A DNA stretch of 64,000 nucleotides from a virus (IMGVR_UViG_2879905790_000001:1-64000); one strand, 5' to 3'; positions 1 through 64,000 are shown, counted from the first letter of the stretch. The notes: generated from the sequence alone by a model not told the origin. A program made the numbers and translations.

Positions 1-150
1 GAAAAAATAGAAGATGGATATAGACATTATGATTTAGATAGTTTAAATCATGTTATTGCTTATTTTTAGAAAATATAATGATGTCCTTGTCGAACAAAAT
101 ATCGAATTAAGAGCAATTAAAAGAATAAAAAATATATTGGTAATAGATTA

Positions 151-181
151 AAACTAGTATTAATTTACTAGTTTTTTTATT
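151..181 (+). terminator. Intrinsic terminator
   Basis: AAACTAGTA-ttaatt-TACTAGTTT followed by a T-run. Confidence 0.6.
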
Positions 182-224
182 TATTCAGCTAGTATTAATA
201 TAAAAAATAAATTTTATATACACT

Positions 225-480
225 TTAACTTCACTAGAAGCCCTTTAAGGCTGTTTAAAATATTTTAAGGTGGATTATATCTATAGAATTAAAGTCGGTT
301 AGAATGACTTATATTAAGTTTTGGATTTTAAAATAAATATTTCAAATTAAATATAAAACAATTTAAAAAAAGTATTGACTTTATATAAAAAAGGGTGTAA
401 TATAATAAGTGTCAAGAGGAAATAAAAACTTACATGCAAATACAAAACAATTTAATAAATATAAAAGGAGTTGTTTAAAA
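225..480 (+). repeat. Early promoter module, copy 1 (~250 bp; copy 2 at ~6105-6365, diverged copy 3 at ~7862-8095)
   Basis: Blocks shared with copy 2: ATTAAAGTCG, TATTGAC, GTGTAATATAATAAGTGTCA, GGAAATAAAA(A)CTTACAT, AAAACAATTTAATAAA, GGAGTTGT. Confidence 0.75.
375..406 (+). promoter_or_regulatory. sigmaA-type promoter
   Basis: TTGACT-17bp-TAATAT, with overlapping TATAAT. Confidence 0.65.
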
Positions 481-702
481 ATGAAAAATATTAATTGTGT
501 AAATTTTAAATTTGTAGCAAGTACAAGGTGTTTAATGGTTATAAATAAAAAAGGTGAATTAATAGATAGTAAGTTTTATGGTGAATTTGAAGAAAATATT
601 TCTTCTAGTGTCAACAATGACATAAAACAATGGTTAAATAATAATATTTTACTAGTAGATTCATATAGTTACGATTTAGACCAATTAAAAACAATTTGTT
701 AA
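481..702 (+). CDS. Hypothetical early protein
   Basis: ORF; start moved to ATG 481 behind AAAGGAG. Confidence 0.7.
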   Translation: MKNINCVNFKFVASTRCLMVINKKGELIDSKFYGEFEENISSSVNNDIKQWLNNNILLVDSYSYDLDQLKTIC

Positions 703-735
703 AATGTAGATTTTATATTAACAGGAGGGTTAACA

Positions 736-882
736 ATGATGATTGGTAAAAATGGCAATAAAATAAAAGTATCTGAAAGTAATGGAATGGTAATTACAGA
801 TAGAAAATGTAGTAAATGTGGTACTACATTGAGATTATCTGAAGTGTTAGACTATAGTAATTTATGTGAAGATTGTCAATAA
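736..882 (+). CDS. Small CxxC...CxxC zinc-ribbon protein (48 aa)
   Basis: RBS AGGAGG; MMIGKNG...CSKC...CEDCQ; below ORF-track cutoff. Confidence 0.65.
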   Translation: MMIGKNGNKIKVSESNGMVITDRKCSKCGTTLRLSEVLDYSNLCEDCQ

Positions 883-1024
883 ACTTATTTAGGCTATAGA
901 CATATAACAGAATAAAGCCTATAGCCTAGATTTAAATTTTGATATGAGTTATCAAAAATAAAATTCTATATAACAGAAAAGTTTTGATAATTGATATAAA
1001 AATTTAAAGAGGAGTTGTTTACAT

Positions 1025-2500
1025 ATGAAATTAAATATTGACGTTGAAACTTTAAAAGGTTTATCAAACAAAGAAATAGCAAAAGCTTTAAAAAAGGAAT
1101 TAAAAGCACAAACTAGTGTAAAATTTAGTGTTACAAGTGATATATATTCAATACATTGTACTTGCAATGATGATGATTTTCAAGCTAATAAAGAGATTAT
1201 AAAAGAAGTGGCTGGAATGTTTACAAAATGTACAACTGATACAATTTATATCAATAGTAGAATAGCTTATTATTCAGACACAAAAGAATACAAAGAAAAG
1301 AAAAAGAAAGAATACGAACAACAACAAGCTGAACTCGAAAGAAAAAGACAAGAAAGAAAAAAACTATACAATGACAATGTAACAATCAAAGAATTTGATT
1401 ATAACAAGGTTAAGATTGAAAATATAGAGGATAAAAATATTTTTATTACAGCTTTAGAACCTAGCATAAATAAGAATAATTGGAAAGTAGATAACGATAA
1501 ATATATAGATGAGCGTAGTTATTTAAATAAATATAAGATTACAGATATTGTTTATATGAACGAAGAGAATTACAATTATTTTTGTTTTAATCTTTTAGAT
1601 GATTATACTTTTTTAGAAAATAAAGGTGGTACATGGACAGATGATGAAACAGAAATAGTTTTATATCATGGTGGGGTATGTGTATATTGTGAAGGCAAAG
1701 AACCTATTATAATAGACCCTCAAGGCTACTCATATGCTAGATATACAAATAGACTAGCAGAAGACTTTAACGGAGATTTACAAAGAGAATTTGATAAAGA
1801 ATTAAATATAAATAATACTTCTTATTTAGAGGTTTTAAGTAATATAAATGTAACAGATTTATATATTTATTCAAAAAATACATGGGAATATTTAGACAAG
1901 AAAATTATAAATGATGGTCGATTTATTTACGATGATTATACATCAAATGTCGTTATAACAGGTTTAACATATAAAGAATTATTAAAAGAAGGTAACGGAA
2001 CAAAATTACACCTTGAAAAGCTACATCATAATAGTAAATTATTAATGGAAAATATAATCAAATGTGAAACTGGAGCAGTACAAATCTTATTTGTAAAAAG
2101 TAAGCTAGAAACAGTGTTTAAGGGTACAAAATTTAGTGAAAGACTTGTAAAGGAATTAGAAAGGGCTTCAAGTCATAAACCTACACCAGAACCACCAAAA
2201 CCAACTAAAAAAGAAGATAAAAATAATTTAAAAGAAAAACAAAATAATAGTAATATCATTAGTGTAGATTTTACAAAGCCAAAAGAAGTTGTTTTTAATA
2301 AAGCAAATTGGAAAGAAGACCAAGCAACTAAAAAACAATTATATGCATTATATTGTATAACTAAAATAAAAACTACAAATTTAAAAATATCAAAAGGTCA
2401 AGCGAGTGAACTTATTTCAAAAAGCAAAAAAGGTAAGGATATAAAAGCAGATTTAAAGGAATTAATAAAAAATCAAAATATTAAAGAAGGAATAATATAA
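1025..2500 (+). CDS. Multidomain polyvalent-type protein, LPD29-like N-terminus
   Basis: EIAKALKKELK...VKFSVTS resembles LPD29; central DPQGYSYARY; Pro-rich linker; C-terminal ATKKQ...SKGQASELI motif. Confidence 0.55.
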   Translation: MKLNIDVETLKGLSNKEIAKALKKELKAQTSVKFSVTSDIYSIHCTCNDDDFQANKEIIKEVAGMFTKCTTDTIYINSRIAYYSDTKEYKEKKKKEYEQQQAELERKRQERKKLYNDNVTIKEFDYNKVKIENIEDKNIFITALEPSINKNNWKVDNDKYIDERSYLNKYKITDIVYMNEENYNYFCFNLLDDYTFLENKGGTWTDDETEIVLYHGGVCVYCEGKEPIIIDPQGYSYARYTNRLAEDFNGDLQREFDKELNINNTSYLEVLSNINVTDLYIYSKNTWEYLDKKIINDGRFIYDDYTSNVVITGLTYKELLKEGNGTKLHLEKLHHNSKLLMENIIKCETGAVQILFVKSKLETVFKGTKFSERLVKELERASSHKPTPEPPKPTKKEDKNNLKEKQNNSNIISVDFTKPKEVVFNKANWKEDQATKKQLYALYCITKIKTTNLKISKGQASELISKSKKGKDIKADLKELIKNQNIKEGII

Positions 2501-2599
2501 TTAATCTTAAAATAAATATACAAGGCTATAAATAAAGCTTGTAGCCTTGTATAACAGAATTGAAGCTATAACAGATATATAGATAGGAGTTGTTTTAAA

Positions 2600-2905
2600 A
2601 TGAATAATAGTAAAATAGAGAATTATCAAAATGATTGGGATAGAATTCAAAAGGTTAAGGATAATTTGTTTAAAGATTTAAGAATAGATAGTTTAATTAA
2701 TTTAAGAGATACGTCAAAATCAGAAATAACAAAAGAAAAAATACAAAACATTATAACAAATATAGGTGAAGCAATGAATTGTGTAAATGATGATTTAGAC
2801 GACTTGCAGGAAGAATTGTATAATCTAGAAATGGAAGAACACACAAAGGATTGGAATGCTCAAGAATGGTCAGAATATCATATGTCATGTAACAATATAG
2901 ATTAA
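2600..2905 (+). CDS. Hypothetical acidic coiled-coil protein
   Basis: ORF with RBS AGGAG. Confidence 0.7.
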   Translation: MNNSKIENYQNDWDRIQKVKDNLFKDLRIDSLINLRDTSKSEITKEKIQNIITNIGEAMNCVNDDLDDLQEELYNLEMEEHTKDWNAQEWSEYHMSCNNID

Positions 2906-3018
2906 GATATAAATAACTATAGGAGCTATAGAAACACTTTAAATCCTATATAACAGCCAAGTTCCTATAATGAAAATAATTTAATAAAAATTTTAATGAA
3001 AAGGTGTTGTTATCAAAT

Positions 3019-3417
3019 ATGATTAAATTAAAAAATACTTATTTAGGATATACAAATAATTTAAAAGCAATACAAAAAGCTAAAATTGAAAATATTTTAG
3101 ATAGTAAGGGGACTTTATGTATTCAAAAAGATTTTATTTTAAATAGAATTAAAGAAGGATACAAACCTAGTACAGTAAAAAATTATTCATGTTACAGTGA
3201 AAGATTGAAAAGAACGGTAAAGCGTAAAACAGATTATAGGTTAACAGATGAAGCAGGAGCTTATTATACAATAAATAAAACACTTTTTAAATTTGCAAAG
3301 TATATAATAGATAATAACTTTACAGATGATACAATAAGAGAAAAATTTATATTGGAAGAACAAATAAAACAAAATGGATTAAGTCCATTGTTTAAAAGTA
3401 CACAAAAGGCTATATAG
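3019..3417 (+). CDS. Hypothetical protein
   Basis: ORF; ATG 3019 after AAGGTG. Confidence 0.65.
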   Translation: MIKLKNTYLGYTNNLKAIQKAKIENILDSKGTLCIQKDFILNRIKEGYKPSTVKNYSCYSERLKRTVKRKTDYRLTDEAGAYYTINKTLFKFAKYIIDNNFTDDTIREKFILEEQIKQNGLSPLFKSTQKAI

Positions 3418-3529
3418 TCAATCCAGAAGTTATGGGGTAATTTACAATCCTGTATAACAGAAATTTTCCTATAACTTCTATGTATAAATAATTTAATAAA
3501 AATTAATATAAATGGTAGGTTTTATAAAA

Positions 3530-3829
3530 ATGAAAAAAGAAAATTCTTATATAAAATGTAAAGGCTATAAAACTAAAGTTAAAGGTTACATATTTACAAT
3601 CAATGGCATAAATAGAGTTTTAGGAATTCATAAGACAGATAAAAATTATTATAATGTAACAGATATTAAAACAGGTTTAGCGATAAATAGTTGGTTTGGT
3701 TTTAAAACTATAAAGCAAACTATTAAAGAATTAGAAGAAAACAAAGAAAAGTTAACTAAATGGTTTAGAAATGAATATTATTTTAATGCAGAATTAGAAG
3801 AAGAATTCAATAATATGTTTATTCAATAA
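3530..3829 (+). CDS. Hypothetical protein
   Basis: ORF. Confidence 0.65.
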   Translation: MKKENSYIKCKGYKTKVKGYIFTINGINRVLGIHKTDKNYYNVTDIKTGLAINSWFGFKTIKQTIKELEENKEKLTKWFRNEYYFNAELEEEFNNMFIQ

Positions 3830-3926
3830 TATTAGATTCTATATAACAGAAAAACTTCATAACAGCTATAACAGAAAAGTTCCTATAATTATTACCAAAA
3901 ATAATTCAATAAGGCGGTTATAAATC

Positions 3927-4121
3927 ATGTGCAATAATATATACGATGTTACAGAAGTGCTTGAAATTATAGATTCCATAGAAAATTTAAATAAATATGA
4001 TAATAGAAGGGGTAATCTTAGAAAAAATATAGAATTAGAATTAAATAAAATAAACTCTAATAGCGATAAAGAAAGTTATACAAAAGAAGAAATTTTACAT
4101 ATATTACAAAATATCTTGTAA
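3927..4121 (+). CDS. Hypothetical protein
   Basis: ORF with RBS AAGGCGG. Confidence 0.6.
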   Translation: MCNNIYDVTEVLEIIDSIENLNKYDNRRGNLRKNIELELNKINSNSDKESYTKEEILHILQNIL

Positions 4122-4179
4122 AGAATAAAGGTAATTCCCTTATATAACAGAAATTTTTCTATAACTGGAGGTTAGGCAA

Positions 4180-4479
4180 ATGCTAAAAAGAGTGTGTAAA
4201 AAATGTGGTCATAAAGTAATTAAATCAAAATTAGAAGAATATCCATATCAATGCAATAATTGTGATGAAGATTTATATACATTTGAAACAGAACTTATTG
4301 AAAAAGAAAAGGAAGTTAATGAACTTATTGTGGCTCTAAAAGGATTGGTAGGAGATACTGGTTTACATGAAAATGACTGCGAGTGTGATAATACACATGT
4401 TCAAAATAATACTGTATGTAGGTATTGTTACGCAAGAGAAGTATTACAAAAATATGATTGTATAACAGAAAAACATTAA
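4180..4479 (+). CDS. Cys-rich zinc-binding protein
   Basis: CKKC, CNNC, CEC, CRYC; RBS GGAGG. Confidence 0.7.
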   Translation: MLKRVCKKCGHKVIKSKLEEYPYQCNNCDEDLYTFETELIEKEKEVNELIVALKGLVGDTGLHENDCECDNTHVQNNTVCRYCYAREVLQKYDCITEKH

Positions 4480-4547
4480 TAGCAGCTATAACAGAAAGTT
4501 TCCTATAGTTCCTATACTAAAAACAATATAAAAAGGTGGTTTTAGGA

Positions 4548-4892
4548 ATGAAAAAAGATATATGTTTTCTTTTAATATGTATACTATTTGTATGTGGAAT
4601 TACCAAATACAGCAGGTATATAGATAAAACACATGAAATAACAGCTACAATTAACAGTAAGCAATTTAAGCCAAAAACCCCAAGGAAACCTTGCGGACAA
4701 TATTTATTAGTGATTGCAACTGACAATAAAGGTAAATATAATGAACTAATATATGAAGATATAATAAAAAGACATAAAAGCGAAAATAAAGGATGGCAAG
4801 AAACTTGTAATTGTTTAAAACCAAATAAAAAATATAAGTTTCAAATTACTAAAGATAATATAATAAAAGATTATGAGGAAATTAAGGAATAA
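4548..4892 (+). CDS. Membrane-anchored or secreted protein
   Basis: Hydrophobic N-terminus ICFLLICILFVCGI. Confidence 0.65.
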   Translation: MKKDICFLLICILFVCGITKYSRYIDKTHEITATINSKQFKPKTPRKPCGQYLLVIATDNKGKYNELIYEDIIKRHKSENKGWQETCNCLKPNKKYKFQITKDNIIKDYEEIKE

Positions 4893-4935
4893 AATTTATA
4901 TTATAAACATTAATTTCTACAATTGGAGGTGCAAC

Positions 4936-4998
4936 ATGGGTAATTTAATTTTTATTGGTTTATTACTTTTCTTATGTTTTGTAGCATGGGTTATTTAA
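4936..4998 (+). CDS. 20-aa hydrophobic microprotein MGNLIFIGLLLFLCFVAWVI
   Basis: Strong RBS GGAGGT 5 nt upstream. Confidence 0.5.
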   Translation: MGNLIFIGLLLFLCFVAWVI

Positions 4999-5040
4999 GA
5001 TGTAATAAATGTCAAATTTTATTTTATTGGAGGGGTAAAA

Positions 5041-5220
5041 ATGAAATATGTAACTTTGAAGAATATGGAAAAGGCAACTCAAATGATTGCAAATAAAGGG
5101 TATGAGTGGAATAAGGCTAACCATATTGCTATAAATTTATTTGAAGAGTCAAAACGAACAGGAATGCCAGTTGAGTTTTTTATTTCAAAGATTAGGGATA
5201 ATGACATGACAATACAATAA
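5041..5220 (+). CDS. Hypothetical protein (59 aa)
   Basis: RBS GGAGGGG; open frame. Confidence 0.65.
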   Translation: MKYVTLKNMEKATQMIANKGYEWNKANHIAINLFEESKRTGMPVEFFISKIRDNDMTIQ

Positions 5221-5289
5221 AAGAAGTATTCACTTTAAAGAAATTTAAAATAATTATATAAAAACTTATTAAAGGGAGTTGTTTAAAAA

Positions 5290-5655
5290 ATGGAAAATTA
5301 TAATATAGATTTTGAAGAAGCTAAAGAGATGAATATATATAAGCATTCAAAATATGTAGAAGATATAAAGAAATATTTTAAAAATTATAAAATTGAAGAT
5401 AAGGAAGTAATAGCATATTTAGAATTGGGGAATATTTGTATAGAGTTAAATATTGATAACTTCGAGGGTGAAAAATCATTAGATTATTATGTTTCTTTTA
5501 AATGTTTAGAAAGATATAGCAAAGATGGGGAATGGTATAGTGATTATGAGCCATTGAATAATAAAGTGGATTTAGATGATTTAGAAAAAGATATGTTTAA
5601 TTGTCTGATAAAATCTGCAAAAGAAACTAATTTGAAATGGAGCAAATTAAATTGA
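5290..5655 (+). CDS. Hypothetical protein
   Basis: ORF with RBS GGGAG. Confidence 0.7.
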   Translation: MENYNIDFEEAKEMNIYKHSKYVEDIKKYFKNYKIEDKEVIAYLELGNICIELNIDNFEGEKSLDYYVSFKCLERYSKDGEWYSDYEPLNNKVDLDDLEKDMFNCLIKSAKETNLKWSKLN

Positions 5656-5709
5656 AAGGTATTTAAATTAAAATAAAAATAATTTAATAAATATTAAGGA
5701 GTGTTAATA

Positions 5710-6015
5710 ATGAAAGATAACAAAATAACTTTAGAAGGTCACAACAATAAAAAACATGAGGTAAATTTTGAAACATTAGAGTTTATAGCAATTAATAGCT
5801 ATAATAAGACATTAGACGAATTTTTAGAAAGTTACACATGTAAAGATGTAGATTATATTATAAATGACTTAATAACATATGAGCTATGCCCTAAATGCGA
5901 ATATGAAGTAACTTTATTAAATAAAATGAAAAAACAGATATGTCCAGTATGTGGGAAAGAAATAATTCCATGTAGTATATGTATAGATAGAAAGTGTAGT
6001 GAATGTAATTTATAG
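5710..6015 (+). CDS. Protein with C-terminal multi-CxxC zinc ribbon
   Basis: CPKC, CPVC, CSIC, CSEC. Confidence 0.7.
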   Translation: MKDNKITLEGHNNKKHEVNFETLEFIAINSYNKTLDEFLESYTCKDVDYIINDLITYELCPKCEYEVTLLNKMKKQICPVCGKEIIPCSICIDRKCSECNL

Positions 6016-6070
6016 TATAAAAATAAACAATATATAATACAAAATTTCAATTTAATAAAAACGTAACTTC

Positions 6071-6098
6071 AAAAGCTGAGTAATATCAGCTTTTTTTA
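6071..6098 (+). terminator. Intrinsic terminator
   Basis: AAAAGCTGA-gtaata-TCAGCTTTT plus T-run. Confidence 0.7.
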
Positions 6099-6104
6099 CT
6101 ATCT

Positions 6105-6365
6105 TACTTTACTATAAAGGTTTTAAAGGCATTTAAAATATATTATTGTATAATGACACCTATACAATTAAAGTCGTTTAAAATAGCTTAGAATAAGTTT
6201 TATGTTTAAAATAAAAAGTTTCTTTTAATTTAAAATAATTTAATAAAATATATTGACATTGTATATAATATAGTGTAATATAATAAGTGTCAGAAGGAAA
6301 TAAAACTTACATAGTAATTAAAAACAATTTAATAAAATATAAACAAAAGGGAGTTGTCAGTGAAA
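6105..6365 (+). repeat. Early promoter module, copy 2 (TTGACA 6253, TAATAT 6276)
   Basis: Similar to 225-480; central hairpin ATTGTATA-atgacacc-TATACAAT. Confidence 0.75.
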
Positions 6366-6604
6366 TGAAATATATATCAAAAGGAAATCTACAATTAGCA
6401 AAACGAAATGATTTACTTTGTTGGAAAGAAATAGTGATAAAAAAGAATGATGAATTTGAAATTTTAGGAAAAGAAACAAATTCTATAGAATCTTTATATA
6501 AAATAAAATATAACAACAATATATTCTTTGTAAATTGGATAGATGCAGAATATTTAATTCAAGGAGAAAAAATAGATTTAAAGAAGACTATATTTAAAAG
6601 ATAA
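6365..6604 (+). CDS. Hypothetical protein
   Basis: ATG 6365 after GGGAG. Confidence 0.65.
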   Translation: MKYISKGNLQLAKRNDLLCWKEIVIKKNDEFEILGKETNSIESLYKIKYNNNIFFVNWIDAEYLIQGEKIDLKKTIFKR

Positions 6605-6655
6605 ATTAAGTTAAAAAATGTATTTTATTAAAAATTTTAGGAGGATTTTTTTGAA

Positions 6656-7102
6656 ATGAATATAAATATAATAATCAAGAAAGATGAAGATATGGATGGT
6701 TTTATAGCAAATATAAAAAATGTTAATAAAAAAATTTGTGTAGGAAAAGGAAAAACAGAAATAGAAGCAGTAAAAGATGTTATAAACGTTTATGAAAAAT
6801 TAATAAAAATCTATAACAATGATTCTTTTAATAGAGAATTGGTTTGGAAGGATAATGCTATAGTTCAATTAAGGAATGGTGATAAATACAGATTAAAAGA
6901 TACTAAAGGAATTTTAATAAAACAAAAAACAGATGATAACACATGTATAAAAGAATTATATTGTTATTGTTATGATAGTTATTTGTATTATGGAATAAAT
7001 GCACAATATGATATAATAAAAATATTTGATGAAAATAACAATATTTTAGCAGAAAGAGAACATTATAACGAATTAGATACTGCCAATTTTGTTAGAATGT
7101 AA
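6656..7102 (+). CDS. Protein with HicB-like N-terminal domain
   Basis: IIIKKDEDMDGFIANI...CVGKGKTEIEAVKDV fits the HicB pattern; no hicA adjacent. Confidence 0.5.
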   Translation: MNINIIIKKDEDMDGFIANIKNVNKKICVGKGKTEIEAVKDVINVYEKLIKIYNNDSFNRELVWKDNAIVQLRNGDKYRLKDTKGILIKQKTDDNTCIKELYCYCYDSYLYYGINAQYDIIKIFDENNNILAEREHYNELDTANFVRM

Positions 7103-7306
7103 TTAAAATTTAAATAAAATGATATAAATGATAAGTTTTATTAAAAACAATTTAATAAAAATCTTATATAACAGAAAATTGTCTGTGGCTTCTATAGAAT
7201 ATTTAAAAGTTTCAAGTAGTAAAATATTTGGCTCGGTAGTTTATAATCTTTGCTACTAGAAAATAAAAAAGATGTTATAATTAAATATAAGGGGAGTTGG
7301 GAAAAT

Positions 7307-7654
7307 ATGTATAAAAATGAATATTTAGAAGAATGTTTAAAAAATGAAAAAGGAAATTATTATTTATTAACAGGTTATAGATATACCAAAGAATATCAAT
7401 TTAAAACATTAATAATTGATGATTTAGGTTTTATTTATGACAAGCCTGAAAAATTGAAAGAATTAAAAGAAGAACTATTAAAAGCTAATATTAAAAGCTT
7501 TGTATTAACTGCATCTGGATCAGCATTGATGAATCATTTACATGGCTTAGATTCAGTTAATATAAAAATTAAAGGGGTTAGAAAAGCTTCATATATTGAC
7601 AAATGGGATGAGGAAGAGTGTTTTAAAGAAGGATTAGAAATGATAGTTAAATAA
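7307..7654 (+). CDS. Hypothetical protein
   Basis: ATG 7307 after GGGGAG. Confidence 0.7.
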   Translation: MYKNEYLEECLKNEKGNYYLLTGYRYTKEYQFKTLIIDDLGFIYDKPEKLKELKEELLKANIKSFVLTASGSALMNHLHGLDSVNIKIKGVRKASYIDKWDEEECFKEGLEMIVK

Positions 7655-7657
7655 GTA

Positions 7658-7686
7658 TTTACAATATAATCCTAATATGATATATT
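7658..7686 (+). promoter_or_regulatory. Promoter of the CRISPR-like RNA
   Basis: TTTACA-17bp-TATATT with extended -10 TG; predicted start at about repeat 1. Confidence 0.65.
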
Positions 7687-7694
7687 ATATACAT

Positions 7695-7777
7695 ATTGAA
7701 CCGTAACCACTTAGTGGTATTTAAATATTATTACGTTTATTAATAAAATTGAACAGTAACACATGGTGTATTTAAAT
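7695..7777 (+). CRISPR. Orphan two-repeat CRISPR mini-array or crRNA mimic
   Basis: R1 7695-7726 ATTGAACCGTAACCACTTAGTGGTATTTAAAT; 21-nt spacer ATTATTACGTTTATTAATAAA; R2 7748-7777 ATTGAACAGTAACACATGGTGTATTTAAAT. Both have a short hairpin and a 3' ATTTAAAT handle, like 30-nt clostridial class 1 repeats. Confidence 0.8.
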
Positions 7778-7795
7778 TTGATTAAATTAATTACC

Positions 7796-7851
7796 ATAAA
7801 TAAGCAATCTTGAAAATCAAAGTAGAGATTGCTTATTTATTTTTGTTTTTT
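7796..7851 (+). terminator. Intrinsic terminator closing the CRISPR-like RNA
   Basis: ATAAATAAGCAATCT...AGATTGCTTATTTAT plus T-rich tail. Confidence 0.75.
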
Positions 7852-8021
7852 ACTGGAATAGTTTCATTAGGGAGCTTTGTAATAGCTTTAAATTGATTCA
7901 AGGTATAATTACACTAATAAAAATAAAATAGTCTGAATAGTCTTAGATTGAATTTTAGTATTATATCTTTATTTACAATACATTCTAATATAAAATAATT
8001 TAATATTGTGTAAAAAATATA

Positions 8022-8049
8022 TTGACTTATTATATAACAGTAGTATAAT
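8022..8049 (+). promoter_or_regulatory. sigmaA promoter (module copy 3) with TATAACAG motif in its spacer
   Basis: TTGACT-16bp-TATAAT. Confidence 0.6.
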
Positions 8050-8095
8050 AATAATTAAGGATATATGAAAATGAGTTTAAAGGAGTTGTTTTTAA

Positions 8096-8275
8096 ATGAA
8101 TAGATATACTGGTGCAAATGAATTTAAATTAGTTTATAAAATAGGTGTATGTAGTGATAAAATAATAACAGAATGTAAAGAATTTATGTGTGAATCAGAT
8201 GCAAGATTATATTTACAAATGAAAGATAGCAGAATTTTTATTATATCTATTGAAAACTTGGAATTAATAGCTTAA
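8096..8275 (+). CDS. Hypothetical protein (59 aa)
   Basis: RBS AAGGAG. Confidence 0.65.
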   Translation: MNRYTGANEFKLVYKIGVCSDKIITECKEFMCESDARLYLQMKDSRIFIISIENLELIA

Positions 8276-8434
8276 AAATAAACATATGATTAATTTAAAA
8301 TGCATATTTTATTTAAAATAATTTTTTAAAACATAGATAGCGTTGTCTATGTTTTATATTTATATAACAGAAAATTTTATATAATAATTATATCTTTAAT
8401 TCAAAATAATTTAATAAAAATCTTTATAAACCTA

Positions 8435-8462
8435 TTGCATATATTTCCCTTTATGTTATAAT
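8435..8462 (+). promoter_or_regulatory. sigmaA promoter
   Basis: TTGCAT...TGTTATAAT, flanked by AAAAYAATTTAATAA boxes. Confidence 0.55.
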
Positions 8463-8512
8463 AAGAATTGTAAACAATATAAAACAATTTAATAATATTA
8501 AACAAAGGAGTT

Positions 8513-8716
8513 GTGTTCATGTTTAATATAGCTTCAGAAATATCAAAATTAAAACATTTAAGAAATAATTTTTACATAGTATATAACAATCAAGGAAAGA
8601 TAATAGGATTAAGTAATAAGGTTCATAAAAAACATATTTGTAAATCTTGTTTAGAAGTCTCAGAAAAAGAGTTAAACATAATTTATATAGATATACTTAC
8701 AATTAAAATAATATAA
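8513..8716 (+). CDS. Hypothetical protein
   Basis: RBS AAGGAG. Confidence 0.6.
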   Translation: MFMFNIASEISKLKHLRNNFYIVYNNQGKIIGLSNKVHKKHICKSCLEVSEKELNIIYIDILTIKII

Positions 8717-8731
8717 AAGGGGAAGGTTATA

Positions 8732-8878
8732 ATGCGTAAAATAAGTGCTATTTTAAAGACTCAAGCGAGTCATCAATTTAGACAAAAGAGACAAGAAGTT
8801 ATAAAAAGAATTTTAAAGCAAAACAGTACAAGTAACAAAAGTTTTCAGGAGTATTTAGATTTGTATAAATTAGCTTAA
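8732..8878 (+). CDS. Small basic protein (48 aa)
   Basis: RBS AGGGGAAGG. Confidence 0.55.
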   Translation: MRKISAILKTQASHQFRQKRQEVIKRILKQNSTSNKSFQEYLDLYKLA

Positions 8879-8936
8879 TACATAATACGCAATATAAAAT
8901 AATTTAATAAAATAAAATAGAAGGGGATAAATAAAG

Positions 8937-9194
8937 ATGTGTAAAGAATATAAAAGAAAATATGAAAGTTATAGTATCAAAATTACTTACTTAAACGGTG
9001 ATACGGAAGACATTAACTATAAGGGAATTAATACATCTAGCTATAAAGATATGCTTAAATTATACAAAGATGTTAAAGAAGAATATAAAAATGAATCTGT
9101 AACAATTAACTTTGTTGGAAAAACTGAAAATGGAGAATTGAGAATATTGTTTCAGAAGGAAATTATTAATAAGGATACAGAGCTAAAAAAGTAG
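8937..9194 (+). CDS. Hypothetical protein, 5' part of a possible -1 frameshifted gene
   Basis: Ends ctA AAA AAG TAG. Confidence 0.65.
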   Translation: MCKEYKRKYESYSIKITYLNGDTEDINYKGINTSSYKDMLKLYKDVKEEYKNESVTINFVGKTENGELRILFQKEIINKDTELKK

Positions 9195-9244
9195 TAAATA
9201 CAAATACAGAAGATATAATAAAAAATATTTATAGTAGTTTTAAA

Positions 9245-9733
9245 ATGTTGAATGATAAAAGGAAGTATAATAATGAACAAATATCTATATGTGATAAAGA
9301 ACAAGACATATTATTACATAAAATAGAACATTTTAAAAATGAATTAGGAGATGAATTAAAAATATCTATTTTTAATAAAATCCAAGAAATAAGGATACAA
9401 AGAAGAAAATTTAAAGAAGATTTAGACAAATGTGGTAAAACAAACGGCAAATTATGTAATTATATTAATCAAAAGAATGGAGGATTAACAACGGAAAAAT
9501 TTGAGAATTTATTAGAACAAATATTACAATCTATAATAAATGGAAATAATAAGCAATATGAATTTTTAACAGACGAAAAAGTAGAAGAATTTAAGATCAT
9601 GAAAAAGGTTAGATATAAAGATTTTAAAGATAGAATAAGATTAACAAAAGAATTACAAAAGGAATATGATAAAGTTTATTATGATAATTCAAAAATGGAA
9701 ATAACTTGCTACAATAAAGCTAAGGTATGTTAA
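9245..9733 (+). CDS. Hypothetical protein, 3' part; frame open back to the slippery site
   Basis: No RBS before ATG 9245; -1 frame open from 9185. Confidence 0.6.
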   Translation: MLNDKRKYNNEQISICDKEQDILLHKIEHFKNELGDELKISIFNKIQEIRIQRRKFKEDLDKCGKTNGKLCNYINQKNGGLTTEKFENLLEQILQSIINGNNKQYEFLTDEKVEEFKIMKKVRYKDFKDRIRLTKELQKEYDKVYYDNSKMEITCYNKAKVC

Positions 9734-9913
9734 TTATTACATAAGAAAAAAATTTAATAAAAATATCTAAAAGAGAAGGTAAAAGTAATGTGCTATTATT
9801 ATATTTCAGAACATTTATTAGACTATTATAGAAAAAATTGCAGAAGAGATAAAAATATAGATTAAATAAATCTTTAAATGATTTTATAAACTAAAATAAT
9901 TTGATAATAAGGA

Positions 9914-10198
9914 GTGAATAAATTGGAAATTTTATCACATAATTCAGATGGTAAAAAGGATATCAAAGGTATAGAAAGGTGCAAAAAGGTATATAACAGT
10001 ACTATAAGTAATAAATCTTATATAAAAGTAAATGTACTAGGAAAGACTTGGAGAGTTAAAAAAGAAGCACAGAATAAATGGCTAAAGGTTGCTAAAGTGG
10101 AGGATTTGATAAGAGATAATCTAAATGATGTATTAGGGGCTTTAAGTGTAGGAATAACAGGAGTATTAATATATTTTATTATGGCTATGTATTATTAA
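9914..10198 (+). CDS. Hypothetical protein with C-terminal TM helix
   Basis: VLGALSVGITGVLIYFIMAMYY. Confidence 0.6.
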   Translation: MNKLEILSHNSDGKKDIKGIERCKKVYNSTISNKSYIKVNVLGKTWRVKKEAQNKWLKVAKVEDLIRDNLNDVLGALSVGITGVLIYFIMAMYY

Positions 10199-10213
10199 GA
10201 AAGCAGGTGTATT

Positions 10214-10321
10214 ATGTTCAATAAGCAGCAAGAAAGATTTTTAAATATTGTATGGATAGTATGTATAATATTATTTATAATACTGTGGAGATTAGTTATA
10301 GTTATCGCTAATAAAGGTTAA
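10214..10321 (+). CDS. 35-aa single-TM peptide
   Basis: RBS AGGTG; IVWIVCIILFIILWRLVIVI. Confidence 0.5.
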   Translation: MFNKQQERFLNIVWIVCIILFIILWRLVIVIANKG

Positions 10322-10381
10322 GTAAAAATATTTTCTCCTATAACAGAATTAGTTACATAGTTTTAAATAGGAGGAACTAAT

Positions 10382-10576
10382 ATGAATAAAACTTTAAAAT
10401 TAAAACAATTTAATAATAAAATATATCTATATAACAGAAAAAATCCTGTAACTGTAGGCAAAGAAATAAAAATTATATTTCATGATGCTATAGTTTTTTC
10501 AGGACAAGTAACAAAAGAAAATATAAGTGAAATACAAAAGATGATAACTTATTCAGATAATTATATTATAAACTAA
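10382..10576 (+). CDS. Hypothetical protein
   Basis: RBS AGGAGG. Confidence 0.6.
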   Translation: MNKTLKLKQFNNKIYLYNRKNPVTVGKEIKIIFHDAIVFSGQVTKENISEIQKMITYSDNYIIN

Positions 10577-10706
10577 TTTATTAATCTTAAACAGTATAAC
10601 AGCCATAGTTTCATAACTATGGTGATAATATAAATTAATACTAAATAGAAGACCGTTGCGTTTAAAACGTAACGGTTAAATCTAAAAAATAAAATAACAA
10701 AGGAGA

Positions 10707-11660
10707 ATGATAAAAAATATGAAAAATAAAGAATTTTTAGAAAAATTAAATATGAAAGAAATGATAAGTACACAAATTAATAGCTGGGAATTAATGCTGA
10801 AGAAGAAAGGATTAAAAGACAAAACCATAGAAAGAAAGTTGAATAATTTAATATATTTTTATATGCACTTAACAGCATTAAGAAAAGATAAAGAAAGAAT
10901 AAAAATAGACAATATAAGTAATATAGCTTTTGAATACGTGAGAGATGGTTATTTTAGTGAGGATAATATTGACAATGAAGGTTGCTATGGTTATAGAAGA
11001 AACATTTATTGCAATCTTAGAGAAGGGTTTAATTTCATATATCAAGGATATTTCAAAAACAAAATAGAAGTTATTAACGATTTGATTGAAGAGCAAAAAG
11101 AAGTTTTGGAAGATGTAAGTAAAAATAAATGGTTTAATGTTGTTGGAATAAAAGATGATAGAGAAACTATTCAAACTAAAATAATAGAAGAATTAGGATT
11201 AAAAGTATATTTTGATAAAGAGAATAACCCTTACGTACTTTCACACGAAACAGCAGAATTAATTGGTAAAAAACATAAAGATGTTACTAAAGCTATTAGA
11301 CTTATTTTAGATAGATTCACTAGAGCGAAAAAAATCGCTCTTGTAGAAAACGTGGATATTTCAATGATTGAAGACCATTATACTTATAATACAAATAATG
11401 GGGGAACTAAAGATGTAATAACATATAGACTGAGCAAGGATTTAGTTATAAATTATATTTTAGGTATGAGTGGAGATAAATATTTTGATTTTAAAATAAA
11501 ATATCAATCAGCCTTTAACTATATAGAACGAGAATACAAAAAATTATTAGAAGAACATTCAACATTAAAAGATTCGTTCTTAAAAATGTATAATAATATA
11601 AGAAAAAGAAATAGAGATTTATTAATAAAAGAACATAATAAAAAAGCAAAATCAAAGTAA
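10707..11660 (+). CDS. Rha-family phage regulatory/antirepressor protein with extra N-terminal domain
   Basis: SHETAELIGKKHKDVTKAIR...YRLSKD...FKIKYQSAFN Rha signature. Confidence 0.75.
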   Translation: MIKNMKNKEFLEKLNMKEMISTQINSWELMLKKKGLKDKTIERKLNNLIYFYMHLTALRKDKERIKIDNISNIAFEYVRDGYFSEDNIDNEGCYGYRRNIYCNLREGFNFIYQGYFKNKIEVINDLIEEQKEVLEDVSKNKWFNVVGIKDDRETIQTKIIEELGLKVYFDKENNPYVLSHETAELIGKKHKDVTKAIRLILDRFTRAKKIALVENVDISMIEDHYTYNTNNGGTKDVITYRLSKDLVINYILGMSGDKYFDFKIKYQSAFNYIEREYKKLLEEHSTLKDSFLKMYNNIRKRNRDLLIKEHNKKAKSK

Positions 11661-11832
11661 TTGATTTAAATATTACATAATAGAAAATATATAAGTTTTC
11701 ATAAAAAGATAGTTTTGTTACATAAAATAATTTAATAAATACTTGAAGCTATATAGATATGTGTTATAATATCTATATAAGATTAAGAAATGTTAGATAA
11801 AAATCATATATTGAATTTTAGGGGGTAAATCA

Positions 11833-12624
11833 ATGGAAATAAAAAATATTCAACAGCTTATTGAATTAAAAAAGTTAAAATGGAGCAATCCATATACCCA
11901 AAGAGATTTTGAAGTAAACAGTATTGACGAATTTAAATATTTATTAGAAAATTATTTAAATAAATTTGCCTTTGGAGTTACTTACAACACATTTAAATAT
12001 ACCATTTTCAAAGAAGATGATTATATTTATATTAGAAATAATGATACTTATAAATTCAAAAATGGTTATACAGGTAATATAACTGAAGAATATACTCTTA
12101 AAGAGAATAGTATTGATAATATAATTGATTTTATAATATCATCTCCAGATAAAAATGATAAACGCAGGACTAGAATCAAATTCATTTATATTGATGTAGA
12201 TGATATAACAGATGAGATGAAACAACTACTGGATAAGGGTTTAATGAAATATTTTTATGGTAAAAATAGTTGTGAACCAGAATTTATATATTTAGCTGAG
12301 AATGAACATATTATAAAAAATACTTTAACAGCAGAATATTGTATTTTAGATTTTGCTAGTAAATTATCAGAGATATTTGACTGCACAGATATGACTGTAA
12401 GAAACATATGGAATGATGAAATAAGTTTTTATCATGGGAGGATAGAGGATTTAATAAGTGATAATTTATATGGGTATATACCAGAAAGTAAACAAAAGGA
12501 AATTTTTAATACAGAAAATCCTTCCAATAAACTTAGAACTATTTTTAATGAAATCGGAAGAGAACAACTAAGAATACAAATAAAAGATTTATTGAAGGAA
12601 ATAAACAGGGCAGAATTCATATAA
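11833..12624 (+). CDS. Hypothetical protein; C-terminal part paralogous to next gene
   Basis: IKFIYIDVD...KQLLDKGLMKYFYGK. Confidence 0.75.
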   Translation: MEIKNIQQLIELKKLKWSNPYTQRDFEVNSIDEFKYLLENYLNKFAFGVTYNTFKYTIFKEDDYIYIRNNDTYKFKNGYTGNITEEYTLKENSIDNIIDFIISSPDKNDKRRTRIKFIYIDVDDITDEMKQLLDKGLMKYFYGKNSCEPEFIYLAENEHIIKNTLTAEYCILDFASKLSEIFDCTDMTVRNIWNDEISFYHGRIEDLISDNLYGYIPESKQKEIFNTENPSNKLRTIFNEIGREQLRIQIKDLLKEINRAEFI

Positions 12625-12827
12625 TTATGAAATAAATATAACAGACACTCCTATAACTTTGTGTCTGTTATATTATAATAAATGAGGGTTTTTATTTTAA
12701 TTTAAAACAATTTAACATATAACGAATATTTATATTCCTTTTAGTTTAAACTATATCCAGATTAAAGAATATTGTTACAAAGTCTTGGAAATAATATAAA
12801 CATATTGTAAATTAGGAGGAATTAATA

Positions 12828-13280
12828 ATGGAAAAAATTAAATTCATTTATGTTGATGTAGAGGAAGAAACCAAAGAAATTAAACAATTGTTAGATAAAG
12901 GTTTAATAAAGTATTTTTATGGGAAAGACAGCAATGAACCAGATTTTATATATTTAACTAAAAATGAGGATATTATAAAAAATAGTATAACATCAGATTA
13001 TCGCATTTCAGATATTATAAACCAATTAATAACTATGCTTGATGGTTCTAATATAAGAATAAAAAACTTATTGGAAGATAAAATAAATATTAGTCCTAGA
13101 GATATTCTACAACTAATAGAAAATGATTTTAATTGTTATTTATCAGAAGATATTCAAAAATATATATTTGATGGAAAAATGTTTGATGAAGAAACACCTT
13201 CTGATAAAATTATAAATATGATAAAAAAAGCCAGAAAAAAACAATTTTTAATGCAAATAGAAGATTTCCTAATAGAATAA
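12828..13280 (+). CDS. Hypothetical protein, paralog of 11833-12624
   Basis: IKFIYVDVE...KQLLDKGLIKYFYGK. Confidence 0.75.
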   Translation: MEKIKFIYVDVEEETKEIKQLLDKGLIKYFYGKDSNEPDFIYLTKNEDIIKNSITSDYRISDIINQLITMLDGSNIRIKNLLEDKINISPRDILQLIENDFNCYLSEDIQKYIFDGKMFDEETPSDKIINMIKKARKKQFLMQIEDFLIE

Positions 13281-13396
13281 AAAAGGTGATTTGAATTATA
13301 TAAAAAGATTAACATACCACAACAGATAACTGTCATAATAATAGGTTGGCATAGTTATTGTAACAGTTATCGATCTTAATTTTATCAAATTAGTTG

Positions 13397-13425
13397 TTGA
13401 CTAATTTAAAATAATTTGATAGAAT
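13397..13425 (+). promoter_or_regulatory. sigmaA promoter with TAAAATAATTTG box in its spacer
   Basis: TTGACT-17bp-TAGAAT, extended TG. Confidence 0.7.
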
Positions 13426-13481
13426 ATAATCATCAAAAGAATGCATATAAAAAATATTAAAAACAAGAAAGGAGAATAAAA

Positions 13482-13976
13482 ATGACAAAAAAACATCAAT
13501 GGACAATAGAAGAAGATGATTACATAGAAAAATATTATTTAGTAAAATCAGATAAGGAGATTGGGAAAACTTTAAATTTAAGTGAAAATAGAATTAAGTT
13601 AAGAAGATATGAATTAGGATTTAAAAAACAAAGACAAACTTTTCATAAAGAATCTCCAGAAGGGATGAAATGGTGTTGGTTTTGTAACGAGCATCATCCA
13701 ATAGAATATTTTAGCAAAAATAAAAATAAGCCTGATGGATTACAAGATGAATGTAAAATAGCAGTAAAACAAATGGTTTTAAATAGAAAAGCAAAACAAT
13801 TTAAGAAAAATAAGAGTAATATAATAAAAGAGAAACAATGTGAGAATTGCAATCAAATAAAAACTATAGAAAATTTTATTAAAAATGTAAGTACAAAAGA
13901 CGGTTATTCAAATTTATGTAGAGAATGCTTAAATAAAAATTTAAATAGAAAATTTAAAGTAAAGGAAGGTAAATAA
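13482..13976 (+). CDS. HTH plus two zinc-finger modules, probable DNA-binding protein
   Basis: WTIEED...EIGKTL HTH; two CxxC...DG...C modules like those in phage endonucleases, no nuclease motif seen. Confidence 0.6.
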   Translation: MTKKHQWTIEEDDYIEKYYLVKSDKEIGKTLNLSENRIKLRRYELGFKKQRQTFHKESPEGMKWCWFCNEHHPIEYFSKNKNKPDGLQDECKIAVKQMVLNRKAKQFKKNKSNIIKEKQCENCNQIKTIENFIKNVSTKDGYSNLCRECLNKNLNRKFKVKEGK

Positions 13977-13978
13977 AA

Positions 13979-14806
13979 ATGAAAGAATCAAAAGTAAATG
14001 CAATGAAAACTATTGAAGGAGCTACTGTTATAGGTTTAGTTCAACAAACATATGATTATTCTATTTTTAAAGTACATCCTAAAAATAGAAATGTAGATTT
14101 AAAACATGTCGAAGAAATAAAAATAAGTATGCAAAAAAAACTATTATTTAATCCCATTTTGATCAATGAAAAAATGGAAATTATAGATGGACAACATAGA
14201 TTTGAAGCTTGTAAACAATTAGGGTTACCAATATGGTTTATTATGGTTGAGGGATTAGATGTTCAAGACATGCAAATATTAAATTTAAACAATAATAATT
14301 GGAGGCATGAAGATTTTTTAGATTTTTATATTAAAGAAGATAAAAATAATTATAAAGTTTTTAAAAAGTTATTATACAAATATAAAATTAATTTCAGTGA
14401 TTTAATTAATATAATAGATACTTTATCAGAAAATATAAACGGAGAAAAAGAAATGTTTAATATGTTTGATAGAGGAGATTTAGATATAGATTGTTATGAA
14501 GATGTAGTAGCCTTTTTAGAAGAATTATCCTTGTTTGATAATTATGAGTATAATAGACGTACAAGCTTTGTTAAAGCGTTTTTTAAACTATACATAAAAG
14601 ACTTTTATAATACTGACCATATGAAATATAGATTAGATATATGTAAAAATAAATTAAGTAGAAATAAGTGTTCTACAATATCTGAATTTTGTGATTTTTT
14701 AGCAAATATATATACTAGTATAAATAAAAAGGTGGGGATTGTATATAACGAATCTTTAGACGATTATTTTAAGTTAAGTTTAGGTAAAAAAAAGAAAGCT
14801 CAATAA
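13979..14806 (+). CDS. ParB/Srx N-terminal-domain protein
   Basis: NRNVD...PILINEKMEIIDGQHRFEAC. Confidence 0.75.
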   Translation: MKESKVNAMKTIEGATVIGLVQQTYDYSIFKVHPKNRNVDLKHVEEIKISMQKKLLFNPILINEKMEIIDGQHRFEACKQLGLPIWFIMVEGLDVQDMQILNLNNNNWRHEDFLDFYIKEDKNNYKVFKKLLYKYKINFSDLINIIDTLSENINGEKEMFNMFDRGDLDIDCYEDVVAFLEELSLFDNYEYNRRTSFVKAFFKLYIKDFYNTDHMKYRLDICKNKLSRNKCSTISEFCDFLANIYTSINKKVGIVYNESLDDYFKLSLGKKKKAQ

Positions 14807-14826
14807 AATAATTTTAACATTTTGAT

Positions 14827-14865
14827 TATAGGACAATATAATATCATATTGTCCTATAATTTTTA
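14827..14865 (+). terminator. Intrinsic terminator
   Basis: TTATAGGACAATAT...ATATTGTCCTATAA-TTTTT. Confidence 0.75.
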
Positions 14866-14892
14866 TAAAATCCTTCTTTTATGGTATCTTGA

Positions 14893-14939
14893 CCACAACA
14901 TATGTACATTTCTAAAAGGTCTAACACAATATGTTGTGT
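14893..14939. promoter_or_regulatory. Putative tandem NrdR boxes
   Basis: CCACAACATATGTACA (14893) and ACACAATATGTTGTGT (14924), 31 bp apart. Confidence 0.5.
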
Positions 14940-14975
14940 ATCACAAAATAATTTAAAATAATTTAATAAAATCTG

Positions 14976-15004
14976 TTGACATTGTATTCTTTCTATCATA
15001 TAAT
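14976..15004 (+). promoter_or_regulatory. Consensus sigmaA promoter
   Basis: TTGACA-17bp-TATAAT. Confidence 0.85.
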
Positions 15005-15089
15005 ATACATAACGAAATAAATATAAAACAATTTTAAAAAATAAATGGGGTTGAAAATAAATAAAACAAATAGAAGGGAAGGATATTAG

Positions 15090-15677
15090 ATGTTAAATAA
15101 TAAAATATTTATGAAAAGAAGAGGAGATATTGTTTACGTAGATTTAGGAAACCCAAAAGGAACTAATCAAGGAGGTAAAAGACCTTGTATAATTGTACCA
15201 AATAACAAATGTACAGAACATAGCACTAGCATTCAAATAATACCTATTACATCAAAACTAAATAAAAAAAGATTACCAACACATATTTTTATAAAAAAAG
15301 ATGAATTGAATGGTTTAAATGAAGATTCTCTTATTTTAGTAGAACAAACAGATTTAATAAGTACATCTCAAATATTAAGTGTTGTTGGAAGAGCTTCAGA
15401 TGAAATTATGAGAAAAGTTAATGCTAAATTAAAAATCCAATTCGATTTAGATAAACCAGATGTGAATAGAATAAAGGCTAAAATAAAAACATTAAAAGAA
15501 ATGGAAAGTTATATCTTGAAACACAATGAAAACTCAGAGGAACTATTAAACATTTTAAAATTTCAAGTTAGCGATTTTAGAGATTATTGTCAAGAATATA
15601 ATTTAAATTGTTCACAATATTATGTTTCTAAGTTCAACATAATTAATAGATATTTTCAAAGAAACATTGCTGCATAA
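15090..15677 (+). CDS. PemK/MazF-family endoribonuclease with C-terminal extension
   Basis: RRGDIVYVDL...QGGKRPCIIV...IPITS...PTH...DSLILVEQ. Confidence 0.85.
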   Translation: MLNNKIFMKRRGDIVYVDLGNPKGTNQGGKRPCIIVPNNKCTEHSTSIQIIPITSKLNKKRLPTHIFIKKDELNGLNEDSLILVEQTDLISTSQILSVVGRASDEIMRKVNAKLKIQFDLDKPDVNRIKAKIKTLKEMESYILKHNENSEELLNILKFQVSDFRDYCQEYNLNCSQYYVSKFNIINRYFQRNIAA

Positions 15678-15702
15678 TAAAAGCGATGGAGGGGTTAAAG
15701 AA

Positions 15703-16203
15703 ATGGTGTACACTTTATTAAAAATGAAAATAAGAGAAATGTATCTTGAAAAGAAATACGAGGAGTGTAACAAAAAACTTACAGATTTATATCGAGAATT
15801 AATAAGAGATAATCAAATAACTTTAGCAGAACAAAATCAGTTGATTTGGTATTATTATTTTTATAAAAGTAATATATTTAAAAATCAAAATAATTTAAAA
15901 GATTCATTATCTTTTTGCTTAAAATCTTTTAGATATATTACTTTTAAAGATAAATTTAATACTGAATATAAAGGAACTCTATTTTTATTAGCTAATATTT
16001 ATAAGGAGCTAAATAAAAAACAGAAAGCAATAAAAACATATGAATACCTACTTAGAATAACAAAAGATAAGCAATATGAAATGATATTTGAAAACATTAA
16101 TAACTTAAGACAAAATTCGAATGTGATTACTTTTACTAATAAACAAAATAAAAAATATGATAGCAACAAAGAAAATAATTTTAAATTTTGTTGCTATTTT
16201 TAA
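15703..16203 (+). CDS. TPR-repeat protein
   Basis: LFLLANIYKELNKKQKAIKTYEYLL; ATG 15703 after GGAGGGG. Confidence 0.6.
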   Translation: MVYTLLKMKIREMYLEKKYEECNKKLTDLYRELIRDNQITLAEQNQLIWYYYFYKSNIFKNQNNLKDSLSFCLKSFRYITFKDKFNTEYKGTLFLLANIYKELNKKQKAIKTYEYLLRITKDKQYEMIFENINNLRQNSNVITFTNKQNKKYDSNKENNFKFCCYF

Positions 16204-16249
16204 ATATTAGTTATAAAATAAAATAAATTAAAAGGGAGTTGTATTGTAA

Positions 16250-16702
16250 ATGAAAAATAAAATTAGATTCATACATGATAATCAAATAAAAACAGGATAT
16301 ATAAAAACAAATTTAAATAAATTTAAAAAAGAGTTTATTCTAGTAGAAAAAGGGAAGAATAGATATAGAATACCAATAGAAAATCTAATTACAACAGAAA
16401 ATGAACTTGAAATAAATAAAAAATTGTTAAAGCATCAAATTGACAATTATATAAGTAAATATAATTTAACAATACAATGGGTAAATGATACTTTAAAAGT
16501 ATCATCTATATTAGATGAATGGTTCATAGAACCGTCTAAAAATAATTTGCTTATATTACAACATATAAATAAAAAGAATAAGGATGCAAAAGGTAAATTT
16601 CATAAACAAGGAATATTCTATAATTATTTTTCTGCTCTAAGACATATAGCGGAGCATGATAAAACTAAATTAGGGATAGATTTTTCCAATAAATCAGCAT
16701 AA
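16250..16702 (+). CDS. Hypothetical protein
   Basis: ORF with RBS GGGAG. Confidence 0.7.
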   Translation: MKNKIRFIHDNQIKTGYIKTNLNKFKKEFILVEKGKNRYRIPIENLITTENELEINKKLLKHQIDNYISKYNLTIQWVNDTLKVSSILDEWFIEPSKNNLLILQHINKKNKDAKGKFHKQGIFYNYFSALRHIAEHDKTKLGIDFSNKSA

Positions 16703-16765
16703 ATACATGCATTTACCTATATTTTCTAATTTTTTCTATGTTTTAGGTAAAAAATAATAATGTTA

Positions 16766-16795
16766 TTGCAAATTGTTGTATATTAGTGTTATAAT
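16766..16795 (+). promoter_or_regulatory. Promoter of the SroE/SroF-like pair
   Basis: TTGCAA...TGTTATAAT. Confidence 0.55.
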
Positions 16796-16831
16796 ATAGA
16801 AGTGTTTAAAAAAGGGAGGTATTTATAAAAT

Positions 16832-18301
16832 ATGATAGAAAACAAAGATTACAATTACGATAGATTGATAAGAGAAATCACAGGCTGTCTAAGTCTAAAA
16901 CAATTTTTAATGAAAAAACCTTTTGTGATTAAAGAATTAGAGAACAAAGTAAACGAAGAAAGAATTAATAATCTCTTTAATCAAGATATACAAATTGATA
17001 TGCTTGATACTAGAGAACTTTATCTAATAACAGAAACCTTTTACAAAATGTTATTAGATGAAGAATTCATTTCTAAATTAAATGAATTCCAACAACAATT
17101 ACAAAAAGATCTAAATCCAGAACTTTATTTTACAGAAGATGAAATAAGACAATATAAGAACTCAGTATTACCTGTAGAAGAAGAACAAGATTTTAAAACA
17201 GTAGTTTTTAAAAATGTTAAGTTTATGAAAGAAGGCATCTATAGTACCGTTGATGACTTTAATTATATTTTAGACCTAAGAGAGAAAGGCATTCTGTTTT
17301 ATAACATAAATTGTCAAAGAGAAACAGAAAAATATGAATGGAGAGGAACTTATGTAGAAAAAGCTAAAGTTTTTTCTAAATCTATAAAAGAAATATCTGA
17401 AAGTATGTATCAGGATAAATATATACCTACTTATATAGCTATAAATGTTCCTTCAAATGGAGAAGAAGATTTTCATGTAATAGATAAGGAAAACGGTTTA
17501 TACGATATTATAATAAAAATAAATAAGAATACTAGTTTAAACTTAATAGATGGAAATCATAGAACAACAGGGGGAAGTTTAGCTAGAAATATGTGTCGTA
17601 GAAAAGGTAAAGAATTCCTTTTAAATATGGGAATTCAAATTATGAACTTAGACCCTAGTTCAGCTAGACAATATATTTTCCAAGAAAGCAAGAAAAATCC
17701 TCTTGATGAAACTCTAACTAAAGCTATGGAGAAGACTATAGAAAATGAAATAGCTGATTATATGAATAAAGGAGAAAGTCCATTAGCAGGAAAGTTAGGG
17801 AGAGAATTGAAAGATGTAAAAACATTAAATAAACTAACTCCTCTATATGTTTTTGCAGAAGGTTTAAAACATTTTGAGCTTGATGAACTGGATTTAATAA
17901 GAAAAAATAAAGTTAAAAGGTTTTTAAAAGATTTTTTCAATTGTATTTTAAGTTTTCATAAGGATAAAAGAAGGGATCGTGAACTTTCAATAGAAGATAT
18001 GTTGAAGAATAAAAAATTAAAAGAAAAAAAATCAGAAGAAGAAGGCTACGAATTAAATATGAATATGTTTAGAGGTTATTTATATATAGCTGCTAAATTA
18101 TTTAATGATCCTAATTGGATAGAGAAGATAGACACAATTTTGAAAAAAATAGATTATAAAAAAGGTGGTGCATTAGAAGATATGCATCTCTTTAAAAATG
18201 AAATGAGTAAAACAAATATAAAAAAACTAGAAGAGTATTTAGAAAATATATTGAGCGAAGTAGAAGAAAGTGGTGAGAACGAAAATGTCAGAAAAAATTA
18301 G
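16832..18301 (+). CDS. DndB/DGQHR-domain protein, SPbeta YopQ/SroE-like repressor
   Basis: CQRE...PTYIAIN...LIDGNHR; overlaps the integrase-like gene, same order as yopQ-yopR. Confidence 0.6.
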   Translation: MIENKDYNYDRLIREITGCLSLKQFLMKKPFVIKELENKVNEERINNLFNQDIQIDMLDTRELYLITETFYKMLLDEEFISKLNEFQQQLQKDLNPELYFTEDEIRQYKNSVLPVEEEQDFKTVVFKNVKFMKEGIYSTVDDFNYILDLREKGILFYNINCQRETEKYEWRGTYVEKAKVFSKSIKEISESMYQDKYIPTYIAINVPSNGEEDFHVIDKENGLYDIIIKINKNTSLNLIDGNHRTTGGSLARNMCRRKGKEFLLNMGIQIMNLDPSSARQYIFQESKKNPLDETLTKAMEKTIENEIADYMNKGESPLAGKLGRELKDVKTLNKLTPLYVFAEGLKHFELDELDLIRKNKVKRFLKDFFNCILSFHKDKRRDRELSIEDMLKNKKLKEKKSEEEGYELNMNMFRGYLYIAAKLFNDPNWIEKIDTILKKIDYKKGGALEDMHLFKNEMSKTNIKKLEEYLENILSEVEESGENENVRKN

Positions 18302-28355: not shown

Positions 28356-28727
28356 TTGCAAAGGAAGATGATAATGAATCAATATTTATTAATAAATGGA
28401 ATCTTTTATTTTTTAGTTAATTTAATAAGTATAATAATTTCTAAAAAATATCTTTTAAAAGATAAAAACTATAATGAAGATGATATAAAATTAATGAAGA
28501 AAAAACATAAACATTTTATAATTATAGAAACTGAAAAAGATGATGATAGCTTAGGAAAAGGTGGTTTTAGAATTAGGTTTTCTTTCTTGGGATTAAGTGA
28601 TTTCATATTGTTTTATATAATTATATTTATAATATCTTTTATACCAATAATAAATATAATTTCTATAATAATAAATATTTCATTAACTGCCATAGTTATT
28701 ATAAAATCTAAAATAAATAATAATTAA
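28356..28727 (+). CDS. Membrane protein
   Basis: 2-3 hydrophobic segments. Confidence 0.55.
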   Translation: MQRKMIMNQYLLINGIFYFLVNLISIIISKKYLLKDKNYNEDDIKLMKKKHKHFIIIETEKDDDSLGKGGFRIRFSFLGLSDFILFYIIIFIISFIPIINIISIIINISLTAIVIIKSKINNN

Positions 28728-28885
28728 AAATTTATTTAATTAAAAAATGACTTCTATTATCCATCCTGACGATTATGAATTAGATGAAATAGAAATCATA
28801 AATAAAGAAAAAACAATAGAATTGTTGACAAAAATTTGATTTGATGTTATATTAAATATAAATAACATCAAAGAAGGTGTAAAAT

Positions 28886-29176
28886 ATGTTTCACAAAATA
28901 AATCCTGAGGAAGAAATTGAAAAAGCTATTCAGAATAATCCTGAATTAGAAATTTATATGAAACAGGCTAATGCTCAATATCAGTTAATTAAATCATTAG
29001 TCGAATTTAGAAAGTCTGCTAAAATAACTCAGAGAGAAGTTGCAGAAAGAAGCGGATTAACTCAACAGATGGTTTCACGTTTAGAGAAGATAGATAATTC
29101 TCCGACATTAGATGTGTTTTTAAGATATGTTTCTGCTTTAGGGTTAGAATTAACAATTAAGAAGACTGAAAATTAA
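28886..29176 (+). CDS. XRE-family HTH protein, HigA-antitoxin-like
   Basis: RKSAKITQREVAERSGLTQQMVSRLEK...SPTL; own promoter TTGACA...TGTTATATT at ~28825. Confidence 0.8.
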   Translation: MFHKINPEEEIEKAIQNNPELEIYMKQANAQYQLIKSLVEFRKSAKITQREVAERSGLTQQMVSRLEKIDNSPTLDVFLRYVSALGLELTIKKTEN

Positions 29177-29249
29177 TTATATTAAGTATAAGAACACAAA
29201 ACCTTGGTGAATATATTATTAATGATAATATTTTATCGAGGTGATTTAA

Positions 29250-30311
29250 TTGAGAAAATATTCAAGCGAAGAACTATTAGAAAAAATAAGGATTAAAACA
29301 AAAGAGTTAGGTCGGATTCCAAAAACTGCTGAGGTAAAATCTTATATAACAATTATTAAAGAATTCGGGACTTGGGATAACGCATTGAAACAAGCAGGTT
29401 ATACGAAAGAAGAAATTTATAAATCTAGAGATCAGTATACCGATGATGAGTTATTAAACATAATACGAAGTAAAACTAAAGAATTAGGAAGGATACCTTA
29501 TTTAAAAGAAATAAAACAATGTAGGATAATATCTAAAAGGTTCGGCTCATGGAATAATGCATTAATTTTAGCAGGTTATAAAGATATCCAAATATTAAAA
29601 AAGAATAAAGAATTTACGCGAGAAGAACTTTTAGAATTAATAAGATGTAAATGTAATGAATTAGGTCGAATACCCAAAAGGGCAGAATTTGAATTACAAT
29701 ATGAAGTATATAAAAATTTTGATTCATGGAATGATGCTTTGAAATTAGCAGGAATTGAAATAAAATCAGAGAAAAAGAAAATAAAAAGTAATGAAAAAAA
29801 GAAAAAATATAGTGATGAAGACTTATTACAAAAAATTAAAAATAAATATAATGAGTTAGGAGAAATACCAAAGTCCTATCAAGTTGAAAATTATACAATT
29901 ATAATTAGAAGGTTTAATGGTTGGGATAATGCTTTAAAAAAGGCAGGGTTTGATAATAAAGAATTAAAAAAATACAAAAAAACATATACAAAAAAAGATT
30001 TGTTAAATATGATAAAAGAGAAAACTCAAGAATTAGGGAAAATACCTAGTATGTCAGATTTTTCACATAAACATATATTTGTTAAGAATTTTGGTACTTG
30101 GGAAAATGCATTAGTAGAAGCAGGGTTTAATAAAGAAGATATACTTAATCGTAATAAAAAGTATAGTGATGAGGATTTATTAAATATAATAAATACAAAA
30201 TATCTTCAATTAGGGAAAATACCTAAAGCTAAAGATGTAAAACAATATTATTCTATAATTAATAGATTTGACTCATGGGAGAATGCATTGAAAAAAGCAG
30301 ATTTAATATAA
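29250..30311 (+). CDS. Protein of six homing-endonuclease-associated repeats, no nuclease domain
   Basis: Six units Y[ST]xE[ED]LL...ELG[RK]IP...F[GD]xWxNALxxAG. Confidence 0.8.
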   Translation: MRKYSSEELLEKIRIKTKELGRIPKTAEVKSYITIIKEFGTWDNALKQAGYTKEEIYKSRDQYTDDELLNIIRSKTKELGRIPYLKEIKQCRIISKRFGSWNNALILAGYKDIQILKKNKEFTREELLELIRCKCNELGRIPKRAEFELQYEVYKNFDSWNDALKLAGIEIKSEKKKIKSNEKKKKYSDEDLLQKIKNKYNELGEIPKSYQVENYTIIIRRFNGWDNALKKAGFDNKELKKYKKTYTKKDLLNMIKEKTQELGKIPSMSDFSHKHIFVKNFGTWENALVEAGFNKEDILNRNKKYSDEDLLNIINTKYLQLGKIPKAKDVKQYYSIINRFDSWENALKKADLI

Positions 30312-30379
30312 AAAGTTACTTTTATGATAATATATGGTATAATATAATAAATTAAGTATAAGATGGGGGATAGATAACT

Positions 30380-30574
30380 ATGAAAAAAGTAAAAATTATA
30401 ATGAATAGTGGGAAAGAATATACTTATAAATCTAGTGAAAAAGATTGTACAATAGCTGATTTTTTAGATATAGTGCTTGATGAAAAGGGTGTTCCCAAGA
30501 ATAGAATAGTTATATTACAATCAGAAGGTTTAGCAATAAATCCTGTAACTATTTCAAGTTTAGAGCAATTATAA
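30380..30574 (+). CDS. Hypothetical protein
   Basis: RBS GGGGGA. Confidence 0.6.
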   Translation: MKKVKIIMNSGKEYTYKSSEKDCTIADFLDIVLDEKGVPKNRIVILQSEGLAINPVTISSLEQL

Positions 30575-30671
30575 ATTACAGGGAAAATAATCCTTGTAAT
30601 TTTTTCTAATACATGTTATTATATTAATATAAAATAATTTGACAAATATAAATAACAAGGAGTTGTTTTAA

Positions 30672-31586
30672 ATGACTGAATTACCTGAAAGAGTTGAGGA
30701 TTTTTTAAAATATTTAAGAGGTATAAAAAATAAAAGTCAAAATACAATAGAAGGATATGAAGTAGATTTAAGAATGTTTTTTAGGTGGTATAAATTAGAT
30801 AAGGGATTAGTCAATAAAGATATTAAGTTTCAAAATATAAATATATCAGATATTAAAGATACTCATATTAAATCTGTCACATTACAGGATTTATATAATT
30901 TTGTTTATTACCTACAGAATGAAAGAAAGAACAGTGAAAAATCAAGAGCTAGGAAAATAGCTAGTTTAAAATCATTTTTTCATTATTTAAAAACTAAAGC
31001 AAAAATAATAGAAGAAGATGTTTCAATAGAATTAGAAACTCCAGATATAAAAAAAAGAGAACCTGTATATTTAACCTTAGAAGAATGTAACAAATTATTA
31101 GAGGTTATTCGAGATGGTAGTGCCAGAAGTAAGAGAAATTATTGTATAGTAATTATACTACTTAATCATGGGCTTAGAGTAAGTGAATTATTAAATTTAA
31201 AAGTAGAGGACATAGTAAACAATGAAAAATTAAAGATTATAGGAAAAGGTGACAAGCAGAGGTACTTATATCTTAATAATGTTACCAGAGAAGCTATATT
31301 GGCTTATATTAAAGACGAAGGTATAGCAGAGGGTAAATTATTCAATATAAGCGATACACAGGTTAACAATGTAATTAAAGGATATTGTAAAACTGCTAAT
31401 ATAAATAAACCTATAACAGCACATAAATTACGCCATACATTTGCTACTGTAAATCTTAAACAAACTAAAGATTTAAGATATGTACAAGAAGCTTTGGGAC
31501 ATAGTAATATTTCAACTACACAAATATATACACATGTTTTAGATGAAGATAAGAAAAAATATGCAAATGAAGTTCAAATAGGATAA
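30672..31586 (+). CDS. XerC/D-like tyrosine recombinase with intact catalytic set
   Basis: HGLRVSEL, GKGDK, HKLRHTFAT, LGHSNISTTQIY. Confidence 0.92.
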   Translation: MTELPERVEDFLKYLRGIKNKSQNTIEGYEVDLRMFFRWYKLDKGLVNKDIKFQNINISDIKDTHIKSVTLQDLYNFVYYLQNERKNSEKSRARKIASLKSFFHYLKTKAKIIEEDVSIELETPDIKKREPVYLTLEECNKLLEVIRDGSARSKRNYCIVIILLNHGLRVSELLNLKVEDIVNNEKLKIIGKGDKQRYLYLNNVTREAILAYIKDEGIAEGKLFNISDTQVNNVIKGYCKTANINKPITAHKLRHTFATVNLKQTKDLRYVQEALGHSNISTTQIYTHVLDEDKKKYANEVQIG

Positions 31587-31655
31587 AATATATGATAAAC
31601 AAAAATAAGGTTTTTATTGATTAATATAAAATAATTTAATAAGGGAGCAAAGAAA

Positions 31656-33284
31656 ATGTTTGAAAATAATAAGGATTTTTATCCAACACCTAAAAAATTA
31701 ATAAATAAAATGTTAGAAGCTATAGATTTTAAAACTGTGTCGAATATTCTTGAGCCATCAGCAGGAAAAGGAGATATAGTAGAAGGAATTAAAAATAAAA
31801 TAAAATCAATAAAAAGCAATAATTATTTTGCAAGAGAAGCAAATTGGGATATCGATTGTATTGAAATAGACGAAGATCTAAGACATATTTTAACAGGGAA
31901 AGGTCTTAGAATTATTCATGATGATTTTTTAACTTATAATGGATTCAAAAAATATGATTTAATTATAGCTAACTTCCCATTTTCACAGGGAGATAAACAT
32001 TTATTAAAGGCGTTAGAATTAATAGAGAATGGGGGGAATCTTGTTTGCTTAATTAATGCAGAAACCATAAAAAATCCATATAGTAATTTAAGAAAAACAT
32101 TAATAAAGAAATTAAATAAATATAATGCAAATATAGAATATCTACAAGATGAATTTGTTAATGCAGAAAGAAAAACTGAAGTAGAGATTGCATTAATACA
32201 AGTAAAAATAGAAAATAAAAATAAAGATAGTATTATACTAGAGAAACTAAAACAAGAGGAAGAATTTAATCAAGAAACTAAACAAAATAATGATTCATTA
32301 ATCGATGGTGATTTTTTAACAGGAATAGTTCAACAATATAATTTTGAAATTAAAGCAGGAATTAAATTAATTAATGAATATAAGAATTTACAATCAATAA
32401 TGTTAAAATCTTTTAAAGATGATTTTGATAAAAACAGGTCTATTTTAAAATTAGATATAAATACTAGTAAAAATAATTATTACACAGAGAAAACTAAGAA
32501 TAATTTAATAAATGAATACATAGAAAATGTTAGATACAAATATTGGGAAACTTTGTTTAATAATGAGAAATTTACATCTCTATTAACATCTAATCTATTG
32601 TATGAATTCAGACAAAAATTAAATGATTTAAAAAACTATGATTTTAGCTTATATAATATCAGAGAATTACAAGAACAAATGAATCAAAATGTAATCAAAA
32701 GAGTAGAGGACACAATTCTAAATTTATTTGAAGAATTTTCTAGTCAATATAGTTGGTATAAGGAATGTAGTAAAAATATTCATTATTACAATGGTTGGAG
32801 TAGCAATTCTGCATTTAAAATTAATAAACACATAATAATTCCTTTATCCTCTTACGGGATATTAGGTGATAGATTAGATTATGGATATAAATTTTATGAG
32901 AAATTAAAAGATATAGAGCATGTTTTTGATTACTTAGACGGAGGAAAAACAGAAAATACAAATTTAAAAGAAATATTAGATGAGGCTGAAAAAGAAAGAC
33001 AAACTAAAAATATAAAAACAAAATATTTTTCTATAAATACATATAAAAAAGGTACTACTCATTTAACATTTTTGAATGAAGAATTATTAAAAAAATTCAA
33101 TATTTTTGGAAGTTGTAAAAAAGGATGGTTGCCTTTTTCTTATGGTAAATGTAAATATGAAGATATGTCTGAGAAGGAAAAACAAGTAATTGATGAGTTT
33201 GAGGGGAAAGAAAGTTATGAAAAGACTATGAGAAATATAGATTATTACATATATAAACCTAATCAAATATTAATGTTGCAGTAA
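31656..33284 (+). CDS. SAM-dependent DNA methyltransferase-like protein with DUF4942-type C-terminus
   Basis: FYPTP, ILEPSAGKG, DFL; motif IV reads NFPF; YKKGTTHLTF. Confidence 0.75.
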   Translation: MFENNKDFYPTPKKLINKMLEAIDFKTVSNILEPSAGKGDIVEGIKNKIKSIKSNNYFAREANWDIDCIEIDEDLRHILTGKGLRIIHDDFLTYNGFKKYDLIIANFPFSQGDKHLLKALELIENGGNLVCLINAETIKNPYSNLRKTLIKKLNKYNANIEYLQDEFVNAERKTEVEIALIQVKIENKNKDSIILEKLKQEEEFNQETKQNNDSLIDGDFLTGIVQQYNFEIKAGIKLINEYKNLQSIMLKSFKDDFDKNRSILKLDINTSKNNYYTEKTKNNLINEYIENVRYKYWETLFNNEKFTSLLTSNLLYEFRQKLNDLKNYDFSLYNIRELQEQMNQNVIKRVEDTILNLFEEFSSQYSWYKECSKNIHYYNGWSSNSAFKINKHIIIPLSSYGILGDRLDYGYKFYEKLKDIEHVFDYLDGGKTENTNLKEILDEAEKERQTKNIKTKYFSINTYKKGTTHLTFLNEELLKKFNIFGSCKKGWLPFSYGKCKYEDMSEKEKQVIDEFEGKESYEKTMRNIDYYIYKPNQILMLQ

Positions 33285-33488
33285 TATAAAATAATTTGAC
33301 AAAATAATAATAAAGTAGTATCATAAGATTATAGGAAATATTTAGAAAGAAGTATGAATAAAATAATACTTTTAAAGCAATTTGAAATAATTTATTAAAT
33401 ATGTGATGATAGACTATGACATAATTATAGATAAGGAGAATTGAGTTATAGCTAAAATAAAAAAAATAAAAGAGAGGTAACAAAATTT

Positions 33489-33665
33489 ATGGCAAAAGGT
33501 GCAGAAATTAAAAAAGTAACTATTAAAATTCCAGAAGATGTAACAATAGAAGAAATAGAAAGAAAAACTTGTGGTGCTTATGCTAAGATTCTATCTGAAA
33601 TGTATTCTCCACAAGTTATAAAGAAAATAATAGAAAAATTGGAATCAGGAGATATAGAATTGTAA
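33489..33665 (+). CDS. Hypothetical protein (58 aa)
   Basis: RBS GAGGT. Confidence 0.55.
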   Translation: MAKGAEIKKVTIKIPEDVTIEEIERKTCGAYAKILSEMYSPQVIKKIIEKLESGDIEL

Positions 33666-33750
33666 GTTAAGAGCCTAAATTTCATATGATGATAAATTAT
33701 TATACCTCAGAAAATATAAAAATATTAATAGAAGGTAGGGGATTTAATAA

Positions 33751-34758
33751 ATGAATATACAGGATATAAAACAAAAATTAAATAGCAAAGAATATGATTT
33801 CTTAAGAAATAACGAACATTTAGGAAATAATATAATATTATTAACTACTGGAGGAAGTCATGCATATGGTACTAATGTCGAAAGTAGTGATTTAGATATT
33901 AGAGGAATAGCTACAGAAAGAATAGAAGAATTAATAGGACTATCTTCATTTGAACAATTTGAAAATAAAGAAACAGACACTACAATATATGCATTAAATA
34001 AAGTTATAAAGTTAATGCTTAATTGTAATCCAAATACAATAGAATTATTAGGAACAAAAGATGAGCATTTATTTATTTGTAATAAGCATGGTAAATTATT
34101 AAGAGATAATGTGAATTTATTTTTATCTAAAAAAGCAATACATAGTTTTGGAGGGTATGCCACAGCCCAATTAAGAAGGCTTCAAAATGCTTTAGCTAGA
34201 GATTCCTATCCCCAATCTGAAAAAGAACAGCACATATTAAATAGTATAAAGAATCAAATGGTATCTTTTGAAGATAGATATAAAAAAATTACAAACAAAA
34301 ATATTAATTTGTATATAGATAAATCTAAAAAAGAAGATTTAGAAAATGAAATATTTATGAATATTGATTTAAACAATTATCCTTTAAGAGACTTTAAAAA
34401 CATATATTCAGAAATGAGCAATATAGTTAAAGATTATGGAAAGTTAAATCATAGAAATAGCAAAAAAGATGAGCTGCACTTAAATAAACATGCATTACAC
34501 TTGATTAGGTTGTTAAAAATGGGAACGGAATTATTAGAAGGTAAAGGGATAAATACTTATAGAGACAAAGACAGAGAGCTATTATTAAACATAAGAAATG
34601 GTAAGTATAGTTACAAAGAAATATTTGAAATGGTAGATAAATATGAGAAAGATTTTAAATATGCCTCTGACAATACAAATTTACCTAATAAACCCAAGTA
34701 TAAAGAAGTAGAAGAATTAGTTATAGAAATTAACAAAGGAGTAATCAACAATGATTAG
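33751..34758 (+). CDS. Pol-beta-family nucleotidyltransferase, RlaP-like
   Basis: GGSHAYGTNVESSDLDIRG, NPNTIELL, KHALHLIRL. Confidence 0.8.
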   Translation: MNIQDIKQKLNSKEYDFLRNNEHLGNNIILLTTGGSHAYGTNVESSDLDIRGIATERIEELIGLSSFEQFENKETDTTIYALNKVIKLMLNCNPNTIELLGTKDEHLFICNKHGKLLRDNVNLFLSKKAIHSFGGYATAQLRRLQNALARDSYPQSEKEQHILNSIKNQMVSFEDRYKKITNKNINLYIDKSKKEDLENEIFMNIDLNNYPLRDFKNIYSEMSNIVKDYGKLNHRNSKKDELHLNKHALHLIRLLKMGTELLEGKGINTYRDKDRELLLNIRNGKYSYKEIFEMVDKYEKDFKYASDNTNLPNKPKYKEVEELVIEINKGVINND

Positions 34759-36103
34759 TAAAGATATAAAAATTCAAATGCCTAAATGGGTAAGGTATAT
34801 TATAAATACTTTAGAAGATTTTGATTATGAGGCATATATAGTAGGAGGCTGTGTTAGAGATAGTTTATTAAATAGAAACCCAAATGACTGGGATATTACC
34901 ACTAATGCAAAACCACAAGATGTAATTGAAATATTTGAAAGCTTAGGATATAAAATTATACCTACAGGATTAAAGCACGGAACAGTTACAATATTAATAA
35001 ATGATATGCCAATAGAAGTAACGACTTATAGAATAGATGGAGCATATGATGATAATAGACATCCTAAAGAAGTTACATTTACTAATAGCTTAAAAGAGGA
35101 CTTAAGTCGCAGAGATTTCACTATCAATGCAATAGCTTATAATGATAAAGAAGGATTAGTTGATTATTTTGGAGGATTGAGAGATTTAGAATATAAGGAA
35201 TTAAATTGTGTAGGTAATGCTGAAGAAAGATTTAAAGAAGATAAATTGAGAATTCTTAGAGCAATAAGATTTGCAAGTGCATACGATTTAGAAATTTACC
35301 GAAATATAATTTATGCTATAGAAGAAGATAATGACCTATCTAAATTAAGCAAGGAAAGAGTAAAAAGTGAATTTAATAAAATAATGTTAAGTAAAAAACC
35401 TAGTATATGGTTAAATTTAATGTTGAGATTAGGTTTACTTGAACAAATAGTACCTGAAATTAGAAAATGTTTTGCTTTCGACCAATTAAACCCACATCAT
35501 AATAAAAATGTATTTGACCATATTTTAGATGTAGTAGACAATACTGACCCAATATTAGAATTAAGATTGTCGGCATTATTTCATGACATTGGAAAACCAA
35601 AATGTTTTAGTTTGGGTGAAGATGGAGTGGGTCATTTTTATTCACATCAAAAAGAATCAGCTAAAATTTGCGAAAACAGAATGAGAAAATTAAAATATAG
35701 TAATAAAGAGATTGAAAATGTTAGAGAATTAGTATATTGGCACATGAATATTTGCGATAATACTTCATTAAAGTCTATAAAAAAATTTATTAAAAATATA
35801 AGTGTTGATAGATTGGAATATTTATTTAAATTAAAAGTAGCTGATATAAGTGCTAGTGTTTATTGTTATGAGGATTATGCAGATATATTTAAAACTAAAT
35901 ATGAATGTGAAAGAGTATTAAATGAAAAACAACCTTTAACAATTAAGGATTTAGATATTAATGGATATGACTTAATGAAGTTAGGAATAAACCAAGGAAA
36001 AGAAATAGGTATTATGTTAAATAAATTATTAGATGTAATTTTAGAAAATCCTAATTTAAATAATAAAGAAGACTTAATTAAAATAGTTAAAGATAACTTA
36101 TAA
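34751..36103 (+). CDS. cca: CCA-adding tRNA nucleotidyltransferase family protein with HD domain
   Basis: VGGCVRD, DWD, EVTTYR, RRDFTINA, EDKLRILRAIRF, HH...LFHDIGKP. Confidence 0.9.
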   Translation: MISKDIKIQMPKWVRYIINTLEDFDYEAYIVGGCVRDSLLNRNPNDWDITTNAKPQDVIEIFESLGYKIIPTGLKHGTVTILINDMPIEVTTYRIDGAYDDNRHPKEVTFTNSLKEDLSRRDFTINAIAYNDKEGLVDYFGGLRDLEYKELNCVGNAEERFKEDKLRILRAIRFASAYDLEIYRNIIYAIEEDNDLSKLSKERVKSEFNKIMLSKKPSIWLNLMLRLGLLEQIVPEIRKCFAFDQLNPHHNKNVFDHILDVVDNTDPILELRLSALFHDIGKPKCFSLGEDGVGHFYSHQKESAKICENRMRKLKYSNKEIENVRELVYWHMNICDNTSLKSIKKFIKNISVDRLEYLFKLKVADISASVYCYEDYADIFKTKYECERVLNEKQPLTIKDLDINGYDLMKLGINQGKEIGIMLNKLLDVILENPNLNNKEDLIKIVKDNL

Positions 36104-36167
36104 TGAAAAAGATATTTTATCACATATTTCGTTATGTTATAATACATAATGAAAAAGAGGTGATAAT

Positions 36168-36959
36168 TTGAGAAACTATAACTCAATAGATAAAGAAGAT
36201 ATCTTAAATATAATAAAAACATGGATAATTAGATATAAAAGATTGCCAACAAAACAAGATTGGGAGAAACTAAGAAAAGGAAATAAAGATATTCCTACAA
36301 TAAATACTATAATAAAGATTTTTAATATGAGTTATGATGAAATATTGAATTTAGTAAAGACTGATGGAGCAAAAAGAAGCGTAGTTGTTAACGCAAGAGA
36401 AGTTTCAGATTTTGATAAAGAATTATTAAAAAAACAATATGTTCAAGATAAATTAAAAGATTCGAGAGATTTAAAAAATAAATCACGCATTCCACAAGAA
36501 TTGCTAGAAATATTTAGTTCTTCATCTAAACATATTAGAAAAAGTAGAAAGGAATTACTGGATATATTGAAAGATTTATCAAAGAAATTAGGACATATGC
36601 CATCAAAAAAAGAAATAGAAAATTTAGGTTATGATGAATCCATATTTGCAAGAAAATTTGCAACTTATGAACAGGCTGTTTTAGCAGCTAAAATGGAAAT
36701 GGATTTAGAAAATCAATTAAAATTAGAAACAAAAAAAATAATTCCTAAGAAAAATAGACGTAAAAAAAGCGGATACACTAAAGAACAATTAAAGGAAATT
36801 TTAATTCAAGAATATAAGAGATCAGGTAAGAAATTAACTTTTAAAGAAATAGACACTGATGAAAATATGCCTAGTTCAAGTACATTTAAGAGATATTTTA
36901 AGACAACAAGTATGATGAAAATTTGGAATGAAATATTAAACAATGATGAAGAGAGGTGA
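36168..36959 (+). CDS. Homing-endonuclease-associated repeat protein (degenerate repeats)
   Basis: KKLGHMPSKKE...FATYEQAVLAA; PSSSTFKRYF. Confidence 0.6.
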   Translation: MRNYNSIDKEDILNIIKTWIIRYKRLPTKQDWEKLRKGNKDIPTINTIIKIFNMSYDEILNLVKTDGAKRSVVVNAREVSDFDKELLKKQYVQDKLKDSRDLKNKSRIPQELLEIFSSSSKHIRKSRKELLDILKDLSKKLGHMPSKKEIENLGYDESIFARKFATYEQAVLAAKMEMDLENQLKLETKKIIPKKNRRKKSGYTKEQLKEILIQEYKRSGKKLTFKEIDTDENMPSSSTFKRYFKTTSMMKIWNEILNNDEER

Positions 36960-37042
36960 TGAATTTTTTGTACATATATATTATAATTTTATTGATTGGA
37001 TTTTTCATAGGATTATTTTATGGGAAGTCTATTGTAAAATAA
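36959..37042 (+). CDS. 27-aa TM peptide
   Basis: RBS GAGG; MNFLYIYIIILLIGFFIGLFYGKSIVK. Confidence 0.4.
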   Translation: MNFLYIYIIILLIGFFIGLFYGKSIVK

Positions 37043-37061
37043 TTTAATAAGGGGTGATTAA

Positions 37062-37265
37062 ATGAGCTGGATGTATGGTATACAAAAGATCACAGATTAT
37101 CATAAAGTAATATGTGATAATGAGAGCAAGGAAATTATAACTATAGTAGATGAGATAGATAAAGAAATCATATCAAATATAATAACTAAACATAATAGAT
37201 GTGTAAATGAAGAATTTAATAAAGGATTAGAATATGCTATAAAAATAGCTAAAAATATAAAATAA
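37062..37265 (+). CDS. Hypothetical protein
   Basis: ORF with RBS. Confidence 0.6.
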   Translation: MSWMYGIQKITDYHKVICDNESKEIITIVDEIDKEIISNIITKHNRCVNEEFNKGLEYAIKIAKNIK

Positions 37266-37310
37266 TTTAATAAAATTTTGTTTTTATAATAATATAAGGA
37301 GGAACATTAA

Positions 37311-37856
37311 ATGGAAGTTAATTATAAAATAAAAGAGAATGGAAAGCCATCAGTTGCTTTTAGTAAAGAAGGTCTTTATACAAGTTTTAATCTTTTAACT
37401 AAAGAATATTTTAACTATAAAAAGCAAAATTTATTTTTGCACGAATCAAAATTAAATAGCAATAATTCAAACAAAGATAGACGTTTTACTATTTCAATTA
37501 GACAAGACGGAGATAATAAAGAGGTAAAAAAATATAAAATGGCACAAATGGATTTAAAAGAAGATGAGTTAATTGTTGTAAGAAATAATATTAATAAAAT
37601 ATTAGATGACAATACATATAATAAAAAGAAGGAAGAAAATGATTTACCATTTTGTAATAAAAAGTATGAAATAGTTTATTATAAAGGTGGAAAATATAAA
37701 AATGCTATAAATGGCTTAGGACAAGTTAATTGTATAAAGGGTACTCTAATTAATTATGATAATCCATTTACAGGTAGATTCTTTTTAGAAAATGAGAATG
37801 GAGCTTTAGAAATTATACCAATGGTTAGTGTAGTAGAAATGAGGGAAATAAAATAA
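37311..37856 (+). CDS. Hypothetical protein
   Basis: RBS AGGAGG. Confidence 0.7.
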   Translation: MEVNYKIKENGKPSVAFSKEGLYTSFNLLTKEYFNYKKQNLFLHESKLNSNNSNKDRRFTISIRQDGDNKEVKKYKMAQMDLKEDELIVVRNNINKILDDNTYNKKKEENDLPFCNKKYEIVYYKGGKYKNAINGLGQVNCIKGTLINYDNPFTGRFFLENENGALEIIPMVSVVEMREIK

Positions 37857-37881
37857 TTTAGTAAAATAGGAGGATATATAA

Positions 37882-38160
37882 ATGAGTAAACATGAATATG
37901 GATATGATATAACGAAAGATATGAAGGAATTGTATGGAGGGGAGTATGAACAGATAAATAACATAAGGGTATCTTTAGCAGAATCAGTTCTAACTACAAG
38001 TCAAACAATGTGTAATTTAATGAATATAATACAAAACCCTATTCCAATAAGACAACAGGAATTAGATAAATGGATAGAGGATAAAGATGTATTTTTAAAA
38101 ACTGTAGAAAAACAATGTGATTTAATTGCATCTTTTGTTAAAGACTATCATATAAAATAG
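37882..38160 (+). CDS. Hypothetical protein
   Basis: RBS AGGAGG. Confidence 0.7.
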   Translation: MSKHEYGYDITKDMKELYGGEYEQINNIRVSLAESVLTTSQTMCNLMNIIQNPIPIRQQELDKWIEDKDVFLKTVEKQCDLIASFVKDYHIK

Positions 38161-38182
38161 TTCTTTTATTTACATTTTATAC

Positions 38183-38211
38183 TTGACTAATATAAAATAA
38201 TTTGATAAAGT
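38183..38211 (+). promoter_or_regulatory. Promoter with TAAAATAATTTG box in its spacer
   Basis: TTGACT-17bp-TAAAGT, TG extended. Confidence 0.55.
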
Positions 38212-38235
38212 ATAAATTGTAAGAGGGGTGATAAA

Positions 38236-39459
38236 ATGCAAATAATACAAGGAAGATATTCAAAAGCTAATATATATACAAATAATATTGAAGAAAGTGC
38301 TAAAGAGCAAATTTTAGAATTATGTAATCAAGATTTCACAAAAGATAGTAAGATAAGAATAATGCCTGATTGCCATAGTGGGAAAGGCTGTGTGATAGGG
38401 TTTACAGCAGATTTGGGGAATAAAGTAATTCCAAATATTGTTGGTGTTGATATTGGATGTGGAATGCTAACAGTAGAATTAGAAAACATAAATATAAATT
38501 TAAAAGAACTAGATGATATTATTTATAAGTATATTCCTTCAGGGATGGAAGTACATCAAGAAAGAAAAATAAAGTTTTCAAAATTACAAAACTTATATTG
38601 TTATAGAAATCTAAAAGATACAAGAAGGTTAGAAAAAAGTATTGGTACACTTGGAGGAGGAAATCACTTTATTGAAGTAAATAAAGATAAAAATAATAAT
38701 TCATATTTAGTAATTCATTCTGGAAGTAGAAATTTAGGCAAACAAGTAGCAGAATATTATCAAAATATAGCAATAGATATGTGTAGCGGTAAAGAAGATT
38801 ATTATAAAGAAAAAGATAGAATAATAAAAGAATATAAAATCAATGGGAAAAAGCATTTGATTCAAGATGAATTAAAAAAATTAAAAGATAAATATACTAC
38901 TTCAACAGCTCAATATAAAAAAGAATTGTGTTATTTAAAAGGAGAGTTTAGAGATAAGTATCTACACGACATGAAAATATGTCAAGAATATGCTTCTTTA
39001 AATAGAAAAACTATGGCTGATATTATTTTAAATAAATTATTTAACCAAAGATTAAACAACTTTAATCACTTTGAAACAGTTCATAATTATATTAATTTTA
39101 AAGACAATATAATTCGTAAAGGTAGTATCTCAGCTTATAAGAACGAGAAAATATTAATACCTATTAATATGAGAGATGGTAGTATTTTAGCTGTAGGAAA
39201 AGGGAATAAAGAATGGAACTATTCAGCACCTCATGGAGCAGGAAGGTTAATGAGTAGAAATAAGGCTAAAGAATTAGTGTCAATGGAAGAATATAAAAAA
39301 TCAATGGAAGGGATATATTCAACGTCAGTTAATCAAGACACAATAGATGAATCTCCTATGGTTTATAAAAACATAGAGGAAATTATAGAAAATATAAAAG
39401 AAACTGTTGATATTATAGATATTATTAAACCAATATATAATTTTAAAGCTTCAAAATAA
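38236..39459 (+). CDS. rtcB: RtcB RNA ligase
   Basis: MPDCH, VGVDIGCG, GTLGGGNHFIE, IHSGSR, HNY, RKG, SAPHGAGR. Confidence 0.93.
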   Translation: MQIIQGRYSKANIYTNNIEESAKEQILELCNQDFTKDSKIRIMPDCHSGKGCVIGFTADLGNKVIPNIVGVDIGCGMLTVELENININLKELDDIIYKYIPSGMEVHQERKIKFSKLQNLYCYRNLKDTRRLEKSIGTLGGGNHFIEVNKDKNNNSYLVIHSGSRNLGKQVAEYYQNIAIDMCSGKEDYYKEKDRIIKEYKINGKKHLIQDELKKLKDKYTTSTAQYKKELCYLKGEFRDKYLHDMKICQEYASLNRKTMADIILNKLFNQRLNNFNHFETVHNYINFKDNIIRKGSISAYKNEKILIPINMRDGSILAVGKGNKEWNYSAPHGAGRLMSRNKAKELVSMEEYKKSMEGIYSTSVNQDTIDESPMVYKNIEEIIENIKETVDIIDIIKPIYNFKASK

Positions 39460-39528
39460 ACAAATAATAAATATTTGAATATATAAAAATGATATAAATT
39501 TTGAATTTTATCAAAACTGAAAAAGGAG

Positions 39529-39792
39529 TTGATGAAAGTGTTAAAATGTGGCGATGTAGTTGTTTTAAAAACTCCAAAAGAAATACAATTAAAATATGGA
39601 GCATTTGATAAAGATGGTGTAATAAAAGTTGGAAGTCAAGTTTATACAAGAGAAATGTTTGAAGAATATGGTAAGTATTTATTTGTTGTAGAACGTGTGG
39701 CGGAAGATGGGTGTGTCATATTTTTTAATAATCACAATGGGTTTTGGTATCATGTTACTACTGGTATGTTAAAAAAGAAGTATAAATTTTAA
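39529..39792 (+). CDS. Hypothetical protein
   Basis: ORF. Confidence 0.65.
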   Translation: MMKVLKCGDVVVLKTPKEIQLKYGAFDKDGVIKVGSQVYTREMFEEYGKYLFVVERVAEDGCVIFFNNHNGFWYHVTTGMLKKKYKF

Positions 39793-39876
39793 TTTCAAGA
39801 CTTATTGTTTAAGTATGAGAGTTAAGAAATATAATATGTTAAAACACTTGTTTTATTATAAGTAATATGTAAGGAG

Positions 39877-40185
39877 GTGGCTATGGTTATGTTTGAAGAT
39901 ATTATAGAAGATGAAATGGAAAAATTAAGAGAAATGGTTAAAGATAAAAAATTATTAAATAATAAAGCCAATAATTTTTTACGTGATTATGATTGGGAAG
40001 ATGATTTTTCACATAATGATATAGGAAAAATGCAAGAAGCATTTATAATACAAGCTAAAGAATATTTAAAGGAACAATGTAAAAATAAATATATAATTTA
40101 TTGTGATTGGTGTGTTCATATATGTGGCATAGAATTTTTTAATAAATATCTAAAAGAGAATCTTCATAGGTATGAAATTTGTTAA
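39877..40185 (+). CDS. Hypothetical protein
   Basis: ORF; start probably 39883. Confidence 0.65.
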   Translation: MAMVMFEDIIEDEMEKLREMVKDKKLLNNKANNFLRDYDWEDDFSHNDIGKMQEAFIIQAKEYLKEQCKNKYIIYCDWCVHICGIEFFNKYLKENLHRYEIC

Positions 40186-40227
40186 ATAAATATTTAAAGG
40201 TAAAGAAATATAAAATAATTTAAAAGG

Positions 40228-40575
40228 TTGTGTTTTAATATGATAAATTTAGAATCAGCTAAGATTATTGTTAATTATTTAAAAAAGAATGGAAAAATTC
40301 TTTATAGAAATAATGTAGATGTATTTGGAGATGAGGAAATAGTTTATTTATACAATACAGAAAATGATAGAGACAAACATATTGAGGAAATGAAAGAAAA
40401 CGGTTGGGAATATGATATAGATTTTCAAAAAGATAAAGAAGGTGTATATGTAGATTATTATCATATGAAAGATGATATTTACGTATTAAGAGCTTGGTTT
40501 AATAGGAGGAACGATACAGATATAGTTAAATGGTATAAGGAGAAGATAAAATATGATTACTATAAAAGGGATTAA
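40228..40575 (+). CDS. Hypothetical protein
   Basis: ORF. Confidence 0.65.
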   Translation: MCFNMINLESAKIIVNYLKKNGKILYRNNVDVFGDEEIVYLYNTENDRDKHIEEMKENGWEYDIDFQKDKEGVYVDYYHMKDDIYVLRAWFNRRNDTDIVKWYKEKIKYDYYKRD

Positions 40576-41101
40576 AGCCACAGTTGTATTTGATCCACGT
40601 ATTTTAGATAATAAAATAAAGAGAGAATTTGATACATGTCCTTATTCTTGTAAAACATACGATGATAAAAGAATAAAATATTTAAAATATAAAATAGATA
40701 AAATGAAATACAATATAAAAGCAAAAGCAAGTGGTAAATTTGGTGATAATATATATTATATAGTACATACTTGTAAGATATATCATGAATATGTTTTACA
40801 TAGGTTAGATATAGAGATTCCTATTCATTTATTCAAAGGTGATAAAATACAAATTAATAAAAATAATAAAATTACTATTGATAAAGTAAGTTATGAGAAT
40901 GGGAATATTATTTATTATACCAATGATATTATTGAATTTATAAATAATGATAAAGAATATTTTGATAAAACTATAGAAAAAGCTGAACAAAAATACAAAG
41001 AGAAATATAAAGAATTAGAAATTGAATTACAACAATTATTAGAAGAACGAGAAAATAAAAAGATTAAAAACAAAATACTAAAATTCTTACATAGGATTTA
41101 A
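40553..41101 (+). CDS. Hypothetical protein
   Basis: ORF with RBS AGGAG. Confidence 0.65.
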   Translation: MITIKGIKATVVFDPRILDNKIKREFDTCPYSCKTYDDKRIKYLKYKIDKMKYNIKAKASGKFGDNIYYIVHTCKIYHEYVLHRLDIEIPIHLFKGDKIQINKNNKITIDKVSYENGNIIYYTNDIIEFINNDKEYFDKTIEKAEQKYKEKYKELEIELQQLLEERENKKIKNKILKFLHRI

Positions 41102-41174
41102 AACCATTATTTTATTAAAATGAGATTTTAATGTATAATAAATGTCAAAAGTGATGTTTTAAAGGGGTGAGAAT

Positions 41175-41468
41175 ATGAGTTTACTTACTTTAAATATTGT
41201 AATAGGAGCAATGGCTTTTATAATAAATAAAATAAATAATATGAATCAAAACATAGACCCATTTGAAGCTTTTAACTCAATACAAGAAAGTTTAGAGGAA
41301 CTGGATAATGAAAAGTTGACCAATTTTGTTAATGGATTAATAAATACTAGTATGTCTAATCCATTAATAGGTTACTTTTTTATATTTTTAGTATATATGA
41401 CACCTATTTTAAATTTATTATTGCTAATTAAAGGGATAGTAAATTATTTTAAAAAGGAAGATGATTAA
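41175..41468 (+). CDS. Membrane protein
   Basis: Two hydrophobic regions. Confidence 0.65.
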   Translation: MSLLTLNIVIGAMAFIINKINNMNQNIDPFEAFNSIQESLEELDNEKLTNFVNGLINTSMSNPLIGYFFIFLVYMTPILNLLLLIKGIVNYFKKEDD

Positions 41469-41700
41469 TATGATAATAAACTGTGAAAAATTTGATATTT
41501 GTAAAACAGATAAAAGGAGTGATTTTTGTAAATATTGTATACATAACAAATCAAAGGTTGAGATAATATACAAAGATTACTTCGACTATAGTACAGAAAA
41601 AATGTTTAGAGAAATATTTAAAACTGCAAGTGAAATTGGGGTATCAGAAGAAGACATAAAAAAATATTTAGACATAATGACAATTGATAAGGAAAATTAA
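41461..41700 (+). CDS. Hypothetical protein
   Basis: Cys cluster; C-terminus resembles anti-repressor SinI-type helix (weak). Confidence 0.55.
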   Translation: MINMIINCEKFDICKTDKRSDFCKYCIHNKSKVEIIYKDYFDYSTEKMFREIFKTASEIGVSEEDIKKYLDIMTIDKEN

Positions 41701-41754
41701 AATTTCATTAATTTAAAATAATTTAATAAATGATAATGCAAAAGGGGCGATTAG

Positions 41755-42267
41755 ATGAATACTGAAGAAACAATAAATAAGAAGTTTGTAGAAAGAAATG
41801 AATATCCAATTTGGTATTACAAAGAGTTAGAATCAGTAGATGTCGATTATGTAATTTGGAATTTACTAAAAAAGAAATTCGTAGTAGAAACAGAAGGTAG
41901 TAAACATGAAATATTGTTTGGTAAAAATAAAGATGATGAAATAGGACAATACATAAGATATGATGAGATTAAAAATTCTAATTTAACTTCTTATAAAGTA
42001 GTAGAAAGAGGATTTAGAGAAGGTAAATGGTTTATAATTACAGACAAAAATACATCAGATGAATTTAAAGCTGATTATAATAAGAGAAAAGCAGAGTTTA
42101 AAAAAGAAGAATCTAAAGAATTTTATAGACATATATTAAAAAATGCTATAAGAAGTATGAAAGAATTAAGTGAAGAAGATAGGGATAAACATATGCAATT
42201 CTTAGACAATACTTCTTATGAAGAATTAGAAAAATTATTTGACACTTTAATGAAAAATACAAAATAA
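41755..42267 (+). CDS. Hypothetical protein
   Basis: ORF. Confidence 0.7.
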   Translation: MNTEETINKKFVERNEYPIWYYKELESVDVDYVIWNLLKKKFVVETEGSKHEILFGKNKDDEIGQYIRYDEIKNSNLTSYKVVERGFREGKWFIITDKNTSDEFKADYNKRKAEFKKEESKEFYRHILKNAIRSMKELSEEDRDKHMQFLDNTSYEELEKLFDTLMKNTK

Positions 42268-42288
42268 ATTAAAGAGGGGATATTTTAA

Positions 42289-42921
42289 ATGGAGAACAAT
42301 GATACTTTAAGAGAATTGTGTATTAAACAAGGATATGTACCATCAAAATGCAAACTAACAGGAGTATTAATAATGGGATTGATCCAAAGAGGTGAAAATC
42401 CTTGTTGGGGTTGTAATCATAATAGGAATGAGTGTGGTGGATGTCCTAAAAAATTACTTAACCCAAATGAACAAGAATATTTTAATCAATGGGAGAAGGA
42501 AAAGAAAGAATTACTGAAAAAAGAAGAAAGAAAAGTAAAACGACTAAATAATAAATCAAATGAATTAATAATGGATATATCAACAGGAAGAGAATACCGA
42601 GGATATTATACATATATAAGCATAAAAGATAGAATGGAAGAAAAATGTTATTCTATAAAGCTAAGTGAAAATTTAAATGAATGTAGTAAAATAGCAGCTA
42701 TGTTTATTGAAAAATTTAAAATTAAGGAAGTTCATATAGGTGTAATGGGCATTGAAAGAAATTTATATGACTGCTTATTATATAACTTAGAAATACATAA
42801 TATAGATTGGTGTGATGTAATAGGGTTTACATATAAAAGATTAGATTTTGATACAGACATAAATAGCTATAGTGAAGAAAGTAATAATAACGAAGAATTT
42901 CAATTTATCAATTTTAGTTAA
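42289..42921 (+). CDS. Hypothetical protein with N-terminal Cys cluster
   Basis: CWGC...CGGC. Confidence 0.7.
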   Translation: MENNDTLRELCIKQGYVPSKCKLTGVLIMGLIQRGENPCWGCNHNRNECGGCPKKLLNPNEQEYFNQWEKEKKELLKKEERKVKRLNNKSNELIMDISTGREYRGYYTYISIKDRMEEKCYSIKLSENLNECSKIAAMFIEKFKIKEVHIGVMGIERNLYDCLLYNLEIHNIDWCDVIGFTYKRLDFDTDINSYSEESNNNEEFQFINFS

Positions 42922-42997
42922 AATGAGGATTTTATAATAATATAAAATAATTTAACAAAGACATAAACAAATAATTTAAAATACGAATTTAGAAAGG

Positions 42998-43213
42998 ATG
43001 ATTTACATGGCTAAAAGTGTAGAAATAAGTATTTTAGGAATGAAGCAACTTCGACTTGAAGAAAGTAGAAGTACAGTTAAAGGGGCATTGGTAAAAAATA
43101 TAGATACTTCTGTAATTACTGAAGAAAGAAAAATTATTTTAAACGATGAAAACAATAAAGTATTGAGTGAAATTTACTTACCCAATAATGCACTTGTAAT
43201 AGTTGATAAATAA
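42998..43213 (+). CDS. Hypothetical protein
   Basis: ORF. Confidence 0.6.
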   Translation: MIYMAKSVEISILGMKQLRLEESRSTVKGALVKNIDTSVITEERKIILNDENNKVLSEIYLPNNALVIVDK

Positions 43214-43284
43214 TTCGTGGTTCAAAGACTAATTATATTATGAATAATAATTTGGAAATATAAATATGGAAAAAGGTGTTTGAT

Positions 43285-43516
43285 ATACAGACTAATATAA
43301 TTTACAACAAAGATTTTTTACTAAATGATTTACCAAATGAAAGTGTGAATTTAATAGTAACAACCCACCATATAAAACAATTACTGTGGAAATAGCAATG
43401 GAGCTAATTCAGAAAGACATAAGGGGATGTTGGATGGAAATAGAAAATACATAGGCTATGAGATTGATAAAGAATATTATGATATTGGAATACATAGATT
43501 AAATAATTTAAAATAA
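43285..43516 (+). pseudogene. Internally deleted, frameshifted N4/N6 DNA methyltransferase remnant
   Basis: IIYNKD...LPNESVNLIVT / PPYKTIT / GNSNGANSERHKGMLDG-NRKYIGYEIDKEYYDIGIHRL read across two frameshifts. Confidence 0.75.
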
Positions 43517-43573
43517 TTTAATAATTGCTTAGCTAAAGATTTAGGTATAAAATTTAATGGATTAAGAAAGGAT

Positions 43574-43813
43574 GTGAGTATAATGATAAAAGGTTGGGAA
43601 TTATCAAAGTTAATATATTTAGGCGAAATTACAGACAAAACTATAATAGATGTTTACATAGATAAAAAAAAGTGTGATGAATTTATTTATTATGAAAATG
43701 GAGGATTAAGATATCTTCATGACTCAAAATATTTCCCCAGGATAATATACAAAGATAAAGAAGTTGCTTCTAGCTTTTTGTTTGGTGAGAGATTTCATTA
43801 TGTGATTAAATAA
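43574..43813 (+). CDS. Hypothetical protein
   Basis: ORF. Confidence 0.6.
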   Translation: MSIMIKGWELSKLIYLGEITDKTIIDVYIDKKKCDEFIYYENGGLRYLHDSKYFPRIIYKDKEVASSFLFGERFHYVIK

Positions 43814-43943
43814 ACAGCTATTATAAAAGATGTATCAATTTAAAATAAACATTTTATCATAAATAAAAAATAATTCGATAAAACAAAAGGAGAACTTGCA
43901 AGTAATAAAGTGTAGCTACACCTCCTAAAGGAGTAGGTATAAA

Positions 43944-45644
43944 ATGAAAAAAGTATTTTTAAATAATTTACCTAAAAAATATAGATTGGGAAAAGAAATA
44001 ATAGATTGGAAAAATTCAATAGGATCAATAATTCCATTTATTTATGATAATATTAATGGCGAATTTAAAATAATTAGTTATGATGGAAGAAAAATTTGCT
44101 TGATGTATAATAAAAATTTAAATTTTATAGATAGAGCAAGTTTAATAGAAAATAAAATAAGCAAATTAATAACTTTAAACCCAAAAATAACTACTGAAAA
44201 CGGATATATAGATGTTAGTGAAGTTGGTAACACAAAACAAGGTGTTAATTGGACAAACTCTATTAATAAAAAAATTAAATTTAAATGTGAAGATATAATA
44301 GGAGAATTAAAAGTATTAAATTATGATTCGAAAAATCAACAATTAAAAATTATTTATAATAGTAAAACTTTTATGATTACAACACAAACACTGTTAACAG
44401 GTAAGTTAAATGTTATATTAGGAAAAAGAACAGATGAATACATATATAATAAAGAAGATATTGTTAAAGGTGTAAAAATTATAAATTATATTAAAGTGAA
44501 AAATGGGGAACAAGCTCCTCGGAAAGGATATAACTATAAATGTTTAAAATGTGGTTATATTGGAAAAACATCAGAAGCTCATTTAAAAGATAATAGAGGT
44601 ATATGCCCTGTATGTTGTATTCCTTGTAGAAAAGTAGTAAGAGGAATAAATGACATTGCTACAACGCATCCGTATTTAACAAAATATTTTGTAAATATAG
44701 AAGACATTTATAAATATAGTTATTCGAGTAATAAAAAAATTTTAATGATGTGTCCAGATTGTGGATATAAAAAAAAGATGAAAATAAGTCACTTATACAT
44801 ATACGGATTTTCTTGTTCAAAATGTAGCGATGGAAAATCTTATGGTGAAAAATTTGTTTTTAATGTTTTAAATCAACTACATATAGAATTTGAAATAGAA
44901 AAAGAGTTTGAATGGAGTAAAAATATTAAATGTCAAAATTCTAAACTGAATGGAAATAAAAGGTATGATTTTTTTATACCATCAATAAATTGTATAATAG
45001 AAACACATGGAGGTCAACATTATAGATATACAGGCAGAGGTCGTTCTTTAGAATTAGAACAACAAAATGATAGATTAAAAAAAGACTTAGCTGTAGCTAA
45101 TGGTGTGAAACATGAAAAATACATAGTAATTAATACTAGTAATATAGGATTGGATATAATAAAACAAAATTTATTAAAATCTCAATTGTCTAAGATTTTT
45201 AATTTAAATAAAATAAATTGGTATGAATGTGAAAAGTTTGCTTTATCAAATAGAGTAAAAGAAATTTGTACATATTGGGAAAATGGAATACATAGCACAA
45301 AAGATATAGCTATAAAATCTAAATTATCAAGAGGTACTGTCATACGATATTTAAAAATCGGAAGTAAAATTAATTGGTGCAATTATAATCCTAAGCAAGA
45401 AATAAGAAGTAATAGTCGAAAGGTCGGTGGTAAAAATGCCAGAACTATAATTTGTTTAACTACTAATGAAATTTTTAATTCTATAGTAAGTGCTGAAAAA
45501 AAATATTTATTGACTAAAAGCAAAGTGAGTTCGTGCTGCAAAGGAGAAAGAAAATCAACAGGTATACATCCAATTACAGGAGAAAATTTAAAATGGATGT
45601 ATTACGAGGATTATTTGAAATTACATAACAAGAAAATAAGTTAA
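43944..45644 (+). CDS. Free-standing putative homing endonuclease (zinc ribbons, Vsr/DUF559-like nuclease, NUMOD1-like C-terminus)
   Basis: Four CxxC; SYGEK...RYDFFIP...IIETHGGQHY...NDRLKK; IICLTTNEIFNSI. Confidence 0.75.
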   Translation: MKKVFLNNLPKKYRLGKEIIDWKNSIGSIIPFIYDNINGEFKIISYDGRKICLMYNKNLNFIDRASLIENKISKLITLNPKITTENGYIDVSEVGNTKQGVNWTNSINKKIKFKCEDIIGELKVLNYDSKNQQLKIIYNSKTFMITTQTLLTGKLNVILGKRTDEYIYNKEDIVKGVKIINYIKVKNGEQAPRKGYNYKCLKCGYIGKTSEAHLKDNRGICPVCCIPCRKVVRGINDIATTHPYLTKYFVNIEDIYKYSYSSNKKILMMCPDCGYKKKMKISHLYIYGFSCSKCSDGKSYGEKFVFNVLNQLHIEFEIEKEFEWSKNIKCQNSKLNGNKRYDFFIPSINCIIETHGGQHYRYTGRGRSLELEQQNDRLKKDLAVANGVKHEKYIVINTSNIGLDIIKQNLLKSQLSKIFNLNKINWYECEKFALSNRVKEICTYWENGIHSTKDIAIKSKLSRGTVIRYLKIGSKINWCNYNPKQEIRSNSRKVGGKNARTIICLTTNEIFNSIVSAEKKYLLTKSKVSSCCKGERKSTGIHPITGENLKWMYYEDYLKLHNKKIS

Positions 45645-45718
45645 TTTAAAATCTAGTTTTTATGCAAAGTTGAATTTAAAATAATTTAATAATAATAAAG
45701 GAAGGAAGAGAACTTTAT

Positions 45719-46540
45719 ATGATTACTATAAAATTAAATAACAGTGAAAAAATAAATGATTGTGATAAAAGTTTATTTGTTAGCTTCTTTTACAATCTCG
45801 ATATAATTAAAGGGATAAAAACAATTAAACCTAGACATTATCATTTTGAAACAAAAGAATGGGAACTTTCACAAGAATCTATACATAAACTAATAGAATT
45901 GTTTGGAGCAGATAATTTAAACATAGATGAAGAAGTTGATCTAAATTATACTAAAAAAGAAGTTAAGTTATATAATGATTGTAAATGGAGTATATTTAAT
46001 CCTTTATTAAAAACTTTACCAGAAGATATATATAACTTTACAATAGAAGTTCTAAATAAAGTACCAAACTATTTTTATATTGAACCAGCATCTACTTTAG
46101 GAAGGCATCATCCTACGTATTCTTTAGGAAAAGGTGGTTTGTTAAGACACACTTTGTCATCAGGATTAATAGCTTTAGAATTATTTAGAAATAATACTAT
46201 ATGTGGGAACTTTAACAATAGAGAAAAATCCTTGATGTTATCTTCTATTATTCTACATGATACCTTTAAACAAGGCTTAGAAGGTGGTAAATATGAAATA
46301 AAACATCCTATTGTAGCTAGTGATTTCATAAAAAAAATGAATCAAAATGCATTACCTAAGGAAGATGTAAATATTATATGTGATTGTATTGCTACCCATA
46401 TGGGTGAATGGGTAATGGATTTTAGAACAAAGCAAGAAGTTTTAGATAAGCCTGTAACAGAAATGCAGAAATTCGTACACTTATGTGATTATTTAAGTAG
46501 TCGAAAACTATTGGAGATTAATTTTAATGCAGCCGAATAA
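45719..46540 (+). CDS. HARP-like domain plus HD phosphohydrolase (YhaM-like)
   Basis: HHP...GGLLRHT...LHD...H...HMG...HLCDYL. Confidence 0.75.
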   Translation: MITIKLNNSEKINDCDKSLFVSFFYNLDIIKGIKTIKPRHYHFETKEWELSQESIHKLIELFGADNLNIDEEVDLNYTKKEVKLYNDCKWSIFNPLLKTLPEDIYNFTIEVLNKVPNYFYIEPASTLGRHHPTYSLGKGGLLRHTLSSGLIALELFRNNTICGNFNNREKSLMLSSIILHDTFKQGLEGGKYEIKHPIVASDFIKKMNQNALPKEDVNIICDCIATHMGEWVMDFRTKQEVLDKPVTEMQKFVHLCDYLSSRKLLEINFNAAE

Positions 46541-46571
46541 GAGGCTATATAATATAAAAGGAGGATTCGTT

Positions 46572-46919
46572 ATGAATTTACAAGAAATAGGTAAAAGAAT
46601 TGTAGATGAGTGTGGAAGTGAAAATTTAGAATGCTGTGACAACTTTGAAATAGAGGGGGTTACATATGCGTTAGAACAAATAGAAGAGGAAGATTGGATT
46701 AGTGAAGGGAAGTATGAATATAGTTCAAATGTATTTAGAATAGGTACTGCTAATAAGGAGTGTGCTTGGAAAATTGATAAACCTTTGAATTTATATATTA
46801 AACAAGATGTAAACAGAACTGGTTCGTACTATAGTGATTATTACTATGATTATGAAAAACCATATATGGTAGAACAAAAAGAAGAGACAATAATAGTTAA
46901 TAAATGGGTAGCTATTTAA
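46572..46919 (+). CDS. Hypothetical acidic phage protein
   Basis: ATG 46572 after AGGAGG; GSYYSDYYYDY. Confidence 0.7.
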   Translation: MNLQEIGKRIVDECGSENLECCDNFEIEGVTYALEQIEEEDWISEGKYEYSSNVFRIGTANKECAWKIDKPLNLYIKQDVNRTGSYYSDYYYDYEKPYMVEQKEETIIVNKWVAI

Positions 46920-46932
46920 TAAAAAATAGAAT

Positions 46933-46961
46933 TTGACAAATGTAAAATAATTTGGTAATAT
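46933..46961 (+). promoter_or_regulatory. Promoter with TAAAATAATTTGG box in its spacer
   Basis: TTGACA-17bp-TAATAT, TG extended; second TTGACA...TGATATACT promoter at ~47029. Confidence 0.65.
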
Positions 46962-47112
46962 ATATTTATAAGATAAACGCATTGATTTGTAGGATTTATC
47001 TTAAAAAATATCACAAATACAAAACAATTTGACAAGATTAAAATAACATGATATACTAAAATAGTAAGATAAATGAAAAACAACAATTAATTAAACGGAG
47101 GGATTTAAAGTT

Positions 47113-47781
47113 ATGAATTTATTAGATGTGATACTTGAAGAAATAACAAAAGAATGTGAGAAAGATAGAAATAGTTATCAAAACTATGCAAGTCAAGAAG
47201 ATTCAAGAAAGAAGAAAGATACAAAGGAACGAGCAAAAGAAAATAAAATTAACAATACTTTTCATATTGATCTAAATGATATGATAAAAAGAATTAATAA
47301 AGAAGATAATAAGAGTACTAATCATAAAACTGTGTCAAAAATGAATAAGGAAAATAAAAAAGAAATAGTTACAGATATCAGAAAATTAAACAAAAATGAT
47401 GTAATAAGAATAATAGATGGCGAATATAAATCATTATCAGATAAAGAATGTAAATTCCTAGAGTATTGTGAAGGAATGGATAAAGTCTTAATACAACTAG
47501 ATGAATTAAATCCTTTATATGTTAATCCAGAAGATATAGAATTAGTTAGAAAAGCTAAAGAAGAATATAAAGCAACAACATTTAATGAAATAGAAAATAA
47601 ATATGAAAATATAATAGTAGAAATCGAAAATGATATGTTAACTGTTATTTTACAGGATGGTACAAAATCTGAAAAACGACTAAAAGGAGAAAGTAGAGTA
47701 AAAATAATGAAAATCACCTATTATGACGCTAAGATAAAACAATATTTAAAAGCAACACAAAAACTAAATGATATAAAATAA
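47113..47781 (+). CDS. Hypothetical protein
   Basis: ORF. Confidence 0.7.
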   Translation: MNLLDVILEEITKECEKDRNSYQNYASQEDSRKKKDTKERAKENKINNTFHIDLNDMIKRINKEDNKSTNHKTVSKMNKENKKEIVTDIRKLNKNDVIRIIDGEYKSLSDKECKFLEYCEGMDKVLIQLDELNPLYVNPEDIELVRKAKEEYKATTFNEIENKYENIIVEIENDMLTVILQDGTKSEKRLKGESRVKIMKITYYDAKIKQYLKATQKLNDIK

Positions 47782-47794
47782 GGAGGTAATAAAA

Positions 47795-48079
47795 ATGTTG
47801 AACTTAGAGGAATTGAATTTCATTCAAAAGAAAGCAAAAGATAAATTTAAAGAAGATTATGAAAAGAAAAATGAAAAGTTATTAAAACAAATAGAAAAAG
47901 ACTTTATTAAGAGCTTAGAAAGGAACGATGACTATTTTGAGCTAGATATAAATAACTATGGAGACTTTAAAAAGACCGAGGAAAATTTTATGAATCTGAA
48001 AAAGTATTTAGAAGCTAAAGGGTTCACTACATATTTCCCAAACAATGATTTAATAAATGTACATATGAATAAAGAATAA
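47795..48079 (+). CDS. Hypothetical protein
   Basis: ORF with RBS AGGAGG. Confidence 0.7.
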   Translation: MLNLEELNFIQKKAKDKFKEDYEKKNEKLLKQIEKDFIKSLERNDDYFELDINNYGDFKKTEENFMNLKKYLEAKGFTTYFPNNDLINVHMNKE

Positions 48080-48122
48080 GCAAACATAAAACAATTTGAT
48101 ACAATATTGAGAAGGTGAGTAA

Positions 48123-48632
48123 ATGGTTATATCAAATGGAATGTTTGAAATGGACATTGAAGACTTATTAATTACAGATAAACAAGAAAATAAATATAAA
48201 ATTAAATACATTAACGATAACAAATGTGTGATTTCAGACTTTGAAAATAAAATAATAAAAATTACTACTTTAGACGAAATAAAGAGAGTGTGTAGTAACA
48301 TAATAGAAGATACAAGAGATATGGACGTAAAACAACGATTGGAAGAAATGTATGTTATTAAAGAAGAATATTTAATAAAAAATGGTATTATAATTCTAAA
48401 AAATATACCATTAAAAGATAGTAAGGTTTATGTAGAATTTGAAGATAATGCTAAGATACTACAAATAGATACAAAAGGTAATAAAGAAATATCTGTACCA
48501 AAAGAATATGTGAATTATAAAAACACTATTTACTGTACTTATAAGATTAAAGATTGGGTAGATACAGTTACAATAAATGCTGATAAATTAGGGATAGCTC
48601 TAGAAAATATTAAAGGATGTGATACATATTAA
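48123..48632 (+). CDS. Hypothetical protein
   Basis: ORF. Confidence 0.7.
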   Translation: MVISNGMFEMDIEDLLITDKQENKYKIKYINDNKCVISDFENKIIKITTLDEIKRVCSNIIEDTRDMDVKQRLEEMYVIKEEYLIKNGIIILKNIPLKDSKVYVEFEDNAKILQIDTKGNKEISVPKEYVNYKNTIYCTYKIKDWVDTVTINADKLGIALENIKGCDTY

Positions 48633-48806
48633 AGTTTCAAATCAAAGATGGAAAGTGATTAAAAGAGTGAATAGTCCACCTATAAATACAAAGTAGATAA
48701 AGCATGAATTTTATCCAAACTTATATTATAGACAAAATTAAAAATCAACATAAATATAAAATAATTTAATAATAATATTTTTAAAATTGAAAGGGGAAAT
48801 ATACAT

Positions 48807-49781
48807 ATGGAAAACAAACAAGAATTAAGACAAGCTAATAATTCAATTACTATTACAGGTGTTTTAAAAGAAAGTAAATTAAAAGCAGGTAAAAATGAAG
48901 ACGGAAATTACATAAATGGATCTTTAGTTATTAAAGCAGGAGAATTTACAGATTTAACAGTTAACATATTTCAAAAGGAAAAGACAGGTAAAGGGGAAAC
49001 ATCTAATAAATATTTAAAGCTAAAACAAATATTAGATAAAGAACAAAAAACAATGGCAGATGGTATTTCAGAAGAAGAAGCTACTAAGGTTAGAATATGG
49101 GGAAGTGATACTTTTACTTGTAGATTCGGAGAGAAATTTTATGAAAAAGATGGAGAACCAAAAGCAAGTCAAAGAATTGAGCTAGGATTCGGAAATATGA
49201 CTTTTGATGATAAAGTCAAGTCTGAAGATTATAAAGCAACATTTGATGTAGAGATGTATGTATCAAAAGTTGAAGACGAAACAAAGATTGAAAATGGTAT
49301 ACCTGTTCCAACTGGTAGAGTAATGATAACAGGATGGACACCTGTTTACGGAGGATTAGTAATACCAATGAAAGTAGTTGCAGGTGTTGTAAAAGATGAT
49401 GAAGGAAACGAATGTAATTTTGGAGAACAACTCAAATCTAATTTATATGAAGGAATAACCTTCAATGTATGGGGAGACATAGATTACAAAGAAATAACTA
49501 CAAAAGTTAAAAAAGGTGGTGGATTGGGAATAGCCAAAGTAGAAGATAAAAAAGAATATGTTCATGACTTAGTTGGAACAGGTGGAGATTTAATAACTGA
49601 CACTGAAAGAGCATATCAACCAGAAGCGATAAAGCAAGCAATAGCAGAAAGAAAATTAAAACAAGAAGAAGATATAAGAAAGCAGCAAGAAAAGAAAGGA
49701 AACAAAGGTAAAGGTTTTGGATTGTCAGGGGCAGCAGACCCTCAACCAGCAGATGGGGATGAAAATGATTGTCCATTTTAA
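48807..49781 (+). CDS. Phage single-stranded DNA-binding protein, YorF-like position
   Basis: NSITITG OB-fold start; acidic tail ending DENDCPF; first gene of the replication operon. Confidence 0.7.
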   Translation: MENKQELRQANNSITITGVLKESKLKAGKNEDGNYINGSLVIKAGEFTDLTVNIFQKEKTGKGETSNKYLKLKQILDKEQKTMADGISEEEATKVRIWGSDTFTCRFGEKFYEKDGEPKASQRIELGFGNMTFDDKVKSEDYKATFDVEMYVSKVEDETKIENGIPVPTGRVMITGWTPVYGGLVIPMKVVAGVVKDDEGNECNFGEQLKSNLYEGITFNVWGDIDYKEITTKVKKGGGLGIAKVEDKKEYVHDLVGTGGDLITDTERAYQPEAIKQAIAERKLKQEEDIRKQQEKKGNKGKGFGLSGAADPQPADGDENDCPF

Positions 49782-49795
49782 GAAATAGCTTAATC

Positions 49796-49821
49796 AAGTG
49801 GGTTGAGTGACCAACCCACTT
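49796..49821 (+). terminator. GC-rich hairpin after ssb
   Basis: AAGTGGGTTG-agtgac-CAACCCACTT. Confidence 0.6.
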
Positions 49822-49880
49822 CACAATATGTAGAAACTATAAAAAATAATTAAAAAATTTAAAATTTTAGGAGGAGTTTT

Positions 49881-50885
49881 ATGATAAATATATTAGATGT
49901 TCAACCAAACAAAGTTTCTAGGGATTTAACTCAATATCCCATAGCATTAATGGGAAAAACAGGAGCAGGTAAAACAAGAACAATGAAAGAGATATTAGAA
50001 AGTTTCTCAGAGGGAAATAAAAAACCATTATTTCTAATGTTTGAAGATAGATATGCAGGTATACCTGGAATAATGGCTCAAAGAATACGTAGTATACCTG
50101 ATTTACAAATGGCGGTTCAGCAATTAAAGAATCCTAAAGCAAAAGAAATATACTCTTGTATTGTAATAGATACAGTTCAAAAGTTTGAAAGTATGATGAT
50201 TTCCTACACTACTAGAGGAAAGAATGTGCAAATATTGGATGATATAGGTCAATATGGAAAAGGTACTAAATACTATAGAAGTAATCTACAGGTTATAGAA
50301 GATATAAAATCAGCAGGATTCACCATTCATTACATAGCACAAGCAGAAGAAACACAGGATAAAGACCAGAATATAATATATAGATTAAAAACTAATGATA
50401 AAAATACTTTAAAACCAGTTACTCAAGATGCTTATTTTATAGGATTCTTATGGAACGAAGAAAAAGAAAATGGTGAAGTAGAATATAAATTAACATTCAA
50501 GAAATCTGAAAAAGTACCAGATTTAAAGGACACATTTGGCTTACCAAAAATTGTTAAATATCAAGATTTAAAACAAGAAATTGAGAAAGCCATTGATGAT
50601 ATGGGAGAAGATTTTATCACAGATGATAGGACAATTAATAAAGAGCAAGAAAAAGTCCCATTTAAAGAAGTTATAGATAAAGCTAGTAAATTAGGAAAAT
50701 TATTATATCAAAACAAAAGGAGTGCTGAAGCAGATGCGGTTTTAAGAAATAATTTAGAGATAGATGAAGAAGGAAATGTACCACCTTTAAAATCTCTTAT
50801 AGAAAATCAAAGAGATGTAGCAGAAATGGTAGTGATACAACTACAAGAATTAGTAGACAAATATGAGTTAAAATTAGAAGAATAA
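49881..50885 (+). CDS. AAA_24/Sak4-like ATPase, YorG-like
   Basis: GKTGAGKT, IVIDT. Confidence 0.75.
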   Translation: MINILDVQPNKVSRDLTQYPIALMGKTGAGKTRTMKEILESFSEGNKKPLFLMFEDRYAGIPGIMAQRIRSIPDLQMAVQQLKNPKAKEIYSCIVIDTVQKFESMMISYTTRGKNVQILDDIGQYGKGTKYYRSNLQVIEDIKSAGFTIHYIAQAEETQDKDQNIIYRLKTNDKNTLKPVTQDAYFIGFLWNEEKENGEVEYKLTFKKSEKVPDLKDTFGLPKIVKYQDLKQEIEKAIDDMGEDFITDDRTINKEQEKVPFKEVIDKASKLGKLLYQNKRSAEADAVLRNNLEIDEEGNVPPLKSLIENQRDVAEMVVIQLQELVDKYELKLEE

Positions 50886-50958
50886 AATAATTTAATAATA
50901 GGGAAGGTGTTGATTCATCTTCCTTAAATTTTAATGGTTGCTTGTAAGAGGTGATGAT

Positions 50959-51462
50959 TTGGCTAGAAAAGTTAAATGCCCTATATGTAATAAATTAAAT
51001 GAAAAAGAAGATGCTGTTGAAATAAAAAAAAGATACTATTGTAAAGAATGTGCAAAAAGAAAAGAAGACAAGACAAAGCGTAATAAAGACAATTGGGATG
51101 AGTTATTTCAATATATTTGTAATTTATACAATATAAAAACATTAAATGGATTTATGTTTAAGCAATTAAAAGAATTTAGAGAAGAATATGGATATACTAA
51201 TGCAGGAATATTATTAACTTTAAAATATTACTATGAAACTTTAGAGAATGAAGTGAAAGAAGGAACTGGATTAGGAATTGTTCCTTACTACTATGAAAAA
51301 GCAAAAGAGCAGTTTTTAAATGTATCTAAAATTAGAAAAAAATTAAAGGATTTCAAGGACATAGAAAAAGAAACTACAATAAAAATTTCTCCTTGTAAAA
51401 AGAATAAAGAACTAACAAAACAGTTATCTTTTGAAAAAATAAAATGGGAAGACAAAGACTAA
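50959..51462 (+). CDS. Zinc-finger replication protein, YorH-like (possible helicase loader)
   Basis: CPIC...YYCKEC; GLGIVPYYYEKA. Confidence 0.6.
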   Translation: MARKVKCPICNKLNEKEDAVEIKKRYYCKECAKRKEDKTKRNKDNWDELFQYICNLYNIKTLNGFMFKQLKEFREEYGYTNAGILLTLKYYYETLENEVKEGTGLGIVPYYYEKAKEQFLNVSKIRKKLKDFKDIEKETTIKISPCKKNKELTKQLSFEKIKWEDKD

Positions 51463-51478
51463 ATAAGGAGGAATATGT

Positions 51479-53056
51479 ATGAATCAAAACATGTTAGGAA
51501 AAAAATACTATGATAGTAGGTCAGCCTGTCAAGTTATAGGCTCTTTGATCCAAAATCCTATGTTAATAAAAAAATCAGAATATAAATTAGAACAAGATGA
51601 TTTTGTCAAACCATTACATATGTCAATATTTACGGTTATTTATAATTTAGCCTATCAAGGAGTAAAAACAATAGGTATTTCAGAAATTGAAACTTATTTA
51701 GCCAATAATGATTTGCTAAATCACAAAAAAATATTTGAAAATGAGAAGAATTTAGAATGGTTAAATAAAATAATTCAAGACGCAAATATTTCAAATTTTG
51801 AATATTATTATGATGTTGTTAGAAAGATGTCTTTATTAAGAAACTATATTAAGAATGGTATTAATGTAAAAGATATTTTAGATGTTGATGAGATTGATGT
51901 AACAATTGAAAAAATACAACGTGAAAAATTTAATAAGATGTCCATTAAAGATATTATAAGTATGATGGATAAGAAAAACATACAGTCTAAAAAAAGGTTT
52001 GTATTAAAAAGCAATATAGTAAGTAGAAAAGCAGGAGATGAAGCAGAGGAATTAAGAAAAAGATTAAAGGAGAATCCTCCATATGGACTTAGTTTCGAGA
52101 GTAAATATCTTAATGAAATAACAAAAGGGGCTTCAGGGGGTAAAGTCTTATTAGAGACTAGAGATACTGGTTGTGGTAAAACAAGAGTGGCTATAAGAAG
52201 ACTTTTAAACTTTACTGCACCTTATCTATGGGATTTTAAAAAAGAAAAATTTATATCTAATCCAAATGGACAACATAATAGTGGATTATACATAGGAACT
52301 GAAATGGATGTTTATGAAGAATTAGAACCTATGATGTGGGCATTTATTTCAGGTGTTGAAGAGAGTAGAATTTTGTATGAAGTTTTAACAGAAGAAGAAA
52401 ATAAAAGAGTTGATAGGGCAATTAAAATATTAGAAGAAACGAAATTATATTTAATTGATAATGCTGATTTTGACATATCTTTTTTACAACAAACGATAGA
52501 AGAATATAAAATAAATTATAATATAGGTTTTGTTGGTTTAGATTATATAGAATTAAATAGCGGCTTATCTGCTGAATATTCTGAGATGACAAAAGGAATG
52601 ACAGTAAGAGAAGACCAAGTATTATTAAATTTATCAAAAGATTTAAAAAATATTGCTAAAAAATATGATGTGTTTATTAATGCTTTTACTCAAACTACAG
52701 ATGAAGCTAGAAGAGAACATGTTAGAGATCAACGAGCTGTAAAAGGTGCTAGAAGCTTACCTAATAAAGTAGACTTAGGCATGGTTGTATTTGAACCTGA
52801 TAAAAAAGAAATGGAGAAAATACAACCAATAATAGAACAAATGAAAGGATTAATTAAAAAACCCAATATTTGTTATTCTATTTATAAAAATAGAGGTGGT
52901 AAATTAAAACTAATTAGAATTTTTGGTTATCAAGATTTAGGTACGATGGAATTTGTAGATTTATTTTGTACTAACTGGGACTATGAAAGGATTAACGTAA
53001 ATAAAATTAATATAGAAGTTACAGAGAATGATGAAATAATAGCAACGTCATATTAA
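51479..53056 (+). CDS. DnaB-like replicative helicase, YorI-like
   Basis: TGCGKT, GTEM, LDYI, FTQ, KNRGG. Confidence 0.85.
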   Translation: MNQNMLGKKYYDSRSACQVIGSLIQNPMLIKKSEYKLEQDDFVKPLHMSIFTVIYNLAYQGVKTIGISEIETYLANNDLLNHKKIFENEKNLEWLNKIIQDANISNFEYYYDVVRKMSLLRNYIKNGINVKDILDVDEIDVTIEKIQREKFNKMSIKDIISMMDKKNIQSKKRFVLKSNIVSRKAGDEAEELRKRLKENPPYGLSFESKYLNEITKGASGGKVLLETRDTGCGKTRVAIRRLLNFTAPYLWDFKKEKFISNPNGQHNSGLYIGTEMDVYEELEPMMWAFISGVEESRILYEVLTEEENKRVDRAIKILEETKLYLIDNADFDISFLQQTIEEYKINYNIGFVGLDYIELNSGLSAEYSEMTKGMTVREDQVLLNLSKDLKNIAKKYDVFINAFTQTTDEARREHVRDQRAVKGARSLPNKVDLGMVVFEPDKKEMEKIQPIIEQMKGLIKKPNICYSIYKNRGGKLKLIRIFGYQDLGTMEFVDLFCTNWDYERINVNKINIEVTENDEIIATSY

Positions 53057-53069
53057 AGGAAGGAGTAAT

Positions 53070-54200
53070 ATGATTAGTTCAGAACAATTAATAGATAAAA
53101 TAGAAACTAAAGATGTTATTGAAATTTTAATTCAATTAGGAAGTAAATTTCCTAAGAAAGATTCTCAAGGAAATTTATATTTTCAAACGATTTGTCATGG
53201 TGGAAGCAAACATAAATTACATTATTTTACGGAAAGCAAAATGTTTATGTGTTATACAAATTGTGGAAGTATGAGCTTATTTGATTTATTAATGACAACA
53301 AAAAATTGGGATTTTAAAGAAGCTTTTAAATTTGTAGCTAATTTTAAGGGTATATCATTATATGATAAGGGTGTTGGATTACAAAATAAGAAAGAAGATA
53401 ATGAAGATTTATATTTTTTAAATCAACATTTATATGTTCCTAAGAAAAAACCTATAGTATTGCCTAGTTTTAATAAAAAAATATTAAATATATTTGACAA
53501 CTATTGTCCTAGTAGTTGGATAAATGAAGGAATATCAATTGAAATAATGAAATATTATGGGATTAGATTTTATTTCAATCAATATAAAGCTATTATACCT
53601 CATTATGACATACATGGTAATTTAGTAGGAATTAGGGGCAGGAATTTTTTACAATCAGAAATAGATGCAAATAGAAAATATATTCCTATTACGATTCAAA
53701 ATTTAACATATAGATACCCCAAAAATTATAATTTATATGGTATATATCAAAATCAAAATAATATAAAAAAATATAAGAAAGCTATTATATTTGAATCAGA
53801 AAAATCAGTATTACATTTAGGCAGCATACATGGACAAGATAAAAATATATCAGTAGCTACTATGGGAATGACATTGAGTTATTATCAAAGAGATTTACTA
53901 ATAAACTTAGGAATAGAAGAGCTTATAATAGCTTTAGACAAACAATATGAAATAGAATACTTAATTGAAGACAAAAAAGACACAAAGCAATATAAAGAGT
54001 ATATAAAGTATTTAAAAAACTTACATAAAATAGTTAAAATGTTTATTGATTATTGTAATGTTTCAATTATATTATGTTGGGACAATAGAATTAATTATAA
54101 AGATGCCCCAATTGATTGTGGTGAAAAGATATTTGAACAATTAATGCAGGAAAGATACATAGTTGAAGATTTAGAGGAGATTGAAAGTTTAATAAAATAA
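53070..54200 (+). CDS. DNA primase, YorJ-like
   Basis: CH...CYTNC zinc finger; LVGIRGR; FESEKSV TOPRIM. Confidence 0.85.
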   Translation: MISSEQLIDKIETKDVIEILIQLGSKFPKKDSQGNLYFQTICHGGSKHKLHYFTESKMFMCYTNCGSMSLFDLLMTTKNWDFKEAFKFVANFKGISLYDKGVGLQNKKEDNEDLYFLNQHLYVPKKKPIVLPSFNKKILNIFDNYCPSSWINEGISIEIMKYYGIRFYFNQYKAIIPHYDIHGNLVGIRGRNFLQSEIDANRKYIPITIQNLTYRYPKNYNLYGIYQNQNNIKKYKKAIIFESEKSVLHLGSIHGQDKNISVATMGMTLSYYQRDLLINLGIEELIIALDKQYEIEYLIEDKKDTKQYKEYIKYLKNLHKIVKMFIDYCNVSIILCWDNRINYKDAPIDCGEKIFEQLMQERYIVEDLEEIESLIK

Positions 54201-54222
54201 AAATATTTTAACAAGAAGGGGA

Positions 54223-56037
54223 TTGATAAATCGAATGAAATTTAAAAGTTTAAATGATGGGTATGATTTCATTAATGAAAATAATTTATTAGATGTTTTA
54301 TTGTCTAATCGGGGAATAAAGAATCCTCAAAAATTATTAAATTTAACAAGTGATGTTATTCATGATGGAATGTTATTTGAAAATATGAATAAAGGATTGA
54401 AATTGTTTGATGAATACATAGAAAGAAGTAAGAATGAGTTAATAAAAATTAGATTTATAGTTGATTCAGATGTTGATGGATATACATCGTCTGCATTAGG
54501 AATACAATATATAAATGATTTAAAAAAGAAATATAATTTAAATATAAATATAGATTATATATTACATAGTGAAAAACAACATGGAATAATTTTAAAAGAA
54601 TTTAATAATTTTGACATAAATTTATTGATCATTCCAGATGCAGGGTCAAACGATGTAGCAGAATGCAAAGAATTAAAAGATAAAGGAATAGATATACTCA
54701 TTCTTGACCATCATGACATAGAAGAAAACAATCCATATGCTGTAGTTCTTAACAATCAAGATGGTGAATATCCTAATAATACTTTATCAGGGGTTGGAGT
54801 TACGTATAAATTTTTTAAAGAATATGATAAAAAATACAATAATGATTTTGCAGATAAATATTTAGATTTAGTCGCTTTAGGGAACATTGCTGACCAAATG
54901 GATTTAAGAAATTATGAAACTAGGTATTTAACTTTATCAGGTGTAAAACAATTTGATAAATATAATGTTTTTTTAAAAGAGTTAGTGGAGAAACAATCTT
55001 TTAGTTTAAAAAATAATATAACTATAATGGGAATTGGTTGGTATATAGCACCTTTATTAAATGCAATAGTTAGAAGTGGAAAAGAAAATGAAAAAATAGA
55101 TGTGTTTAGAGCTTTAATAGGAGAACAGGAATACAGGGAATATAAGACTAGAAAAAGTAAAAAAAACCCTAATCCACAAATAGAAAAAGAGTCTTTACAA
55201 AAATATATGGCAAGAGTTTGTACTACTGTAAAGGGAAGACAAGATAGAGAAGTTAAAAAAGGAGTAGAAAAATTAAATGATAAAATAAAAGAGAAACAAT
55301 TAGATCAAAATAAGATATTAATAGTAGATGGGACAAACATACTAGAAAAATCTTATACTGGATTAGTAGCTAACAAGTTAGCTAGTACATATAAACGACC
55401 AGTGTTATTATTACGAAAAATTAAAAAAGGTGTATATGGTGGAAGTGGTAGAAATTATAGACTATCTCCTATAATTGATTTAAAAAAATTTCTAAGTGAA
55501 TTTAACACTTTTGATAAATTAAAAGGGCATGATAACGCCTTTGGACAAGAAATTAAATTAAATAAGTTAATAGAAACAAATAAAAAAATCAATGAATCAT
55601 TACAGAATATGAGTATTGAAGATGTATATAAAGTAGATTATGAAATACCAATAGGAAGATTAAAAGAAAAGCATATTTCTCAAGTAGGCGAATGGAATGA
55701 TATATGGGGAAATACCTTAGATGAACCATTGTTTGCAATAACAGATATATATTTAACCACAGATGAAATACGTTTGTTAGGTTCAAAGAAAAATATAATT
55801 AAATTTGAAAAAAAAATAGGTAGTAATAAAATTACTTTTATAAAATTTTTTGCTAGTGAAAAGATTTATAATAGAATGACACTAAAGCAAGAGCATGGTT
55901 TAAATAAGGATGGAGAAAAGAAATTGAAAATGGATATTATAGGTAAATTTAAAATTAATGAATGGGAAGAGAATAAATATCCTCAGATAGAAATAATAGA
56001 TTTTAATTCTATAGAAGATAAAGAATTTTTATTTTAA
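54223..56037 (+). CDS. recJ: RecJ-like ssDNA exonuclease (DHH)
   Basis: DSDVDG, PDAGS, LDHH, GSGR, GHDNAFG. Confidence 0.9.
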   Translation: MINRMKFKSLNDGYDFINENNLLDVLLSNRGIKNPQKLLNLTSDVIHDGMLFENMNKGLKLFDEYIERSKNELIKIRFIVDSDVDGYTSSALGIQYINDLKKKYNLNINIDYILHSEKQHGIILKEFNNFDINLLIIPDAGSNDVAECKELKDKGIDILILDHHDIEENNPYAVVLNNQDGEYPNNTLSGVGVTYKFFKEYDKKYNNDFADKYLDLVALGNIADQMDLRNYETRYLTLSGVKQFDKYNVFLKELVEKQSFSLKNNITIMGIGWYIAPLLNAIVRSGKENEKIDVFRALIGEQEYREYKTRKSKKNPNPQIEKESLQKYMARVCTTVKGRQDREVKKGVEKLNDKIKEKQLDQNKILIVDGTNILEKSYTGLVANKLASTYKRPVLLLRKIKKGVYGGSGRNYRLSPIIDLKKFLSEFNTFDKLKGHDNAFGQEIKLNKLIETNKKINESLQNMSIEDVYKVDYEIPIGRLKEKHISQVGEWNDIWGNTLDEPLFAITDIYLTTDEIRLLGSKKNIIKFEKKIGSNKITFIKFFASEKIYNRMTLKQEHGLNKDGEKKLKMDIIGKFKINEWEENKYPQIEIIDFNSIEDKEFLF

Positions 56038-56088
56038 AACTTCTTTATAAATTAAAATAATTTGATAAAAAAATAAACAATAACGGAG

Positions 56089-59000
56089 ATGATATTTTTG
56101 AATGAAGAGTTGGATTTTATACATTTGCATGTACATGGAGAAGATAGTAATTTGCGTTTGTTAGATAGTACAAATAAAAACGAAAAAATGATAAGGTATG
56201 TAAATTCATTAAATCAAAATGGTCTAGCATTAACTGACCATGAATGTTTAAGTGGACATATTCAGTTTTTAAAAATTATACAAGATTTAAAAGAAAAAAA
56301 GCAGATTTCCCAAGATTTTAAGCCCATCTTAGGAAACGAAATATATTTAACAGATGAAAATGATATGTATAGAGAGATTAAAGAGGATGGAAGAACTACT
56401 TTTTATCATTATTTGTTATTAGCTAAAGATAAAATAGGTCATAGAATGTTAAGAGAACTATCTACTAGAGCTTGGAAGAGAAGTTTCAATTATAAAAATA
56501 TGGAACGTGTACCTACATATTATAAAGATATAGAAGAGGTTATAGGAGATAATAAAGGACATTTAATAGCTAGTACAGCTTGTTTAGGTGGATATTTAGC
56601 TCAAAATGTTTTAAAAATATTAAATTCAGAATCTAAAACTGAAATAAATAAATATAAATGTAAAATTCATGATTTTATTACTTGGAATTTAGATGTTTTT
56701 GGTGATGATTTCTATATTGAATTGCAGCCATCTTTAATGGAAGATCAAATTGAATTTAATAAATATGTTTTAGATATTGCTAAGGCATATAAAGTAAAAT
56801 GTATAGTAACCACCGATGCTCATTATCTTACTCCTGAAGATAGACCAATTCATGAAGCATATTTAACATCTGATTCTGAAGGAGAGAGTAATAGGGAAGT
56901 TGGTGCATTCTATAGTAGTACATATTTTTTTACTATAGATATGTTGCAAAAGAATCTAAAATATTTAGATAAAGATACTGTAAAACAATTAATTAATCAC
57001 ACAAAAGAAATAGCAGATAAGGTAGAACAATATAGTTTAGAAAAAGATCAAGAAATACCAAAAACTAAATTACCAGAAGAAAAGGATTGGTTTAGAAACA
57101 ATTATTTTCAAAATTTAGGGGATGAATATGAATACGTTAAGATTATGGCTCATTCAGAAGAACCATATGATAGATTTATGATATCACAAGTTTATAAAGG
57201 CATGATGGACAAAGCTCAATTAGGAAGACTAAAAAAAGAAGATATGGAAGAAACTTTTGAAAGATTAAATATAGAATGTAAAGAATTAATAGGAATATCA
57301 AAAGCAAAAGGAAAACCAATTAGCAGCTATTTTACAACGATGCAAAAAAATGTAGACATCATATGGGAAGAAGCAGAAAGCATAATTGCTCCATCAAGAG
57401 GTAGTGCTTTAGGATATATAATAGACTATTTTTTAGGCATTACTCAAATAAATCCTTTGAAACAAGGACTGTATTTACCTCATTGGAGATTTATTAGTGC
57501 TGAAAGACCAGATTATCCAGATATTGATATTGATATAGCATCACATAAGAGAGACATAGCCTTTGAGAAAATAAGGGAATATTATCAATCTATAGGTGGA
57601 GATGTTGTTCGTGTAGGTACATTTGGGACAGAAACATCTAAATCAGCTATTCAAACTGCATGTAGAGGATTGCACATTAATAGTGATATAGGGTTATATT
57701 TAAGTTCACTTATTCCTGTGGATAGAGGTAAGGTGTGGAGTTTAAGTGATTGCTATTATGGGGACAAAGAAAAAGGCAAACAACCGATTACTGAATTTAA
57801 AAACGCTGTGGACGAACATAAAGATAAAAATTTATTAAAAGTAGCACTAGGGATAGAAGGACTAAAAAACAAACGCTCAACACATGCTTGTGGTGTTATA
57901 ATTTTTAATACAAATCCATCAGAGTATTGCCCTTTAATGAAAGCTCCTAGTGGTGAATTAATAACTCAATATGAATTACATGATGCAGAAAGTGTTGGCT
58001 GTACTAAGTATGACTTTTTAAATACAAAAACTTGTGCAATGATACAAAAAACATTAGAAATGTTAATTGAGCATGGAAAAATAGAATGGCAGGGTTCATT
58101 AAGAAAAACATATGATAAATATTTACATCCTGATATTATAGATAAAGAAAATCCTGAATTATGGAAGAAATTGAATCAAGGAGAAGTTATTTCAGCTTTT
58201 CAATTTGATTCGTTAGCAGGTGAAAATACATTAAAAAAAATAAATCCTATGAATATTTTAGAAGCAAGTGCAGGAAATACTTTAATGAGATTAATGGGGC
58301 AAGATGGCAAAGAACAACCCATTGACATGTATGTTAGATATAAAAAAAACATAAATGAATGGTTTAAAGACATGGAACAATTTGGACTATCAAATAAAGA
58401 ACAAGAATTGATGAAAAAATATTTATTAAAAGATTATGGAGTATGTGCAACACAAGAAAGTATGATGATGATGTCTATGGATAAAAGTGTGTCTGGTTTT
58501 AATGTTAAAGAAAGTAATGTTCTTAGAAAAAGTGTTGCAAAGAAAAAACCAGAATTACTAGAAGAAAGCAAGAACAGACTATTTGAGAAGGGGAAGCAAT
58601 TAGGAGCATCTAAAAAGGTATTAGATTATGTATGGGAACAATTCTCCATGCAGAAGGGTTACAGTTTCTCAATTCTTCATACTATTGGATATACATATGT
58701 TTTAATACAACAACTAAATCTAGTTCATTATTATCCTCCTATTTACTGGAATACAGCAGTTTTATTAGTGGAATCAGGGGCTTTAGGACAAGAGGGTATG
58801 GAAGAATTTGAAACAAATAGGAAAGAAAAAACTACAAATTATGGTACAGTAGCTAAGGCAATAGGAAGTATGCAAGATAAAGGTGTTAATATAACATTAC
58901 CAAATATAAATAAAGCTAAAATAGGTTTCGAACCATATGAAGAAACAGATGAAATCATGTTTGGATTAAAAGGTGTTATGAATATTAATGCTGAAACATC

Positions 59001-60171
59001 AAAAATTATAATGGAAAATAGACCTTTTAAAAACTTAAAAGATTTTCATGAAAGAATGGTTTTAGTAAAGAAAGAAGTAGTATTGTCTACAGGGAAAAAA
59101 CAACAAAAAAGCTTAGTATCAGATTCACAAGTAATTATGTTAATAAAATCAGGAGCTTTTGACAAGATTGAAAACAAACCAAGAGAAGAAATATTAGAAA
59201 AATATTTAAAGTATACTAATCCAAACAAGAAAAAAATATCAGGTAAAACTATTAATCATGTTATAGAAATGGGAATAATACCCTCTAATTTAAAAGAAGA
59301 AGTAAAAATGTTCAAATTTAAAGAATACATAAAAACTTTAACAAATAAAAAAGATGAAAAAGTTAAATCTATAAAATGGTATAGATTAAAAGGGAAAAAT
59401 GATAACATAACAGACTATACAGTAAACTTCTTCTTAAATAATCTTGCTATAGATATTGATATGCAAGAAGATAAAGATTATTATTACGATGAAAAAGGAG
59501 ATTTATGGGTTGCTTTAGGTACAACTAGAAAAGGCTCATTTGAAAATGTATATAAAAAGCAAATAATTAAACTGACTGAATGGTTAAACAGTAAAGAGTG
59601 CTTAGATACATATAATAATAATTTATTCTGGGAAATAAAAGATAAAGAAATGAAAGGGAATATAAGTACATGGGAAATGGAATCTATGAACTATTATTAT
59701 CATGAACATGAATTAGCTTGTGTAAATAGAAAAAAATATAAAATAGAAAATTATTATGATTTACCAGAAGAACCAATAATAACAGGATTTACTATGTATA
59801 AAAAGATGAGATATCCAAAATTTGAATTAACAAGAATTGTAGGAACAGTTTTAGATAGAAACAAGAATAAACACATAGTTTCTTTGTTGACACCAAATGG
59901 AGTTGTAAATGTTAAGTTTTATAGTGGACAATTTACATTTTATGATAAGAACATTTCAAAAGTTGATGAAAAAGGTAAAAAGACTGTTTTAGAAAATGGC
60001 TGGTTTAAAAGAGGAGAAAAGTTGTTAGTCACTGGATTTAGAAAAGAACAAGTATTTAAACCAAAAAGATATAAAAATAGTATTTTCCCTCATACAGTAC
60101 AGAAGATATTAGAAGTAAAAGAAAATGGAGATATAATTTTACAAAGTGAGAGGTATAGAGAGAAAGAATAA
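56089..60171 (+). CDS. dnaE: DNA polymerase III alpha subunit
   Basis: HLHVH, LTDHE PHP domain; SRGSA; PDIDID; STHACG; KYDFL; YSFSILH. Confidence 0.95.
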   Translation: MIFLNEELDFIHLHVHGEDSNLRLLDSTNKNEKMIRYVNSLNQNGLALTDHECLSGHIQFLKIIQDLKEKKQISQDFKPILGNEIYLTDENDMYREIKEDGRTTFYHYLLLAKDKIGHRMLRELSTRAWKRSFNYKNMERVPTYYKDIEEVIGDNKGHLIASTACLGGYLAQNVLKILNSESKTEINKYKCKIHDFITWNLDVFGDDFYIELQPSLMEDQIEFNKYVLDIAKAYKVKCIVTTDAHYLTPEDRPIHEAYLTSDSEGESNREVGAFYSSTYFFTIDMLQKNLKYLDKDTVKQLINHTKEIADKVEQYSLEKDQEIPKTKLPEEKDWFRNNYFQNLGDEYEYVKIMAHSEEPYDRFMISQVYKGMMDKAQLGRLKKEDMEETFERLNIECKELIGISKAKGKPISSYFTTMQKNVDIIWEEAESIIAPSRGSALGYIIDYFLGITQINPLKQGLYLPHWRFISAERPDYPDIDIDIASHKRDIAFEKIREYYQSIGGDVVRVGTFGTETSKSAIQTACRGLHINSDIGLYLSSLIPVDRGKVWSLSDCYYGDKEKGKQPITEFKNAVDEHKDKNLLKVALGIEGLKNKRSTHACGVIIFNTNPSEYCPLMKAPSGELITQYELHDAESVGCTKYDFLNTKTCAMIQKTLEMLIEHGKIEWQGSLRKTYDKYLHPDIIDKENPELWKKLNQGEVISAFQFDSLAGENTLKKINPMNILEASAGNTLMRLMGQDGKEQPIDMYVRYKKNINEWFKDMEQFGLSNKEQELMKKYLLKDYGVCATQESMMMMSMDKSVSGFNVKESNVLRKSVAKKKPELLEESKNRLFEKGKQLGASKKVLDYVWEQFSMQKGYSFSILHTIGYTYVLIQQLNLVHYYPPIYWNTAVLLVESGALGQEGMEEFETNRKEKTTNYGTVAKAIGSMQDKGVNITLPNINKAKIGFEPYEETDEIMFGLKGVMNINAETSKIIMENRPFKNLKDFHERMVLVKKEVVLSTGKKQQKSLVSDSQVIMLIKSGAFDKIENKPREEILEKYLKYTNPNKKKISGKTINHVIEMGIIPSNLKEEVKMFKFKEYIKTLTNKKDEKVKSIKWYRLKGKNDNITDYTVNFFLNNLAIDIDMQEDKDYYYDEKGDLWVALGTTRKGSFENVYKKQIIKLTEWLNSKECLDTYNNNLFWEIKDKEMKGNISTWEMESMNYYYHEHELACVNRKKYKIENYYDLPEEPIITGFTMYKKMRYPKFELTRIVGTVLDRNKNKHIVSLLTPNGVVNVKFYSGQFTFYDKNISKVDEKGKKTVLENGWFKRGEKLLVTGFRKEQVFKPKRYKNSIFPHTVQKILEVKENGDIILQSERYREKE

Positions 60172-60200
60172 TTTAAAATTTAGTAATGGTATTTTAGGGA

Positions 60201-64000: not shown

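Follow-up and report, generated by a model that had tools for sequence, protein, structure and literature searches.

Viral crRNA-like RNAs, named Cracrs (Cas-repressing RNA anti-CRISPRs), have been reported to copy the host regulators CreR/CreA, to compete for Cas proteins and to redirect Cas complexes to cas or toxin promoters (Liu et al., bioRxiv 10.1101/2024.10.29.618823). The same preprint gives 219 Cracr candidates, some of them aimed at type I-B systems, and spacers that are typically 17–21 nt long among the viral I-F cases surveyed, which excludes some backbone subunits. Its experiments concern types V-A, I-E and I-F, in which RNA anti-CRISPRs were shown to reprogram host Cas proteins; for I-B, and Clostridium in particular, the papers considered here give predictions. 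A related group was described by Shmakov et al. 2023 (PMC10120712) in C. perfringens, where type I-B mini-arrays lie upstream of cas6 and shortened copies occur in Clostridium phages; a figure legend of that paper pairs prophage mini-arrays with CRISPR-Cas loci that have no mini-array of their own. Racrs, such as RacrIF1, are phage-encoded solitary repeats that serve as decoys (Camara-Wilpert et al. 2023, PMC10651486), and the main text of that paper makes no mention of I-B or Clostridium. Host crRNA-like RNAs are also reported to repress toxins and other immune systems (10.1101/2024.01.05.574328; 10.1101/2024.12.27.630466).

The DNA analysed here, called the window, is a stretch of 64,000 nucleotides that makes up the first 64 kb of the record of a large Clostridium phage (G000; 196,981 bp, 99% complete). 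On its plus strand, positions 7658–7851 begin with a promoter-like site, continue with two type I-B-like repeats that are not identical (32 and 30 nt) and are separated by a 21-nt spacer, and end with an 18-nt tail and a strong terminator (Table 1); the promoter, repeats, spacer, tail and terminator named in the original prediction are thus all present at these coordinates. Since the short guide of this two-repeat look-alike best matches a site just upstream of a host cas6, the unit probably turns the host CRISPR machinery on itself. It is a new example of the recently described RNA anti-CRISPRs and not a new principle, and the present locus or its relatives may already be among the 219 Cracr candidates. 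The original prediction is right in its observation and, in outline, in its interpretation.

Table 1. Features of the crRNA-like unit of the phage (positions counted from the first letter of the window).
Feature	Position	Strand	Description
Promoter-like site	7658..7686	+	-35 TTTACA (7658-7663), 17-nt spacer, extended -10 TGaTATATT (-10 at 7681-7686); consensus match
psi-repeat 1	7695..7726	+	32 nt; near-consensus 5' half ATTGAACCGTAAC; hairpin; 8-nt end ATTTAAAT
Repeat 1 hairpin	stem ACCAC 7706-7710, loop TTA, stem GTGGT 7714-7718	+	5 bp
Repeat 1 3' end ATTTAAAT	7719-7726	+	would-be 5' handle of the product
psi-spacer (proposed guide)	7727..7747	+	21 nt
psi-repeat 2	7748..7777	+	30 nt; ATTGAACAGTAAC, 4-bp hairpin, ends ATTTAAAT
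Repeat 2 hairpin	stem ACAC 7759-7762, loop ATG, stem GTGT 7766-7769	+	4 bp; would supply the 3' hairpin of the product, the Cas6 binding site
Repeat 2 3' end ATTTAAAT	7770-7777	+	
AT-rich tail	7778..7795	+	18 nt; possible second guide, not conserved
Intrinsic terminator	7796..7851	+	15-16-bp stem, 13-15-nt loop, T-rich run

The unit shares with Cracrs its location on a mobile element outside a cas locus, the succession of repeat-like segment, short spacer and repeat-like segment, its own promoter-like site and a candidate target in a cas upstream region. Its spacer also falls within the 17–21 nt reported for viral Cracrs (bioRxiv 10.1101/2024.10.29.618823), so the earlier description of the spacer as abnormally short does not hold for this class. 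On the other hand, Cracr candidates are defined by similarity to a host CreR/CreA spacer, whereas none was found for the guide of this unit, and its match has two seed mismatches and a flank other than TCA. The mini-arrays of Shmakov et al. are similar in their Clostridium I-B repeats, a target near cas6, shortened phage spacers and a host locus without a mini-array; they differ in belonging to C. perfringens with phages c-st and phiSM101/phiCp-D, and in a host mini-array upstream of cas6, unlike the host clade here, which has none at that place. A blastn search with the unit did not find c-st or phiSM101/phiCp-D, and among Clostridium phages it found only CWou-2020a.

Like Racrs, the unit is a phage repeat mimic with its own promoter and no cas genes, and by analogy it would be expected to bind Cas6; Racrs are solitary repeats without a guide, whereas here two repeats surround a conserved 21-nt spacer. 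The host CreR/CreA loci that we recognized (G071, G096, G121, G235 and others) have the same hairpin, a ATTTAAAT-like handle, a spacer of 21–37 nt, a degenerate second repeat and a target adjoining cas6. They differ in being chromosomal, in lying 96–304 nt upstream of a cas6 of a second type, whose product shares about 35% identity with the Cas6 of the host considered here, and in repressing their own operon, while the phage unit is viral and would act in trans.

The promoter-like site scored 10/12 in a promoter scan, with TG present, and is largely retained in L126, the closest relative. The predicted transcription start, at about 7693–7695, coincides with the first base of repeat 1. The region is AT-rich, and the scan gave 21 promoter-like sites against 18.1 expected, so that the match alone is no proof. 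The terminator has 15-nt inverted arms (7796–7810 and 7826–7840) that are 100% complementary, followed by a T run to 7851; a terminator scan missed it because of its 15-nt loop. In the predicted fold of 7693–7852 (z-score -2.53), the repeat-1 hairpin and the terminator are present in both the MFE and the centroid structures, and the 4-bp hairpin of repeat 2 is not.

The two repeats agree in 12 of their first 13 nt and in their last 9 nt, TATTTAAAT, while their hairpins differ. The window has two occurrences of the pattern TTGAACN{12,22}TATTTAAAT, for which 0.04 would be expected (at least two in 0 of 100 shuffles). The remainder of the 196,981-bp genome has none, and a looser scan for a hairpin plus handle over the whole genome returned no repeats beyond these two. 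The unit is not a canonical array, which would have at least three near-identical repeats, spacers of about 35–37 nt, a leader and usually adjacent cas genes; no leader of the host type was found at it. The original prediction had noted the absence of cas genes from the 64 kb. Searches of the whole 197-kb genome with families for Cas6 (TIGR01877), Cas7/DevR (PF01905), Cas5 (PF09704) and Cas1 (TIGR00287) gave no match, which extends that statement to the entire phage; as far as these four families tell, the unit is self-contained and lies on the virus outside any CRISPR-cas locus.

In the making of type I-B crRNAs, Cas6 cuts at the base of the repeat hairpin, 8 nt before the end of the repeat. 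Transcription of the unit would run from its own promoter at repeat 1 to the terminator, and host Cas6 would cut both repeats, releasing an RNA of about 51 nt (7719–7769) with the handle ATTTAAAT, the 21-nt guide and the hairpin of repeat 2. By analogy with the complexes of short-spacer Cracrs, Cas5, Cas8b, Cas6 and only three to four Cas7 would assemble on this short RNA, and the undersized Cascade would bind DNA and would not be expected to license Cas3. The guide would carry the complex to a site 88–109 nt upstream of cas6 in a host of the C. botulinum group I/C. sporogenes type, where it would lower expression of the cas operon; what has been seen of this step is a match of 19/21 in a phage-targeting genome. 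The RNA would, in addition, divert Cas proteins from the many crRNAs that target the phage. On balance, and with moderate confidence, we read the unit from its sequence as a viral crRNA-like RNA, a Cracr/CreR mimic, guided to the upstream region of the host cas6 and also competing for Cas proteins.

The foremost alternative is a guide-independent decoy of the Racr kind, in which the repeats would soak up Cas6 and nucleate dead-end Cas7/Cas5 assemblies and the 21 nt would be a linker. Such RNAs are documented (PMC10651486), and in this unit the 5' half of repeat 1 is near-consensus, though a crRNA-like product would not need it. We consider the decoy unlikely, for reasons that lie in the comparisons with relatives and with the host described below, and part of the evidence from the repeats speaks for it.

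The repeats had been assigned in the original prediction to the clostridial GTTGAAC...ATGTATTTAAAT type, and this assignment was supported: they appear to belong to the Clostridium type I-B family of that form, whose arrays in Clostridium records have a period of 65–67 nt. The array repeat, GTTGAAC[ACT][GT]TAACAT[AG][AG]GATGTATTTAAAT, occurs in records titled Clostridium botulinum, C. sporogenes, C. argentinense, C. lundense and others, as well as in many prophage-labelled records. Stretches matching the repeat numbered 43 in viruses, about half of them true repeat loci, and 33 in genomes. The Rfam family CRISPR-DR3 (RF01316) aligns with both repeats over its full length (positions 1–30 of 30), with 37.3 bits (E 0.0024) for repeat 2 and 27.0 bits (E 0.18) for repeat 1; the gathering score is 41, and at that level Rfam gave no match.

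Compared with the host repeat seen most often, repeat 2 has 4 changes in 30 positions, and two of these changes compensate each other. Stems of host arrays are ACAT/ATGT, ACAA/TTGT and rarely ACAG/CTGT; the phage stems ACCAC/GTGGT and ACAC/GTGT, absent from the host arrays seen, are GC-richer or longer than the usual ACAT/ATGT, as would suit a decoy. Both phage repeats place their short hairpin directly before the 8-nt end ATTTAAAT. In an alignment of 28 repeats, 111 of the 112 cells of the 4-bp stem pair and three of the four pairs change on both sides, a count that is partly circular, since the rows were picked with a perfect-stem filter. The covariation score of the stem in these 28 repeats was 0.471 against 0.094 in shuffles, a value reached by 0 of 500. 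The earlier claim that a hairpin is kept before the 8-nt end despite stem differences therefore stands, by way of compensatory changes, among rows pre-filtered in this way.

A blastn search of positions 7250–8300 against the phage collection gave no match, and the viral collection contains one close relative, a 24-kb contig (L126). The large contigs behind L153, L128, L144 and L293 were considered as relatives and rejected, being unrelated at the DNA level, unlike L126. Over the 400-nt alignment with L126, the mean column identity is 89%, a difference of about 11% overall. Repeat 1 is identical (32/32), the spacer is identical at 20 of 21 positions and repeat 2 at 28 of 30, with a change in the loop and the end ATTAAAAT in L126. 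Repeats and spacer together therefore differ at 3 of 83 positions, against 9 of 22 columns in the tail (counted to 7799), and the terminator stem is maintained by changes on both arms. A spacer kept at 20/21 beside a diverged tail argues against a decoy, in which these 21 nt would be a linker. In addition, the second segment of about 18 nt, which the original prediction had counted as part of the RNA gene, is not conserved in this close relative.

The motif ACAC-NNN-GTGT followed by ATT[TA]AAAT was found in 5 of 401 Clostridiaceae genomes, one copy each and never in an array, an occurrence that can also be read in favour of a decoy. One of the five, in G235, belongs to a regulatory mini-array of the host that precedes a cas6 gene by about 150 nt, one is a chance match in coding sequence, and three are modules like that of the window, with spacers of 21 nt (G279), 23 nt (G220) and 28 nt (G006/L205). 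The suggestion that the two different repeats address two Cas6 specificities of the host found no supporting observation, the ACAC/GTGT form being seen in host mini-arrays and mobile elements and never in arrays. The plan of the modules is promoter, hairpin with handle, short spacer, second repeat and terminator. In the prophage record L248 there are three repeats, with two spacers of which one is a variant of the other, and a near-identical repeat-2 unit closes the modules of L205 and L248.

An alignment of six modules showed a conserved scaffold (hairpin, ATTTAAAT, spacer of 21–28 nt, repeat 2 and terminator) with different spacers, and this scaffold recurs in unrelated mobile elements. In four of the seven two-repeat modules (L126, G006/L205, L248 and G220) the 8-nt end of the last repeat is changed to ATTAAAAT, while the 8-nt end directly upstream of the short spacer is, in all seven, ATTTAAAT, ATTTAAAG or (in L138) ATTAAAAT. 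The exchange of spacers on a common scaffold, with one module carrying two variants of one spacer, is not what a decoy would require, and decay of the last end with retention of the upstream ends fits selection on one handle-guide-hairpin product. Modules of a repeat plus a short spacer can thus be found by pattern search and paired with their hosts through spacer matches.

The host lineage was approached through the spacers of the arrays retrieved, 424 distinct sequences that were compared with the phage genome at a cut-off of at most 5 mismatches. In G001, a record titled Clostridium botulinum ATCC 25763, 14 of 59 spacers match the phage, two of them without a mismatch (36/36 and 35/35) and four with one. 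The protospacers of these matches are flanked by 5'-TCA in 10 of 14 cases, which gives the PAM empirically. One spacer of a C. sporogenes record matches at 35/36, and spacers of two prophage-labelled records match at 35/36 and 31/36. These array spacers indicate that the phage, or very near kin, is targeted by the type I-B system of the G001 lineage. That clostridial mobile elements can persist although host spacers match them perfectly has been presented as a puzzle (PMC8473940), for which RNAs of this kind are a possible explanation.

In the 3.9-Mb genome of G001, the guide has a single match with at most 2 mismatches (19/21), and it falls 88–109 nt ahead of the cas6 start codon, on the antisense strand relative to that gene, between this gene and the terminator that follows a degenerate repeat remnant. 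The match is contiguous for the 7 PAM-proximal nt and then broken at positions 8 and 9 of the guide, which belong to the usual seed. These two bases are the only C and G of the guide, so that all matching bases are A or T, in DNA that is itself AT-rich. On its 5' side the site is flanked by AAT in G001 and G011 and by TTA in G009, against the TCA of 10 of the 14 protospacers. The conserved extended -10 of cas6 is downstream of the site, and a weak promoter-like match, TTAATA-16-TAAAAT (9/12), overlaps the site, in a scan that gave 5 sites against 3.7 expected. The extended -10 of cas6 and its 5' UTR are conserved among G001, G011, G009 and G004, in contrast to the region of the site, which is highly variable; in G004, the closest non-restricted relative of the host locus, the guide matches 14/21 at the homologous place.

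Guides of the sister modules also match at the homologous position and strand. In G009, 12 of the first 13 nt of psi-spacer 1 of L248 are found there, the sole score of at least 12 among 8064 positions, and in G011 the 21-nt guide of G279 matches with 9/10 of its seed and 15/21 overall. Each guide was then shuffled 5000 times and scored at this site only (28 windows). The 19/21 of the guide of the window was reached by 0 of 5000 shuffles, a p-value that is post hoc because the site was chosen by where the best genome match fell. The corresponding counts were 41 for spacer 1 of L248 (first 13 nt), 80 for the 15/21 of G279 and 206 for the guide of G006, and these tests are not independent, since the guides are related to each other.

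For the proposed non-cleaving Cascade acting on the cas operon, the host lineage thus offers a candidate site in front of cas6, and repression there would be the predicted outcome. Our reading is weakest in that the guide mismatches the site twice within the seed, that the flank reads AAT, that the site is upstream of the -10, that it was chosen post hoc and that the guides are related to each other. For a decoy, the failure to find a TCA-flanked target is in its favour, and the 19/21 match upstream of the host cas6 would have to be a coincidence. A single handle-guide-hairpin product is favoured by the architecture, by a spacer kept while the tail changes, by the swapped spacers on a common scaffold, by the frequent decay of the last repeat end, by CreR mimicry within the family and by the coincidence of three guides at the site upstream of cas6. 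With a 197-kb phage, a host lineage named by 14 spacers, the PAM 5'-TCA and a candidate site matched by sister elements, this I-B case is directly testable.

A more speculative version of the guided RNA, which we hold to be possible and rather improbable, sees in the guides of the mobile elements a family of their own, not copies of host regulators, that would track the hypervariable 21-nt site upstream of cas6 in C. botulinum group I/C. sporogenes. The changes of the host in the seed and the non-TCA flank would then be escape mutations in an arms race, and the strengthened, non-identical hairpins would enable a single transcript to trap two Cas6 molecules as well.

The cas-directed reading was also examined by searches for a host regulator with the same seed. 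The 401 Clostridiaceae genomes (species representatives), the upstream regions of 92 cas6 genes and the metagenome collection gave no host CreR/CreA mini-array sharing the seed of the guide, and in none of them did the guide share at least 9 PAM-proximal nt with a host CreR/CreA spacer. Searches with handle plus seed in the 401 genomes stayed at control level, the 8 places inspected being all non-CRISPR, and the 7 matches in metagenome contigs were discarded, none lying in a repeat context; the repeat-1 hairpin pattern had 0 matches in metagenome contigs. A first pattern scan of viruses was too loose and returned chance matches only. As a positive control, the seed-weighted scoring recovered host CreR-target pairs in G121 (flank CCA), G096 (TCA) and G071 (TTA), and the target of the CreR-like spacer of G071 overlaps the -35 of the cas6 promoter. 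In Clostridium phage CWou-2020a, the 21 nt after a solitary repeat are identical to the CreR-like mini-array spacer of G071. The recovery of these host pairs and of CWou-2020a indicates that the approach works and that the repeat family includes viral copies of cas regulators.

The unit could also have come from a captured array now in decay, or be a small RNA of another kind, in either case without a CRISPR-Cas role, which we judge improbable. The Rfam scores below gathering and the absence of the repeat-2 hairpin from the MFE fold would agree with it. So would the distant relatives, short contigs from three soil DNA runs, that retain the upstream gene and have unrelated sequence directly after 7654, from which the cassette appears dispensable; in two of these contigs (X2 record 6 and X3 record 10) the sequence after 7654 is unlike the window, and over the rest of the unit the contigs of these runs gave only a 39-nt piece across repeat 2. 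The contigs being short, this weakly suggests from sequence that the unit is an accessory cassette. Against a remnant are its own promoter-like site and terminator, the 3 changes in 83 positions relative to L126 against about 11% in the surroundings, and the recurrence of the scaffold in unrelated mobile elements.

Less probable again is a guide aimed at another host promoter, such as that of a Cas-repressed toxin or of a non-CRISPR defence, and not at the cas operon. Its architecture would be the one expected of a Cracr-type RNA, and host crRNA-like RNAs that repress toxins and immune systems are reported (10.1101/2024.01.05.574328; 10.1101/2024.12.27.630466), but no other place in the host genus stands out. 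In nine host-genus genomes, the guide had 5 matches with at most 2 mismatches and the reversed control 6; when the TCA flank was required, the counts in the host genus were 3 and 4, none near cas6, and in five genomes at up to 3 mismatches the guide equalled the reversed control. With the seed-weighted score, applied to 13–18 candidate guides, the guide and the tail of the unit never exceeded shuffles in 31 and then 92 cas6 upstream regions, nor did the guide exceed them in G004, over its 17.5-kb cas locus, or in CRISPR-adjacent DNA of the host clade (314 kb). The shared seed of the L205 and G279 guides was likewise at control level in the host genus. Within the phage itself, neither the guide nor the tail has a self-target, and the tail has no match above shuffles there or in the 92 cas6 upstream regions. 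A 21-nt A/T-rich guide is, moreover, not assignable to a target by matching alone.

The least probable reading is a mini-CRISPR that would use host Cas proteins against competing phages or plasmids (superinfection exclusion): virus-borne mini-arrays for inter-virus conflict are mentioned (PMC10120712) and the guide matches at 20/21 within a 4245-aa ORF of five related phage contigs (L293, L294, L298, L299 and L303), but the flank there is GGA, the reversed control is richer (33 stretches, 7 of them perfect at 21/21, against 16 non-self stretches and none perfect for the guide), and interference is doubtful with a spacer about 15 nt shorter than the 35–37 nt of the system.

Around the unit, ten small ORFs have no Pfam family above the cut-off, and the neighbours of 134 and 148 aa have no relatives among solved structures; for the upstream 134-aa protein no related viral locus was found. 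The sequencing runs that contain the stretch are three soil DNA runs, with a small share, and no RNA run. The phage record has a GC content of 25.1% and encodes a 1360-aa DNA polymerase, a RecJ-like exonuclease, a helicase, an RtcB ligase and a CCA-adding enzyme.

The host lineage of the phage was indicated by spacer matches. Among the 59 distinct spacers in the arrays of the record titled Clostridium botulinum ATCC 25763, 14 matched the whole phage genome (GC content of 25.1%) at no more than five mismatches, and one spacer of a C. sporogenes record matched it at 35 of 36 positions. The protospacers were flanked by 5′-TCA in 10 of 14 cases; these matches and flanks thus point to the host lineage and to its PAM (5′-TCA).

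The repeat form ACAC-NNN-GTGT was found in 5 of 401 Clostridiaceae genomes, as one copy in each, and it was seen in none of the CRISPR arrays of these 401 genomes. Four occurrences are listed in the table; the fifth, which falls within coding sequence, was rejected as a chance match.

Features of the phage window and genome, and occurrences of the ACAC-NNN-GTGT repeat form
Feature	Location	Remark
Protospacer	window 1899-1932	match to host-array spacer
Protospacer	window 17362-17397	match to host-array spacer
Further protospacers	phage genome, outside window, 118-195 kb	matches to host-array spacers
Promoter-like site TTGACT-16-TATAAT	window 8022-8049	11/12 match
tRNA nucleotidyltransferase gene	window 34751-36100	
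RtcB-type ligase gene	window 38236-39456	
DNA polymerase gene	window 56089-60168	1360 aa
ACAC-NNN-GTGT	G235	host CreR (crRNA-like regulator of cas genes), cas6 downstream
ACAC-NNN-GTGT	G006, G279, G220 (genomes)	three self-contained modules with short spacers

CreR-like units also occur before a second type of Clostridiaceae cas6. In about 20 of the 61 regions upstream of this gene (L348-L407 and L344), a repeat-like unit that stands alone and carries a short spacer lies 96-304 nt upstream of cas6. Targets were recognised for the units of four genomes (G121, G096, G071 and G259), with CCA, TCA or TTA as flanks, and the target of the G071 mini-array spacer overlaps the -35 element of the cas6 promoter. 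The plasmid-like Clostridium phage CWou-2020a (CP063964; L257 2500-2620) carries a solitary repeat followed by 21 nt that are identical to this G071 spacer (L404). This repeat and the host's CreR-like mini-array in G071 clearly make up an I-B pair of the Cracr type, a class of viral RNA mimics of CreR. Mobile elements of C. novyi sensu lato are described as persisting although spacers match them perfectly (PMC8473940), and the pair may bear on the persistence described there.

The 20/21 match of the phage guide inside an ORF of 4245 aa (L293 676-13413), in a group of phage contigs 70-96 kb long, is due to chance.

Other loci of the repeat family were also observed. A 7-kb viral contig (L140 3370-3600) holds at least four non-identical repeat variants with spacers of about 28-40 nt, in which the 4-bp stem differs each time (ACAA/TTGT, ACGC/GCGT, ACAG/CTGT and ACAC/GTGT); the whole resembles an array of multiplexed crRNA-like units. 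Outside Clostridium, the family is represented in a record titled Bacillus cereus (L172 6110-6260), where a solitary repeat, ACAA-ATA-TTGT + ATTTAAAT, precedes a terminator-like hairpin.

Downstream of the phage unit, the intergenic stretches of window 7863-8500 are rich in promoter-like sites, and pieces of them are found several times over in the related 24-kb contig, a recurrence that would be expected of repeated early promoters.
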